Origin: Clostridiales bacterium
GTDB taxonomy: Bacteria; Bacillota; Clostridia; Acetivibrionales; DTU013
Length of the DNA: 63,049 bases
Assembly: GCA_035378685.1 (NCBI GenBank)
Contig: DAOSUL010000001.1
Location: 1-63,049 of the forward strand
Reading direction: 5' to 3'
Below are positions 1-63,049 of the stretch, piece by piece (the first letter of the stretch is position 1; each line of letters opens with the position of its first letter). A model generated the notes under the pieces. It had not been told where the DNA came from, did not search any database, and saw nothing but the letters and a program-made list of their open reading frames with translations. The position numbers and the translations under genes were made by a program.

Positions 1-9
1 AAAATACCA

Positions 10-576
10 TTAAAACTCATTCTCGTAAAGCTTTTTATATATCAGGTAGCTGTTTCTTACTTTTTTCAAATATTTTTCCGTCTCCCTGAATGGTATCCTG
101 TCAAGGGACCTACCTGTAGAGCTCAGTTCTCTGTCGTTAAGCCACTTTGTGACATTCCCGCTGCCGGCGTTGTATGCGGCAAGGACCAGGTCCGTATCGC
201 CGAATTCATCATACAGCCATGAAAGGTACCAGCATCCTATGTTGATATTGACCTCCGGATCAAAAAGCATGTCTGTCGTATAATCCTTCAGCCCTATCTT
301 TTCAGCGCTCCACTTGCCCGTGCCCTCGGTGATCTGCATCAGGCCTCTTGCATTTTTTCGGGAAACGGCCGTGTGCCTGAAACTGCTCTCTGCCTTTATG
401 ACTGCGAGCACAAGATACGGGTCAAGATTATAGCGTTCTGAATATTTTATAACAAGATCGCGGTATTTCAGCGGATAAAAAATCCTGGCAACGTCATCGG
501 CAAACAGCATGGTCGCAGCAAACACAACTGCCATGATTACAACTGTTATCAGCTTTATCTTTCTTTTTCCAGCCAA
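10..576 (-). CDS. Membrane-anchored lytic transglycosylase (SLT domain)
   Basis: 188-aa ORF with an N-terminal hydrophobic helix. SLT-type motifs AESSF, GLMQI and AYNAG are present. Confidence 0.8.
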   Translation of the reverse strand: MAGKRKIKLITVVIMAVVFAATMLFADDVARIFYPLKYRDLVIKYSERYNLDPYLVLAVIKAESSFRHTAVSRKNARGLMQITEGTGKWSAEKIGLKDYTTDMLFDPEVNINIGCWYLSWLYDEFGDTDLVLAAYNAGSGNVTKWLNDRELSSTGRSLDRIPFRETEKYLKKVRNSYLIYKKLYENEF

Positions 577-635
577 ATGAAAACACCTCTTGAAGATTGA
601 TGGAAAACACCCTGTTGACGTCTATCACTGCACGG

Positions 636-1247
636 TTATTGCTGCCATTTTTGCTTTTTCGACAGAAACAGTCTGACTACCGCCTGTTCCAGTTCTTCGA
701 TGCTGTTATCGTTTCTGATCACTTCATCAGCCAGTTCCAGGTATTCGTCATCGCTCATTTGTGAGTCGATCCTGGCTGCAACTTCGTCATAAGTGTATCC
801 GCTTCTTTCCATGACCCGCCTGATCCTTGCCTCTTTGTCAGCAACGACTACCCAGATCTCGTCTGCAAGATCCTTAAAGCCTTTCTCTACCGGAATCGGC
901 GCGTCAATCACGATTGTATCCCATTTCCCTGTGCCCTTCAGGATTTCCACTGTGTCGTAAATTTTCTCAGCTATATATTTATGGGTGATGGCATTGAGCA
1001 TTTTCAGCTTTTCCGTGTCGGAAAACGCTGCTTTTGCCAGCTTTTTTCTGTCCAGTTCTCCGTCTTCACCCACTATTTCATTGCCAAAGTATCCAATAAG
1101 TTCGTTAAAGGCTTTTCCTCCTGCAGATGTCACACTTTTCGCCAGCACATCGGCATCGATCACTGCGGCACCGAGGTCCTTCAATATCCTTGCCACCGAG
1201 CTCTTCCCACTGCCGATGCCACCGGTTACTCCGATAATTTTCAACAT
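636..1247 (-). CDS. coaE: Dephospho-CoA kinase
   Basis: P-loop GVTGGIGSGKS near the N-terminus and CoaE-like length. I moved the start to ATG 1247, which follows GGAAAGG. The ORF-track start at 1289 would overlap the polA stop. Confidence 0.85.
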   Translation of the reverse strand: MLKIIGVTGGIGSGKSSVARILKDLGAAVIDADVLAKSVTSAGGKAFNELIGYFGNEIVGEDGELDRKKLAKAAFSDTEKLKMLNAITHKYIAEKIYDTVEILKGTGKWDTIVIDAPIPVEKGFKDLADEIWVVVADKEARIRRVMERSGYTYDEVAARIDSQMSDDEYLELADEVIRNDNSIEELEQAVVRLFLSKKQKWQQ

Positions 1248-1275
1248 TATCATCCTTTCCAGCCATTGTTCTGTT

Positions 1276-3966
1276 CTATTTTGTCTCATACCAGCTGGAT
1301 CCTGTTCTGACCTCAGCGACTAGCGGCACTTCCAGCCTGACCGCATTCTCCATGCATTCCTTCAGTATCCTCTCCACCTCCTCCTTCTCATCCACGCTCG
1401 TTTCGACGATCAGTTCGTCGTGTACCTGGAGTATCAGGGCCGATATCATTTTACGTGCCCGAAGTTCCTTATATACATTTACCATCGCGATCTTGATGAT
1501 GTCGGCGGCAGTCCCCTGTATGGGCATGTTCATGGCTACCCGCTCGCCAAAGGAACGTGTATTGAAACTGGACGATTTAAGTTCGGGCAGATACCTCCTC
1601 CTGCCGAATATGGTCTCCACGTAGCCGTGCTGCCTTCCGAACTCCACAACGTCGTGCATATATGCCCTGACGCCCGGATATCTGTCCAGGTAATCGTCGA
1701 TATATTTTCTCGCCTGTTTCCTGGTGATCCCCAGATCCCTCGAAAGGCTGAAATCCCCTATTCCATACACTATACCGAAGTTGACGGCTTTTGCCCGTGA
1801 ACGCATCAGAGGCGTGACCTGCTCCTTCGGCACCCTGAATACACTTGCTGCAGTGGCAGTGTGGATATCTTCGTTGTTCCGGAATGCTGCCCGCATGTTT
1901 TCGTCTCCCGCAATATGGGCCAGCACCCTCAGTTCTATCTGCGAATAGTCCGCATCAGTCAGCAGGAATTTCTCGTTCTCCGGAACGAAGACCTTCCTGA
2001 TTTCCCTTCCCATTTCAAGCCTGACAGGTATGTTCTGCAGGTTTGGTTCTGTGCTGCTTATCCTGCCTGTGGCAGTAACAGTCTGGTTGAAACTCGAATG
2101 TATGCGTTCCGTCGCAGGGTTGATCATGTTGAGCAGCCCGTCGGCATATGTGGTTTTCAGTTTGATGAGCTGCCTGTATTCGAGTATCCTTGAAACGATC
2201 TCATGTTCGCCTGCCAGTTGGTCAAGCACTTCTGCATCGGTCGAATAACCGGTCTTGGTCTTCTTTATGACCGGAAGCCCAAGCTTTTCGAAAAGGATCG
2301 CGCCAAGCTGTTTGGGAGAATTGATGTTGAATGTTTCACCGGCCAGTTGATATATGTCCCTTTCGGCAGTTCCTATCTTTTCATCCAGCCTGGACGAGTA
2401 TTCCTCAAGTCCCTGTCTGTTTACCCTGAACCCCCTGTATTCCATGTCTGCCAGTACTTCTATCAGGGGCATCTCGATTTCATAGCACAGTTTTTCCTGG
2501 CCGTTTGCCTTGATCTGTCCCCTGATCGCATCCGCGATCCTTGCAATGCTGCTGCTGTGCATCACTGCGACGGGAGCCACACGGTCCGCAGGCAGCAGGT
2601 AATAAGGAGTATAATTCTTACCTTTGCCGCAGAGATCCTCCACGGATTCGAACGTACTGCCCAGGTACAGCTGAGACAGATCGGACAGCGAATACGAACT
2701 TCGGGAAGGATCCAGTATGTAGGCGCCGATCATCGTATCGAAGCACAGTCCTTCAAACGCGACTCCTTTGCGTTTCAGATAAACCATTAGATTCTTGAGA
2801 TTGTGCCCGCATTTTTTTATACCTGCATCTGAGAACAGTTTTCCGAATATCCCGAGGAACTGCTCTTCACTGATGCCTGTCCCGATGCTGACATAAGCAT
2901 TGCTCCCGGCCCAAGTAAAAGCGATCCCCGACAGCCTGGTCTCGAACCGGCTGGTGTGATCGAGCAGATGGCATATCGATATTTCTCCTGCTTCAGCCAT
3001 TGAAGCAGCCAGCCCTGCAAGCGCAATGGGATCTTCAACGGTCGTGAATCCGGGTACTTCTGCCCGCACGGCTTCAATCCTTTCACTTGTGTCAAGGCCG
3101 AACTTCTCTATCATGCTTTTGAATCCCAGCCTTGTGAAAATCCCGTAAAGCCTGTCCCTGTCGATTTCTTTGCGCTTAAGTTCATCGAGCGGGCAAAGAT
3201 CAGGCACGTTCCTCTCGATGGTGGCAAGCCGACGGCTCATGAATGCCAGGTCCCTGTTGGCTTCAAGCTTTTCGCGCACTGCTTTTTTGCTGATGTTTTC
3301 TATATTTTCATATACTCCTTCAAGGGTACCGTAGGCCTGTATCAGCTCAAGAGCCGTTTTCTCGCCGATTCCCGGGACTCCCGGTATGTTGTCGGATTTG
3401 TCACCCATAAGAGCTTTCACGTCGATGAGCTGCGCCGGTGTCACACCATATCTTTCGAACACTGCAGCCGCATCGTAATACTCTGTTTCCGTCCTGCCGG
3501 CTCTTGTCACAGGTATTATGATCCTTGTAGTTTCAGATGCAAGCTGCAGTGAATCCCTGTCGCCTGTGACGATCACGACCTGCATTTTCCTGTCTTCGGC
3601 GCATTTTGAAACAGAGCCGATTATATCATCAGCCTCATATCCTTCAGCTTCAAGGCGTTTTATATTCATTGCATCCAGTATTTCTTTCGTATAGGGGACC
3701 TGTTCGGCGAGTTCGGGAGGCATCCCCTTCCTGTGGGCTTTATAGCCGGCGAATTCGCGGTGCCTGAACGTCGGAGCCCTGAGGTCGAAAGCCACGCATA
3801 TATACTGGGGATCTTCCTCTGCGAGGTACTTGTTCAGTATATTGAGGAACGCATATATGGCGTTGGTATGAAGCCCGTCCGCCGCAGTAAGCATCTGCGG
3901 ACCCTGAAGCCCGTAAAAGGCCCTGTTGAGTATGCTGTTTCCGTCGATCAGCATCAGTTTTTCCAT
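1276..3966 (-). CDS. polA: DNA polymerase I
   Basis: 896 aa with an N-terminal 5-prime nuclease region. Family-A polymerase motifs DYSQIELRVLAH and QVHDELIVE are present. GGAGGTG RBS lies upstream. Confidence 0.95.
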   Translation of the reverse strand: MEKLMLIDGNSILNRAFYGLQGPQMLTAADGLHTNAIYAFLNILNKYLAEEDPQYICVAFDLRAPTFRHREFAGYKAHRKGMPPELAEQVPYTKEILDAMNIKRLEAEGYEADDIIGSVSKCAEDRKMQVVIVTGDRDSLQLASETTRIIIPVTRAGRTETEYYDAAAVFERYGVTPAQLIDVKALMGDKSDNIPGVPGIGEKTALELIQAYGTLEGVYENIENISKKAVREKLEANRDLAFMSRRLATIERNVPDLCPLDELKRKEIDRDRLYGIFTRLGFKSMIEKFGLDTSERIEAVRAEVPGFTTVEDPIALAGLAASMAEAGEISICHLLDHTSRFETRLSGIAFTWAGSNAYVSIGTGISEEQFLGIFGKLFSDAGIKKCGHNLKNLMVYLKRKGVAFEGLCFDTMIGAYILDPSRSSYSLSDLSQLYLGSTFESVEDLCGKGKNYTPYYLLPADRVAPVAVMHSSSIARIADAIRGQIKANGQEKLCYEIEMPLIEVLADMEYRGFRVNRQGLEEYSSRLDEKIGTAERDIYQLAGETFNINSPKQLGAILFEKLGLPVIKKTKTGYSTDAEVLDQLAGEHEIVSRILEYRQLIKLKTTYADGLLNMINPATERIHSSFNQTVTATGRISSTEPNLQNIPVRLEMGREIRKVFVPENEKFLLTDADYSQIELRVLAHIAGDENMRAAFRNNEDIHTATAASVFRVPKEQVTPLMRSRAKAVNFGIVYGIGDFSLSRDLGITRKQARKYIDDYLDRYPGVRAYMHDVVEFGRQHGYVETIFGRRRYLPELKSSSFNTRSFGERVAMNMPIQGTAADIIKIAMVNVYKELRARKMISALILQVHDELIVETSVDEKEEVERILKECMENAVRLEVPLVAEVRTGSSWYETK

Positions 3967-4070
3967 ACGGCACCTCCGTCGCCCGTTTTTTCATCTATAT
4001 GTTTTGCCACAGGTATATGTTTTGCTACAGGCTATGCTTTCATCCAACAGGCATCCAATATATTCTACAC

Positions 4071-4099
4071 AAAAAAACGGCTGCCGTAAATGGCAGCCG
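4071..4099 (-). terminator. Rho-independent terminator after the sigma/anti-sigma pair
   Basis: Minus strand reads CGGCTGCC-ATTTAC-GGCAGCCG followed by TTTTTTT, about 20 nt after the anti-sigma stop. Confidence 0.8.
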
Positions 4100-4117
4100 C
4101 TCCTGTCCTGAATATAA

Positions 4118-5275
4118 CTATCTGGGGTTGATATATACATTGACCGTAACGAAGCCAGAACCAGCCCTCAGAGAATAGATCTGCCTGTCTACATCCTCTT
4201 TTTCCTTTCGCAGCCTGTCTATTTCCCCGACGCTGTCACCGTCTCCCTTCTCCTTCATTTCATTTATCAGCTGGTCGTATTCATTTGCCTTATCTATCAG
4301 CATGTTCAGTTCATCTGTCCTGTCTTCATGGACCATCGCACCGGTCTGTACGTTTGCCGCTCCGAACGTATCGTTGAGGGCAGCCGCGAAGTTGCCGAAA
4401 TCCGTCTCGGTAAAGGCCAGAACCAGTTTCAGTTGTGCCTGGGAATCCGTTCTGGATGTGTTTTTAACGGTTTGATTCAAAGGACTGTTCTGGACGGATC
4501 CCTGGTCGTGACCATAATCGGCTCTATCCCTGTAAAGCATGCCATTATTGTCCGTCGCCAGCGCAATGACGGTTTCCATGGCTGCCGCGGTATCTTCTGC
4601 ATTAACATACATTTCCGAGGTTTTAAAACTTACCGCCCCGTTTTGCTGCATCGTAAGGGCGTTCAGGCGTTCATGATCCTCAGAACGATTTATCTCAAAA
4701 GGCCTCGGACCCATCAGTTTATGGCCCGGTCCGCCGGTTTTCATCTCTTCTTCAGCCTCGTCCTTCATTGCTTCCGATCGCTCGTTGAACTGAATGTAAA
4801 AAGAACCTTCTTCCGTCATGGTAATCCCTGTGCTGCCGTCGAAAATCTCTCCTGCAGGTCTTTCTGATGCGCCGGCAGATGTTGCGTTTTGGTCTGTAAC
4901 GGCTTTTGATCCGAGTCTGGCTGAAAGCAATCCGAATCTCATGATGCTGCCGCCAAGGAAGATAAGGAGTATGCCTGCTGCGATCGATGCAAAGGTCTTC
5001 GCAGTCCACTTCCTCTTTGTTTTCTCAGCGCCTGATGCATTGAGATCTTTTGCAGCTGCGGTCAGTTTTTCATGGAGTCCGTCCCTGAACCCCTCGGGAA
5101 GGTCATACAAAGGCACGCTGCGGCAGAGCTTTATTATCCTGACCATTTCATCAAGCTCTTCCCTGCATTCGGGACAACTGCTTATATGTTCTTCGAATGA
5201 CTTTCTTTCAGCGGCACTTAATTCGTCATCTGCATACGCGCTGATATTTTCCCTTACATCCGCACAGTTCATCAT
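4118..5275 (-). CDS. Anti-sigma factor (zf-HC2 N-terminus, one TM helix, large extracytoplasmic domain)
   Basis: The N-terminus contains H-x3-C-x2-C (EEHISSCPEC), typical of zf-HC2 anti-sigma factors. TM segment FASIAAGILLIFLGGSIM follows. It lies directly downstream of the ECF sigma. Start set at ATG 5275 behind AAAGGAGGG. Confidence 0.75.
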   Translation of the reverse strand: MMNCADVRENISAYADDELSAAERKSFEEHISSCPECREELDEMVRIIKLCRSVPLYDLPEGFRDGLHEKLTAAAKDLNASGAEKTKRKWTAKTFASIAAGILLIFLGGSIMRFGLLSARLGSKAVTDQNATSAGASERPAGEIFDGSTGITMTEEGSFYIQFNERSEAMKDEAEEEMKTGGPGHKLMGPRPFEINRSEDHERLNALTMQQNGAVSFKTSEMYVNAEDTAAAMETVIALATDNNGMLYRDRADYGHDQGSVQNSPLNQTVKNTSRTDSQAQLKLVLAFTETDFGNFAAALNDTFGAANVQTGAMVHEDRTDELNMLIDKANEYDQLINEMKEKGDGDSVGEIDRLRKEKEDVDRQIYSLRAGSGFVTVNVYINPR

Positions 5276-5294
5276 CTCCAACCCTCCTTTCACC

Positions 5295-5891
5295 TTATTT
5301 GACGTAATCATCGGTCAAAAGTTCCGTTCTTGCCGACAAAACATTGCGAAGTGCCTGTCTTGCCCTGTTGATCCTCGATTTCACCGTACCACCCGGTATA
5401 TCGAGGATCTGTGCGATTTCTTCGTAACTCAGACCGTTGAGATCCCTCAGCGTTATCACTATCCTCTGATCTTCCGGCAGGCTGTTTATCGCGTCATTCA
5501 CGATGCTCCGCAGTTCCGCCCGCTCTGCCAGTTCATCAGGGAGGGGATCGTCACTGACGATCTGGCGCCTCATTTCACCGTCATCCATATGTATGTCCTC
5601 GTCGATCGAAATCACTTTCCTGTTCTTCCTTTTCCTTATTTCATCAAGACACACGTTTGTAGTGATCCTATAGACCCACGTTGAAAAAGACGATTGCTCC
5701 TTGAAACCGGAAATCGACCTGAACACCCTGATGAAGGCTTCCTGTGCAAGATCTGCGGCATCTTCCTGGTTGCCTGTCATCCTCAGGGCAAGATTGTATA
5801 CCTTTTTCTGATATGCTTCTATCAGCTGCTCAAAGGCTGCGACATCGCCAGCCTTGGCTTTGCTGATCAAAAGCCTCTCGTTTTGGTCCAT
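5295..5891 (-). CDS. ECF-type RNA polymerase sigma-70 family factor
   Basis: 198 aa with region 2 (DLAQEAFIRVF, FSTWVYRITTN) and a region 4 HTH (SYEEIAQILDIPGGTVKSRINRAR). Confidence 0.9.
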   Translation of the reverse strand: MDQNERLLISKAKAGDVAAFEQLIEAYQKKVYNLALRMTGNQEDAADLAQEAFIRVFRSISGFKEQSSFSTWVYRITTNVCLDEIRKRKNRKVISIDEDIHMDDGEMRRQIVSDDPLPDELAERAELRSIVNDAINSLPEDQRIVITLRDLNGLSYEEIAQILDIPGGTVKSRINRARQALRNVLSARTELLTDDYVK

Positions 5892-5947
5892 AGGATTTTG
5901 TGACCCCCTGCAAAAAATAAGCGTAAATTTACAAGCGCTCCTGTTAG

Positions 5948-5976
5948 ATTATACATTAATTATACGAACTTTGTAA
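5948..5976 (-). promoter_or_regulatory. Candidate sigma-A promoter upstream of the ECF sigma gene
   Basis: Minus strand reads TTACAA - 17 nt - TATAAT, about 57 nt upstream of the ATG. Confidence 0.4.
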
Positions 5977-6118
5977 CCACAAAAAAAATACAGCGCGGTA
6001 CAGGCATCCGGGCCAAAGATGAACCGTAACAGCATCCCGCCTGATGGATGAACCGTGACGACCTCCGGCCCTGGTACTGGTATCGGATATTTAAATCCAA
6101 AACACCGCCTGATTTCAC

Positions 6119-6352
6119 AAAAGCCGTGCAGGCGGCCGATCTGCATTTGGGATTGCTTCGTTAACAGCTGCAAGCCGGCTCATCCGCTCCAATGAGGGCG
6201 CTGGTCACTCGCCGTCCATGGCTCGGGACCAGCGCCGGCAGCGTCCGTGCTGCCGGTTGTGGTTCCTGGCGCCTCATTCGAGCTGCATGAGCCGGATGCA
6301 GCTGTAAAACTCGCAGCCCATCAATGCGTGATCGGTCACCTGCACGGCTTTT
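6119..6352. repeat. Copy 1 of a ~235-nt GC-rich imperfect-palindrome repeat family (orientation A)
   Basis: Terminal arms AAAAGCCGTGCAGG / CCTGCACGGCTTTT pair perfectly. The 104-nt core (6186-6289) differs at about 7 of 104 positions from the cores at 26986-27089 and 53455-53558 (reverse complement), by hand alignment. Confidence 0.9.
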
Positions 6353-6383
6353 GCCTGAATCCTTATGCATCCGGGTGGATCAG

Positions 6384-6794
6384 TCAGCATGCCCGATACC
6401 CGGGCCGACTGCCGCTTCGTACTCTTATTTGTGCCCGAAAAGTAACGCACCCACCCGGATAGCTAATAGTCACACAGCCGCACCTGGCAAGCATCGGGCC
6501 CATGAAAATGATCGAGGAACGCATCTCAGCCGCCAGTTCGACAGGGATCCTGGTCTCGTTCAGCCCTGCCGAATTCACGATTATCACATCGTCCTCGATT
6601 TTCACGCTGCAGCCTATCTTCCGTAGTATACTGATCATAATTTCGACATCTCTTATCCTGGGACAGTTTTTGATGACGCTTTCGCCGGCGTTAAGCAAAG
6701 ATGCTGCCAAAATCGGCAATACGGCATTTTTGGAGCCTTCGATCCCAATCTCGCCCTGGAGCCTGGCGCCTCCTGTAATAACCAACCTGCTCAT
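6384..6794 (-). pseudogene. murA: Truncated murA (UDP-N-acetylglucosamine 1-carboxyvinyltransferase), N-terminal ~116 codons only
   Basis: MSRLVITGG...GSKNAVLPILAA...SYPGGC matches the MurA N-terminus up to the catalytic-Cys motif. After codon 116 (about nt 6447) the frame reads unrelated sequence and stops at 6384. Full-length MurA is about 420 aa. The start has RBS GAGGTG. Confidence 0.8.
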
Positions 6795-6843
6795 AAAAAC
6801 ACCTCGCACACATTTCATCTTATGCGTTAAATTTACAATATGT

Positions 6844-7950
6844 TCAGATTCTTTCATATGAAGAGTAGCGCGAGATGTTGAGCAGTATGCCCGCTTCTGT
6901 CATAAAGAGGACAAGGGCCGTGCCGCCGGCACTGAAGAAGGGCAATGACACGCCCGTAGGCGGTACGGAATTCGTGACGACCGCCACGTTGAAAAGACTC
7001 TGGACGGCGATCAGCGCGGTAATGCCTGAAGCTATCAGGCACCCGTAAACATCAGGCGCATGGACCGCTATTTTGATCCCCCTCCAGATAAATATGAGAA
7101 ACAGCAACATAACCAGTAATGCTCCGATGAAACCCAGTTCCTCGGCAATAATCGGAAAAATATAGTCGTTATGCGGTTCAGGAACATACAGAAACTTCTG
7201 CATGCTCTGCCCCAGGCCTCTTCCAAACAGCCCACCGGAGGCGATGGCATACAGGGACTGAATGGTCTGATAACCGCTGCCGCGCGGATCGCTCCACGGG
7301 TCGATCCAGGAATTTATTCGCGGAGTCATGTAATCGGTAAATGAAATGACGGCTATGATCATTACGACGACGGGCACGAACAATATCGCAAAATGCCTGA
7401 TTTTTGCGCCTGCCACGAACAATATTATCATGGCTATGGAAATCATGATTATAGTTGCGCTCAGATGTGTTTCCAGCAGAAGAAGCACACATATGATGCC
7501 AAGAGCAAAAAGGTACGGCATCAGGTCTCTGAAAAACGAGTCAAGCGGTCTCTTCCTCCTGGACAGATTGTATGAAAAGAACAGTATAAGCGCCAGTTTG
7601 GCCAGCTCGGACGGCTGGAACCGGACACCGGCTATCACGACCCATCTCCGGGAATCGTTCGCTTCACTGCCGATACCCGGGATCAAAACGAGTATGAGAA
7701 GGACAACGCTTACCAAAAACAACGCCCATACTGTTTTCCTGCCTATCTTGTGATAGTCGTAATTTGCCGCAAGCATCATGGAGACCATGCCGATGGCGGC
7801 AAAGACCAACTGCCTTTTAATATAATAGTATATGTTCCCTGTCTCTTTTTCAGCCATTGGGGCACTTGCGCTGAAAACCATGATAAGTCCCAGCGAAAGC
7901 AGTATCAGTACAGTTATGAACAAAATAAAATCAAACGGCTTCTTTTTCAT
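6844..7950 (-). CDS. ftsW: SEDS-family cell-division protein FtsW/SpoVE
   Basis: 368-aa polytopic membrane protein with SEDS signatures (QPSELAK, PEPHNDYIF, GVSLPFFSAGG). It sits in the dcw cluster after mraY. Confidence 0.9.
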   Translation of the reverse strand: MKKKPFDFILFITVLILLSLGLIMVFSASAPMAEKETGNIYYYIKRQLVFAAIGMVSMMLAANYDYHKIGRKTVWALFLVSVVLLILVLIPGIGSEANDSRRWVVIAGVRFQPSELAKLALILFFSYNLSRRKRPLDSFFRDLMPYLFALGIICVLLLLETHLSATIIMISIAMIILFVAGAKIRHFAILFVPVVVMIIAVISFTDYMTPRINSWIDPWSDPRGSGYQTIQSLYAIASGGLFGRGLGQSMQKFLYVPEPHNDYIFPIIAEELGFIGALLVMLLFLIFIWRGIKIAVHAPDVYGCLIASGITALIAVQSLFNVAVVTNSVPPTGVSLPFFSAGGTALVLFMTEAGILLNISRYSSYERI

Positions 7951-7961
7951 AAATGCCCTCT

Positions 7962-8960
7962 CTAGAAAATATCATATCTCAGCATGGCAAGCCCGATCAG
8001 GCAGAGTATAATGGTTATCAGCCAGAAAACGCCAACGACCTTTGTTTCCTTCCATCCCGACAACTCGAAATGGTGATGTATGGGTGCCATTTTGAAAACT
8101 CTCCTGCCCCTCAGTTTGAATGAAACTACCTGGATGAATACCGAAAGGCTTTCCACAGCATATATCGCACCTGCCACCAGCAGCATCCATGGAATTTTCA
8201 TCATTACGGCCGCGGCTCCTACAACTCCTCCTAAGGCAAGTGAACCCGTGTCGCCCATGAAGACCCTTGCAGGGTAGATATTGAATACAAGAAAGCCGAG
8301 ACATCCGCCGGCCGTGATCGCGCAAATCATCTTCACGCTGTCCCATTCAGGCTTCATCATCGCCACTATCGTGAAAAACACCGCAACTATCAGTGTCACG
8401 CCCGCAGCAAGCCCGTCGACACCGTCGGTCATGTTCACCGAGTTGGTAATAAGGTACATGACGATTATGATGAGCGGTATGTACAACAGGAGAGGAAGCT
8501 CCACCACCGCGTCGACGCCCAGGAACGGCAGTATCATCCCGGTCCCGATATCCGGATGGTACGCTGTGTAGAACGCGAAAGCGGCCGACACCAGGAGCAG
8601 GCCGAACGACTTCTGCTTCGGACTGAGCCCGTCCGAGTTCTTTCTGACGACTTTTATCATATCGTCCGCAAAGCCTATCGCAGCATACCCCAATGTGACC
8701 AGCAGCACGGGTATTATGCCGGGATGGCCCGGAGCAAGGACAAGTGACGTGATTATCATCGGTATTATGAAAATAAGGCCTCCGATGGTAGGTATCCCCA
8801 TCTTTTTCAAATGCGTCGCAGGGCCGTCGTTTCTCACCGTCTGTCTGAATTTCAGACGTTTGAGCATCGGTATTATGATAGGACCGGCTATGACCGTCAT
8901 TATGAATGTTCCGGCAAAAGCTGCCACTTCCGTTGACTTCAATATGAATTCCAAGTCCAT
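7962..8960 (-). CDS. mraY: Phospho-N-acetylmuramoyl-pentapeptide transferase
   Basis: 332 aa with MraY motifs (GPxTHxxKxGxPTxGG, NxxNxTDGxDGLA, APIHHHFE). Confidence 0.95.
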   Translation of the reverse strand: MDLEFILKSTEVAAFAGTFIMTVIAGPIIIPMLKRLKFRQTVRNDGPATHLKKMGIPTIGGLIFIIPMIITSLVLAPGHPGIIPVLLVTLGYAAIGFADDMIKVVRKNSDGLSPKQKSFGLLLVSAAFAFYTAYHPDIGTGMILPFLGVDAVVELPLLLYIPLIIIVMYLITNSVNMTDGVDGLAAGVTLIVAVFFTIVAMMKPEWDSVKMICAITAGGCLGFLVFNIYPARVFMGDTGSLALGGVVGAAAVMMKIPWMLLVAGAIYAVESLSVFIQVVSFKLRGRRVFKMAPIHHHFELSGWKETKVVGVFWLITIILCLIGLAMLRYDIF

Positions 8961-8995
8961 TCCCCCGTGTTTTTATAAATGTGCATTCCGGTGCA

Positions 8996-10369
8996 TTATC
9001 CGCTGATCAGTGAATTAACGATCTCTTCCATCATCATCCCCCTGGATCCTTTGACCAGTATGGCGTCTCCCTCGCGGATGATATCCTGGAGATAACGGAT
9101 AGCTTCGCCGTTATTTGCCAGTACGACTATCCCGGACCCGGGGAATCCTGCCTCCATTGCACCTTCCGCTATATGTGCGGCAGCCTGGCCTACCGTGATT
9201 ATCATGTCTGTACGGCTGCCGGCCACATATGCGCCTGTTTCTTTGTGCGCGACGGTGCTCCAGCTCCCAAGTTCAAGCATGTCGCCCAGAACGGCTATCC
9301 TTCTTTCCGCTTCTATCTCATTCAGTACGTCTATCGCAGCCTTTACAGACTGCGGACTTGCATTGTAGGCATCATTTATGACTGTCAGCCCGTTTGACTT
9401 CAAAATATTGAGCCGCATGCTCCCGGGAGTGTACCCTGCGATCCCGCTTATCAGCAGATCTGCCGGCACCCCGAGTTCATGGCCTGCCGCAAGAGCCGCC
9501 AGCGCGTTGTAAACATTGTGTACGCCGGGGGCAGGTACATGTACGTTATACTCGTTTCCATCCAGCTTAATGTTGAAGTCTGTTCCCTTTTCTCCCTTGG
9601 ACCTGATGTTGTATGCCTGGTAGTCAACATCTTCCTCAAGGCCGTACGACACTGTCCTCACTTCAAGCAGGTCCTTCACGCCGTTCAGCATGACATCATC
9701 GCCGTTGAGTATCAGTACGCCGTCAGGCTGCAGGCCTTCGATCAGTTCCAGTTTTGCTCTCAGGATGTCCTGCCTCGAGCCCAGCTTCTCTATATGAGAC
9801 AAACCAATATTGGTTATTATTCCCACTTTAGGCTTCACAATACGCGTCAGTGCCCTGATCTCACCGAAACCGCTCATGCCCATCTCTATGACTGCAGCCT
9901 CATGTCCCGGTTCCAGCCTGAAAATCGTCAGCGGAACGCCGATCTCATTATTCAGGTTCCCTTCATTTTTCAGCACATTGTACCGTGCTCCCAGCGCACA
10001 TGCAACCATATCCTTGGTGCTGGTTTTCCCAACGCTTCCCGTTATTCCGACGAACGGGATGTCAAACCTGTCCCTGTAATATAAAGCAAGATCATGGAGT
10101 GCTTTGAGCGTATCTTCGACCTTTATCACAATTCTGCCGGGGAAATCTGCTGCTTCCCTGTCGGTCATGACTGCAACGGCCCCGTTTGCAAAAGCTTCTG
10201 TGAGAAAATCGTTCCCGTCGAACCTCTCACCCTTCAGTGCAATAAAAAGACTTCCGGGGTTGATTTTCCGCGAGTCTGTCGATATATCCCCGACCAGGAC
10301 GCTGCTGTCCCCTCCCTGGAGTTTTCCCTGTGTAGCTTCCATGATTTCACTTATTTTCAATCCGATCAT
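8996..10369 (-). CDS. murF: UDP-N-acetylmuramoyl-tripeptide--D-alanyl-D-alanine ligase
   Basis: 457-aa Mur ligase with P-loop GITGSVGKTSTK. Positioned between murE and mraY. Confidence 0.9.
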   Translation of the reverse strand: MIGLKISEIMEATQGKLQGGDSSVLVGDISTDSRKINPGSLFIALKGERFDGNDFLTEAFANGAVAVMTDREAADFPGRIVIKVEDTLKALHDLALYYRDRFDIPFVGITGSVGKTSTKDMVACALGARYNVLKNEGNLNNEIGVPLTIFRLEPGHEAAVIEMGMSGFGEIRALTRIVKPKVGIITNIGLSHIEKLGSRQDILRAKLELIEGLQPDGVLILNGDDVMLNGVKDLLEVRTVSYGLEEDVDYQAYNIRSKGEKGTDFNIKLDGNEYNVHVPAPGVHNVYNALAALAAGHELGVPADLLISGIAGYTPGSMRLNILKSNGLTVINDAYNASPQSVKAAIDVLNEIEAERRIAVLGDMLELGSWSTVAHKETGAYVAGSRTDMIITVGQAAAHIAEGAMEAGFPGSGIVVLANNGEAIRYLQDIIREGDAILVKGSRGMMMEEIVNSLISG

Positions 10370-10384
10370 AATTACTCCTCTTTG

Positions 10385-11836
10385 TCAGAAGTCTTTATCA
10401 AGTATTTCCCGAACTATTTCCCTTTCATCAAAATGTACCGTCACATCTCCAAATACCTGGTATGTTTCATGCCCCTTACCTGCCAGCAGTACCACGTCTC
10501 CTGCGGATGCGGAAGCCAGGGCATGCCTTATGGCTTCCTTCCGGTCTGTTATGCATGTATACCTTCCCGAAGTGTTCCTGATACCCTCCTCGATCTCCCT
10601 GATGATGGCATCGGGATCTTCAGTCCTCGGATTGTCCGAAGTTATCACCGTATAGTCCGCATACCGTCCCGATACGGCTCCCATCATGGGCCTTTTGGCC
10701 CTGTCCCTGTCACCGCCGCAGCCGAAAACGCATATGACTTTTCCTCCGGCAAATGCTTTGACCGTTGCAAGTATGTTTTCGAGGCTGTCGGGCGTATGAG
10801 CATAATCTATTATAACACTAAAGTCACGACCCGTCTCCACCGGTTCGGCCCTTCCGGGCACCTGCACCTTTTCGAGTCCCAGAGCGACAGTATCTCCCGG
10901 GATACCCGCAATGCCGCACACGCTTGCTGCCGCAAGTGCGTTGTATATGGTAAATTTGCCAGGTATATTAACGCTGAAGCTCCTGTTGTACCACGGCGAT
11001 ACCATGTCGAACCTCACCCCTCCCGGCAGATAAACCGGGTTTACTGCTTTGATATCCGCATCGCCGTCCAGGCTGTATGTCAATATCTCGCACTCCGCCT
11101 TTTCGATCACCCTGTCAGCCCAGCTGCCGTCCCTGTTCACCAGTCCGGTCCTGCAGTACCTGAACAAAAGGGTTTTTGCTTCCAGGTATTCTTCCATGCT
11201 TGCGTGTTCTGACGGACTTATATGGTCCCTCGAGAGGTTCGTGAACACCCCTGTATCGAAATCGCAGTATTTGACCCTGTCAAGGGCAAGACCCTGGGAG
11301 GACACTTCCATAACAACATCCTGGACTCCATCATCTGCCATCTGCGCAAAAAGCTGCTGCAGATCCAGCGATTCCGGAGTGGTCCTCTCTGTCAGCAGCA
11401 TCCGGTCGCCGATCCTGACGCCAAGGGTCCCTATCATGCCCGTCTTTCTTCCCGCCGCTTCGAGTATGGATCTGATCATGAAGCAGGTCGTCGTTTTGCC
11501 TTTCGTTCCCGTAACGCCGATCAGATTGAACCTGGCCGACGGGTGTCCGAAAAACTTGTCTGATACGTATGCCAACGCTGTTCTTGTGTTTCTTACCAAT
11601 ATAACGGGCGCCTCCGCTTCCAGCACGAGCGGTTTTTGCGCGATAAACGCGGCAGCCCCGTACTCCAGGGCCTGCTTCGCATAGGTGTGGCCGTCTGTTT
11701 TTTTGCCGTCTATGCAGACGAACAGACAGCCTTCGCCGACATTCCTGGAATCGTAAGCGATCCCTTTTATATCAACATTTAGATTTTCTCCTGCGTAAAG
11801 GATATCCAATCCATTGATCAGATCAGTCAGCAGCAT
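10385..11836 (-). CDS. murE: UDP-N-acetylmuramoyl-L-alanyl-D-glutamate--2,6-diaminopimelate (or lysine) ligase
   Basis: 483-aa Mur ligase with GVTGTKGKTT P-loop and DYAHTPD motif. Confidence 0.9.
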   Translation of the reverse strand: MLLTDLINGLDILYAGENLNVDIKGIAYDSRNVGEGCLFVCIDGKKTDGHTYAKQALEYGAAAFIAQKPLVLEAEAPVILVRNTRTALAYVSDKFFGHPSARFNLIGVTGTKGKTTTCFMIRSILEAAGRKTGMIGTLGVRIGDRMLLTERTTPESLDLQQLFAQMADDGVQDVVMEVSSQGLALDRVKYCDFDTGVFTNLSRDHISPSEHASMEEYLEAKTLLFRYCRTGLVNRDGSWADRVIEKAECEILTYSLDGDADIKAVNPVYLPGGVRFDMVSPWYNRSFSVNIPGKFTIYNALAAASVCGIAGIPGDTVALGLEKVQVPGRAEPVETGRDFSVIIDYAHTPDSLENILATVKAFAGGKVICVFGCGGDRDRAKRPMMGAVSGRYADYTVITSDNPRTEDPDAIIREIEEGIRNTSGRYTCITDRKEAIRHALASASAGDVVLLAGKGHETYQVFGDVTVHFDEREIVREILDKDF

Positions 11837-11970
11837 GGGATTGTCTCCTTTACTATCAACTACCTGTTAAGCTACATACCCGTCATCTCCATTCCTTCCG
11901 GCTGCCGCAGGCTTTCAGAAACCCCGGAAGCCGTTTCCTTTGTGTTTCGCAATAATGTCAAGGTGTATAA

Positions 11971-14172
11971 TCATTCGACATTGTCCATGTTCCTGAATTC
12001 AACTTCAACAACAGTACCTTTTTCGATCACAGTGCCCGGCTTATACTGCTGCCTGTATGCGGTCCCGTTTCCGGACACCTTTATGTTCAGTCCTAGGCGG
12101 TTCATGGCATAGGCCGCCTCCGATATCGTTTTTCCGGACAGGTCCGGCATCGCGACAGTCTTTGATTCTTCAGGCCTGTATGTGTAGAGGATCACCACCG
12201 AGTCCTCGGGAACGACCGCATTCGGTTTCGGTGTCTGCTGCAGGACGATGCTCTCGGTATTCCCTTCCCCTTCGATGTCATATTTCAGTCCGGCGGCTTT
12301 AAGCGCCTTCACCGCTTCTCCCACGGACTTGTTCCTGACCTCCGGAACTGTCACGGCAGCTGCCATGGATTTCATATCTTCATCTGTGTATCTTCTCTCA
12401 ACCTGCATGTAACTGAGAGTATCCTCGATGATCTTGCCTACAACAGGTGCAGCTATGACGCCGCCCATATGGGATTCCCCCCTCGGGTCAAACAGGGCGA
12501 CGAGCACGACTACCTTCGGATCGTCCGCAGGCGCGAATCCGCAGAAGGATGCTATGTAGACATCCTCCTTGGTCGTCTCTGATGTGCCGGTCTTGCCTCC
12601 TACCCGGTAACCCCTGACATAGGCATTGTTTCCTGTACCCTTTGGATCTGAGACTACTCCTTCGAGAATATTCCTCATGATGTCAGATGTCTGTTTTGAA
12701 ATCACAGTCCTGACCACTTCAGGCTCAAACCTGGTGACAACATTGCCCCCGGAATCGGTCAGTTCTTTCACAAGGCGTGGCTTCATCAGTTTGCCGCCGT
12801 TCACTATCGCACAGTATGCAGTCGCCAGCTGCAGCGGCGTTATCGTGAACCTCTGTCCGAATGAAGCCACGGCCATATCTATCTCCTTCGGTTTCGTCTG
12901 GAACTGGGATCTGGCTTCCCCCATCAGTTCGATCCCTGTTTTGTCCATGAACCCGAATGCCCTGACATAGCTGTAGAAACGTTCGATCCCAAGGCTCTGG
13001 GCTACCTTGACGAATGCCGGGTTGCATGAGTTGTAAACAGCTTCCCTGAATGTTTCTGTCCCGTGCGGCCTTCCTACGCGCCAGCAGTTTATCGGTCTGG
13101 GCCAGCCCGTGACCTTTATCGGAAAGTCATCTGTTATGGTATCAGGCGTTACGACGCCTTCCTCTATACCTGCAGATGCGGTTATGCTTTTGAAGGTGGA
13201 ACCGGGTTCATAAGTATCGGAAACGGCCTTGTTTCTCCAAACAGTTCTGCTGAGTATTTCTACCGTTTCTTTGCTCCGTTCCTTCCACTCAGAAGGGTCG
13301 ATATCGATTTCAATATTCCCGGGGTATGCGAATGGTCTGTTGAGGTCATAGTCGGGCTTTGACACCATCGCAAGCACGTCGCCCGTATCAGGGTCCATGA
13401 CGATACCGACGGCGCCGCCCATAACTTTGTTATCTGCGATTGCCTTGTCAAGCGATTTCGAGACAAGATACTGGATAGTCTCATCAACGGTGAGAACCAC
13501 ATTCAGGCCATCCTGTGCATCTATGCGTTTTTCGCGTTCCGAAGGGACTGCGCTTCCTCTTGCGTCAACTTCGCTCAGTATCTTACCAGGTACGCCCTTC
13601 AGGTATTTGTCCATGACTTCTTCAATGCCGCCCATCAGCCCCTGGTTGTCGTCCCCGGTGAATCCAAGTATATGCGACATCAGGTTGCCCCCGGGGTAAT
13701 ACCTTTTGGCATCCTCATCGATGTTTATGCCTCTGACGCTGTTTTCACTGATCCATGTCCTTATTTGTATCTCGGTTTCTCTGTCCACTTTCCTTTTTAT
13801 TATCGCACTGCTCACGTTTTTTGTGATTATGCCGTATACAGTGTCTTTGTCCATTGACAGAAACTGTGCAAGGTCTTCAGCTATCTTTTCCTTCGTCAGC
13901 TTTTTGTTTTTTGCGATTTCATTGGGATTGCAGCTTATGGTGGCAGCCTGTACACTGATGGCCAGTTTTTTCCCGTTCCTGTCATATATGGTACCCCTGA
14001 TGGGACTTATGACCCTGCCGGTATTTTGCTGTATGAAAGCTTTCTTCTGCAGTTCATATCCCTGTACGAACTGTATCTGGGCGATCCTTCCGATGAGAAA
14101 AAGGACAATCACAGTAAAGGACACGAGCAGGACCATCAGTCGTTTTTTGGTTGCCATTCCCGGTGCCGCCAT
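11971..14172 (-). CDS. Class B penicillin-binding protein (FtsI/SpoVD-like) with two C-terminal PASTA domains
   Basis: 733 aa with an N-terminal TM helix. Transpeptidase motifs STFK and KTGT are present, followed by two PASTA-like repeats. dcw context. Confidence 0.9.
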   Translation of the reverse strand: MAAPGMATKKRLMVLLVSFTVIVLFLIGRIAQIQFVQGYELQKKAFIQQNTGRVISPIRGTIYDRNGKKLAISVQAATISCNPNEIAKNKKLTKEKIAEDLAQFLSMDKDTVYGIITKNVSSAIIKRKVDRETEIQIRTWISENSVRGINIDEDAKRYYPGGNLMSHILGFTGDDNQGLMGGIEEVMDKYLKGVPGKILSEVDARGSAVPSEREKRIDAQDGLNVVLTVDETIQYLVSKSLDKAIADNKVMGGAVGIVMDPDTGDVLAMVSKPDYDLNRPFAYPGNIEIDIDPSEWKERSKETVEILSRTVWRNKAVSDTYEPGSTFKSITASAGIEEGVVTPDTITDDFPIKVTGWPRPINCWRVGRPHGTETFREAVYNSCNPAFVKVAQSLGIERFYSYVRAFGFMDKTGIELMGEARSQFQTKPKEIDMAVASFGQRFTITPLQLATAYCAIVNGGKLMKPRLVKELTDSGGNVVTRFEPEVVRTVISKQTSDIMRNILEGVVSDPKGTGNNAYVRGYRVGGKTGTSETTKEDVYIASFCGFAPADDPKVVVLVALFDPRGESHMGGVIAAPVVGKIIEDTLSYMQVERRYTDEDMKSMAAAVTVPEVRNKSVGEAVKALKAAGLKYDIEGEGNTESIVLQQTPKPNAVVPEDSVVILYTYRPEESKTVAMPDLSGKTISEAAYAMNRLGLNIKVSGNGTAYRQQYKPGTVIEKGTVVEVEFRNMDNVE

Positions 14173-14263
14173 CCAAACCTCTCCTCCGATCGTAAATAAA
14201 AAAGACTATAGACCGTGCAAAAAATAAATTTTACACTATCCACAGTCTATGCTAGCTGTAACC

Positions 14264-14297
14264 GCCGGGCATGCCAACCTTCATCTTTATGCCCGGC
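14264..14297 (-). other. Intra-operon stem-loop immediately after ftsL
   Basis: GCCGGGCAT / ATGCCCGGC forms a 9-bp perfect stem with a 16-nt loop. There is no U-tract on the transcribed strand. Confidence 0.4.
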
Positions 14298-14300
14298 CTG

Positions 14301-14789
14301 CTATTCGAAAAGCTTAAGAAATCCGGCTGCTCTGTTGATGAGCTTTGACATGGCGTTCTCGTTTTTTTCATCTTTTGCGTCCGCAGACATCAGTACTGTA
14401 TAATCATTCCTGGGAACTTTTATGTATATTATCTGGTTTTTGTCCGGCATCTGCATTCCAAGCCTGTTTTCTGCTATTTCCTTTATTTCGTTCAAATCGG
14501 TCTTGGTTTCTATCTGAACTCTGAGCAGCGAGTTTTCGTTCCTTATCATTTCATATGCTTTCTGCCTCTGGTTTATCTGGTAACCGATCCTGGTAATTAT
14601 GGCATATCTGCACATCACGGCAAGGCCGGCGGCGAACACCGCGAGGATCGCCATGACCATCCTGAGTTTTATCTTTCTGTGGCTTCTGTATGTTTTTTTC
14701 GCCTTCAGTACCTGGTTCTCTTCATAGACATCGTATTCGAGCTGTCTGGCAGCAGAACCATATACGTACTCATAACCCATCTGATTCAA
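14301..14789 (-). CDS. ftsL: Cell-division protein FtsL-like (septum formation initiator family)
   Basis: 162 aa with one TM helix (MVMAILAVFAAGLAVM) followed by a coiled-coil-like region. Positioned upstream of the PBP. TTG start follows GAGGTG. Confidence 0.7.
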   Translation of the reverse strand: MNQMGYEYVYGSAARQLEYDVYEENQVLKAKKTYRSHRKIKLRMVMAILAVFAAGLAVMCRYAIITRIGYQINQRQKAYEMIRNENSLLRVQIETKTDLNEIKEIAENRLGMQMPDKNQIIYIKVPRNDYTVLMSADAKDEKNENAMSKLINRAAGFLKLFE

Positions 14790-15341
14790 TTGTATTCACC
14801 TCTGATGCGATATATGCCTTGTCTTTTGCCCTTGATGCCTGACCCGGCTTTCCATGCGCATGGCTCTTTCAGCGCTATTTATTGGGTTTCGGGAACCGGT
14901 CGGAGGACCGATCCCCTGCACCTCTCATTTCTTTTGTATTTTCCACGCTCATCATTCGCTTTTACGGCAGCCCTTCCCGGATATCGGACTCACGGTCCTC
15001 AAGGTCCCGCTGCTTTTTCTCATGTCGATCCGTCAGGTCATCATCCGTATCTGTTTGCTTTGTCTTTTGTTTTGTTCTTTTAGTTTTGTGCTTTCTCTTT
15101 TGTGTCCCCGTTATTTCTTTTGTGCCTCGTGATCTTCTCCGCAGTATTTCAGGATCTTGTCTTTCGTCTGCCGGTCAGTCGTCATTTGCGGTCTATTCCA
15201 GCTGCTTTAGCAGCAACAGTACTTTTGTAATTTTTCATCAGCAATGTCCGATGCTTTTAATTTCAGAAATTTATCTTTTGTATATCGTTGCAGCCGGCTG
15301 TGGACAGCAACACTGCAATTTGTCTTTTGCATGAAACTTTG

Positions 15342-16280
15342 TCACAGCTTCATCGCTGTCCTCATCTTCGCGCTCCTGGCCCTCGGATTGCGCTCCACTT
15401 CCTCTTCCGAAGGGAGCACAGGTTTTCTGGTCAGTATCCTGAGTTCCGGCTTTTTCCCGCATACGCACGCCGGGAATGACGGCGGGCATTCACAGGGGTT
15501 TTCACGTTTCTGGAACTCGGTTTTCACTATCCTGTCTTCCAGTGAGTGGAATGTTATGATCGTAAGCCTTCCTCCGGGTTTCAGCAGCGATACCGCACCC
15601 TCTATTGCCTCCTTCAGAGCGCCGAGTTCGTCATTTACTGCGATCCTGAGCGCCTGGAACGTCCTTTTCGCTGGATGCGGTCCGTTTCTTCTGGCCCTGG
15701 CCGGTATGGCCGCTTTTATGATCTCGGCAAGCTGCCCTGTGGTTTCGATCCTGTTCCTGGACCTTGCTTCAACTATAAATGAAGCTATCCTGGACGCCCA
15801 TTTTTCTTCTCCGTATTCACGGATTATGTCCCTCAGCTCTTCTTCAGGATACGTGTTTACGATCGTGGCGGCATCAAGCGGATTGTCCCTGTCCATCCTC
15901 ATGTCAAGCGGTGCATCTTTCTGATAGCTGAATCCGCGCCCGGCCTCATCCAGTTGGTGGGAAGAGACTCCAATATCGAGCAGTATACCGTCGACCCTGT
16001 CGAACCCGCGCTGTCTCACCAGGTCCGCCATATACCGGAAGTTCCCTTTTATCAGTACCAGGCCTGCATTTTTACGGACTTTTGCAAGCCTTTCCTCCGA
16101 CGCTTTTATGGCATCGGCGTCCTGGTCGATCCCGATAAGCGTTCCCTTGTCCAACCTTCTGATTATCTCCGACGAATGGCCGGCACCACCCACCGTTCCG
16201 TCGATATATATGCCATCTTTGTCTATGTCCAGGCTGGCTATGCATTCTTCCAGCATCACAGGCTTATGATCGAACTGCAT
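15342..16280 (-). CDS. rsmH: 16S rRNA (cytosine1402-N4)-methyltransferase
   Basis: 312 aa with HxPVML start, [13 protein letters not shown] motif and [12 protein letters not shown]. Confidence 0.95.
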
Positions 16281-16322
16281 CCTTTTCCTCCCGGCGGCTC
16301 TGTATACCGCAGATCCTCCACA

Positions 16323-16754
16323 CTAAATACCAAGCATCGCAAACGTTTCCGACAGGCTTTCCGGGCTGAGGCTGTCGCCACTCATGTATTTTTCCCACCT
16401 GTCTCTGCTCCATACTTCGACCCTGTTTCCTACGCCAACTATTGTAACCTCTTTTTCGAGTCCCGCATGAGCCCGAAGTTCCGGAGGTATCAGTATGCGA
16501 TAATGGCTGTCTACCTTGCACTCTGCCGCGCTCGAGAAGAAAAACCTGCTGAATTCGCGCGCTTTAGTGTTTGAAAGTGGCAGCGTCTCTATTTTCTCCA
16601 CGAGACTGTTCCATTTTGGCATGGAAAAGATGAAAAGACACCCTTCCAGCCCTTTCGCTATCATGAACTTCACGTCGAGTTCTTCCCTGAAAGCAGCCGG
16701 AATGATTATCCTGCCCTTTGGATCTATAGTGTGCTGGTATTCACCATAGAACAA
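16323..16754 (-). CDS. mraZ: Transcriptional regulator MraZ
   Basis: 143 aa with MFxGEY start and two DxKGR(I/L)xIP-type SpoVT/AbrB repeats. TTG start follows GAGGTG. Confidence 0.95.
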   Translation of the reverse strand: MFYGEYQHTIDPKGRIIIPAAFREELDVKFMIAKGLEGCLFIFSMPKWNSLVEKIETLPLSNTKAREFSRFFFSSAAECKVDSHYRILIPPELRAHAGLEKEVTIVGVGNRVEVWSRDRWEKYMSGDSLSPESLSETFAMLGI

Positions 16755-16784
16755 CTAATCCACCTCACACACTATCAACTTCGG

Positions 16785-16814
16785 ACCACTTTCACCCACT
16801 TTGTCCCACTTCAC
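16785..16814 (-). promoter_or_regulatory. Putative MraZ operator: three 10-nt-phased direct repeats
   Basis: Minus strand reads GTGAAGTGGG ACAAAGTGGG TGAAAGTGGT, just downstream of the candidate -10. It resembles reported MraZ boxes (AAAGTG(G/T) / TGGGN repeats). Confidence 0.6.
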
Positions 16815-16818
16815 TTAC

Positions 16819-16847
16819 ATTTTAAATCAAATTTGTGGAATAATCAA
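16819..16847 (-). promoter_or_regulatory. Candidate sigma-A promoter of the mraZ/dcw operon
   Basis: Minus strand reads TTGATT - 17 nt - TAAAAT. Confidence 0.55.
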
Positions 16848-16890
16848 GCACCATTTGGAATATTTTTTAAGGATAGGACCACAGAACCAT

Positions 16891-16917
16891 AAAAAAACCC
16901 GCCATTCCGGCGGGTTT
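16891..16917 (-). terminator. Rho-independent terminator after the rodA-like gene
   Basis: Minus strand reads AAACCCGCC-GGAAT-GGCGGGTTT followed by a T-run. Confidence 0.8.
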
Positions 16918-17001
16918 CATGCATGACGGCAGCATCGGTGCTTTCATTACCCAAAAATCAGCACCGTAATCACCATATATTTTCAGTGTACCTGGAACCT
17001 G

Positions 17002-18159
17002 TTATGAAGAACTCCTGTAAGGATTCCTTTTCCTTCTCATCGAAACGCTCAAAAGTATACCAACATTAAGGTAGTTTGCTATGAGGGAACTGTTGCCCTG
17101 GCTCACGAAAGGAAGCGGTATCCCTGTAACGGGCAGCAGACCTATGCACATGCCGATATTCTCTATGAAATGGAATGCAAACATCGCAGTGATGCATATG
17201 ACCATGAACGAACCGTATGGATCCCTCGAATTCATGGATATATACACGCACCTGAACAGAAAGAAGAACACGATCAGTATGAACGCGACCGATCCTACAA
17301 ATCCCATTCCTTCTCCGATCACTGAGAAAATAAAGTCCGTTTCCTGCTTAGGCACAGCGTACGTACCAGCCTGGCTGTCAAGCCTGCCAAAAATGCCCTT
17401 GCCAAAAAGCTGGCCTGATCCGATGGCCATTTTTGACCGGTAAACCTGGAGGCCGGAACCCAAAAGGTCAGATTCCGGAAAAATAAAGGATATTATCCTG
17501 CTACGTATATGGTCGAACTGCTTCATCGGAAGGACATAGAACCACAGAACAGGAGCAGCTGCCACGAACAATCCCGCTGCTATCAGAAAATACCTGTACG
17601 GTATCCCGTATATGAAAAGCATGACGACAAAGGAAAAAACAAACACCATTGCTGTTCCGACATCAGGCTGCATCAGCACGAGTGCAACCGGCAGGATCGC
17701 ATACACAATCAGCTTGACCGCATTTTTGCCAATGTCCTTGCCTTCTTTCAGTCTCTCGAAAAAAACCGGCAGAAGTACCGCATATGCGACCTTGGCCAGC
17801 TCAGAAGGCTGAAAAGCACCTATTACCGGAACCGGGAGCCAGCTCTTGCTCCCGTAGATCCTCATACCTTTGATAAGAACCAGCACAAGAAGCACTATGC
17901 TGCCAATGTAGAGAAAAATGCCAAGTGTCCGGAAATCTTTATAGTCGATGGCACTGATAACGATTGCCGCCACTATGCCTATACACAGGCAGATGACCTG
18001 TTTGAGCCATACACTGGAAACACCCTCTCCCCCCAAAGCACTCTTGAGAGATACGACACCATAAAGTGACATGAGTATAACGGAAATAAACAGCATATAG
18101 TCAAACTGCCTGAGATAGTCAGTGCCTTTTGTCTTTTCTACGTAAAACATTCGATCCAC
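17002..18159 (-). CDS. SEDS-family protein (RodA/FtsW-like)
   Basis: 385-aa polytopic membrane protein with QPSELAK and GIPLPFVSQG motifs. This is the second SEDS paralogue in the window. Confidence 0.85.
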   Translation of the reverse strand: MDRMFYVEKTKGTDYLRQFDYMLFISVILMSLYGVVSLKSALGGEGVSSVWLKQVICLCIGIVAAIVISAIDYKDFRTLGIFLYIGSIVLLVLVLIKGMRIYGSKSWLPVPVIGAFQPSELAKVAYAVLLPVFFERLKEGKDIGKNAVKLIVYAILPVALVLMQPDVGTAMVFVFSFVVMLFIYGIPYRYFLIAAGLFVAAAPVLWFYVLPMKQFDHIRSRIISFIFPESDLLGSGLQVYRSKMAIGSGQLFGKGIFGRLDSQAGTYAVPKQETDFIFSVIGEGMGFVGSVAFILIVFFFLFRCVYISMNSRDPYGSFMVICITAMFAFHFIENIGMCIGLLPVTGIPLPFVSQGNSSLIANYLNVGILLSVSMRRKRNPYRSSS

Positions 18160-18208
18160 CCTGTCGATCCGTCAGGCTGTGCAGCGAGCACATCCAGGAT
18201 CGGAATAG

Positions 18209-19264
18209 TCATGCTTCAGACGAATCATCTTCTGGAATTGTTCCGGCTGCAGTGCTTCCTTCATCAGATTTTTCTTCTGAAACTGTTCGCTCTGTTTGTT
18301 CTTCCTCCGTTGATTCCTTTGCCTCTTCCGCTCCTGCTTTTTCTGTATCATCTGCTTCTGCTTTCGCCGCTTCAGCTGCTTCTTCTTCCTTCATTTTCAT
18401 AAGCAGGGCCCCATACCTGCTCTGGCCAAGCACGACTGCCTCCTCTTCGGTTTTTCTCATTGCAGCCCGCCTGTACAGGAGCAGCACGATACCCACTATG
18501 ACAAGTATTACGGAAAGCATCTGCGACACCCTGAAGCTGCCCAGCCACAGGCTGTCAGTCCTGATGCCTTCTATTACTGCCCTGGCTGCGCCGTACAGTA
18601 TGAAATACAGGAAGAGGACCTCTCCTTCAACCTTTTTTCTTTTCCTCCGGAACAAAAGGAACAGGAAAATCGCGATATCCAGCAATGATTCGTACAGGAA
18701 GGTCGGATGTACACCGAAAATTTCCGGATTATAACCATTCCTCCGGAGATACCCGTCGATAACATTCCCGTTCATTCTCCACGGGAGTTGCGTTGCCGTG
18801 CCAAAGGCCTCCTGGTTTATGAAGTTGCCCCATCTGCCTACACCCTGCCCGAAAACGAGATAGGGGACGGCGAAATCGCAAAGATTAAGGAACGATATCT
18901 TTTTCTTCCTGGTATAGATCCATGCCACAAGCAACGCCCCGATGACGGCTCCGTATATCGCAAGACCGCCGTCCCTGATCTTTATGATAGATACCAGGTT
19001 GTTCCTGAACTGGTCCCAGTTGAAAACCACGTAATAGAGCCTCGAAAAAACGATGGCTACAGGCGCGGCGTAAAGCACCAGGTCAAGAACATTATCGGCA
19101 GTCAGGTCATATTTCCTGCAGCTTCTCAGTGCCATCAGGACTGCTGCAAGGAATCCCAGTGTGATTATAACGCCGTACCAGAATATCTCGATCCCAAAAA
19201 CGGAAAATGCATATCTCCTCAGTTCAAACTCAAGTCCCAGTCCGGGAAAACTTACAAAATCCAC
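18209..19264 (-). CDS. lgt: Prolipoprotein diacylglyceryl transferase with an acidic C-terminal tail
   Basis: Lgt motifs (GLAIYGAVIG, GRWGNFINQEAFG, HPTFLYES). The last ~80 aa are rich in E, A, K and D. Confidence 0.9.
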   Translation of the reverse strand: MDFVSFPGLGLEFELRRYAFSVFGIEIFWYGVIITLGFLAAVLMALRSCRKYDLTADNVLDLVLYAAPVAIVFSRLYYVVFNWDQFRNNLVSIIKIRDGGLAIYGAVIGALLVAWIYTRKKKISFLNLCDFAVPYLVFGQGVGRWGNFINQEAFGTATQLPWRMNGNVIDGYLRRNGYNPEIFGVHPTFLYESLLDIAIFLFLLFRRKRKKVEGEVLFLYFILYGAARAVIEGIRTDSLWLGSFRVSQMLSVILVIVGIVLLLYRRAAMRKTEEEAVVLGQSRYGALLMKMKEEEAAEAAKAEADDTEKAGAEEAKESTEEEQTERTVSEEKSDEGSTAAGTIPEDDSSEA

Positions 19265-19347
19265 AACGCATCCCCCTTATACCTGCGACAGATGATTTAT
19301 GTCAAATCAACTGATATATCAGATCAACTTATGCTGGCCGGCTATGC

Positions 19348-20631
19348 TCAGACAGGCCTGATCACCGACATGGCGAGGCTCTCGGGTCTAAAGTGATCAT
19401 GAAGGACCTCGTTCACATATTCAAATGTTATTTTATCATAAACGTCCAAATAGTCAAACATGCTGACGCCCTTGAAATACACTGTTATGAACGAGTGCGA
19501 GATCCTCTCCACGGAATTGAACTGCCTCATGAACCGACCCCTGTAAGCCCTGATCAGTCTCTCGCATGCCGGCCTGTCGAGCCCGTCTTTCTTCGCATCT
19601 TCCAATGCACTTAAGAATCTTTCCTTCACCTTCAGCGGATCGGGTGATTCTCCTCCCAGTATTGAAAAGGCATATTGCTTCTCGACACTTACGTCAGTGC
19701 CAAAAGACGAGTTGATCAGACCTTCGCCGTACAGTTGCTCATAAAGCTGAGAGCTTCTGCCGGCAAGCAGTTCCAGCACCAGCTTCACGGCAGTCTCATA
19801 CATCAGCAGTTCGATGCCTTTCTCGCCATAGAAACTGCCTTTATAGCCCATCTGGAACATCGGTATCGAAACGGCAAGGCGCTCCTCGATATAATCACGG
19901 TGGACTGCCGCACTTTCCTCAGGGTAGAGCCTTTTGACAGGAGGCTGAGGTTTGCTGTGCGGGATCGCACATTCGACCATCCCGAACACGCTTTCCGGAT
20001 CAACATCACCGACTGCGAGTATGATCATGTTCGAAGGGTGGTAAAACGTGTTGTAGCACATGTACAGCGTTTCCCTGTTTATCATGCTGATACTGTCGAT
20101 GGTTCCCGCAATGTCGATCCTGACCGGGTGCTTTTCGTACAATGCCTTCAGCAGATTGAAATGCACTTTCCAGTCAGGGTTGTCCTGGTACATCAGTATT
20201 TCCTGGCCGATGATGCCCTTTTCGTTTTCGACGCTTTCCTGAGTGATATACGGATTCTGGACATAGTCCAGCAGCAGTCTGAAATTTTCATCGAACCTGT
20301 CTGTGCAGGAAAACAGGTAAACAGTCTTGTTGAAGCTCGTGTATGCATTTGGGTTCGAGCCCAGCATGGAGAATTTCTCCATCACATTCCCGTCTTTTTG
20401 CTCAAAAAGCTTATGCTCCAGGAAATGTGCGATACCGTCCGGAACGCGGGTAGCATTAGTTTCTCCAGGGATAATAAACTCATTGTCTATGGAACCGTAA
20501 TTCGTTGCGAAGGCAGCATATTTTTTGGAATACCCGCGCCTTGGTATAACAAAGGCTTTCAGCCCGCTGGGATGGTCATAGCTGTAAAGGACTTCGCCCG
20601 CTTTTTCGTATTCAATCTTCCTGAAATCCAT
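19348..20631 (-). CDS. M16-family zinc peptidase (active subunit)
   Basis: 427 aa with the inverted zinc motif HFLEH (HxxEH). Confidence 0.85.
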   Translation of the reverse strand: MDFRKIEYEKAGEVLYSYDHPSGLKAFVIPRRGYSKKYAAFATNYGSIDNEFIIPGETNATRVPDGIAHFLEHKLFEQKDGNVMEKFSMLGSNPNAYTSFNKTVYLFSCTDRFDENFRLLLDYVQNPYITQESVENEKGIIGQEILMYQDNPDWKVHFNLLKALYEKHPVRIDIAGTIDSISMINRETLYMCYNTFYHPSNMIILAVGDVDPESVFGMVECAIPHSKPQPPVKRLYPEESAAVHRDYIEERLAVSIPMFQMGYKGSFYGEKGIELLMYETAVKLVLELLAGRSSQLYEQLYGEGLINSSFGTDVSVEKQYAFSILGGESPDPLKVKERFLSALEDAKKDGLDRPACERLIRAYRGRFMRQFNSVERISHSFITVYFKGVSMFDYLDVYDKITFEYVNEVLHDHFRPESLAMSVIRPV

Positions 20632-20664
20632 TTAAACAACTCCTCATAACATACTTTCATATGG

Positions 20665-21969
20665 TTATTGCTTTCCCGTGCTGTCAGCAGCAGTAAGGAA
20701 ATAGACCGTATCAGGGACGATGCGCTGCGCCGCCGCTTTGACATCATCCTTCGTGACCTTTCTGATCTTTTCCATGATAGTGACGAAATCGTCGTCGGTG
20801 CCCGAGATCGTCTGGCTGAGGTAGAAATCGACGATATTTATCTGGCTGTCTGTCAGTGATTTGATCCCCGTCTCCATATTTTTCACGGTGGCTTCCATCT
20901 CATAGTCCGAAATATTGCCTTTTGCCATGTCGTCAAGCTGTTCGTTTATAATATCCAATGCCCGCTGCCTGTTTCCGATATCGATGCCGCTGCTGATCAC
21001 CATCAGCCCCTTGAACTTCTCAAGCATCGAATAGCAATAGTATGCAAGGCTCGCCTTTTCGCGGACATTCCGGAAAAGCTTGGAGTGTATGCCGCCGCCC
21101 AGTATCCCGTTATATACCATGAGCGCCGGATATTCATCGCTGCCGGGAGCCGTGTTTGTCCGGCAGCCCAGGCAAAGCTTGCCCTGTGTCACATTCATCG
21201 TTTCCGTTACATGCCTGACCTCAGCCTTTTCCTTCCTGGAAAAACTGTCCCGCAGCGTTATCGTATTCCTGCGCGGAAGTCCTGACAACAGTCCGGATAC
21301 TTCCTCTGCTTCTTTATCCGTTATGCTTCCGACCAGGTAAACCTGCATCGGAAATGTCTCGATCATTGTACGGTAATGCGCCGTCAGTTCATCGGCGGTA
21401 ATGCCGGCAAGGTCTTCCACAGACCCGTAATCGTATATTTCAAAAGGCTCATTGCGGCACATCTCTTCCATACATCTGTCGACACTGTAGCTCATCTTAT
21501 CGTTGACCCTGCCCTCGATCCTTATCTTCAGGTTTTCCTTTTCCTGTGCAAGATACTCCCCGCTGAACCTGCCGTCTGCCAGCGCAGGCCTGGCGATTAT
21601 GTCAAAAAGCAGCGCCAGCGCTTCTGCAAAAGTGTCGGTTCCGTCCGGAACATACTGCTTTGACAGGAATTCCGTGTAAAAATGGATGACATGCCTCTCG
21701 CCTTTCTTGGTCACGCCACAGTCAAAGCTTGCGCCGTAAAGGCTTTCAAGCTCCATCGAAATGTCCCGCAGTGTGGGATACGCTCTGCTTCCGCGCCTCA
21801 TGACGGCAGGCAGCAGCGCGTTTTTCGTCGCATTCTCCTTCGTGAGATTATCCTGGAAAAAGAAATGTATGCTGCTCGTTTTGAACTTGTCCGTATTGAC
21901 CACGAAAATATCTATCCCGTTGAATGAGGATACCCTGACCGGCCTTCCCGCGTCGAATCCCGTCTCCAT
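20665..21969 (-). CDS. M16-family peptidase-like protein (no HxxEH; probable non-catalytic partner)
   Basis: Insulinase-fold length and pattern, but I see no HxxEH motif. Paired with the downstream M16 gene. Start moved to ATG 21969, which follows GGAAGGAAGG. Confidence 0.7.
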   Translation of the reverse strand: METGFDAGRPVRVSSFNGIDIFVVNTDKFKTSSIHFFFQDNLTKENATKNALLPAVMRRGSRAYPTLRDISMELESLYGASFDCGVTKKGERHVIHFYTEFLSKQYVPDGTDTFAEALALLFDIIARPALADGRFSGEYLAQEKENLKIRIEGRVNDKMSYSVDRCMEEMCRNEPFEIYDYGSVEDLAGITADELTAHYRTMIETFPMQVYLVGSITDKEAEEVSGLLSGLPRRNTITLRDSFSRKEKAEVRHVTETMNVTQGKLCLGCRTNTAPGSDEYPALMVYNGILGGGIHSKLFRNVREKASLAYYCYSMLEKFKGLMVISSGIDIGNRQRALDIINEQLDDMAKGNISDYEMEATVKNMETGIKSLTDSQINIVDFYLSQTISGTDDDFVTIMEKIRKVTKDDVKAAAQRIVPDTVYFLTAADSTGKQ

Positions 21970-22119
21970 CAGAACCTTCCTTCCCATCACATATCTTGAT
22001 AATAATATATTATAACACTATTATCCGAAGAAAATTTTCGCATTGAAATATTTTCTCGCCAATAATTTGCGCTTTACCGGCAATAATACACTTAAGCACA
22101 CTTACCGGAGGTTCAGAAG

Positions 22120-22296
22120 ATGAGGTACACACCAAACAGAAAATACCCGATCACCCAGATGAAAAGAAACAGCCAGCCGATGAACGGCGAACGGATACTT
22201 GACATAAGTATCGGCACTGCTGCAGGACTGCTCGCCGTCACATTCCTCAAAGGCCTGTTCTGGGGATATCTGATCAGAAAGTGCCGGGGAAGATAA
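22120..22296 (+). CDS. Hypothetical 58-aa small membrane protein
   Basis: Absent from the ORF track because it is under 60 aa. GGAGG lies 9 nt upstream of the ATG. Translation is MRYTPNRKYPITQMKRNSQPMNGERILDISIGTAAGLLAVTFLKGLFWGYLIRKCRGR, with one C-terminal TM helix and a basic tail. Confidence 0.4.
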   Translation: MRYTPNRKYPITQMKRNSQPMNGERILDISIGTAAGLLAVTFLKGLFWGYLIRKCRGR

Positions 22297-22603
22297 TAAA
22301 CTGCTGTTTGAATAAGGTAATGTAAATTCAGGCATTCCCCGATATTTTATATATACAGTATCGGGAGATTGCAGATGCCGGAACGATTCCAGCAGGCAAC
22401 AGATCTTGCTTCTTTCGTCATATCGGTCTGCCTTTCATTTTGTATACTGGTACTTGCTGTTTTTTCAAAAACGCCGGGCTGAAATCGAGACTTTCCTCGT
22501 ACCCTGCAGACGGAAGGGATGCCAGGTCCCTTATCGAAGTTGCGGACAGGAGCCTCTGCAGATCAAAGGCAAAAGGCAAAAACGCATTGCCCTGCAGGGA
22601 TAT

Positions 22604-23839
22604 CTACTGATTGGCGCGGCAGCTCCGTCTGTCCGGAGCCCATGCGGGTTTCGCGCTCCCGTTCACGGCAAATATGAGCATCAGGATACCGCATACGATA
22701 AACACTCCGATCAGCGAACATTTTCTGATGAGAACTGATGTGACGACCGTTCCCGCGAGCTTCCCCAGGCCGGCCATCATATCGCTGAAAGCCGTGACTC
22801 TCGCCATGTATTCCCGGTCCGCGGCGACCTGGAAACGTGCCGCAAGAATGATGCCGCTGACTGCTATTATCGTTCCCTCGGCGAACTGAAGCATCAACAC
22901 CGCTTCATATGTCTTCGTAAATGCATAAAGGATCCATATGACCGCCGCTGCGGCAAGACAACTGTAAAAAGTCCGTGCATCGCCTTTATCCGGTCTGCTG
23001 TCCATCTGTCCGGCAATGAACATGGCAAGAAGGTTGGCGCCGTAGTATGCGGTGATCATCATGCCCCATCCTTTCGCAGTGACTTTCAGTATATCGAATG
23101 CAAACGGGTAAAAAGCAAGGTTTACAGATATGGTGCAGAAGCCGACCACAAATTCCGCTGCCAGCAGTTCACGGATCGGAACGGCGGCCATGCAGTACCT
23201 GATTCCTTTTTTCATGGCGGATAGTGCTGTCTCATGGGAACTTTGCACATTTGCGGCGTAATTGCCGGGATGGTCCGCTGCAGCTGAAAAAACGGTGAAT
23301 AAGGCAGAAACAAGGCAGCAGGCGGATGAAACCAGTATCGAAGGTGCGGGACCGTATTTGTCTGTAAGGAAGCCGGCCGCCACCGGACCTGCAAGATAAG
23401 CGGCACCGCCCGCTCCCGTCAGCAGCGAGTTGGCTTTGAGAGCTCCCTTTTTGCCGGTCATCCTGAGCACGTATTTCCGCCTTGATGGATTGTAGAAAAC
23501 ATCAAGAATGGAGATCAGTATGATCAGCAGATATATTTGCGCCACATTGCCCGCAGCAAGGAACAGCAAAGCCGTCAGGGACTTCAGTATGTCCATTAGC
23601 ACAAGCAGGCGTCCTTCACCGGATCTGTCGCCTATCACACCCGCAAAAGGCGACGCCAGGATGCCCGGCAGTGCGGAAAGCGCCGCACCTGCCGCTGCAG
23701 AGATACCAGAGCCTGCAATATCATGGATAAGCATTGTCACTGCTATGAACCTGACGGATTCTCCAAAACCCAAAAGGCCCTGGCCGGCCAGGAATATGCG
23801 GAAGGCTCTGCCGCCAGGCCCGCTGCGGTCAGTTTTCAT
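22604..23839 (-). CDS. MFS transporter
   Basis: 411 aa with about 12 predicted hydrophobic helices and an MFS-like loop GxxxDRxGxxR (GVIGDRSGEGR). Confidence 0.8.
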   Translation of the reverse strand: MKTDRSGPGGRAFRIFLAGQGLLGFGESVRFIAVTMLIHDIAGSGISAAAGAALSALPGILASPFAGVIGDRSGEGRLLVLMDILKSLTALLFLAAGNVAQIYLLIILISILDVFYNPSRRKYVLRMTGKKGALKANSLLTGAGGAAYLAGPVAAGFLTDKYGPAPSILVSSACCLVSALFTVFSAAADHPGNYAANVQSSHETALSAMKKGIRYCMAAVPIRELLAAEFVVGFCTISVNLAFYPFAFDILKVTAKGWGMMITAYYGANLLAMFIAGQMDSRPDKGDARTFYSCLAAAAVIWILYAFTKTYEAVLMLQFAEGTIIAVSGIILAARFQVAADREYMARVTAFSDMMAGLGKLAGTVVTSVLIRKCSLIGVFIVCGILMLIFAVNGSAKPAWAPDRRSCRANQ

Positions 23840-23893
23840 TAAGGTACCCCAAATATCAGTATCATATTTGAATGGTATTCAGAAATGCGAAGA

Positions 23894-24820
23894 TTATGCC
23901 GGCCCTTTTTCATACAGATGCGGCATCGGCTGGTATCTGCTGACTCCCATGTACTTTACCTGCACGTTGTCGCCGTCGGTTATCCTGATCCAGGACTTGA
24001 CCACTGCGCCATCCATACCCTCAATCAAAAGCTTCCGTTCATCCGCGCCCAGACTGCTGTTTATCCTGTACAGCACAGGCGCCTTTGTCGTCTCGAGCAC
24101 TTCATGGATCCATTCCACCGCCGGAGCGGGCCTGCTTCCGTAAAAGGCCATGTAAAGCACATTGTCCACCCCCTTAGCCCAGATAAGTATATCGGATCCG
24201 GTGGTGTTCATGAATTTGAAGTCCTTATTGCCATACGACACTGTGGCATCCTGGCCGTACGGGACATAAGGCACCGGCATCGTATGGTTGTGGCGCTCAA
24301 CTATCTTCACATTCGACAGCACGGCAACATTATACAGCGTGGATGCGACCTTGCATACGCCTCCGCCCTCTGTGGTCGTGACCATCGTTCCGATATAGGT
24401 AGGGCCTTCCCTGAAACCTCTGTTCTTGGTATACGGGCCGATGGTGGCATTCTGCGAAAATACCTCCCCCGGCCGCACAACAGTGCCAGCCAGCAAGTCA
24501 GCAGCATGGTGCACGTTATATTCCTCTCCGGGCAGGGGATCCTTCAGGACGGTTTTGTACCCGCCAAGCATAACATATGTCTTATGCCTGGCCACCGCCT
24601 CGATGAATTCTCTTTCATGGACCCATGGCATATTGCACTCGGGGCCTGAAACCATTTCGATGCTGAGGCCTTCCCCGATGATCTCCTGCTGCGCCTCCCC
24701 GGGGACCCGGGTCCTGCCGCATGGCATTGCAGCAGCATTTTGTGCAGTTGCAAGACAAGCTGTAATAATTATTACTGTTATCAGTTTCTTCAATTTCGGT
24801 TCCATCCCCTTCTCAATCAA
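23894..24820 (-). CDS. VanW-like domain protein (secreted or lipoprotein-like)
   Basis: 308 aa with an N-terminal signal-like helix. VanW-type core GGGVCKVASTLYNVA...ERHNH is present. The start codon is uncertain: TTG 24820 or ATG 24805. Confidence 0.7.
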   Translation of the reverse strand: MIEKGMEPKLKKLITVIIITACLATAQNAAAMPCGRTRVPGEAQQEIIGEGLSIEMVSGPECNMPWVHEREFIEAVARHKTYVMLGGYKTVLKDPLPGEEYNVHHAADLLAGTVVRPGEVFSQNATIGPYTKNRGFREGPTYIGTMVTTTEGGGVCKVASTLYNVAVLSNVKIVERHNHTMPVPYVPYGQDATVSYGNKDFKFMNTTGSDILIWAKGVDNVLYMAFYGSRPAPAVEWIHEVLETTKAPVLYRINSSLGADERKLLIEGMDGAVVKSWIRITDGDNVQVKYMGVSRYQPMPHLYEKGPA

Positions 24821-24924
24821 ACTTATTTTTTTCAGCGGGGAGCGGATTTACAACAATAAATAAATTCCAGTAATAATGCTGTTTCCGGCGACATATTGTC
24901 AATTGAGGAAGGAATACCGGAACA

Positions 24925-25368
24925 ATGTTAAAAAACGACAGGAGCAGAAAAAACATGGTAGTGCTGCTTTCACTTTTCGGCATGATCTGCTGGGGCATCG
25001 CGCCGGTGTTCGCAAAAGCGGCCTTAAAAGACATCGATCCCACAGCCGGACTGGTCCTGCGTACCATTTTTGCGGCCAGTGTCGTTTCAGGGTGGGTGAT
25101 AATAAGTGGTAATTTTTCAAAAGTAAGCAGTATCCCTGCCGGAACATGGTGGCTCATCGGCACGGAAGCACTGCTGGCTACGCTGGTGGGAGATCTGGCA
25201 TATTATGCTGCGCTGAAAAAAGGAGACGTATCGCTTGTTACGATCATTATGTCAAGTTCGCCGCTGATCACGATACTGTGCTCAGCCGTATTCCTTGGTG
25301 AGCAAATCACGCTGATGCGCCTTATAGGCGCCATACTCGTAATTGCAGGGATCATACTCATAGTTTGA
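24925..25368 (+). CDS. Half-size EamA/DMT-family transporter
   Basis: 147 aa with 4-5 hydrophobic helices and a single EamA-like repeat. One of the few plus-strand genes. The start may be ATG 24955. Confidence 0.7.
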   Translation: MLKNDRSRKNMVVLLSLFGMICWGIAPVFAKAALKDIDPTAGLVLRTIFAASVVSGWVIISGNFSKVSSIPAGTWWLIGTEALLATLVGDLAYYAALKKGDVSLVTIIMSSSPLITILCSAVFLGEQITLMRLIGAILVIAGIILIV

Positions 25369-25387
25369 CAGCCCATGGGCCGCCCGC

Positions 25388-26878
25388 TCATGCGAAGTTG
25401 CTGCCAAGGACCCTTATGTACTCCACGTCAGGGTCATACGTGCCCTGCAGTTCGCATCCTTCCTCTTTCAGCAGCATTATGTAATCGATCACGTCTTTGG
25501 TGATCCTCTCTCCAAGGCATATTACAGGTATACCCGGTGGATAGGACATCACCATCTCACCCGCGATCTCTCCGGCTGAATCCTCGAGCCTTACTGTTTT
25601 CTTGCTGTTATAGAAAGCATCCCTCGGGGTGACGATCATTTCAGGACTTTCGGGTATTTCAAAATCCCTGATCTTCGGACTGCTGCCTCTGCCCAGTGAC
25701 AACTGCCGCAGTGCGTTCACAAGGGCAGTGACGTCTTCTCTCCTGTCCCCGATTGAAACGATGGCAAGTATGTTGTAGAGATCCGACATTTCAACCTGGA
25801 TGTTGAATTTCTCCCTCAGCAATGCTTCCACCTGGTAGCCTGTATAACCTGTCTGCCTTACATTGATGCCGAGTTTGGTTTCATCAAAATCAAAACACCC
25901 CTCTCTTCCTGTCAGTTCCCGGCCGAAGGCGTACAGTCCGGGTATCCTGTTGATCTCCTCCCTCGCCCATCTGGCAAGCTCAAGCGCCTCTCCAAGCAAT
26001 TCCGGGCCTCTCGTTACAAGCTGCTTTCTGGCTATATCAAGTGAACACATGAGAAGATACGATGCACTCGAAGTAAAAGTAAGGCCCAGCGACTGCCTTA
26101 TCCTTTCCTGTGGGATGAGGGCGCCCCTCGACAGCAGTACGGAACTCTGTGTCAGTGAACCTGCCGTTTTGTGCACGCTTACAGCACTCATGTCGGCTCC
26201 CACCTCCATGGCGGTCAGCGGAAAATCATCGTGGAACATCATATGTGCGCCATGAGCTTCATCTATGATCACTGACATATCATGCATATGTGCGGTCCTG
26301 ACTATGGATTTTATGTCAGATGTCATCCCATAATATGTGGGATTTACAACGAACACTGCTTTTGCATGCGGATTCTTCCTGATCGCCTCCCGGACCTTTT
26401 CAGCGGATATGCCCATCGTTATTCCGAGTTCGCGGTTGATCTCGGGAAGCACATAGACTGGCATCGCACCGCTGAGGATTATCCCTCCGAAAGCGGATCT
26501 GTGTGCGTTGCGCGGCATTATTATCCTGCTCCCCGGGTCGCACGCGCTGAGGATCATAGCCTGAACGCCTGATGTGGTCCCGTTTACCAGAAAATATGCA
26601 TTTTCTGCGCCGTAGGCATGGGCCATCAGCTTCTGCGCTTCAAGTATGACCCCTGTCGGGTTGTTGGCGAAGTCGAGGTCCTTCATTCCGTTGACATCCA
26701 TCCTGAGCGCTTTTTCCCCTATGTATTCCACCAGTTCACGGAGCCCTCTTCCCTGCTTGTGACCGGGCACATGGAAAGGGATAACGTTGTCGTCTATATA
26801 TTTTTTGACTGCATCAAAAAGCGGAGTCCTGTTCTGGTTTATCCGCACAACGATCACCTGTATTCCGCCAGACATCAT
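25388..26878 (-). CDS. PLP-dependent Orn/Lys/Arg decarboxylase family protein
   Basis: Motifs PFHVPGHKQG and SVHKTAGSLTQSS (PLP lysine), with an OKR_DC_1-like layout. I trimmed the ORF-track start at 26992 because codons 1-38 lie inside repeat copy 2. The exact start (ATG 26878, or GTG about 26857) is uncertain. Confidence 0.8.
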   Translation of the reverse strand: MMSGGIQVIVVRINQNRTPLFDAVKKYIDDNVIPFHVPGHKQGRGLRELVEYIGEKALRMDVNGMKDLDFANNPTGVILEAQKLMAHAYGAENAYFLVNGTTSGVQAMILSACDPGSRIIMPRNAHRSAFGGIILSGAMPVYVLPEINRELGITMGISAEKVREAIRKNPHAKAVFVVNPTYYGMTSDIKSIVRTAHMHDMSVIIDEAHGAHMMFHDDFPLTAMEVGADMSAVSVHKTAGSLTQSSVLLSRGALIPQERIRQSLGLTFTSSASYLLMCSLDIARKQLVTRGPELLGEALELARWAREEINRIPGLYAFGRELTGREGCFDFDETKLGINVRQTGYTGYQVEALLREKFNIQVEMSDLYNILAIVSIGDRREDVTALVNALRQLSLGRGSSPKIRDFEIPESPEMIVTPRDAFYNSKKTVRLEDSAGEIAGEMVMSYPPGIPVICLGERITKDVIDYIMLLKEEGCELQGTYDPDVEYIRVLGSNFA

Positions 26879-26916
26879 CCGTGTATTATATGGCGCGTGT
26901 ATCGTGACCGTGCATG

Positions 26917-27152
26917 GCCGCGTAGCAGGTACGGGCAGCAGGGCATTTGAGGATGCTTCGTGTACGGCTGCATGCCGGATCATTTGCTCCAATGAGGGCG
27001 CAGGTCACTCGCCGTCCATGGCTCGGGACCAGCGCCGGCAGCATCCATGCTGCCGGTTGCGGTGCCTGTTGCCTCATTCGAGCTGCATGCCCCGGCGGCA
27101 TCCGTAACACTTGCATCCAATAATGCCTTGCTGCCCGTACCTGCTACGCGGC
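26917..27152. repeat. Copy 2 of the ~235-nt palindromic repeat family (orientation A)
   Basis: The 31-bp outer stem GCCGCGTAGCAGGTACGGGCAGCAGGGCATT / AATGCCTTGCTGCCCGTACCTGCTACGCGGC has a single G-T pair. Core is 26986-27089. Confidence 0.9.
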
Positions 27153-27220
27153 GCTTTGTATGTAAGCAATTTCAGGTTTGATTAATCTGATTGGATTCTT
27201 TGGAAGGAACAGTATGGCGC

Positions 27221-28435
27221 TCATTCATAACGCAGCGCTTCAATCGGATCAAGATCTGCCGCGCGTTTGGCCGGGTAGACTCCGAATATTATGCCAAGCG
27301 CAACAGAACCGAGAAATGCCAGTACTATGATCTTAAGGTCTACGACAGGAGGTATCTTAATCAGTGCTGATATGATGTTTCCGGCAACGACGCCCAGGAA
27401 TATGCCTGCAAGGCCGGCGCAGCCTGTCATAAGGATGGATTCGGTCAGAAACTGCAGTATGATGTCTTTCTTCTGCGCCCCAAGGGCTTTCCTGATGCCT
27501 ATCTCCCGGATCCTTTCAGTCACCGACACCAGAAGTATGTTTACAATGCCGATGCCACCGACTATCAGCGTAATGACCGCTATCACGAGAAGGATAGATG
27601 ATACGACGCCAAGCACATCGCTGAAAGCTTTCTGGATGTCGGCCGAGTTCTGGGCTATATATACGTCTTCGCTGCCATGTTTCATTTCAAGGTATTTCAC
27701 GATACGTTTGCCGACTTCCCGCAGCTTTTCTTTCTCAACCACCGTCACGTCGATGGATGACAGCCTTTCGCTGTTGGGATACAACTGCTGCACTGTCGTT
27801 ATGGGCATAAAAATACTGACAGGGATCAATTCGCTTTCCATGATGCCCTCGAACATATTCTCGCCGCTGCTCATCACACCGATTATCTTAAGCGAGACAG
27901 AAGTGCCTGATGGCGTCCTGAGCGTGATGGTTTCCCCGGTCACATCCTGAACGTCTTTAAAGAACTTCCTTGCAAAGAGCTCATCCACCACGACGAATTT
28001 CGCCCTTTTGGTCACATCGAAATCATTTATGAATCTGCCGTATTTCATTTCGATGATGCCAAAATTCTTGTACTGCGAGGATACGCCGAACACCCATGCG
28101 TCCTTTGACTGTTCATTGACACGTACAGTTCCGTTTTTCTGGATGCTGGTCGCGATATTCTTGATTTCCGGCGCCGCTTCCTTCACATAATCCATATCCT
28201 TGAGCGTCAGCCAGTCTTTCCTGTCGACGTTCCTGTTTTTATATGTGATGCTTATGGTATTGGCGCCTATTTTTTCAAACTGTGCATTCATGTAGCTTTC
28301 AGTGGCACTTCCGAGCGCCATGATCGTGATTATGGAGAATACGCCCATCACGATCCCGAGCATGGTAAGGAAGGATCGGAGTTTATTTGATTTAAGGCTG
28401 TCCAGAGCCTGTATGAAGCTTTCAGAGAAATTCAT
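27221..28435 (-). CDS. ABC transporter permease, MacB/FtsX family
   Basis: MacB_PCD-like periplasmic domain between TM1 and TM2, with C-terminal FtsX helices. Start set at the second ATG (28435) behind GAGG. Confidence 0.85.
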   Translation of the reverse strand: MNFSESFIQALDSLKSNKLRSFLTMLGIVMGVFSIITIMALGSATESYMNAQFEKIGANTISITYKNRNVDRKDWLTLKDMDYVKEAAPEIKNIATSIQKNGTVRVNEQSKDAWVFGVSSQYKNFGIIEMKYGRFINDFDVTKRAKFVVVDELFARKFFKDVQDVTGETITLRTPSGTSVSLKIIGVMSSGENMFEGIMESELIPVSIFMPITTVQQLYPNSERLSSIDVTVVEKEKLREVGKRIVKYLEMKHGSEDVYIAQNSADIQKAFSDVLGVVSSILLVIAVITLIVGGIGIVNILLVSVTERIREIGIRKALGAQKKDIILQFLTESILMTGCAGLAGIFLGVVAGNIISALIKIPPVVDLKIIVLAFLGSVALGIIFGVYPAKRAADLDPIEALRYE

Positions 28436-28470
28436 CTGCATACCTCGCTTCTTTCCGGTTGGGCTGCCTG

Positions 28471-29733
28471 TCAATACTGCTGTTTCACCCTTACTTTCAT
28501 CCCGTCGCTGTAGCTGGGCTGAGGGTCGATGACAACAAGTTCTCCTTCTTCAAGCCCATCCAGGATCTCAACGCTCATGTCCGAATTGATGCCGGCTTCT
28601 ATCCGGCGCTGCTCGATCCTGTTCGTTTCAGTATCGATAACGAATACCATCAGGTTGTCGTCCCTGTCAGGTTTTATCGCTTCCATAGGCGCCAGCAGGA
28701 CTCCGTTTTTATCCACCGTTATGATCTCGCAGGTGACATTGAGACCAGGTTTAAGAACGCCTTTTGAGTCATCCACTCCAATGATTATCTCCACCACTGT
28801 CTCGCTCCCGCCGGATGTCACTGCCGTGGTGGCCACGGGAGAAATGCTCTCAACGGTTCCTGTTATCTCCGTATTCTTATCGATCGCATCCCCCGTCACT
28901 CTCGCCTTCTGTCCGACCGCCACGTTCTTTATATCGTACTCGTTTACTCTGGCCCGTATCCGCAGCTTATCCGGATCTATGATCCTGTATGCCGGCTGCA
29001 TGCTTCCGGTATACGCCCCTTCCTGGACGTTCACTGCCGCGACGACTCCTTCCATGGCAGCCATGCACATTTCATTTATGTCGTTTATCTTCTTTTCAAG
29101 GTCGGAAATCTGTAAATCCGTGACCTTTATATTTTCTTCAGCTGTTTTTCTTGAGTTGTTCCTGCTTTCTACAGCAGCCTCATAAGCCAGCCTGGCATTC
29201 TCAATGGCCGATTCGGCTTCCCTGAACTGCTTTTCCGACATTTCCATCTCGGCTTTCGAAATAGCACTTGCCTCATACAGTGCCTTATTGTCTTCATACG
29301 CCTTTTTTGCGTCATTATAGTTCCTTTCGGCAGCTTTCAGGCTGTTGAGGGCTCTTTGGACCTCTGCGTCGCCGGCTTTGGAATCCAGCGCTATCTGCTG
29401 GGTCCTCCTGTTGCTCTTCAATGTTTCGAGCCTGGAGTACATCTCGCTCATGTCCACCTCAATAAGCTGCTGGCCTTGTTTTACCCGCTGGCCCTCGGTG
29501 ATCATCACCCTCGTCACTTTCAGCGGCGTGTCGAAATATGCCTCTGACTTCTTTGTTTCCTCGACGACGCCGTCCGCATATATCCATGAAGAAAGATCTC
29601 CTTTCACAACTGCAGCGGCCTGTACGCTGACCGCGCCCGAACCTGCCGTACCCGCAGCCTGCATTGCACCGGCCGTGACAAGGACAGCTGATGATATCAC
29701 CAGTATGCTTGCGATAATCACCTTTTTCCTCAT
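28471..29733 (-). CDS. Efflux periplasmic adaptor (HlyD/MacA family)
   Basis: 420 aa with an N-terminal anchor, a long coiled-coil hairpin and beta-barrel regions. Lies in an operon with MacB-type components. Confidence 0.85.
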   Translation of the reverse strand: MRKKVIIASILVISSAVLVTAGAMQAAGTAGSGAVSVQAAAVVKGDLSSWIYADGVVEETKKSEAYFDTPLKVTRVMITEGQRVKQGQQLIEVDMSEMYSRLETLKSNRRTQQIALDSKAGDAEVQRALNSLKAAERNYNDAKKAYEDNKALYEASAISKAEMEMSEKQFREAESAIENARLAYEAAVESRNNSRKTAEENIKVTDLQISDLEKKINDINEMCMAAMEGVVAAVNVQEGAYTGSMQPAYRIIDPDKLRIRARVNEYDIKNVAVGQKARVTGDAIDKNTEITGTVESISPVATTAVTSGGSETVVEIIIGVDDSKGVLKPGLNVTCEIITVDKNGVLLAPMEAIKPDRDDNLMVFVIDTETNRIEQRRIEAGINSDMSVEILDGLEEGELVVIDPQPSYSDGMKVRVKQQY

Positions 29734-29778
29734 TGCATAACCTCCGTAAATGACTGTCGTGAGAGCGCCGTGCCGCAG

Positions 29779-30546
29779 TTACATCAGCTGCAGCGCCGCA
29801 GGCATGCCGTACATGGTACAGGCAACACGAATGGCAAAAATTACGGCTACCGCTATGTAAACCTGTTTCTTTTTCAGTTTGCTGACGGCAGTTAATCCTA
29901 TGGCCATTACAGAGTATCTCCATATGGCAAAAACGTCGATACCCGCAAGGAGCCCGTAAACATACGGGTTCATTTCTTCAGGCGACGCAAGGGAAGCCAG
30001 GCTCGTCAATGGCGCTGCCTGGTGCAGGCTTCCCGTATAGAATGAAACGGCTGTCAGCAACAGGCTGTACAAAACAGGTATGATACCCGCATGTACCACA
30101 ACGGAGAGGTATGCTTTGTATTTGCCCTCCCCTCCCATGATCCTTAGTATGATGAAAAACAGCAAAGCCATAAGGGCAAACCCTGCAGCCGCATAGACGG
30201 GCGCTGTCACGATCCCTGTAACAACTGCGCGGGGCAATCCTGCTTCTATCATCTCCGGCGTCATCTCGATGCCGAAGGATTCCATGTACTCAGAACCGGC
30301 AGCGATCGACTTCCTCAGCATTTCCTCGTATACAGGCCTCCTTACTGCATAGGGAACTGCGGCTGCCAATGAACCAAAAACCATCCAGAACAGCACTCTT
30401 GGCTTCCCGGCCAGTTCCTCCATCAGCCTGCCCGGTGAGACGAACAGCCACATAAGCCTTTTGAAAAACCCCGGCTTTTCGACGGCCATTTCCCGATCCA
30501 TGCTCTGTACCCGGATATCAGACAAGTTATCAGCCTCTTTCTTCAC
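29779..30546 (-). CDS. Yip1-domain integral membrane protein
   Basis: 255 aa with five hydrophobic helices in a Yip1/DUF1282-like arrangement. Located between the ABC ATPase and the adaptor. Confidence 0.6.
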   Translation of the reverse strand: MKKEADNLSDIRVQSMDREMAVEKPGFFKRLMWLFVSPGRLMEELAGKPRVLFWMVFGSLAAAVPYAVRRPVYEEMLRKSIAAGSEYMESFGIEMTPEMIEAGLPRAVVTGIVTAPVYAAAGFALMALLFFIILRIMGGEGKYKAYLSVVVHAGIIPVLYSLLLTAVSFYTGSLHQAAPLTSLASLASPEEMNPYVYGLLAGIDVFAIWRYSVMAIGLTAVSKLKKKQVYIAVAVIFAIRVACTMYGMPAALQLM

Positions 30547-30604
30547 TTCACAATATAAATCTCGTTATATGAACAGGATCCGGACAGGATGCAGGCGTAT
30601 GCTG

Positions 30605-31339
30605 TCAGCCCGCAGCCTGTGCCTGCAGTTTTCTTATCACTTCCCTGGCGTCTGTCGGATCATCGACCCTTTCATCGCTTATGATCCTGCCATCCCTGAA
30701 CCTGATGATGCGCCCGGTATGCATAGCTATGTCTGGCTCGTGCGTGACAAGGATGATGGTGACTCCTTCCCTGTTCAGTTCCTGGAATACTGCCATTATG
30801 TCTTCTCCCGACGCCGTGTCGAGGTTCCCGGTTGGCTCATCGGCAAGAAGGATGGCCGGGTCGTTCACGAGAGCCCTTGCGATGGCGACCCTCTGCTTCT
30901 GGCCGCCGGATAGCTCATTGGGCCTGTGATCCATCCTTTCCAGCAGCCCCACCTTCCTGAGCGCTTCAACAGCCTTTTCCCTGCGTTCTTTTTTTCCTGC
31001 TCCTGCATATATCATGGGAAGTTCCACGTTTTGAAGCGCGTTCATTTTTGGAAGCAGATTGAATGACTGGAACACGAACCCTATTTTTTTATTTCTTATC
31101 CTGGCCAGTTCAGTATCATCAAGCTGTGAAATATTGACGCCGTCCAGTTCGTAATATCCGCTCGTCGCCCTGTCAAGGCATCCGAGTATGTTCATCAGCG
31201 TCGACTTCCCCGATCCCGACGGACCCATGACGGCGACGAACTCCCCTTTGCTGATGCGGAGGTCGACGTCCTTCAGGGCTTCCACCTGCACCTTGCCTGT
31301 GTCATATATCTTTCCTATGCCTTCCATCCTGATGATCAT
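30605..31339 (-). CDS. ABC transporter ATP-binding protein (MacB/LolD type)
   Basis: Walker A GPSGSGKST, signature LSGGQKQR and Walker B LLADEPTGNLD. Confidence 0.95.
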   Translation of the reverse strand: MIIRMEGIGKIYDTGKVQVEALKDVDLRISKGEFVAVMGPSGSGKSTLMNILGCLDRATSGYYELDGVNISQLDDTELARIRNKKIGFVFQSFNLLPKMNALQNVELPMIYAGAGKKERREKAVEALRKVGLLERMDHRPNELSGGQKQRVAIARALVNDPAILLADEPTGNLDTASGEDIMAVFQELNREGVTIILVTHEPDIAMHTGRIIRFRDGRIISDERVDDPTDAREVIRKLQAQAAG

Positions 31340-31432
31340 GGCAGTACCTTCCTTTGCAGCTTTACGCCGCCTGTGCGGCTACCCATCGGTTATACGCACT
31401 TTCCCAGGGATTTGTCTCATACAACGGAAATC

Positions 31433-32371
31433 TCACAGAGAAGTTATTCCGAAATACTCCTTTGCCGCCCTGATGTCACGGTTTATCTGGTCAGAAAGTT
31501 CATCAGCGCTTCCGAATTTCATCTCATCCCTGAGCTTTTTCAGGAAAAAAACTTCTATACCGTTCTCATAAATATCCTTTTCAAAGCCAAGTATATGCGT
31601 TTCAACACTTATGGATGCTGTCTCTCCGAATGTCGGGTTGATCCCGACGTTTGTCACGCTGTTGTATAATGCTCCGTCATAAAGTGTCCTTGTCAGGTAT
31701 ACACCGTTGCAGGGCAGCACGAGGCAGTTTTCAGGCCGCAGATTGGCAGTCGGGAACCCGATCCTTCTTCCGATGCGCTTTCCGTCCAGCACCTTCCCCA
31801 TTATCGAATAGTGCCTGCCAAGTAACATGGTTACCTTTTCCATGTCCCCTTTCAGTACGTATTCCCGTATCGCCGTACTGCTGACGATTTCAGCGCCTAT
31901 CCTGACAGCCGGGATTATGATGACCCTTATGCCGTACTTCTTTCCAAGTTCCTTAAGCAGTTCACTGTCGCCACGGCCCATATAGCCGAACCTGTAGTTG
32001 AACCCGGCTACTGCCACACATGCCCCGAGCCTGTCAGCCAGGATATCCCTCACAAAATCCTCGGGTTCCATCCTTGAGTATTCCTCATCGAATTCATCGA
32101 ACCAGACATGATCCAGCCTGGTCTCTCCAAGGATCTGTATCCGCTTGTCCACGGTAGTGAGCAACTGGGTGAACAGATCTTTTCTGATTACATTTTCCGG
32201 ATGCTTCGTAAATGTATAGACCACTGACCTGAGGCCGCTCATCCTTGCTTCATTGATAAGGGCATTCACGAGCACCATGTGTCCCACATGCAGCCCGTCG
32301 AAATTCCCCAGCCCCACTGCCGTTGAACGTTTATCGAATTTTACGCCGTCATTGCCGAATATAGTTTTCAA
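31433..32371 (-). CDS. ribF: Bifunctional riboflavin kinase / FAD synthetase
   Basis: 312 aa with GNFDGLHVGH, FDEF and a C-terminal riboflavin kinase domain (PTANL). Confidence 0.9.
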   Translation of the reverse strand: MKTIFGNDGVKFDKRSTAVGLGNFDGLHVGHMVLVNALINEARMSGLRSVVYTFTKHPENVIRKDLFTQLLTTVDKRIQILGETRLDHVWFDEFDEEYSRMEPEDFVRDILADRLGACVAVAGFNYRFGYMGRGDSELLKELGKKYGIRVIIIPAVRIGAEIVSSTAIREYVLKGDMEKVTMLLGRHYSIMGKVLDGKRIGRRIGFPTANLRPENCLVLPCNGVYLTRTLYDGALYNSVTNVGINPTFGETASISVETHILGFEKDIYENGIEVFFLKKLRDEMKFGSADELSDQINRDIRAAKEYFGITSL

Positions 32372-32394
32372 GTTCGATGACCCCTATTCACTGA

Positions 32395-33312
32395 TCAGAA
32401 GAATTTCCTTGCTTTTAAGTAATTGCCGTTCTCTCTGTGTATAACCGTGCCGAGAGCTACAAAGCGCCCGTCATTCCCGTATACCCTTATCAGTCCGCCG
32501 GCTTCAGTGTCCGTGCCGTCCGTCATGTTTATCCGGTCCGTGGCAAGCCGTACCTGCATGCCGTTCATGAATTTCTTCGCGGAAACCTCGTCAAGCACAC
32601 AGGAACAGAAGTTTTCAAAAGCCCGGTCCACATCCATCATCATTTCTGCCAGGGTGCCTTTTTCTTTCCCGAGGGACAGTTCTTCAAGGGTCACAGAATC
32701 GGAAATGCTGAAAGGACCTGCTTTCAGCCTCAGCAAAAAGGACATGCATCCGCCGCATCCCAGGACGTCTCCGATATCGGCACACAATGTCCTTATATAT
32801 GTACCCTTTGAACAGCTGACTTCCAACAGTACCCTGATTCCGTCCTTCCTGCAGATATCCAGGACTTCTGCGGAATATATCTCGACCTCTCTTTCGGACC
32901 GTTCCGTTTCGATACCTTCGCGGGCAAGCTGATACAGTTTTTTGCCGTTGACCCTCACTGCGGAGTACATCGGCGGAAGCTGCATGTATTTCCCCCTGAA
33001 GGATGCCACCGCGTCGATTATGTCGTTATCCGACACTTCCGGCTTTTTCCTGGCAAGCACAGTACCGGTGGTATCCTGCGTGTCTGTAACGACGCCGAGA
33101 GTCACTTCCGCCCGGTATGTCTTGTCCTTCTCCATCAGGAATTCCACGGCTTTCGTCGCCCTGCCCACACATACCGGCAAAACTCCTGCTGCCATGGGGT
33201 CGAGTGTCCCGGCATGGCCGATCTTCCTGACACCCGTCAGTCCGCGCAGGTACGCCACCACATCGAAGGATGTCATTCCCGGGGGTTTCAGAATATTGAG
33301 TATTCCATCCAT
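32395..33312 (-). CDS. truB: tRNA pseudouridine(55) synthase
   Basis: KPPGMTSFDV and GHAGTLDPMAAGVLPV motifs. Conserved position after nrnA/rbfA. Confidence 0.95.
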   Translation of the reverse strand: MDGILNILKPPGMTSFDVVAYLRGLTGVRKIGHAGTLDPMAAGVLPVCVGRATKAVEFLMEKDKTYRAEVTLGVVTDTQDTTGTVLARKKPEVSDNDIIDAVASFRGKYMQLPPMYSAVRVNGKKLYQLAREGIETERSEREVEIYSAEVLDICRKDGIRVLLEVSCSKGTYIRTLCADIGDVLGCGGCMSFLLRLKAGPFSISDSVTLEELSLGKEKGTLAEMMMDVDRAFENFCSCVLDEVSAKKFMNGMQVRLATDRINMTDGTDTEAGGLIRVYGNDGRFVALGTVIHRENGNYLKARKFF

Positions 33313-33313
33313 A

Positions 33314-34270
33314 TCAGAGCATCCCTCTTAAGTCTTCGAGAAGCATTTCCCTGACCGTCTCAAGATCCGAGTTCCTTGCTGTGAATCCTGCAGCTCTCAT
33401 GTGCCCGCCCCCCGAGTATTTTGACGCCACCGCTGAAACATCCACGTAGCTGTTCGACCGCAGATTTACCCTTATGTCTCCGTTTTCCATTTCCCTGATC
33501 ATGGCGGCCGCCTCAACTCCGCTGATGTTCCTGGCAATGTTTATGATACCGTCGGTGTCCTCATCCGCAGCCCCTGACCTCCGCATCGCCTCATACGAAA
33601 CCGACATGACAGCGATCCTGCCGTCTTCGAACAGTTCCAGGGAGTTTACCGCTTCACCAATCAGTCTCACCTTTCCCGGCGAAACTGTGTCAAAAATGCG
33701 CCTTGATATGTCAGCTACATCGATACCTTTTTCAAGCAGTTCCGAAGCGATAGTGTGCGTCCTGGAAGTCGTATTGCTGTATCTGAAACCGCCGGTATCG
33801 GATGCAATAGCCGTGTACAGGCATATGGCAGCATCCTTTCCCGGGTCGGCGCCCATCTGTCCGAACAGTTCGTAAATTATCTCACCAACTGCAGCGCAGG
33901 AAGTGTCCACATAATCCAGCATGGCAAAACCGGTGTTCGTGGCGTGATGGTCGATATTTACCGTTACGGCGGCTTTCCCGAAAACAGGCTTCCTTGAGCC
34001 GAGCCTTTCGATATCGCCGCAATCCAGCGCAACAGCAAGATCGTACTTCGTTTCAACGCCGTCATAAACCCGGGCCATCTCCAGACCGGGAAGGAAGTCA
34101 TAGATATGCGGCACTTTTTCCTCAAGAAACACCGAAACTTCCTTTCCCGCTTCGGACAGCCCGATTGCCAGTGCCAGGGAAGAACCTATGGCATCCCCGT
34201 CTGCCGCCATATGGGGCAATATCGCTATACTGCCGGCTTCAGCCATCGCTTCCGCTATCTTTTTCAGCAT
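33314..34270 (-). CDS. nrnA: DHH/DHHA1 phosphoesterase (NrnA-like oligoribonuclease / pAp phosphatase)
   Basis: DHH motifs (HxxxDGDAIGS, DxGD, DHH) and GGGH in DHHA1. The start is uncertain because the gene overlaps the rbfA 3-prime end. Confidence 0.8.
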   Translation of the reverse strand: MLKKIAEAMAEAGSIAILPHMAADGDAIGSSLALAIGLSEAGKEVSVFLEEKVPHIYDFLPGLEMARVYDGVETKYDLAVALDCGDIERLGSRKPVFGKAAVTVNIDHHATNTGFAMLDYVDTSCAAVGEIIYELFGQMGADPGKDAAICLYTAIASDTGGFRYSNTTSRTHTIASELLEKGIDVADISRRIFDTVSPGKVRLIGEAVNSLELFEDGRIAVMSVSYEAMRRSGAADEDTDGIINIARNISGVEAAAMIREMENGDIRVNLRSNSYVDVSAVASKYSGGGHMRAAGFTARNSDLETVREMLLEDLRGML

Positions 34271-34625
34271 CGGTTTCTCTCCTGTTTTCCCTGATCGTGT
34301 CATTTATGAGTTTATTTATATATACCCCGCGTTCTATGGAATCATCCAGTTCAAACAAGATTTCCGGCGTATACCGCAGCTGTATGCGGCGCCCTATCTC
34401 GCGCCTTATGAACCCTGAGGCGCTTTTCAGTCCGCAGGCTGCTTCCTTTTTGTCATTCTCATCTCCAAGGACGCTTACATAAACCTTTGCATATCTCAGG
34501 TCCCTGGTGACTTCCACCGAAGTTACACTTATCATTTTGGAGAGCCTGGGATCTTTCAGTTCATTCTGTATGATAAAGCTTATCTCTCTTTTTATTTCTT
34601 CCGAAATCCTGTCCGTCCTGTCCAT
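34239..34625 (-). CDS. rbfA: Ribosome-binding factor A
   Basis: 128 aa with the KH-like RbfA pattern (VTxVEVTRDLxxAKVYVS). Follows infB. Confidence 0.9.
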   Translation of the reverse strand: MDRTDRISEEIKREISFIIQNELKDPRLSKMISVTSVEVTRDLRYAKVYVSVLGDENDKKEAACGLKSASGFIRREIGRRIQLRYTPEILFELDDSIERGVYINKLINDTIRENRRETDAEKDSGSDG

Positions 34626-34673
34626 AATGCCACTCCTTTCGTATCCTGATGATATATATCATGCATCCATTCG

Positions 34674-34713
34674 AAAAAAGGCCGGGCAGACAGTATGACC
34701 CGCCTGTCCAGCC
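34674..34713 (-). terminator. Terminator/attenuator-like hairpin between infB and rbfA
   Basis: 10-bp stem with one mismatch and one G-U pair, immediately followed by TTTTTT on the minus strand. Confidence 0.5.
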
Positions 34714-34736
34714 TTCTTGCCGTACTGATGCAGCAA

Positions 34737-37700
34737 TCAGCGCTGTACCTCTTCCATTACGAACGCTTCAATAATGTCATTTTCCTTGATGTCATTGAAT
34801 CTTTCTATTGAAAGCCCGCATTCATAACCCTGCTGCACTTCTCTGACATCGTCCTTGAATCGCTTGAGTGAAGCGAGATGTCCCTCGTGTATCACTATAC
34901 CGTCCCTGACGATCCTGACGTCGCTGTTCCTCATTATCTTTCCGTCCGTCACATAGCAGCCGGCAATCGTTCCGACACCGGAAATCCTGAATGTCTGCCT
35001 GACTTCGGCATGTCCCAGCACGACTTCCCTGTATGTCGGCTCAAGCATTCCCTTCATGGCTGCCTGCATATCCTCTATCGCATTGTAGATGACGTTGTAC
35101 AGACGGATGTCGACACCGGCTCTCTTTGCAGCCTCGGCAACATTTGGCATCGGCCTGACGTTGAAGCCGATGATGATGGCATTTGAGACATCCGCAAATG
35201 TCACATCAGACTCCGTAATGCCGCCGACTGCTCCATGTATCACCCTTACCCTCACTTCGTCATTGGACAGCTTCTCTAACGACTGCTTCAGTGCTTCCAC
35301 GGTTCCCTGCACGTCCGCCTTGACGATCAGGCTGAGTTCCTTCACCTTGCCTTCCTGGATCTGCCTGAACAGGTCGTCAAGCGACACTTTTGCAGCCGCG
35401 TGCTGGTGTTCCTGCTGCTGCCTTATCCTGCGCTTTTCCGCAAGCTGCTTTGCAATCTTTTCATCGGTCACCACGTAGAAGGTCTCACCTGCGACAGGCA
35501 CTTCGGGCAGCCCGAGTATTTCGACCGGTGTTGACGGTCCTGCGCTCTTTATCGCTTTCCCCTTGTCATCGATCATGGCCCTGATCCTGCCGACAGTGGT
35601 CCCTGTGATTATGGAATCACCGACGTTCAGTGTGCCCCTCTGCACCAGCAGTGTTGCTACCGGACCCCTGTTCTTGTCGAGCTTCGCTTCGATGACAGTA
35701 CCTTTTGCCTGTCTCGTCGGATCGGCTTTCAGCTCCAGAATGTCGGCCGTCAGAAGTACCATTTCAAGCAGTTGGTCGATATTTATATGCTTCTTAGCCG
35801 AGATCTCGACGCAGATCACATCTCCTCCCCACTCCTCGGGAACGAGTCCGTACTGCGTCAGGTCCTGCTTCACTTTATCCGGGTTCGCACCTGGTTTGTC
35901 TATCTTGTTGATTGCTACGATTATCGATACGTTTGCGGCTTTTGCATGGTTTATGGCCTCTACCGTCTGCGGCATCACGCCGTCGTCCGCCGCTACCACG
36001 AGTATGGCAATGTCGGTTACCTGGGCACCCCTCGCCCTCATAGCGGTAAAGGCTTCATGGCCCGGCGTGTCGAGGAATGTGATGTTCCTGCCGTTGATCT
36101 GCACTGTATAAGCGCCTATATGCTGTGTAATGCCTCCTGCCTCGGTGTCTATCACATGGGTGGACCTTATAGCATCAAGGAGCGAAGTTTTTCCATGGTC
36201 GACATGGCCCATCACAACAACTACCGGCGGCCTCGGCTCCAGCTTCTCAGGATCGTCCGGCTCATCGTCGAACAGGATATCCTCTTCACTGAGGACAACC
36301 TCTTTCTCAGCCCTGACACCGAACTCCTCCGCTACGATTGCGGCAGTATCGAAATCCACATCCTGGTTGAGGGTGGCCATCACGCCGTATCCCATCAGCT
36401 TTTTGATGACCTCTGATGCAGTCTTTTTCAGTGCTTCAGCCAATTCCTTCACCGTTATGCTCTCCGGGATCCTGATCGTGGTGAGCACCGGCTTCGGAGG
36501 CATGTTCTTCGCTTCTTCCTTGCCCTTTTTCTGTTTGCCCTGTTTCTTCTTCCTTAAGCCCGCATCATCATAGAAATCGTCGAGCAGGAAGTCTTCGGAA
36601 AGGATTTCCGAAACGCCCTTCTTCTCATGCAGGCCAATATTGGCAGGCTTGATCTTCTTGCCGGGTTTGCTCTGGACAAGCCTGGGAGTTTCTTTCCTCT
36701 GCTCCCTTTTGGCTCCTTTATCCAGGTCCTTGTTCAGGGATTCGCGCCTGCTTTCGCTTCTCGCCGGAAGTGATTCGTCCTTCTGGACAGCTGCAAAATC
36801 AGGCTTCGGGATGTCAAGCTGCTTGCCGGCAGGTTTGAAACCGCCGGTCCTGGCACCCTGGTGCTGCCCTTTATCATGATGCGGCTTTGCAGCCTGCTGC
36901 GGTTTTGAAGCATGATGCCTTGCTTCCGGGCGCTGCTGGACTTCTGCCTTCGCTTTCTCAACTGCAGGTGCAGCACTCTTTACAGTCTTTTGAGGTTCGG
37001 TCAACGGAACGTCAGCAGGTTTGTCGGCCTGGGCTGCCTTCTCAGCGGGCGCAGCCTTGGTGCCGGCAATAGCTTCTGCGTCTGCCTGCCGCGGTTTCTC
37101 ATCCGCCTTCGCCTCAGTATCAGCTTCCTTGGTCTTTGTCTCAGGCTGTTTTTCAACCGGTCTGGCTTTTTTCTCTTTGGCGGCATCGGCCGCTTCTGCC
37201 GCTGTTTTCCTGTCTTTCGGCAATTCCTTTTCCACTTCGGGTTTTTGGACACGCTCTGCTGCCGCTTCTTTCTTCTCCGGCTGCGTGTCGTCCTTAGGCT
37301 CCGGTTTCTGGACATCCCTGCCTGTCTTTCCGGCCGGGCCGGCAGCTGCAGTGTCCTGCTCCTTTTTGGCCATTTCCTGCTTTTTGGCAGCTAACATCGA
37401 TTCGATATAATCATTCCCGCTTTTCCTTACAAAACCTGAAAGCAGGCCCGAATTGCTGTCATCGGATCTGATGTAGGTGCTCCTGGCACTTTTTGCGCCG
37501 TCCCTGCCATAACCGCTCCCGAATTTATCACTGTCATTTTTTGTATTGATCACTATCTCTGTCGTTCTTATAATACGGGGGGCATTCTTCCTGTCTCTCC
37601 TAATTTCCGGCCTGGGCTGTGCAGACACTGCAGGGGCGGTTTTCGGTTTATCCGCCTCGCTCTTTTTCTCATCGTGCCTGATCACACCGATATGCCTGTA

Positions 37701-37838
37701 AAGAGCCTCAAGCTCCTTTTCGTCAAGCAGGCTCATGTGGTTCTTCTCGATGATGTTGATTTCCGCAAGCTTTTCCATCAGCCTCTTGCTTGTTGTATTC
37801 AGTTCCTTTGCCAGTTCATAGACTCTGACTTTTTCCAA
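34737..37838 (-). CDS. infB: Translation initiation factor IF-2 (long form with a low-complexity N-terminal region)
   Basis: 1033 aa. G-domain motifs [14 protein letters not shown] and NKID are present. The N-terminal ~430 aa are rich in K, A, E and P. Confidence 0.95.
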
Positions 37839-37840
37839 AA

Positions 37841-38185
37841 TTATACACCCCCATATTCTTTACCGTGATTATCGATCATCTCCAAAAGACGCTTCGAAAA
37901 GTTTCCGTCAATCACGGCAACAACTGAACGCATGCTTTTGCCGATATATCGGCCAAGCTTCTCCTTCTTTCCGAAAAATCTCATGGCAATGTTCCTGTAA
38001 CTGCATATATCTTCGAACTTCTTCCTGGTATTTTCGGAAGCGTCCTCCGCTACGATGACCAGGCGCACCTTCCCCTTCCTCACGGTCCTCTCACATGTAT
38101 CGTCGCCTGAAATCAGCTTGCCTGCTTTTGTTGCCAGGCCCAGGAATGAGTATATCCTGTTGTCCGTCATCCTGTTATCCGTCAT
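37841..38185 (-). CDS. ylxQ: L7Ae-family RNA-binding protein (YlxQ-like)
   Basis: 114 aa of the L7Ae/L30e family. Conserved position between ylxR and infB. The N-terminus shows an [10 protein letters not shown] duplication. Confidence 0.8.
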
Positions 38186-38456
38186 TTTGCTTCATCTGCT
38201 CCTCAAGTGCGGCATATACGGTATCATCCACCGGCGTCTCGAAAGCCCGTTCCAGTTTTTTCCCCTTGCGAGCGCTCCTGAGGCATTCGACGCTCCTGCA
38301 GATATACGCGCCCCTTCCGGATTTCTTGCCTGTGAGGTCTACGCTTATCGTACCTTCCTTGTCCCTTACGATCCGGATAAGCTCTTTTTTGGGCTTCATC
38401 TCATGGCATCCTATGCACATGCGCAGCGGTATCCTTTTTTTCTTCAAACGCCTCAC
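38175..38456 (-). CDS. ylxR: YlxR/DUF448 family protein
   Basis: 93 aa with RMCIGC motif. Immediately downstream of nusA. Confidence 0.85.
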   Translation of the reverse strand: MRRLKKKRIPLRMCIGCHEMKPKKELIRIVRDKEGTISVDLTGKKSGRGAYICRSVECLRSARKGKKLERAFETPVDDTVYAALEEQMKQNDG

Positions 38457-39691
38457 TCCTGTTCCGGTTCAATGTCCTGTTCCGGATCGGCTTCATCCGG
38501 ACCGGCCTCACCGTCGTACGCGGCTTCATCATCGTATTCGCCGAAACCGTCCGCTCCATCAGTTCCGTCGTATCCGGCCTCGTAATCATCTTCGCTTTCT
38601 TCGGCGGACTCGTCGTCATAACTGCCGCCAATGCTGAATATCTGCTGTTCGATGGCCGCTCTGTACTGAGACTCGCTCTTTATATCTATCTTCCAGCCGG
38701 TCAGTTTGGCTGCAAGCCTCGCGTTCTGGCCTTCTTTCCCTATCGCCAGTGAAAGCTGGAAATCAGGTACTATAACCCGTGCCGTCCTGTTTTCCTCGTC
38801 AGCGTCGACCCGTACGACCTTTGCCGGGCTCAGGCTGCTCGAGATATACTCCTCGGGATCGCTGCTCCACTTGATTATGTCGATCTTCTCGCCCCTGAGT
38901 TCATCAACGATAGCCTGCACCCTCGTCCCCCTCTGCCCCACACAGGCACCGATGGGATCGACGTTCGGGTCTTTCGAGTACACGGCTATCTTTGTCCTGG
39001 AACCGGCTTCGCGGGAAATGCTCTTTATTTCGACAGTCCCGTCATGTATCTCCGGGACCTCCAGTTCAAAAAGCCTTTTGACAAGGCCCGGATGTGTCCT
39101 CGACACAAGTATCTGCGGACCCTTTGTGGTCTTTTTGACCTCCACTATATAGACTTTCAGCCTGTCATTGAACCTGTATTCCTCTCCGTTGGTCTGCTCC
39201 GACGGCAGCATTATCGCTTCGGCTTTTCCGAGATCTATTATCACGTTCCTCCGCTCGATGCGCTGGACTATCCCGGTGACGATGTCGCCTTCCTTGTTGA
39301 AATACTCTTCAAATATCAGGTTGCGTTCAGCTTCCCGTATCCTCTGCATGACGACGTTCTTGGCTGTCTGGGCAGCAATCCGCCCGAACTTTCTCGGCGT
39401 CACCTCTACTTCTGCTATGTCATTTTCTTCATACCTGCTGTCCAGCTTCAGTGCATCTTCCAGTGAAATCTCACTGTTTTCGTCCTTCGGCTTTGCCGTG
39501 ACCTTTTTGAGCGCAAATACTTTCACTTCACCGGTGTCACGATCTATGGATATCCTGACGTCCTGCGAGGTGCCGAAATTCTTTTTGTACGCTGAAACAA
39601 GGGCAGCTTCGATTGCCTCGATCAGGACCTCTTTTTCTATTCCTCTTTCTTTTTCAAGTTGATCCAATGCACGAATCAGTTCCGCACTCAT
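38453..39691 (-). CDS. nusA: Transcription termination/antitermination factor NusA (with an acidic C-terminal tail)
   Basis: 412 aa with NTD, S1 and two KH domains (GACVGQRG, AIGKEGQNARLA). The C-terminal tail is rich in D, E, G and Y. Confidence 0.95.
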   Translation of the reverse strand: MSAELIRALDQLEKERGIEKEVLIEAIEAALVSAYKKNFGTSQDVRISIDRDTGEVKVFALKKVTAKPKDENSEISLEDALKLDSRYEENDIAEVEVTPRKFGRIAAQTAKNVVMQRIREAERNLIFEEYFNKEGDIVTGIVQRIERRNVIIDLGKAEAIMLPSEQTNGEEYRFNDRLKVYIVEVKKTTKGPQILVSRTHPGLVKRLFELEVPEIHDGTVEIKSISREAGSRTKIAVYSKDPNVDPIGACVGQRGTRVQAIVDELRGEKIDIIKWSSDPEEYISSSLSPAKVVRVDADEENRTARVIVPDFQLSLAIGKEGQNARLAAKLTGWKIDIKSESQYRAAIEQQIFSIGGSYDDESAEESEDDYEAGYDGTDGADGFGEYDDEAAYDGEAGPDEADPEQDIEPEQE

Positions 39692-39724
39692 ATTTTTACC
39701 TCCTGTAATACCTCTGTATACCTT

Positions 39725-40186
39725 CTAGAAACGGATGATCCGTCTGACAAGGGCTGTATCCTTCCGTTCAAAGCCCATTGTGACACCGTCATCTGTCCTT
39801 ATCTCTATGATATCGCCGTTCAGGCCGAGCAGTTCACCCTCAAATATCTTTTTGCCGTTGAGCGGCTGGTAAAGCCTGACCTCCACAAACTCGCCCCTGA
39901 AGCGTTCAAAGTCCCTTTCCTTTTTCAGGGGCCTTTCACCGGGAGATGAAACCTCCAGGATATAGCTCTGTTTTATCGGATCCTCCCGGTCGAGAATGCT
40001 GCTCATCTTCTCGCTCACAGCCTGGCAGTCATCGATTGTGACTCCGCCGGGTTTGTCTATGTATATCCTCAGATACCAGTTGGCGCCTTCCTTCAGGTAT
40101 TCCACGTCCACCAGCTCGAAGGACAGTTCATCAACTACCGGCTTTGCCAGTTCTTCAACGATATCTTCCACTTTTTTTCTTGCCAT
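39725..40186 (-). CDS. rimP: Ribosome maturation factor RimP
   Basis: Start trimmed to ATG 40186 (MARKKVEDIVEEL...), which follows GGAG. RimP-like 154 aa, upstream of nusA. Confidence 0.85.
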   Translation of the reverse strand: MARKKVEDIVEELAKPVVDELSFELVDVEYLKEGANWYLRIYIDKPGGVTIDDCQAVSEKMSSILDREDPIKQSYILEVSSPGERPLKKERDFERFRGEFVEVRLYQPLNGKKIFEGELLGLNGDIIEIRTDDGVTMGFERKDTALVRRIIRF

Positions 40187-40227
40187 CGTCCATCTCCGTT
40201 CCTTCCGGCCGCACTCACGGCCTGTTG

Positions 40228-40260
40228 CTAAATACAAAGAGTGGGGTAAGCCCACTCTTT
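40228..40260 (-). terminator. Leader hairpin with a weak, interrupted U-tract upstream of rimP-nusA
   Basis: Minus strand reads AAAGAGTGGG-CTTAC-CCCACTCTTT followed by GTATTTAG. It lies between the candidate promoter and the rimP RBS. Confidence 0.55.
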
Positions 40261-40292
40261 GCCTAAAAAAAGATATACTTGGTCCACGATGT

Positions 40293-40321
40293 ATTATAAC
40301 ACTATAATTTACATTTATCAA
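40293..40321 (-). promoter_or_regulatory. Candidate sigma-A promoter of the rimP-nusA-infB operon
   Basis: Minus strand reads TTGATA - 17 nt - TATAAT (near-consensus). Confidence 0.65.
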
Positions 40322-40358
40322 TCCTTTTATTTCGGTTTGCTTCGGTTTGTGCTGCATC

Positions 40359-43300
40359 TCAGAAAAAGCTCATCTGGCTGCTTTCAGGAATGCCGTCGAG
40401 GCATCCGCTCTGCTGCAGTATCTCGATGACGCTCTTGCTGATTTTCGCCCTGATTTTAAGGTCGTCGACCGAAATGAATTCACCTTGCGCACGGGCCTCC
40501 GCAATGGCTTTGGCGGCATTGGCTCCAAGACCGGGCAGCGAATTCAGCGGCGGCCTGATGCCGCTGCCCTGGATGGTGAACCTTACCGCATCGGATTCGT
40601 AGAGATCCACAGGCAGGAACTCGATGCCCCTTGCGTACATTTCATTTGCAACTTCAAGTATCGTCAACACGTTCTTGTCCTTTGCCGAAATGGCATTGCC
40701 CTGTTTTTCCAGTTCCTCTATCTTTTTTTCCACTTTCCTTTTCCCGCCTGCCATGACTGTGGCATCGAACTCATCAGCTCGCACGGTGAAATATGCGGCA
40801 TAGAAAGCCAGCGGATGATATACCTTGAACCAGCCGATCCTCATCGCCATGAGCACATAGGCAGCCGCATGGGCCTTGGGGAACATGTACTTTATCTTTT
40901 TGCACGACTCTATGTACCATTCAGGAACGCCGTGTGCCTTCATCTCCTCCTCGTATTCCGGCTTGAGGCCTTTCCCCTTCCTGACGTCCTCCATGATCTT
41001 GAAGGCGGATTTTGGCGGAAGCCCTTTGTACATCAGGTAAACCATTATGCTGTCCCTGGTGCCTATGACTTCGGATATGGTGCAGACGCCGTCCCTGATC
41101 AGGTCCTGGGCGTTGTTCAGCCATACGTCCGTGCCGTGGGAAAGGCCGCTTATCTGCAGCAGGTCTGAAAACGTCCTCGGCCTGGTATCCAGGAGCATCT
41201 GCCTTACGAACCTGGTCCCGAACTCCGGAAGTGCAAACGTCCCGACCTCGCAGTTTATATCTTCCGGTCTGATCCCGAGTGGCTCGGTGGACACGAACAA
41301 CTGCATGACCTTTTCGTCGTTGACCGGTACATCCTTGATATCAACGCCGGTCAGGTCGCACAGCATCCTGAGCATGGTCGGGTCATCATGCCCCAGGATG
41401 TCCAGCTTGAGTATGGTGTCGTGCAGCGAATGGAAGTCGAAATGCGTGGTTATCACGTCTGAGGAAGTATCGTCAGCAGGCCTCTGTATTGGCGTGAAAT
41501 CATAGACATCCCTGTCGGCCGGGATGACTATGATGCCGCCGGGATGCTGTCCAGTGGTCCTCTTTATACCTGTGCATCCCGCCACGAGCCTGTTCACTTC
41601 GGCGTTTGTCGCCGCTATCCCCTTTTCCTCAAGATATTTTTTAACAAAGCCGTAAGCCGTCTTGTCTGCGACGGAAGCTATCGTGCCTGCCCTGTAGACG
41701 TGGTCCTTCCCGAAAAGGACTTCCGTGTATTTATGGGCCCTGGCCTGATACTCACCGGAAAAGTTCAGGTCGATATCGGGGGCCTTGTCCCCGTCGAACC
41801 CAAGGAAGGTCTCGAACGGTATGTCATGCCCGTCGCCTTTCATCATCGCACCGCATTCAGGGCAGCTTTTCGCCGGCAGGTCGAATCCCGAACCGACCGA
41901 ACCGTCCGTTATGAATTCCGAATGCTTGCATTTGCGGCAGATATAGTGGGGCGGCAGAGGATTTACCTCCGTTATCCCCGTCATCGTCGCGACCAGAGAT
42001 GAGCCTACCGATCCTCTCGAACCTACAATATATCCGTCGTCATTGGATTTTTTTACCAGCTTCTGCGCTATCAGATACATAACGGCGAACCCGTTCTTGA
42101 TGATCGAGTTCAGTTCCTTCTCAAGCCTCTTTTCCACTATTTCGGGGAGAGGGTCTCCGTATACGTCATGCGCCCGGGCGTAGGTAAGCTTTTCTATCTC
42201 CTGCTCGGCGCCTTCGATCTTCGGCGGATATGTCCCCGGCGGTATCGGCGCCACTTCCTCCACCATGTCAGCTATCAGGTTAGTATTCGTCACGACGACT
42301 TCAAACGCTTTTTCTGCGCCAAGGTAGGAGAATTCCTCCAGCATCTCATCCGTAGTCCTGAAATACAGCGGCGCCTGTTTCTCCGCATCTGCATAGCCCT
42401 GGCCATGCATCAGTATACGCCTGAAGACCTCCTCCTGCGGATCCATGAAATGGACGTCGCATGTGGCAACGACAGGCTTGTTCAGTTTTTCTCCGATCCG
42501 TACTATCTTCCTGTTCAGTTCCTTCAGCTTCTCATGGTCCTGTACTTTCCCGTTTTCAACGAGAAATTCATTGTTTCCAAGCGGCTGTATCTCAAGGTAA
42601 TCATAGAAACCTGCGATCCTCTCCGCTTCATGGTCGCCTGCGCCGTCGACGAGAGCCCGGTACAGTTCCCCTGCTTCGCATGCGCTGCCAAGTATGAGGC
42701 CTTCCCTGTATTTCATCAGGACGCTCCTGGGCACCCTGGGCCTCTTGTAAAAATAGTTCAGGTGCGATTCAGAAATGATCCTGTAAAGGTTTTTGAGCCC
42801 TGTCCTGTCCCTGACAAGCAGTATCGCATGGTATGACGGCAGGTTCCTGAAATCGGTCTCCCCGGACAAAACCCTGTCGATGTCGCATACCGTGGCTGCT
42901 CCCTTTCCCGATACGATTTCAATGCATTTCATGAATATCTCCGCGGCTGCCTGCGCATCGTCCACAGCCCTGTGATGGTTTTTCAGCGTCACGCCCAGGT
43001 GTTTTGCCACGATGTCCAGCTTGTGCCTGTTGAGTTCAGGGAACAGTTTCCTGCTGAGCTGCAGTGTGTCCACTATCACATTTCCGAACTCTCTGCCGCA
43101 CTGCCTGGCATAGTATCTTATGAAACCAGTATCGAATGATGCATTATGAGCCACCAGCGGCAGTCCGCCGGCGAAATCCAGGAAGTCCCCGACAGCCTGG
43201 CTGATCCCGGGAGCTCCGGCCACCATTGCATCAGTAATACCTGTAAGCTTTGTGATATGTTCAGGTATCGGCATTCCCGGATCGACAAACGTGCTGAAAT

Positions 43301-44666
43301 GGTCGACGATCTTTCCGTTTTCGATCTTTACGGCGCCTATCTCGGTTATCCCGTCCACGGAAGGATTCAGCCCGGTGGTCTCTATATCGAACACCACAAA
43401 GCCGCCATTCAGCGGATGTTCCTTATCTGAGCCGTCACCGGCAGTCACGACTGGTACTTCGTCATTGACAAGATAACATTCCACTCCGTATATGATTTTC
43501 ACATTATGTTTTTTTCCGGCACTGTAAGCCTCGGGGTATGCCTGGACGACACCGTGGTCTGTGACCGCGATGGCCCTGTGGCCCCATTGCGCCGCCCTTT
43601 CCACCAGTCTGGCCACCGGTGTGACAGCATCCATCGCGCTCATCTGTGTATGCAGGTGGAGTTCGACCCTTTTGGTCTCTGCATTGTCAGTCCTTACATC
43701 CTTCTTTATTGCCAATATATCCGAAGCCAGCACGGTCAGATCTTTCGAGAACTTGTCAAACTGGGCATCTCCCCTGACTTTAAGACAGACACCCTGCTTT
43801 ATGTGCTCTTCTATGACATCACGGTCATCTTTCTGAACAAACAGTTTTACAGTTATGGAACTCGTATAGTCTGTTATGTCGAATGTGCACAGGTACTGGT
43901 TTCCTCGCACCTCTCTGAACTCAACTTTCAATACGTCGCCGCAAATGGCCACTTTGCCTGAATCCGGTGTCACCTCGCACATCTTCATCAGGCTGTCGCT
44001 GAAGTTTTTGCCTGTGATTATATCTGTCACATCGGAGTCATCCGTGGTTGCCTTCCTTTTTCTTCTTTGCCTGGATGTCTGCGCTTCTTCTTCGGCTGTC
44101 AGCAGGCCCCTGATGCGCGCCTGTTCGTTTTCCTTGAACTCATTGTATTTTTCCTTGAACTCCTCGTCCAGCCTGCGGTCATGAAAATCCACAACGACCT
44201 TCTGCCCGAAGGATTTTGCGACCATTTCCTCGATTATCCTGTCACAGCCATGCGATTTCAATATGTCCCGGCCCTGTGTCGCCAGCATTATCTCGAGGCG
44301 GTCGCCCTCCAGCTTCCATGTGCATCCGTCAAGTATGCCCCTGCTCAGCGCGACCCTGGAGTTGACCGTGTAAAGTATGCTTTCCCGGTATTCATCCAGT
44401 ATCTCAGAAAGCGGGCTTTCAGTCCGGAAGCGCAAATGTATCTCCACATCCAGCGAAAAAGCTTCCGACAGAGCGGTCTCCACCTCTTCCATTACCCGGG
44501 CAGGTATGAGCCTGTCTGCAGAAGCTTTCACTACCAGTTTTCCAGTTTTTTTATATATTCCAATGTTCTCGATCTTTACTTCACTGAAAAACTCCGATAC
44601 AACACCATCTAATCCCAGATCATTCAAAACTTCATTCAATCTTTTGTTTATTGCAGTCTCCGACAT
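40359..44666 (-). CDS. polC: DNA polymerase III alpha subunit, PolC type
   Basis: 1435 aa with a PHP domain, an inserted DnaQ-like 3-prime-5-prime exonuclease ([18 protein letters not shown]) and the Pol III core. Confidence 0.95.
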
Positions 44667-45735
44667 CTGCCAGATCCCCCATCTTCTCTATCTCTTCCAG
44701 GAGTTCATCCACGATGCGCTCCTGGGGTATCTTTCTGATTATCCTGCCTTTCCTGAACAGCAGTGCTTCCCCGACGCCGCCTGCAATACCTATGTCGGCT
44801 TCGCGGGCTTCACCGGGGCCGTTCACAGCGCAGCCCATTACTGCCACTTTGATCGGTTTGCTGCAACCGGCAAGTCTTCTCTCGACTTCATTCGCAATCT
44901 TTATCAGGTCGATCCTTGTACGCCCGCATGTAGGGCATGATATGAGTTCAGCTCCTCCCCTGCGCAGTTCCAGGGCCTTCAGGATCTCTATCCCTGCTCT
45001 AACCTCCTCGGTCGGATCGCCTGTCAAAGAAACTCTCAGCGTATCCCCAATACCTTCCGCCAGAAGGCATCCAAGACCCACAGCCGACTTCACCATACCC
45101 GAGAAGACCGTGCCCGCCTCGGTCACGCCGATGTGCAGCGGGTAACAGGTCTTTTCCGACATAAGCCTGTATGACTCTATCGTCACCGGTACATTCGATG
45201 CCTTCAGTGAGACAACTATGTCGCTGAATCCCAGTTCCTCGAGCATCCTTACATGCCCCATCGCGCTTTCCACCATTGCTTCAGGGGTGACTCCGCCGTA
45301 TTTCGCCAGTATCTGCTTCTCAAGAGATCCCGAATTCACGCCTATCCTTATGGGGATGCCCCTTACCCTGGCTGCTTCCACGACTTTCCTCACCCTGTCG
45401 CCTCCGCCGATGTTGCCCGGATTGATCCTGATTTTGTCAGCGCCGTTTTCGATGCTGGCCAGTGCGAGCCTGTAGTCGAAATGGATATCGGCGACAAGCG
45501 GTATCCGGATCGATTTTTTGATCCTCTTCAGCGCATCCGCGGCTTCGCTGTCAGGCACGGCGACCCTGACTATATCGCAGCCCGCCTCCTCCAGCCTCTT
45601 TATCTGTTCGATGGTGGAGGTGACATCCCTGGTATCGGTGTTGGTCATCGACTGTACCGCTACAGGCGCATCACCGCCTATATAAATATCCCCTATACGG
45701 ATCTTCCTGGTCTGTTTCCTTATTATTTCATCCAT
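44632..45735 (-). CDS. ispG: 4-hydroxy-3-methylbut-2-enyl diphosphate synthase
   Basis: [14 protein letters not shown] and the C-terminal cysteine cluster (CPTCGRT ... GCAVNGPGE). The start is uncertain: ATG 45735 or TTG 45786. The 3-prime end overlaps the polC start by 35 nt. Confidence 0.9.
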
Positions 45736-45772
45736 CCTCCAGTCCGGGCCTCCCGCGTCAAATGATTCCCGG

Positions 45773-47065
45773 TCAGCCTGACACAAGTCTCAGGATATCA
45801 TTGTATGCGATATATATCCCGAGCAGTATGATTATGATAAATCCAGCCAGTGATATTATGGATTCCTTTTCGGGACTCAGGGGCTTTCCCCTGACAGCCT
45901 CTATCCCTATCAGCAGGAGCCTGCCTCCGTCAAGCGCAGGGAAAGGCAGAAGGTTCGTGGCTCCGATCGCCACGCTCAGCAAACCGGTGATATACATCAG
46001 ATATATGATCATCTGGCCAACGTTCGGAGCCTGGCTTACGGTATTGGTGATGGTGCTCACCATGCCGATGGGCCCCATCATGTCCGAAACATTGGCTTTC
46101 CCGGTTATAAGCCATTCAGGGCTGTAGAAAACGCTCCTTACTATCGAATAGGTAAAAACGCCCGACTGGACGAATGCATCCAGTACGTCACCCCTGACAT
46201 AATCAAACTCCAGTCCGACCTCGTACCATTCCCCGGTCTTTACCTCGATCGGCGTCAGGGTAGTGCTGATTTCGTTACCGTTCCTCATGACCGTTATCTC
46301 CAGCTCCCTGATGCCGTTTTTCGTTATCAGCCCGATAAGTTCTTCATAGGAGTCCACTTCGACTCCGTTCACGGCAACTATCTTGTCTCCCGCAAGCAGG
46401 CCTGCCTTCTCCGCGGGAGAGCCGCTGTTGACTTCTTTCAATACATTGGATCCGTCCGGATTTGTCAGGTCCAGCAAAACACCTATCATCGGGGTGGAAG
46501 TTTCGGGATGGTATATGGGCTTCAGTTCTCCCCTGAGCAGTTTCCCGTTCCTTTTGTACTCAACCGTCACCGGCTCGCCTTTCGTAACATACAGGAACTG
46601 TATTACATCCATCGGGACATATGTCCTCTTGCCACCGTACGATACTATCCTGTCTCCTTCCTGCAGGCCTGCAGCAGCTGCAGGTGAATTTTCCGCTATC
46701 CGGCCTACTTTCGTGGTCTGGTATCCCTGGACGGTAAAATATACCGTCAGCAGGACAGCGGCCAGCAGGAGGTTCGCCAGCGGTCCTGCCAACATGGTAA
46801 ATGCCCTGGCATATTTCGGTTTGTTCTGAAAAGCGCTCTCGCTGTCGGAAGCATCATCGTCCCCTTCCAGCTTTACGTACGCCAGTATTGGGAACAGCCT
46901 TAAGGAATATGTGGTGCCTCCCCGCGTTATACTGAACAGCTTCGGTCCGACAAAAAGCGAAAACTCCAGCACTCCGATCCCCATCATCCTTGCGGCAAGG
47001 AAATGCCCGAGTTCGTGCACTATGACGATTATGTTGAAAGCCAGTATAGCCAGTATCAGATACAT
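45773..47065 (-). CDS. rseP: RIP site-2 metalloprotease RseP/RasP family
   Basis: HELGHF zinc motif, PDZ region and [11 protein letters not shown] motif. Confidence 0.9.
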
Positions 47066-48204
47066 ACTGTTTCACCAACCAATCTTTTCGCCCACCTGTC
47101 TGCTTCTATTATATCATCAAGCCCAGGCGATGTATTCACTTCATGTTTCATCATCGTCTCTTCAATGAGCCTTGGTATATCACAGAACCCGATCCTGCCC
47201 TCCAGGAAAAGCCTTACTGCAGCTTCATTGGCACCATTCAGCACAGCCGGCATCGTTCCTCCGGCCTCAAGCGCGTCATAGGCCAGCCTCAGGCATCTGA
47301 ACGTTTCAGTATCGGGATCTTCGAAGGTCAAAGGGCCGCATTTTGTCATGTCCAGTTTCGGAAAATCGTTGGAACATCTCTCTGGCCATGTAAGGGCAAG
47401 CTGGATCGGTATCCTCATGTCCGGCTTCCCAAGCTGTGCCATAACGGAGCCGTCCCTGAACTCCACCATTGAGTGTATTATGCTCTGCGGGTGTATCAGC
47501 ACCCTGATCCTGTCCGGGGTGAATCCGAACAGCCACCGTGCTTCAATGACCTCAAGCCCCTTGTTCATCAATGTCGCAGAGTCGATGGTTATCTTGTTTC
47601 CCATGTTCCAGTTGGGATGCATCAGGGCCTGTTCAGCTGTCACATCAGTCAGTTCATGGTATTTCTTCCCCCTGAACGGCCCGCCGGATGCTGTCAGCAG
47701 CAGTCTCTCCGCATCCTCCCTCCGGTTCCCGGCAAGGCACTGATAAATGGCGGAGTGTTCGCTGTCTATCGGGAAAACCGTCACACCGTGCTTCTCAGCT
47801 TCCGCCATCACGATATGGCCTGCTGTGACAAGCGTCTCCTTGTTTGCAAGCGCCACCTTCCTGCCTTTGCGTATAGCCTCGATGGTAGGCAGCAGGCCGG
47901 CTATGCCGACTATGGCGACAACCACTGTGTCGACGCCATCGATGCCTGCCGCAGCGCGGATCCCGTCAGTTCCGCCAAGGACCTCGATTTCCAGGCCGGC
48001 CAGTCTTTTTCTCAGTTCGGCTGCAAGAGCGGCATCTCCGGCCGCAACCAGCCGGGGACTGAATTCTCTTGCCTGCAGCTCGAGAAGATCTATATTCGAA
48101 TATGCTGTCAGCGCACTTACCTTTATGCCAAGGTTCCTCGCAACGTCCAGGGTCTGGACTCCTATGGAACCTGTAGAGCCGAGCACGGCTATGTTTTCAG
48201 CCAT
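47056..48204 (-). CDS. dxr: 1-deoxy-D-xylulose 5-phosphate reductoisomerase
   Basis: N-terminal GSTGSIG motif, with LANKE and NAANE-type motifs. Start trimmed to ATG 48204, which follows AAGGAG. Confidence 0.95.
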   Translation of the reverse strand: MAENIAVLGSTGSIGVQTLDVARNLGIKVSALTAYSNIDLLELQAREFSPRLVAAGDAALAAELRKRLAGLEIEVLGGTDGIRAAAGIDGVDTVVVAIVGIAGLLPTIEAIRKGRKVALANKETLVTAGHIVMAEAEKHGVTVFPIDSEHSAIYQCLAGNRREDAERLLLTASGGPFRGKKYHELTDVTAEQALMHPNWNMGNKITIDSATLMNKGLEVIEARWLFGFTPDRIRVLIHPQSIIHSMVEFRDGSVMAQLGKPDMRIPIQLALTWPERCSNDFPKLDMTKCGPLTFEDPDTETFRCLRLAYDALEAGGTMPAVLNGANEAAVRLFLEGRIGFCDIPRLIEETMMKHEVNTSPGLDDIIEADRWAKRLVGETVCI

Positions 48205-48238
48205 TGCTAACTCCTTTCCGGGGTTTTGACTCTTCACT

Positions 48239-49069
48239 CTATGCAAAAAATAAGTTTATGTAAATATAAACGGCGGGAGCAGTGAAAAGTATGCTGTCTA
48301 TCCTGTCCAGCACCCCTCCGTGTCCAGGCATTATGTTTCCGTAGTCCTTTATCCCCACAGCACGTTTGATGACCGATGCCGACCAGTCACCCAACTGTGA
48401 TATTATACCACATATAAGCCCAAGTACTGCATAATGTATCATCGGTACGTCCAGCACGTCTCTGAAGCACCATCCGAAAACCATAATCGAGGCAATGCAT
48501 CCGGCAACTCCGCCGATACACCCTTCAAGAGTTTTCTTTGGGCTTATCTTCGGCACGATTTTTTTCTTTCCGACGGCCAGGCCTGTGAAAAAGGCGAATG
48601 TATCTGTCGCACATGCTCCGATGAGTATGAGCCAGATATACAGGTACCCGGCTTCCATCTGCCTGGTGAGTGTAAAAAAGGAAAACAGGAACGGTATGTA
48701 CATTATGCCGAACAATGTGACCGATACATCCTTAATACTGTATTTCCCGTCCGAAAACATCAATAGACAGAAAAGCGCCACCAGCAGGTAAAAAGCAAAA
48801 GCAGCTGATAAAAACAAAGCTCCGTCACCGCTCAGTACTGCCGAAGGTGGAAATATGCCTGACAGGGCTATGTACAGCAGTGGCAGGCACGCTGCAAGGC
48901 TCACTGCTTTTGCCGGTCTGAACCCACCTTTTTCCAGTGCCATGCAGAATTCCCACATTGCCATGGCCGCGAGCACAAAAACCGCTATGCCCGTGGCGGT
49001 TTCCCCAAGACGGAGCACAGCGATGAGGAGAACTATCGCGACAATAGCACTTATGACCCTGGTCTTCAT
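48239..49069 (-). CDS. cdsA: Phosphatidate cytidylyltransferase
   Basis: 276-aa polytopic protein with the C-terminal CTP-transferase signature (SxxKRxxxxKDxGxxxPGHGGxxDRxD). Confidence 0.9.
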   Translation of the reverse strand: MKTRVISAIVAIVLLIAVLRLGETATGIAVFVLAAMAMWEFCMALEKGGFRPAKAVSLAACLPLLYIALSGIFPPSAVLSGDGALFLSAAFAFYLLVALFCLLMFSDGKYSIKDVSVTLFGIMYIPFLFSFFTLTRQMEAGYLYIWLILIGACATDTFAFFTGLAVGKKKIVPKISPKKTLEGCIGGVAGCIASIMVFGWCFRDVLDVPMIHYAVLGLICGIISQLGDWSASVIKRAVGIKDYGNIMPGHGGVLDRIDSILFTAPAVYIYINLFFA

Positions 49070-49818
49070 TTCTGCAACCCTCCAAAACGCCTGTTTCTGT
49101 TCTGATAGTCCCTGATAGCCTGGTACAGATGTTCTTTCGTGAAATCAGGCCACAAAACGTCTGAGAACCACAATTCCGAGTATGATGACTGCCATAGCAG
49201 GAAGTTGCTCAGCCTGTATTCGCCGCTTGGCCTTATAACGAGGTCCGGATCGGGTATCCCGGCGGTATAGAGATAATCCGAAAACGTTTTCTCATCGATG
49301 CTCTCGGGATCAAGCCTGCCTTCCTTCACATCCCTCGCCATACGGGCTGCTGCGGCGGCAATTTCACACCTGCTGCCGTAATTGAGGGCAATGATGAGAT
49401 TCAGTCCGGTATTTGCAGCTGTATTGTCAACCACCCTTTTTATTTCTTTACGTATCTCCTCCGACAGCCTGGACGTGTCACCTATGACCGATATCCTGAT
49501 ATTCGTGCCTGCCAGTTCTTTTTCCGCGTTCTGCAGGAACTCCAGCAGGAGGTCCATCAGGGCATCGACCTCTTCCTTTGGCCGGTTCCAGTTCTCTGTG
49601 GAAAAGGCATAAGCCGTCAGGTACTTTATCCCGATGGAATTGCATTCCTTTACGAGCCTTTTCAGCGTGTTGGCTCCCTCCCTGTGCCCTGCATTCCTGG
49701 GCAGGCCCCTTCTGGACGCCCAACGGCCGTTGCCGTCCATGATGATCGCTATATGTACAGGCAGATTCCGGCCTGTATCCAAACCGGGGTCCTTTGCCTT
49801 ACGCCTGAACAACCACAT
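49066..49818 (-). CDS. uppS: Undecaprenyl diphosphate synthase (isoprenyl transferase)
   Basis: HIAIIMDGNGRWA, FSTENWxRP and RxSNFLLWQ motifs. Confidence 0.95.
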   Translation of the reverse strand: MWLFRRKAKDPGLDTGRNLPVHIAIIMDGNGRWASRRGLPRNAGHREGANTLKRLVKECNSIGIKYLTAYAFSTENWNRPKEEVDALMDLLLEFLQNAEKELAGTNIRISVIGDTSRLSEEIRKEIKRVVDNTAANTGLNLIIALNYGSRCEIAAAAARMARDVKEGRLDPESIDEKTFSDYLYTAGIPDPDLVIRPSGEYRLSNFLLWQSSYSELWFSDVLWPDFTKEHLYQAIRDYQNRNRRFGGLQK

Positions 49819-49897
49819 CTGTTACCTCCGGACTATATAAGGATAAACAACTTGAATGCGTTCCAAATAAACAAGGCTGTATATACAGCCTTGTAAT

Positions 49898-50092
49898 TCA
49901 GCTATTGACATTGCACACCAAAAGCTCGACCGTTCTGTTATCCAACAGTCTTTGCCTGACTACCCTCGAATCCGTTCCATACCCCATGTCCCTCTGTCTG
50001 GGAGATGCAGTAAGGCGGACAGTTATCTCGTAGCCCTGCGCTTTCAGTTGTTCCATGGCGTCCTCCAGCCTGAAGCCGGAGTAATCCTTCAT
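49898..50092 (-). CDS. Hypothetical 64-aa protein with a PASTA-like sequence pattern
   Basis: GGAGG RBS lies inside the frr 3-prime end, and the ATG is 4 nt after the frr stop. The pattern G-x-x-LEDA-x-x-L-x-x-x-G ... VVRQ ... VELLV resembles a single PASTA repeat. Confidence 0.55.
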   Translation of the reverse strand: MKDYSGFRLEDAMEQLKAQGYEITVRLTASPRQRDMGYGTDSRVVRQRLLDNRTVELLVCNVNS

Positions 50093-50096
50093 CCGC

Positions 50097-50648
50097 TTAT
50101 ACCTCCATTATTTCCTTCTCTTTGAGTTCCACTAGCTTGTCGACTTCTTCTATGTACTTGTCGGTCATTTTCTGGATATCGTTCTCGGCAACTTTCAGAT
50201 CATCTTCCGTTATCTCGCCGTTCTTTTTCTGTGTTTTGAACTCCTCGAGGGCGTCTCTCCTTATGTTGCGGATCGCGATCTTTGCATTCTCGCCGATCTT
50301 CTTCGCCTGTTTAGAGAGTTCTTTCCTTCTCTCTTCAGTGAGCGGCGGGAATATGAGCCTGATCACTTTGCCGTCATTGCTGGGGTTTATTCCGATGTCA
50401 GACTTCTGGATCGCTTTCTCGATTTCCTTGAGCATTTTTGCCTCCCAGGGCTGTATGACTATCACCCTTGCTTCAGGTACGGAAATACTGCTCAACTGGT
50501 TTATCGGCGTGGGTACTCCGTAATAATCCACGGTTAACTTGTCCAGAATAGCCGGATTGGCCCTGCCTGCGCGGATTCCTATAAGTTCTTCCTTCAGGGC
50601 GCTTATCGCTTTGGTCATTTTGCTTTCAATGTCCTTGTATTCTGACAT
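50097..50648 (-). CDS. frr: Ribosome recycling factor
   Basis: 183 aa with a typical RRF sequence (LDxLxVDYYG, EERRKEL). Confidence 0.95.
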
Positions 50649-50676
50649 ATGAAACCCTCCTTTTTGTATTTATGGA

Positions 50677-51381
50677 TCAGTACAATGTCGTTCCGATTTT
50701 CTCGCCTTTCAGCACCCTTATTATATTTTCAGGGTCGCTCAGATCGAAAACTATCAGCGGCAGTTTATTGTCCATGCACAGCGAGATCGCCGTCGAGTCC
50801 ATGACACCCAGCCTGAGGTTCAGCGCTTCGGCGAACGATATCGATTCAAAACGGACGGCGTTAGCATTTACTTTAGGATCGGAATCATACACGCCATCCA
50901 CCATGGTCGCCTTGAGTATCACATCCGCGTCGATCTCGGCAGCTCTCAATGCTGCTGTCGTATCGGTTGAAAAATAAGGGTTCCCTGTTCCGCATGCAAA
51001 TATTACGATCCTCTTTTTCTCAAGATGCCTGACAGCCTTTCTCCTGATATAGGGTTCCGCGATCTGTCTCATTTCGATGGCTGTCTGCACTCTTACCGGG
51101 ACGCCTTTCGACTCCAGCGCATCCTGAAGAGCAAGAGCATTTATGACTGTCGCCAGCATCCCCATATGGTCGGCTGTCGTCCTGTCCATACCAACGCCGC
51201 TCCTGCCTCTCCAGAAGTTGCCTCCGCCGACTACAACAGCGATCTCGGCTCCCATCCCATGGGCCTGTTTAATCTTTTCAGCTACTTCGTTCAGTACTTC
51301 CGAATCGATGCCGGTCTTCCGGCTCCCTGCGAGCGCTTCGCCGCTGAGTTTCAGAAGTACTCTTTTGTATTTCAGCGCCAT
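50677..51381 (-). CDS. pyrH: UMP kinase
   Basis: Start trimmed to [25 protein letters not shown] motif present. Confidence 0.95.
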
Positions 51382-51492
51382 ATGACTGCTACCCCCGCTC
51401 ATAAATAAATTGTTCTTCAAAGAACACAAAAAATCCTGCCAGCGCACTAAAAAGGGAACATATTTTGTATGCTCCCTTTTTATTGATCTCTA

Positions 51493-52140
51493 TCAACCGT
51501 TGATCTGCTTTGCAACTTCTTCTGCAAAGTTATCCTGTCTCTTCTCAAGGCCTTCGCCTTTTTCGAAACGTGCGAATCTTCTTATGCTGATATTCTCGCC
51601 TATCGTTGCTATCTTCTCAGCGACAAGCTCCTTGATGGTCTTGTCCGGATCCTTGATCCAGGGCTGCTCGAGCAGACACACGTCTTTGTAGAATTTCTCC
51701 ATCCTGCCTTCGACCATCTTCTCTATGACTTTTTCAGGTTTGCCCTCATTCCTTGCCTGAGCCCTGAGGATGTTCATCTCTTTTTCAATGACATCGGCAG
51801 GGACATCTTCCCTGCGTACATACTCCGGTCTGGCGGCAGCTATCTGCATGGCGATCTCTCTTACCAGCTGTCTGAATTCCTCGTTGTTGGCAGCAAAGTC
51901 GGTTTCGACATTGACTTCCACGAGGACGCCGATCCTGCCGTTGCCATGTATGTAGGCATCCACGATACCTTCTGCAGCGATCCTTCCTGCCTTCTTGGCA
52001 GCAGCAGCCAGTCCTCTTTCCCTCAATATCTCAATCGCTTTTTCCATATCGCCATTTGCTTCCGTCAGGGCCTTCTTGCAGTCCATCATTCCTGAACCCG
52101 TTCTTTCACGGAGCTGTCTTACCATTTCAGCTGTAATCAT
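51493..52140 (-). CDS. tsf: Elongation factor Ts (short form)
   Basis: Start trimmed to [25 protein letters not shown], which follows GGAGG. Confidence 0.95.
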
Positions 52141-52218
52141 CAGTATTCCTCCAAACACTAATATTTATATTATTGACCGCACAGGCGGCCATTATTCCCG
52201 TGCTCTCAAGGTACATAC

Positions 52219-52244
52219 GCCCGGTTCCGCCGCCGGAACCGGGC
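52219..52244 (-). other. GC-rich 11-bp perfect hairpin in the rpsB-tsf spacer
   Basis: GCCCGGTTCCG-CCGC-CGGAACCGGGC. No U-tract on the transcribed strand. May be an attenuation or processing element. Confidence 0.45.
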
Positions 52245-52301
52245 GACCCTTTTGCGGTATTATTCTGCAGAGCTTTCCTGTACTTAAGCTCACTGAGCGG
52301 C

Positions 52302-53144
52302 TTATTCCGCCACTTCCGCCGCAGCGTCGGCTGCCGGCTCAGCTGCGATTTCTGCCGCAGCTTCAGTCATATTATCCGCAGACAGTTCTTCACCGGCCGT
52401 GCCAGCTTCAGCCGCATCATCGGCCTTTCCTTCGCCGTCCGCTTCTCCGGTTGAGAACTGTTCGCCCTGATTGGCCTCGATAACAGCATCCGCAATTTTC
52501 GATGCGATCAGCTTGACTGCCCTGATGGCATCATCGTTGCCCGGTATGACATAATCGACCTCGTCAGGATCACAGTTGGTATCGGCAATTGCCACGACCG
52601 GTATGCCGAGTTTCCTTGCTTCGAGAATCGCGTTCCTTTCCTTCCTGGGATCAACGACGAACAAAGCGCCAGGCAGCCTGTTCATTTCCTTTATGCCGCC
52701 GAGGTACTTCTCAAGCTTCTCCTTTTCACCGCGAAGCTTGATTACTTCCTTCTTCGGAAGCACTTCAAACAGGCCGTTTTCTTCCATGGCTTCAAGCTGT
52801 TTGAGCCTCTCGATCCTCTGCCGGATCGTCCTGAAGTTGGTGAGCATGCCGCCGAGCCATCTGGCGTTCACATAGAACTGGCCGCATCTCATAGCCTCAT
52901 CCCTGATGGAATCCTGGGCCTGTTTCTTCGTTCCCACGAAAAGGACGCTGTCGCCGTTCATGACGACTTCTCTTACAAAGAAATAAGCCTCTTCGATTTT
53001 TTTGACGGTCTTCTGAAGATCGATGATGTAGATGCCGTTCCTCTCCGTGAAGATGTATTCGGCCATCTTGGGGTTCCATCTCCTGGTCTGGTGTCCGAAA
53101 TGGACTCCTGCTTCCAGGAGCTGTTTCATTGAGATAACTGACAT
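52302..53144 (-). CDS. rpsB: 30S ribosomal protein S2 (with an acidic C-terminal extension)
   Basis: [23 protein letters not shown]-terminal signature. AAGGAGG RBS. Confidence 0.95.
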
Positions 53145-53249
53145 ATATAACCTCCTTAGTTTTTGCCACCACAGCCTTCATCCGCCCGAAACACCGTAAA
53201 ACGGCACTTTTTCGGGCGTCCTGCCGTGTGTGTGATTTTTTTCTTTGAT

Positions 53250-53278
53250 AGTATAACACACAGTTAATAAATTATCAA
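53250..53278 (-). promoter_or_regulatory. Candidate sigma-A promoter of rpsB-tsf
   Basis: Minus strand reads TTGATA - 17 nt - TATACT with an extended TGT. It is followed by a structured leader (CGCCCGAAA ... TTTCGGGCG). Confidence 0.6.
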
Positions 53279-53391
53279 TCAAAAAATTGGGTGAAAGAAT
53301 CAGAACCGTGAGGCCAGCCGGACATGCACCGGGCATCTGTGGGAGCAATGTCAGTCCTGCCCACACAATCAGTCAGCTAACGCAGGTCAGG

Positions 53392-53626
53392 GCGAAGCCG
53401 TGATGCAGGCCGGCAGGCATCAATGGGCTGCGAGTGTTACAAATGCGGCCGGGTCATGCAGCTCGAATGAGGTGTCAGGCACCTCAACCGGCAGCATGGA
53501 CGCTGCCGGCGCTGGTCCCGAGCCATGGACGGCGAGTGACCTGCGCCCTCATTGGAGCAAATGAGCCGGCCAGCAGTTGTGCACGAAGCACCCCTGATGC
53601 ATGACCTGCCTGCATCACGGCTTCGC
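53392..53626. repeat. Copy 3 of the ~235-nt palindromic repeat family (orientation B, inverted relative to copies 1 and 2)
   Basis: Terminal arms GCGAAGCCGTGATGCAGGC / GCCTGCATCACGGCTTCGC pair perfectly. Core 53455-53558 is the reverse complement of the cores of copies 1 and 2. Confidence 0.9.
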
Positions 53627-53690
53627 ATAGTATGATTTTTGCATCCGAATTTTCTGCCTAAATTATAGATAAAATGCGGTATGGATAAAA

Positions 53691-54368
53691 TCAGGAATGC
53701 CTGGCGACCTCTTTCATGAATTCCCTGACTTTGCGCTGATCCTTGAGGCCAGGCCGAATTTCGACTCCCGACAGCACATCGACAGCGAAAGGACGCGCTG
53801 CGCGGATGATGCCGCCGATATTCCCGGGGTTGAGCCCGCCGGCAAGTATCACCGGCACCGTGCTGTTTACCTTTACCGATATAAATGTATCAAGGTCGAC
53901 GGTAATACCTGTCCCTCCGGGCTTGTCTTCCGTAAAGGAATCCACAAGTATGCCCGATAAGCCTGTTTTCGAAAGGACACGTGCTGCCTCGCCAGGATCT
54001 TCGATCTCGAAATCACACAGCCCGTCCGCCCTGATGCGCAGTGCCTTGATAACCCTTATCCCTTCAGGCTTCAGGCGCTCCACCACACGTAATATATCAT
54101 CGAGAGTCTCCCTGTGATGTAGCTGCAATACATGAGGTCGGATGCTCATGGCGGTTTCGGCGACATCATCCGGGTTGCCGCCAGTCACCACACACGAGCA
54201 TGCAAAAGGCGGAACTTTGCTGATAAGATGCGCGGCCTCGCTCCGCGTGAGGTTCCACGGAACAGGCTCTGGATGATCTGCAACAAACCCCAGGGCATGC
54301 ACTCCGGCATCAATACATGTTTCCAGATCTCTTTCGGTCATCAGGCCGCAGACCTTGACACGAATCAT
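53691..54368 (-). CDS. trpF: Phosphoribosylanthranilate isomerase
   Basis: (M)IRVKVCGL start behind AAGGAG, with a TIM-barrel PRAI pattern. Last gene of the trp operon. Confidence 0.9.
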   Translation of the reverse strand: MIRVKVCGLMTERDLETCIDAGVHALGFVADHPEPVPWNLTRSEAAHLISKVPPFACSCVVTGGNPDDVAETAMSIRPHVLQLHHRETLDDILRVVERLKPEGIRVIKALRIRADGLCDFEIEDPGEAARVLSKTGLSGILVDSFTEDKPGGTGITVDLDTFISVKVNSTVPVILAGGLNPGNIGGIIRAARPFAVDVLSGVEIRPGLKDQRKVREFMKEVARHS

Positions 54369-54432
54369 TTCCACCGCTCCTTCAGGCGATTGGTTATCAG
54401 TATCGTGCAGTATACGTTGGTTTATAGCCGGT

Positions 54433-55176
54433 TCATCGATGATGTGCGAGCGCTCCTGCCAGCTCCCGGTACATTCCGGCCGGATCTGCTGCCTTCAGGA
54501 TGGCTGTGCCCACAAGCACGGCACCGGCCCCTGCCGAAGCCGCCCTCCTGACATCTTCCGGACACCGGACAGAACTTTCACTTACGATGAAAACGTCTTC
54601 AGGCAGGTATCCGGCAAGCTGTTCCGTGGTGGCTACCGTGCCTTCGTCCGTTTCCCACTCCAGGATGTTTTTATTGTTAATCCCTATAAATTGCAGATCC
54701 AGATGCCGTATCTTTACGATATCCTCAGGACTGTGGACCTCGACGAGGGGCTCAAGGCCGAGTGCCAGCGAATCTTCCGCAAGCTGTGCCAGCAAGTTCC
54801 GCTCCAGCATCGATGCTATCAGCAAGACAGCCGACGCACCAATCCCGACGCTTTCTCTCAGTTGCTCCCGATTCTTTATGAAATCCTTCCTCAATACCGG
54901 TACTGCAGCCGTCAGCGCGATCTTCTCCAGCAGCCTCGCCGAACCTCCGTAATGAGTGCTCTCCGTAACCACGGATAACACAGGCGCGCCTGCCTTCACC
55001 AGTTCTACGGCAAGGTCGGCAGCAATGGCCTCCGGGACCAGGACACCCTCAGCCGGCGACTTGCATTTTATGTCCGGGATCACTGCTATCCCATCATTCT
55101 GAGATTTCATTATTAATTTATAACTGAACATCGCGTGCGGGAAAAACCTTTCATAAATAGATCCGCCTGTATTCAT
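54433..55176 (-). CDS. trpC: Indole-3-glycerol phosphate synthase (short N-terminus)
   Basis: IPDIKCKSPAEG, LRKDFI, LVEVH and GINN motifs. ATG 55176 follows GGTGGAGG and overlaps the trpD end by 26 nt. Confidence 0.85.
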   Translation of the reverse strand: MNTGGSIYERFFPHAMFSYKLIMKSQNDGIAVIPDIKCKSPAEGVLVPEAIAADLAVELVKAGAPVLSVVTESTHYGGSARLLEKIALTAAVPVLRKDFIKNREQLRESVGIGASAVLLIASMLERNLLAQLAEDSLALGLEPLVEVHSPEDIVKIRHLDLQFIGINNKNILEWETDEGTVATTEQLAGYLPEDVFIVSESSVRCPEDVRRAASAGAGAVLVGTAILKAADPAGMYRELAGALAHHR

Positions 55177-56203
55177 GCGAAGCCTCCACCAGCCTTTTCA
55201 GCTTCTTTTGCGCCTCACCGCTGTCTATGAGTTCAGCGGCAAGGCCGATACCTTCCCTGAAACTGCCCGCTTTGCCGCCTACCATCAGCGCGCCTGCCGC
55301 ATTCAGGACGACCGCTGTCCTTCTCGGCCCCCTGTCTTTCCCTGAAAAAACGTCGGTGATCATGGCGGCGTTTTCTTCCGGCGTACCCGTTGCGATATCC
55401 TCAAGCCTGCAGCGCTCCAGGCCGAAATCTTCCGGCTCGATCTCATAGGTCGTGATGTTGCCGTTATCCAGTTCATTTATCCTGGTCTTTCCAAGAAGCG
55501 AGATCTCGTCGAGTCCGTCCAGACCATGAACGAAAAGTGCCCTTTTATAGCCTATCGAGGCTGCCACATGGGTGACCGTATCCAGCAGTTCGGGTCTGTA
55601 GACTCCCAGCACATGCCTGGAAGCTTTGGACGGATTTATGAGCGGACCTATCACGGTATAGAAGATGGTCTTGATGCCAAGGTCCTTTTCAGGAGGCAGG
55701 ACCTTGCACATGACCGGATGGAAAAGAGGTGCATAGAGGAATGCGATGCCGACGTCTTCTATCAGTTTTTCTGCGCCTTTCGGACTTTGGTTGATTTCCA
55801 CGCCCAGCGCTTCAAGTACATCTGCACTGCCGGAAAGGCTCGATATGGAACGGCTTCCATGCTTGGCCACCGGGATGCCTGCAGCCGCAGCGACAAAAGC
55901 CACTGCCGTGGAAATGTTGAATGTGCTCAGTCCGCCGCCGGTACCGCATGTATCCATGAGTTCTTCGTCCACGTCAGGATCGATACCGATGCAGTTATCC
56001 CGCATCGCTGCGGCAATGGCAGTTATCTCGTCCAGCGACGGCCCCTTCATCAGAAGCGCCACCTGGAATCCGGCGATCTGCGCATCGCTGAGTTCATCGT
56101 TCCTTATGGCCTCTATCAGGCCATAGATCTCATCTGATGTCAGGTCTTCCCTTGCTGTCAGTTTTGCCAGCACATTTCTGATCACGTTACTGCTCATTCT
56201 CAT
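55151..56203 (-). CDS. trpD: Anthranilate phosphoribosyltransferase (motif-variant)
   Basis: 350 aa with the overall TrpD pattern (DTCGTGG..STFNIST, AKHG.RS, GPLINP, GLDEIS). GTGGDG reads GTGGG-L, and KHGN reads KHGS. Confidence 0.8.
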   Translation of the reverse strand: MRMSSNVIRNVLAKLTAREDLTSDEIYGLIEAIRNDELSDAQIAGFQVALLMKGPSLDEITAIAAAMRDNCIGIDPDVDEELMDTCGTGGGLSTFNISTAVAFVAAAAGIPVAKHGSRSISSLSGSADVLEALGVEINQSPKGAEKLIEDVGIAFLYAPLFHPVMCKVLPPEKDLGIKTIFYTVIGPLINPSKASRHVLGVYRPELLDTVTHVAASIGYKRALFVHGLDGLDEISLLGKTRINELDNGNITTYEIEPEDFGLERCRLEDIATGTPEENAAMITDVFSGKDRGPRRTAVVLNAAGALMVGGKAGSFREGIGLAAELIDSGEAQKKLKRLVEASHEYRRIYL

Positions 56204-56310
56204 CTCTCCTTTTCTCTTCTCGCCTCGTCTTATCTCTTTCTTTTACTAAAGCGACCGATCCCGCAGTCCATTCACGGAAGGAACCGTCCGCTGCCGGCGG
56301 TATGCTGCTC

Positions 56311-57084
56311 TCAGCCGCTTATCGCTGCTTTCATCCTGCGCACATATTCAGCGACGTGTCCGACACAGTTTTCGCCATACTCTTCCACTATCTTCACCAC
56401 GGCGCTGCCCACGATGATCCCGTCGCCCCATACGGCAAGCTCCGCCGCCTGTTCGGGCGTCGATATGCCGAAGCCGATGGCGCATGGAATATCTTTAACC
56501 GCCTTCACGGCTTTGATCATTTCGCCTGCCTCATACCCTATTCTCTCCCTGATGCCGGTCACGCCAAGTGACGACACGCAGTACACGAAACCTTCAGCCT
56601 CGGCGGCGATCATCCTGATGCGCTCCCCGGATGTCGGGGCTATCATCGAAATCAGCGTTATGCCATGTTTCCTGCAGTACGGCAGCAGTTCGTCCCTCTC
56701 CTCGAATGGAACATCCGGTACTATCACCGCATCGATCCCCGCCTTGCTGCAGTTCATCATGAACCTGTCCGTGCCGTAAGTTGCCACTGGATTGACGTAT
56801 GTCATAAGGGCCACGGGCACATCACATTTATTCCTGACTCTCTGCATCATCGCGAACACATCATCCACAGTGACGCCGCTGGCCAATGCCCGCTCATCTG
56901 CAGCCTGTATGACCGGCCCTTCGGCGACCGGGTCGGAAAACGGTATACCTACCTCGATCAGGTCGGCACCGGCTTCGTACATAGTATAAATCAGCTGCTC
57001 CGTAACAGTCATCGACGGATCTCCTGCAGTTATGAACGGTATGAATGCCTTTCCGCGGGAAAATGCCCTTTCAAGCCTGCTCAT
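56311..57084 (-). CDS. trpA: Tryptophan synthase alpha chain
   Basis: [10 protein letters not shown], ELGIPFSDPxAEGP-type ([14 protein letters not shown]) and GFGIS motifs. Confidence 0.95.
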
Positions 57085-58261
57085 TTATCTGCACCCCCCT
57101 GTACCGCGCTATGGAAGCCACGTCCTTGTCTCCTCTGCCGGACAGGCATATCACGAGTATTTTGTCCCTGCCCAGTTCCGGAGCTATCTTCATCGCATAT
57201 GCCACCGCATGGGCGCTTTCGATGGCAGGAATGATCCCTTCTGTACGGGAAAGGTATTCGAATGCTTCCACCGCTTCGTCATCAGTCACGGGAACATATT
57301 CCGCCCTGCCTCTGTCCCGCAGTCCCGCATGCTCAGGACCGACGCCCGGATAGTCCAGGCCTGCCGAAATCGAATAGACCGGCGCTATCTGTCCGTATTC
57401 ATCCTGGCAGAAATACGATTTCATTCCATGGAATATTCCAACGCTGCCAATAGTCATCGTGGCCGCCGTACTGCCTGTGTCGATCCCGCGGCCTGCCGCT
57501 TCGCATCCGATCAGGCGTACGCTTTCATCATCTATGAAATCATGGAATATGCCAATGGCATTGCTGCCGCCGCCCACGCAGGCCATTACCACATCAGGGA
57601 GCCTGCCCTCTTTTTCCGCAAGCTGCCGTTTGACTTCCTGCCCTATTATCTTCTGGAAATCCCTCACTATCGTCGGGAACGGGTGCGGACCGACAGCCGA
57701 CCCGAGCACATAATGGGTATCGCTTATCCGCCGGGTCCATTCGCGCATCGCTTCATTCACGGCATCCTTCAGCGTCTGCGTCCCGGTGGACACCGGATGT
57801 ACCTTCGCTCCCAGCAGTTCCATCCTGTAAACGTTCAGCGCCTGTCTCTCGGTATCTTCCTTCCCCATGAATATTTCGCATTCCATACCCATAAGGGCGG
57901 CAGCCGTCGCAGTGGCGACCCCGTGCTGTCCTGCGCCTGTCTCGGCTATGAGCCTTGTCTTCCCCATGCGTTTCGCCAGGAGCGCCTGGCCCAGTACATT
58001 GTTGATCTTGTGCGACCCGGTATGGTTGAGGTCTTCACGCTTGAGATATATCTTCGCCCCGCCCAGGTCCTTTGTCATTTTTTCCGCATAATACAGCATG
58101 GACGGGCGTCCGGCATAATTCCTCAGCAGATCGTCAAGTTCCGTTGTAAAGTCCGGGTCGTTCTTATACCGTTCATACGCCTGTTCCAGTTCGATGAGGG
58201 CATTCATCAGTATTTCAGGGACATACTGCCCTCCGTGTATGCCGAATCTCCCTTTGGACAA
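57071..58261 (-). CDS. trpB: Tryptophan synthase beta chain
   Basis: [22 protein letters not shown] (PLP lysine) and GGGSNAIG motifs. I set the start at TTG 58261, 8 nt after AAGGAG. The ORF-track extension to 58393 runs through the T-box terminator. Confidence 0.95.
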
Positions 58262-58280
58262 ACCGATCCACTCCTTTGGC

Positions 58281-58325
58281 AAAATAAAAAAGCTTTCATC
58301 CCCAGCATAAGGGACAAAAGCTTTT
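58281..58325 (-). terminator. T-box expression-platform terminator
   Basis: Minus strand reads AAAAGCTTT ... GAAAGCTTTTTTATTTT, directly 3-prime of the T-box sequence. Confidence 0.75.
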
Positions 58326-58600
58326 GACTTCTGCGGTGCCACCCTGATTGACGGAAAAACCGTCCTCTCGTTTTTGCATACTGACATATGCAACCCTGCT
58401 GATAACGGGCAGGTCCCCCGTAAGCGCCTACTCTTGCATTGAATTTCAGGCTTCCCTCACAGGTCCATTCGGCACGGCCCTGCAACCGCATTCCCACCAT
58501 CTGCGCCGGTATCCCAGACCATCGGCCCGTTCCGGCAAGCGGCTCTCTGAATACAGGTTTCCGTACTTACTTCTCCTGCTCATCGGTGTGTTATGTATTC
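58281..58600 (-). promoter_or_regulatory. T-box riboswitch leader, Trp (UGG) specifier, controlling trpBADCF
   Basis: Canonical elements occur in order on the minus strand. These are the AGAGAG box (58548-58543), distal-loop GGTGGGAA, specifier GAA-UGG-A (UGG at 58467-58465), AGTA box, F-box CCGTTA and T-box AATCAGGGTGGCACCGCAG (58350-58331), followed by the terminator. Confidence 0.85.
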
Positions 58601-58614
58601 ATTTATTTTTGTTG

Positions 58615-58644
58615 ATTTTAACATTAACAGGCCTGCATTGTCAA
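58615..58644 (-). promoter_or_regulatory. Candidate sigma-A promoter of the trp T-box leader
   Basis: Minus strand reads TTGACA - 18 nt - TAAAAT, preceded by TGT. Confidence 0.6.
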
Positions 58645-58774
58645 TTAACAACCGTAAAATATCACCACGGAATTTTTTATTGATTTTTTTAATCGGTATT
58701 TTTTCGTACAGGCAATTTATTCCAGTACCCCTCATATACTTATACGGTGACTAATTTTCCGGGAGGTGCCTCAT

Positions 58775-59485
58775 TTGCTGCACTTCTTGCATACCCTCCT
58801 CGGCGAGGTGCTGGGCGGCATAGTTTTTCAGCTCGGTTACGTGACGAATGCCAATTCGTTTCCGCAGCCACTTACTCCGGAAGAAGAGCAGAAATACATC
58901 GCAGCATACAAGGAAGGCAGCGAAGAAGCCAGGAATATACTGATAGAGAGAAACCTGCGGCTTGTGGCCCATATCGTGAAGAAGTACAGCACATACAGCA
59001 GCGATATCGACGACCTTATATCCATCGGCACCATTGGGCTTATCAAGGCCATCTCCACGTTCGACCAGTCCAAGGGGACCAGGCTTGCGACATATGCTGC
59101 CCGCTGCATAGAAAACGAGATATTGATGCAGATCAGGTCAACAAAGAAAATACAGAGCGAGGTATCTCTCCACGATCCCATCGGAGTCGACAGGGAGGGC
59201 AATGAGATCACGCTTATAGACGTTATAGGCAACGAAACCGAGTCCGTGATCGACGAAGTGGAACTGAAACTCCAGGTCAGGCGCCTTTACAACAAAATGA
59301 GATCAGTCCTGAAAAAACGGGAAAAGACAGTGCTTGAACTTCGTTACGGCCTTCTGAACGGAACCGGCAAAACACAGCGTGAAATAGCAGGCATGCTCGG
59401 CATTTCGCGGTCATATGTGTCACGCATAGAGAAGAAAGCCATCAGGAAGCTCAGCAAGGAGCTCGAACCGGAAAGCGGTCACTGA
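58775..59485 (+). CDS. sigK: Sporulation sigma factor SigK (pro-sigma-K), uninterrupted
   Basis: Pro-sequence and cleavage-region pattern ...GYVTNANSFPQPLTPEEE..., then ERNLRLVAHIVKKY, LISIGTIGLIKA, ATYAARCIENEILM, VSLHDPIGVDREGNEI and ISRSYVSRIEKKA. Start is TTG 58775 (8 nt after GGGAGG) or GTG 58766. Confidence 0.85.
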   Translation: MLHFLHTLLGEVLGGIVFQLGYVTNANSFPQPLTPEEEQKYIAAYKEGSEEARNILIERNLRLVAHIVKKYSTYSSDIDDLISIGTIGLIKAISTFDQSKGTRLATYAARCIENEILMQIRSTKKIQSEVSLHDPIGVDREGNEITLIDVIGNETESVIDEVELKLQVRRLYNKMRSVLKKREKTVLELRYGLLNGTGKTQREIAGMLGISRSYVSRIEKKAIRKLSKELEPESGH

Positions 59486-59487
59486 AC

Positions 59488-59505
59488 GGGGGCATTGTTG
59501 CCCCC
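59488..59505. terminator. Hairpin between convergent sigK and the DUF3842 gene
   Basis: GGGGGCA-TTGT-TGCCCCC forms a 7-bp stem. There is no clear U-tract on either strand. Confidence 0.45.
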
Positions 59506-59510
59506 ACTGA

Positions 59511-59936
59511 TCATCGTATATCCTGGCACTCCCTGTGCCGGTCTATCATATCGATCGCTTCATCGATGAACTGGAGAAGAGTCATGTCCTTTGTCCCCGC
59601 TACCTGTATGCAGCATCTGTTCATCGGTATGAGTACTTTCAGCGCCGGGCTGCCGGCAATGGCTGCCGCCATGGCAGGCGAAAGCTCCCCCAGCATCGAG
59701 TTGGCCGCAAGTATTCCTATAACGCCGATTATAACATCCACCCTTCCCGCATTGTAAACTATCGCATTCTCACCGGTAGCGCCTTCATCGGCTCCGGCCT
59801 TCAGCATGGCCGACGTGGCAAGCGCATTGGTGCCAAGGGCAATTACGCTCACCGAATCGGCGTACCTGCTCCTGAGCCTTTCAACGATCGCCTTTCCTAT
59901 TCCTCCACCCTGGCCGTCCACAACTGCGATTTTCAT
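59511..59936 (-). CDS. DUF3842-family protein
   Basis: 141 aa. MKIAVVDGQGGGIGKAIVERL ... pattern matches the clostridial DUF3842 family as I recall it. Confidence 0.6.
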   Translation of the reverse strand: MKIAVVDGQGGGIGKAIVERLRSRYADSVSVIALGTNALATSAMLKAGADEGATGENAIVYNAGRVDVIIGVIGILAANSMLGELSPAMAAAIAGSPALKVLIPMNRCCIQVAGTKDMTLLQFIDEAIDMIDRHRECQDIR

Positions 59937-60084
59937 AATAAGCTCACACCTCCCGGACCCTATCTGTCATCACGCCAGCCTGCCGCAGGGAAAAACCCGT
60001 CCCAGCCTCAAACCCAAAAGGAATATGTCCGTACCGGAATCAAAATGACGGTACCAATGCTTCCTTTTCCATGAGCATGTAATA

Positions 60085-61926
60085 CTATACCCTTCCGTAC
60101 TCTTCCAGCTTCCTTGCCGTCTCTTCCGACGGTGTTTCAGTATATGTACCGTTCTCGTTTATGAAGCGGCCTGTTATCACAGGAATCTGCTTCTGCAATC
60201 CGGAGATATAGTTGAAATAGTTGCCGCCGCTCAAGCCGACGTATTTCAGCAGTTCAGCGCCAAGGTAATTGGAGCTGATCACAGGTGCTTCGCCCCTGGG
60301 CACCGTAATGCCCGATTCGCTCAGAAGCGCCTCTGCCGCATCATTGCACAGGATAAAGTACGGCGTCCCGTAGTGGTTCAGGTACTCCTCCAGCGTTCCT
60401 TCCTGGCTAATGTTGTATCCAAGCGCCCTGTAGCCGAGGTAGTCCTCTCCCAGATAGGGCAGGTGATCTGAAAAATACAGAAATACGATGGGCTCGTCCA
60501 TTTCAAGGATCGTGTCAACGAAATATCCCAGAGCCCTGTCGCAGCGCATCACGCCGTAAAGGTAGTTGTTGACGATGTTGTAGGCAGCCTCATCCATACC
60601 TTCCACGGGTTCGAGTATCCTTGGATGACCCAGGTCATCTTTGGGGTAAGGCCCGTGGTTTTCAATATTGACTATAAATTCAAAAACAGGCTTGTCAGGC
60701 GTTTCCTCCAGCTGTTCCCTGAACCTGTCGAGAGCGAACCGGGCGGCATCCTTGTCAGAAACGAACTTACCGCCTACTATCTCGACATTTTCCAGATCCA
60801 TGTCCTTTTTGAAAAACTGCCTGTCAAACCCGAAGAACCGGTAGACATTCACCCTGTTGTAAAACCAGTCGTCTCCGGGATGGAACGCAATGGTGGCGTA
60901 TCCCTTCCCTTTAAGCACCCTGGCAATAGAATGCGTATTGTGCCTTATATAGAAAGAATATGGGCTTGCCATCTGGGGCATTATTGCCAGCGAATGCCCT
61001 GTAAGGAACGAAAACTCGGTGTTCGAGGTACCTCCTCCGAATACCGTCGTAATGATCCTGCCTGAATAAGCCTGCTTTTTTATCCTTTTGAAGTTCTCCA
61101 GCGGATCATACCCCTCAGCGAACCTGATGCCGGGTATGCGGTCCACATCATAGAAGGCTTCGCCCATAACGGCTATGATATGCGGCAATCTGCCCTTGAT
61201 CCTGTCTCCGCCGGGCTCGCCGTACTGCGTCAGGATCCTCTCTGCCTCCTCCTTGCTGTAGCCCTTCTGCCTGATCGATTTGAAGGTGGCCGCACGGTAT
61301 GTGAATGAATAAGTGAACCCCATGTTTTTATAAAGATTCACACGGGAATACCTGGAGCCTGACGTCAGCCTGAAACTGTCATACAGTTCGGAACTTTTGT
61401 AGACCGTCAGGAAAGCAGCAGTGAACACGGCTGCACATATTACCGCACCGGCTGCCCTCACCGTCCATCTGTATCTTCCCGACTTAACGAAAAAGAACAG
61501 AAGCAGCGTCACTATGAGCCAAACCGCAACGCTCGCGTAAATTATCGGGCTGAAGGGCAGTTCCGATATCTTGATAACATCTGTCGCTTCCGCTCTCAGA
61601 AGGATGTCCTGCAGGATGAAGGGTTCCTGCCTCAGCTGCATCATGAAACGGTTCACTATGTGCATGAGGATGTATATTCCCCCTCCGATCCCGAATGCGA
61701 GCCAGTGCCTGGAAAAGACGTGGAACAGGACGCCGAGCAGCAGCAAAACCGGCAAAAGGTTGAGCAGATAAAGCAGAGGCTGCTGTGTATATCTTCTGAT
61801 GTTGGTCATATCAGCAACGTCCGACAGCACTATGCCGATCAGCGACAACCCTGCAGACAGCGCCAGAAGAATGGCCAGATCGAGTAAGTACTTGTTTATG
61901 GAGATATAAAATCTTTTTGTTTTCAA
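60085..61926 (-). CDS. LTA synthase family protein (sulfatase-domain phosphoglycerol transferase, LtaS-like)
   Basis: 613 aa with about five N-terminal TM helices and an extracytoplasmic sulfatase-like domain (GGTSNTEFSFLTG, FHPG, DHLP). Confidence 0.75.
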   Translation of the reverse strand: MKTKRFYISINKYLLDLAILLALSAGLSLIGIVLSDVADMTNIRRYTQQPLLYLLNLLPVLLLLGVLFHVFSRHWLAFGIGGGIYILMHIVNRFMMQLRQEPFILQDILLRAEATDVIKISELPFSPIIYASVAVWLIVTLLLFFFVKSGRYRWTVRAAGAVICAAVFTAAFLTVYKSSELYDSFRLTSGSRYSRVNLYKNMGFTYSFTYRAATFKSIRQKGYSKEEAERILTQYGEPGGDRIKGRLPHIIAVMGEAFYDVDRIPGIRFAEGYDPLENFKRIKKQAYSGRIITTVFGGGTSNTEFSFLTGHSLAIMPQMASPYSFYIRHNTHSIARVLKGKGYATIAFHPGDDWFYNRVNVYRFFGFDRQFFKKDMDLENVEIVGGKFVSDKDAARFALDRFREQLEETPDKPVFEFIVNIENHGPYPKDDLGHPRILEPVEGMDEAAYNIVNNYLYGVMRCDRALGYFVDTILEMDEPIVFLYFSDHLPYLGEDYLGYRALGYNISQEGTLEEYLNHYGTPYFILCNDAAEALLSESGITVPRGEAPVISSNYLGAELLKYVGLSGGNYFNYISGLQKQIPVITGRFINENGTYTETPSEETARKLEEYGRV

Positions 61927-62023
61927 AACGCGTCCTCCTGTTTGCCCAAAGCGGGATAATCATATCGGTTTTCATTATATATATCATTATATCAGCAACA
62001 TACGTCCACACAAGGATAACGGG

Positions 62024-63049
62024 TCAGGCATTCAGTTCCCCTGCCCTGTCCAGGGACGCCTTTGTTATAGCAGGGCCTGTCAGTTCATATATCAATGTCG
62101 CGCTCAGTATCACCGCCCGTATGATCCGGGCGTAGTCCGGCACAAGCTGCGCAGCCAGCAATGAAAGACCTATCGCCACCCCGGCCTGTGGGACAAGTGA
62201 GAAACCTATGTACTTTCTGACTGCTTCGGGAGCTTTCATTATGGCTGCGCCAAGGGATGCACCTGCAATTTTCCCGACAACACGGAAAATAATATAAATT
62301 ATCCCGATAAGTCCTACCTGCGGCAGGACAGTGATGTCAAGCTCCATACCCGAAACTACAAAAAACATGAGGAATATTGGAGGTGTCACTGTGTCTGCCA
62401 GTTTCAGTATCGAGTTGGCATCACTGCTCACGTTCACAAGCGTTGCACTCATTGCCATGCACAGGAGCAGCGGAGACAGTCCCAGCATCGATGCAAGCGA
62501 ACTGCCGAGGAATATAAAAGCGCAAGTGATAATAAGGCGATTCGAGTCTTTTTTGAAGTATCGCAGGGGGATCTTGAACATGAGCCCGAGTAAAAATCCC
62601 AGGAGCAGAGAACCGAGGATCTCGCCGACCGGTTTGAGGATCGCCAGGATCAGGGAAGTCTCTCCCGGGTTTTGCATCATGTTCACGATGGCCACAGCGA
62701 ACCCGAAGGCTATGAGCGCTACAGCGTCATCGAGCGCCACAACGCTGAGCAGTGTCTCAGTGACAGGTCCCTTTGCCCTGTATTGCCTGATGACCATAAT
62801 GGTCGCCGCCGGTGCAGTAGCAGATGCAATGGCGCCGAGCAACAGCGCGAGCTCGATATCATAGCCGAACAGCACGAGAGCCAGCGCAACCACGACAGAT
62901 GCAGCCAGTCCCTCTAATACAGCAATCACGACAGGCATGGGTCCGACTTTTTTCAGATATGTAAGCTTGAATTCCGAGCCTATGGAAAATGCAATGAATG
63001 CAAGTGCCATCTCGGAAACCACTTCAAGTCCTTTGACAGTATCCGCCGG
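62024..63049 (-). CDS. Cation:proton antiporter (CPA family), 5-prime partial at the window edge
   Basis: Polytopic membrane protein. The reading frame stays open upstream of the ORF-track start to nt 63049, so the N-terminus lies outside the window. Confidence 0.75.
   Translation of the reverse strand, partial: PADTVKGLEVVSEMALAFIAFSIGSEFKLTYLKKVGPMPVVIAVLEGLAASVVVALALVLFGYDIELALLLGAIASATAPAATIMVIRQYRAKGPVTETLLSVVALDDAVALIAFGFAVAIVNMMQNPGETSLILAILKPVGEILGSLLLGFLLGLMFKIPLRYFKKDSNRLIITCAFIFLGSSLASMLGLSPLLLCMAMSATLVNVSSDANSILKLADTVTPPIFLMFFVVSGMELDITVLPQVGLIGIIYIIFRVVGKIAGASLGAAIMKAPEAVRKYIGFSLVPQAGVAIGLSLLAAQLVPDYARIIRAVILSATLIYELTGPAITKASLDRAGELNA

Follow-up and report, generated by a model that had tools for sequence, protein, structure and literature searches.

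Weinberg et al. have described the TwoAYGGAY motif (RF01731) from Clostridia, gamma-proteobacteria and gut metagenomes, and the supplement of their report calls its P1 stem "often very large (e.g., 24 base pairs)" (Weinberg et al., 2010, PMC2864571). Gardner and Eldai have called the external stem of the Rfam model poorly conserved, have cited tandem G-A pairs in one hairpin stem, and have matched a CsrA-binding-site model to both loops, proposing TwoAYGGAY as a CsrA-sequestering sRNA of Clostridia (Gardner and Eldai, 2015, PMC4333381). The motif has been an orphan since 2010, and CsrA sequestration in Clostridia, a proposal, is the sole published functional idea about it. Rfam places TwoAYGGAY in clan CL00106, which we take to be the Csr/Rsm clan. 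The Csr/Rsm sponge sRNAs (CsrB, CsrC, RsmX/Y/Z) carry GGA in hairpin loops as C-A-N-G-G-A-N-G and are encoded by one to three genes. Among DNA repeats, ERIC/IRU, REP/BIME and REPIN are dispersed intergenic imperfect palindromes of Gram-negative bacteria that lie at gene ends in both orientations, are probably transcribed, are stable over long times and keep their hairpin by compensatory change.

Here we describe three copies of a related element in the window, the whole 63,049-nt stretch of DNA that was analysed. A preliminary description, made from the sequence alone, had presented the element as unrecognised and as belonging to no Rfam-type family. This did not hold, as RF01731 matches the apex of all three copies at 36–38.5 bits, below the gathering score. 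TwoAYGGAY is already known as a kind of element. The three loci very probably represent a lineage-specific, multi-copy, long-stem subfamily of TwoAYGGAY that is old, vertically inherited and individually conserved, and that has not recently transposed. As far as checked, the novelty lies in the subfamily itself, which is about 235 nt long, long-stemmed, of high density in digester Clostridia and below the Rfam threshold, and in its persistence at orthologous sites, the rewriting of its stem in place, the flip of the whole unit and the absence of strand bias.

Position, Fold and Composition of the Three Copies

The window contains three imperfect palindromes of 235–236 nt, the third inverted relative to the other two. 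An inverted-repeat search of the 63-kb window ranked them first to third by strength, which confirmed the three hairpins of about 235 nt that had been reported. Their coordinates are given below.

6118–6353, AYGGAY-sense strand minus, as the flanking genes: copy 1, whole palindromic element
6118–6141/6330–6353: copy 1, arms found by the inverted-repeat search
26917–27152, AYGGAY-sense strand minus, as the flanking genes: copy 2, whole element
26917–26971/27098–27152: copy 2, arms found by the inverted-repeat search
53392–53626, AYGGAY-sense strand plus, antisense to the flanking minus-strand genes: copy 3, whole element
53392–53413/53605–53626: copy 3, arms found by the inverted-repeat search

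A 32-nt string from the core occurs exactly three times in the window, the third time on the opposite strand, compared with zero occurrences expected from shuffles. The arms are less uniform. The outer arms of copy 1 are AAAAGCCGTGCAGG/CCTGCACGGCTTTT, and those of copy 3 are GCCGTG-ATG-CAGG/CCTG-CAT-CACGGC, in which a 3-nt insertion on one arm has its complement on the other; the preliminary description had these details right. It was also borne out that the outer stem of copy 2 differs in sequence from those of copies 1 and 3, with the first mismatch after about 24 bp, where a 31-bp stem had been given. The copies are richer in GC than their surroundings, as had been observed, with 0.62–0.64 in the elements vs 0.48–0.51 in the 500-nt flanks.

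Each copy is predicted to fold into a single long rod of −149 to −158 kcal/mol, with z-scores of −11.6 to −13.4 (−13.4 for copy 2 and −11.9 for copy 3, against shuffles), and none of 200 shuffles was equally stable. The stability of the fold is equal on both strands of the element. Several reading frames are open through the GC-rich core on both strands and none stands out; the substitution pattern in the element is compensatory, not codon-like.

The Apex and its Match to RF01731

A scan of the whole window with Rfam at gathering thresholds gave the T-box as the sole match. In permissive Rfam scans the best match of each copy was RF01731 TwoAYGGAY, on the strand with the AYGGAY loops. The E values of about 1e-4 in these permissive scans refer to the stretches of about 370 nt that were searched, and the gathering score of RF01731 is 43 bits. 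The matches and the hairpins within them are listed below.

6199–6256, minus strand: copy 1, apical module, matching RF01731 positions 49–108 at 38.5 bits (E 8.8e-5); also an inverted repeat
6235–6256, minus strand: copy 1, hairpin 1, with loop ACGGAC at 6243–6248
6197–6236, minus strand: copy 1, hairpin 2, with loop AUGGAC at 6214–6219
26965–27106, minus strand: copy 2, full-model match with both AYGGAY hairpins and part of P1, RF01731 positions 1–168 at 38.5 bits (E 8.4e-5)
53488–53545, plus strand: copy 3, apical module, matching RF01731 at 36.0 bits (E 3.3e-4), with pattern matches
53488–53509, plus strand: copy 3, hairpin 1, with loop AUGGAC
about 53508–53547, plus strand: copy 3, hairpin 2, with loop AUGGAC at 53525–53530

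Because the apex fits RF01731 on the AYGGAY strand in all three copies, the element is of a kind already known. It shares with TwoAYGGAY two adjacent hairpins with AYGGAY loops, a long closing P1 stem and Clostridia among its hosts. In the predicted apex two hairpins emerge from a three-way junction, and a C-G pair closes each AYGGAY hexaloop; copies 1, 2 and 3 combine AUGGAC with ACGGAC, AUGGAU and AUGGAC, respectively. The closing P1 stem is predicted to have about 55 pairs in each copy and in the consensus, in contrast to the 2010 example of about 24 bp, and is two to three times the usual length. The element as a whole measures about 235 nt, whereas TwoAYGGAY measures about 120–170 nt, and it is dense, with three copies in 63 kb.

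The scores of copies 1–3 (38.5, 38.5 and 36.0 bits) fall below the gathering score of 43 bits, and none of 15 subfamily loci passed a test at the gathering threshold. In contrast, canonical copies from Lachnospiraceae and Pseudomonas (L105, L037 and L003, fetched by loop pattern) score 59–137 bits. One locus each from Desulfuromonadaceae (L041) and Desulfosporosinus (L092) was tested, and both were below the gathering threshold. Hairpin 2 (GCUGGUCCCGAGCC/GGCGAGUGACCAGC) shows, by eye, a G-A/A-G step beside a C-U mismatch, in columns that are invariant and give no covariation; the distance from this step to the loop is, again by eye, unlike that in the Lachnospiraceae copies.

Genomic Context

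The window covers a housekeeping core that includes the dcw cluster, polA, polC, the trp operon, rpsB-tsf-pyrH-frr and infB, among others. The genes upstream of copies 1–3 encode a truncated MurA-like ORF, a MacB/FtsX permease and TrpF (PRAI), and those downstream an ECF sigma factor, an Orn/Lys/Arg decarboxylase and RpsB, respectively. The neighbouring features are as follows.

6384–6857, minus strand: MurA-like ORF; copy 1 starts 31 nt past its stop
27221–28474, minus strand: MacB/FtsX permease gene; copy 2 starts 68 nt past its stop
53691: trpF stop; copy 3 lies 65 nt beyond
5977 to 5948: promoter-like site of the sigma-factor gene, beyond copy 1 (crude consensus scan)
53278 to 53250: promoter-like site of rpsB, beyond copy 3 (crude consensus scan)

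The copies thus lie 31–68 nt past the stops of the MurA-like, MacB permease and TrpF genes, in agreement with the location 3' of minus-strand transcription units given in the preliminary description. The same crude consensus scans gave no promoter-like site near copy 2 and none belonging to the element itself at any of the three copies. Read in the direction of the minus-strand operons, copies 1 and 2 show the AYGGAY strand and copy 3 shows its complement.

A location at the end of transcription units would suit a plain, oversized bidirectional intrinsic terminator with an apex of no further function. At the three loci, crude scans found no other terminator-like site in the stretch from the upstream stop codon to the element, and A4/T4 runs flank copy 1. 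However, copies 2 and 3 have no T-run, and the AYGGAY-loop apex of about 100 nt is kept at 89–99% identity across paralogues and species, which a terminator does not need. We regard this explanation as quite improbable.

PADLOC and Pfam searches of the 55 ORFs of the 63-kb window detected no transposase and no reverse transcriptase; the families are those of housekeeping genes, and the PADLOC matches are only look-alikes from the housekeeping PolA and PolC. The absence of such genes nearby, as first reported, therefore stands for the window. No reverse transcriptase was present among the 10 genes flanking the copies, no RAYT-type (Y1 transposase) gene among the window ORFs, and no match to csrA in a search with the CsrA motif of the 63-kb window and the collected loci of relatives. 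All-against-all BLAST of the neighbours of about 60 TwoAYGGAY-like loci gave no recurrent gene beyond generic families such as ABC ATPases. At 13 Lachnospiraceae TwoAYGGAY loci the 25 commonest neighbour Pfam families were heterogeneous, and none was a reverse transcriptase.

These searches bear on the possibility that the element is the RNA partner of a reverse transcriptase encoded elsewhere, similar to DRT or retron systems, with the copies serving as templates, scaffolds or decoys in trans. The abstract of a preprint dated 24 September 2026 mentions both TwoAYGGAY and "reverse transcriptase" (bioRxiv 10.64898/2026.09.22.753630). In the available term counts of that preprint, TwoAYGGAY occurs 52 times, cDNA 24, DRT 18, reverse transcriptase 14 and "palindrom" 2 times, and of the four terms "transposase", "recombinase", "nuclease" and "integrase" at most one is present. 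"Clostridi", "Lachnospiraceae" and "multicopy", on the other hand, are absent from the same counts, and the negative results for the window, for the Lachnospiraceae loci and for the wider set of about 60 loci all speak against a partner enzyme. The RNA here also differs from the ncRNA of retrons and DRT systems in that no reverse transcriptase gene adjoins it. We consider this alternative unlikely.

Distribution of the Element and its Relatives

A scan with the loop pattern has shown canonical TwoAYGGAY elements in many Lachnospiraceae and in Pseudomonas, with one conserved site beside mutS. Similar two-hairpin elements were found in Desulfuromonadales, at 7–10 copies per MAG, and also in Peptococcaceae, other gamma-proteobacteria and spirochaetes. 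A simple stem test kept 62 of the 120 genome matches as hairpins, with taxa assigned by eye. Throughout this wider family it is the loops that are conserved, and the hairpin stems differ.

The apex of an element in the MAG "Clostridiaceae AS22ysBPME_286" (L114) is nearly identical to that of the window subfamily. Metagenome contigs were scanned for the subfamily with a 33-nt pattern in which two positions were free. The scan yielded 34 loci, which come to about 25 distinct copies, and every locus was from a bioreactor or anaerobic-digester sample. The columns of the search pattern are conserved by ascertainment, and the statements on conservation that follow rest on the remaining columns. Tandem duplicates of the element were present at L155 and L182. 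Many metagenome contigs break inside the element, and several copies lie at contig ends.

Conservation and Compensatory Pairing

Conservation and pairing were measured in an alignment of 23 distinct copies. The mean pairwise identity rose from 0.49 in the outer arms through 0.77 in the mid stem to 0.89 in the central columns outside the search pattern, with 0.99 in the ascertained columns of the pattern. The loop of hairpin 1, which lies outside the pattern, was ACGGAC in eight copies, AUGGAU in six, AUGGAC in six, ACGGAU in two and AGGGAU in one, and so, apart from the one AGGGAU, it varies solely at the Y positions. The loop of hairpin 2 was AUGGAC in 23/23 copies, but it belonged to the search pattern.

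The consensus structure from RNAalifold has 73 pairs, 32 of which show compensatory double changes, compared with 19 in shuffles. Paired cells amounted to 94.8% vs 86.3% in shuffles of the same structure, and cells with double changes to 156 vs 45 in shuffles and 18–31 when the partners were slid. On no measure of pairing did any of 500 shuffles match the observed value. In the outermost helix covariation was seen in 15 of 15 pairs; the outermost arms are often perfectly complementary within a copy, yet unrelated between copies. The internal loops of the mid stem are conserved, not erased. The earlier claim that pairing is preserved despite the divergence of the arms is thereby strengthened with 23 copies. 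The stem sequence would be free to drift while compensatory change keeps the arms complementary, probably with help from processes acting on the DNA palindrome, namely templated correction from arm to arm and inversion through the inverted arms.

The gradient of conservation bears on whether the element is a MITE, that is, a non-autonomous transposon moved by a transposase that recognises its ends. The copies are multiple, intergenic, palindromic and in both orientations, several are found at contig ends, and the element resembles MITEs such as Correia and RUP in size, copy number and hairpin potential. However, the ends are its most variable part (49% identity) and there is no conserved terminal inverted repeat. 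By eye, no flanking direct repeat of at least 3 nt is present at the three window copies, as the preliminary description had also observed for target-site duplications, and the 63-kb window holds no arm-only or empty hairpin as a possible insertion target. MITEs differ in having conserved terminal inverted repeats, target-site duplications and empty sites.

Orthologous Loci and Inversion

All three window loci have syntenic counterparts whose flanks are 77–88% identical and which carry the element at the same sites. The counterparts are L178 and L155 (two tandem copies) for locus 1, L169 for locus 2, and L176 and L162/L179 for locus 3. Two further sequences at locus 3, L165 and L184, are from the same species as the window. 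Over the core of about 170 nt the nearest neighbour of window copies 1 and 2 is the orthologous copy, and for copy 3 the orthologue is second nearest, at 0.912 vs 0.918 for L152. The variant of the hairpin-1 loop is common to most orthologues, with the exception of L176 at locus 3. The resemblance of orthologues and their shared loop variants speak against concerted evolution, and the copies are old and vertically inherited.

Among the orthologous loci examined in three to four related species, every site was occupied. This occupancy and the mutual resemblance of orthologous copies speak against transposition, and together with the variable termini and the lack, by eye, of target-site duplications they led us to abandon the MITE-like class that had been suggested; a MITE is highly improbable. 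The MITE and plain-terminator readings are both poorly supported. One locus found by an rpsB look-up, L183, had a shorter intergenic region and was considered as an empty site; it proved to be an assembly break between the two apical hairpins.

The number of compensated pairs that separate orthologous copies was 9 for window copy 1 and L155, 11 for L178 and L155, and 15 for window copy 3 and L176, and it follows that the stem has been rewritten in place. The possibility that outer arms were copied from the local flank by fold-back re-templating was considered for L155 and L176, whose arms looked by eye like sequence that is flank in the window, and was rejected, as 69/500 and 190/500 shuffles, respectively, aligned equally well.

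At two orthologous loci, L178 (locus 1) and L169 (locus 2), the element is inverted with respect to collinear flanks. Both are on one contig, Ga0209537_1000143. The orthologues of locus 3 have the same orientation as window copy 3. Inversion was seen in 2 of about 8 comparisons at the level of species and in 0 of about 8 near-identical strain pairs, and conservation is as good in flipped as in unflipped copies. The arms behave as inverted repeats that now and then turn the centre around. Given these flips of conserved units, the orientation in which the element is read through cannot be essential. Both orientations relative to genes are common across the subfamily and in other lineages, with ORF calls that are heuristic.

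An A-C mismatch on one strand corresponds to a G-U pair on the other. In the alignment, G-U pairs on the AYGGAY strand numbered 34 cells and A-C mismatches 27, compared with 1,555 Watson-Crick cells. Neither this count nor a crude count based on folds gave an excess of G-U on either strand. Both the flips and the lack of a G-U bias suggest that the stem behaves as a DNA palindrome, and the preliminary description was right to leave a choice between selection on the fold and copying as a hairpin. No description of inversion between orthologues or of an absent G-U bias has been located for TwoAYGGAY.

Possible Mechanisms: Protein-Binding RNA Module or DNA Palindrome

Among the mechanisms weighed, the most likely would be a protein-binding AYGGAY module carried on a protective or terminating rod, a reading that we hold tentatively. 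Placed after the stop codon that ends one unit and ahead of the promoter that serves the next, the element would become part of the upstream transcript, at its 3' end, or would be transcribed alone. Its RNA would fold into a rigid rod with two C-AYGGAY-G loops on display. The spacing of these loops, about 27 nt, matches the geometry of a dual CsrA/RsmE-type site. The apex would act as a module that titrates or recruits a protein, and the rod would end or protect the transcript.

We infer that function resides in the apex, recognised as a folded single strand, because members of the wider family keep the loops but differ in the hairpin stems. Each of the two loops, in all copies, matches C-A-N-G-G-A-N-G. 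This sequence in a hexaloop is the RsmE/CsrA consensus, and two GGA sites at such spacing could be bridged by one CsrA dimer. It is from the fit of the two C-AYGGAY-G loops to the CsrA/RsmE site that the protein-binding RNA module is ranked first. The loop sequence and the putatively bridgeable spacing of the two sites are likenesses to the Csr/Rsm sponge sRNAs. The element differs from them in carrying only two sites per copy and in lacking a detectable promoter or terminator of its own. It is also dispersed in many copies, where those sRNAs have one to three genes, and half of the copies are antisense to local transcription; CsrA binding is putative here, and csrA was not seen in the sequence searched.

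Several results count against the RNA module. The element has no constant orientation with respect to its flanking genes, copy 3 being antisense and two orthologues flipped, and in about half of the cases a read-through RNA would show RUCCRU loops, not AYGGAY. A-C mismatches (27) are about as frequent as G-U pairs (34), which is unusual for selection on one RNA strand. The scores are below gathering, there is no promoter-like site of the element's own, and no csrA was found in the sequence searched. With respect to the link to CsrA, the 2026 preprint on TwoAYGGAY and reverse transcriptases is, by its term counts, without any mention of CsrA (10.64898/2026.09.22.753630). For the preferred explanation as a whole, identity and mechanism taken jointly, our confidence is somewhat short of even.

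The missing G-U bias and the flips also place second, close behind the RNA module, the explanation that the element is a palindrome of the ERIC/REP/BIME kind that matters, or merely persists, as DNA. Complementarity of the arms would be maintained by intrastrand template switching, by arm-to-arm conversion and by inversion between the arms; the apex would be recognised as an ssDNA hairpin or as duplex by a protein encoded elsewhere; and effects at the RNA level, such as stabilisation of 3' ends or termination, would be independent of orientation. Such a palindrome would account for the equal folding of both strands, the inversions between collinear flanks, the both-way orientation beside genes, the perfectly complementary arms that are unrelated between copies, the tandem duplicates and the contigs that break inside the element. 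The wider family tells against it, since conserved loops on variable hairpin stems indicate a folded single strand and not a duplex site. Furthermore, the apex is asymmetric and each copy is strongly conserved there in its orthologues, more than a palindrome that is purely selfish or structural would require; unchecked arm-to-arm correction would have removed the mid-stem internal loops, which persist; and the comparison of arms with flanks was not significant. Overall, we consider this explanation possible, though doubtful.

The features of ERIC/IRU, REP/BIME and REPIN outlined above are shared by the present element. There is, however, no sequence relationship to them, and the host here is a Clostridium-like anaerobe. 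Conservation of the centre with free ends is the reverse of the arrangement in REP and REPIN, and REP/REPIN systems with RAYT have a short conserved REP unit at the ends and a RAYT gene, of which the window ORFs include none. The flip/flop hairpins of parvovirus ITRs and of spacer inversion likewise have an asymmetric centre that occurs in both orientations between palindromic arms. In contrast to these, the present element is chromosomal, its inversion is seen only between species, and there is no replication role and no sign of rapid switching.

Implications

Two more speculative readings may be combined as alternatives and together are somewhat less probable than the partnership with a reverse transcriptase alone. 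In the first, the copies are self-maintaining invertible palindromes whose orientation sets what is displayed at the 3' end of an operon. If so, one orientation would place two CsrA-type AYGGAY loops on the transcript, the other would place complement loops able to kiss sense copies loop to loop, and dozens of copies would amount to a slow-switching, heritable, genome-wide post-transcriptional rheostat. In the second, the copies are dispersed RNA or ssDNA substrates in trans of a reverse transcriptase encoded elsewhere, which would link a reverse transcriptase to a family of chromosomal repeats in a novel way.

The subfamily is an unusually informative natural experiment, with dozens of paralogues and with orthologues in several species. 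Among them the apex hardly changes, compensated substitutions rewrite the stem, and the whole unit can flip. It separates the parts that are needed (the loops and the junction) from a stem that is merely structural, and it raises the question of whether long "stems" in Rfam are kept by selection on RNA or by the mechanics of DNA palindromes. In practical terms, the element escapes the Rfam threshold and breaks the metagenome assemblies of digester Clostridia.

Contig ends and tandem copies of the element

The hairpin element, a long-stem form of TwoAYGGAY (RF01731), lies at a contig end in more than 15 of the 34 metagenome loci that carry it (L149-L182), and the end of a further contig, L183, falls precisely between the pair of apical hairpins. 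These contig ends may stem from repeat collapse or from palindromic k-mers, and heterogeneity in the orientation of the element may be another cause. Tandem duplications of the whole element were found in L155 (766-1262), a locus 1 counterpart from a related species, and in the metagenome locus L182 (65-587), with spacings of 263 and 289 nt, respectively. In addition, L150/L153 showed one junction with an element copy without its outer arm. The right flank of the element in L179, a counterpart of locus 3, contains two to three tandem units of CACGGCTTCTTCCTGGTTCGGG (approximately 2600-2750), and these units are similar to the arm of the element at its outer end.

Canonical TwoAYGGAY and similar hairpins in other bacteria

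Canonical copies of TwoAYGGAY were obtained from Lachnospiraceae and Pseudomonas contigs, as follows.

L105, 1-1097: two mutually inverted canonical TwoAYGGAY copies in Lachnospiraceae bacterium MGB1 (137 and 88 bits)
L003, 2832-2951 and 3723-3809, strand not given: canonical TwoAYGGAY and C4 antisense RNA region in Pseudomonas (RNA-family scores)

The two copies in L105, a 1.1-kb contig, are mutually inverted and lie near or at both of its ends, and the interior contains tandem partial repeats of about 120 nt from the TwoAYGGAY flank. Gut Lachnospiraceae are therefore another group in which TwoAYGGAY is an assembly-breaking repeat. The Pseudomonas copy in L003 is located about 250 nt downstream of mutS, adjoins a LexA/PrtR-like repressor gene and is close to a C4 antisense RNA (RF01695, 82.8 bits), a layout common to about 14 Pseudomonas prophage-region contigs. 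Metagenome-assembled genomes of Desulfuromonadales and Geobacteraceae (L030, L034, L041, L053, L055, L056, L073, L074, L079, L082, L091, L095, L097, L112, L116, L124, L125, L128, L137, and L143) contain many copies of a hairpin of about 110 nt with two AYGGAC loops, the arms of which are alike from copy to copy. L041, the single locus of this set that was scored, fell under the Rfam gathering score.

Other features of the window

6384-6857 (-): MurA-like ORF, 157 aa (MurA/EPSP-synthase fold match)
21991-22603, strand not given: unexplained gap, 613 nt (ORF and Rfam scans)
58307-58592 (-): T-box leader (RF00230; Rfam, 93.3 bits)

The ORF beside copy 1 extends over no more than roughly the initial 115 positions of the MurA/EPSP-synthase fold. 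Two other species (L178 and L155) share the conserved end of this short ORF, so the truncation is old and the ORF is not a fresh pseudogene. In the window, copy 2 is followed by a MacB/HlyD ABC-transporter block (27260-31137), some of which is absent from the related organism L169. The T-box leader, narrowly over its gathering score of 93, lies upstream of the trp operon and is the sole Rfam match at curated thresholds in the window. The 613-nt gap, with no ORF of at least 90 aa and no Rfam match at the gathering threshold, is the biggest unexplained gap of the window.
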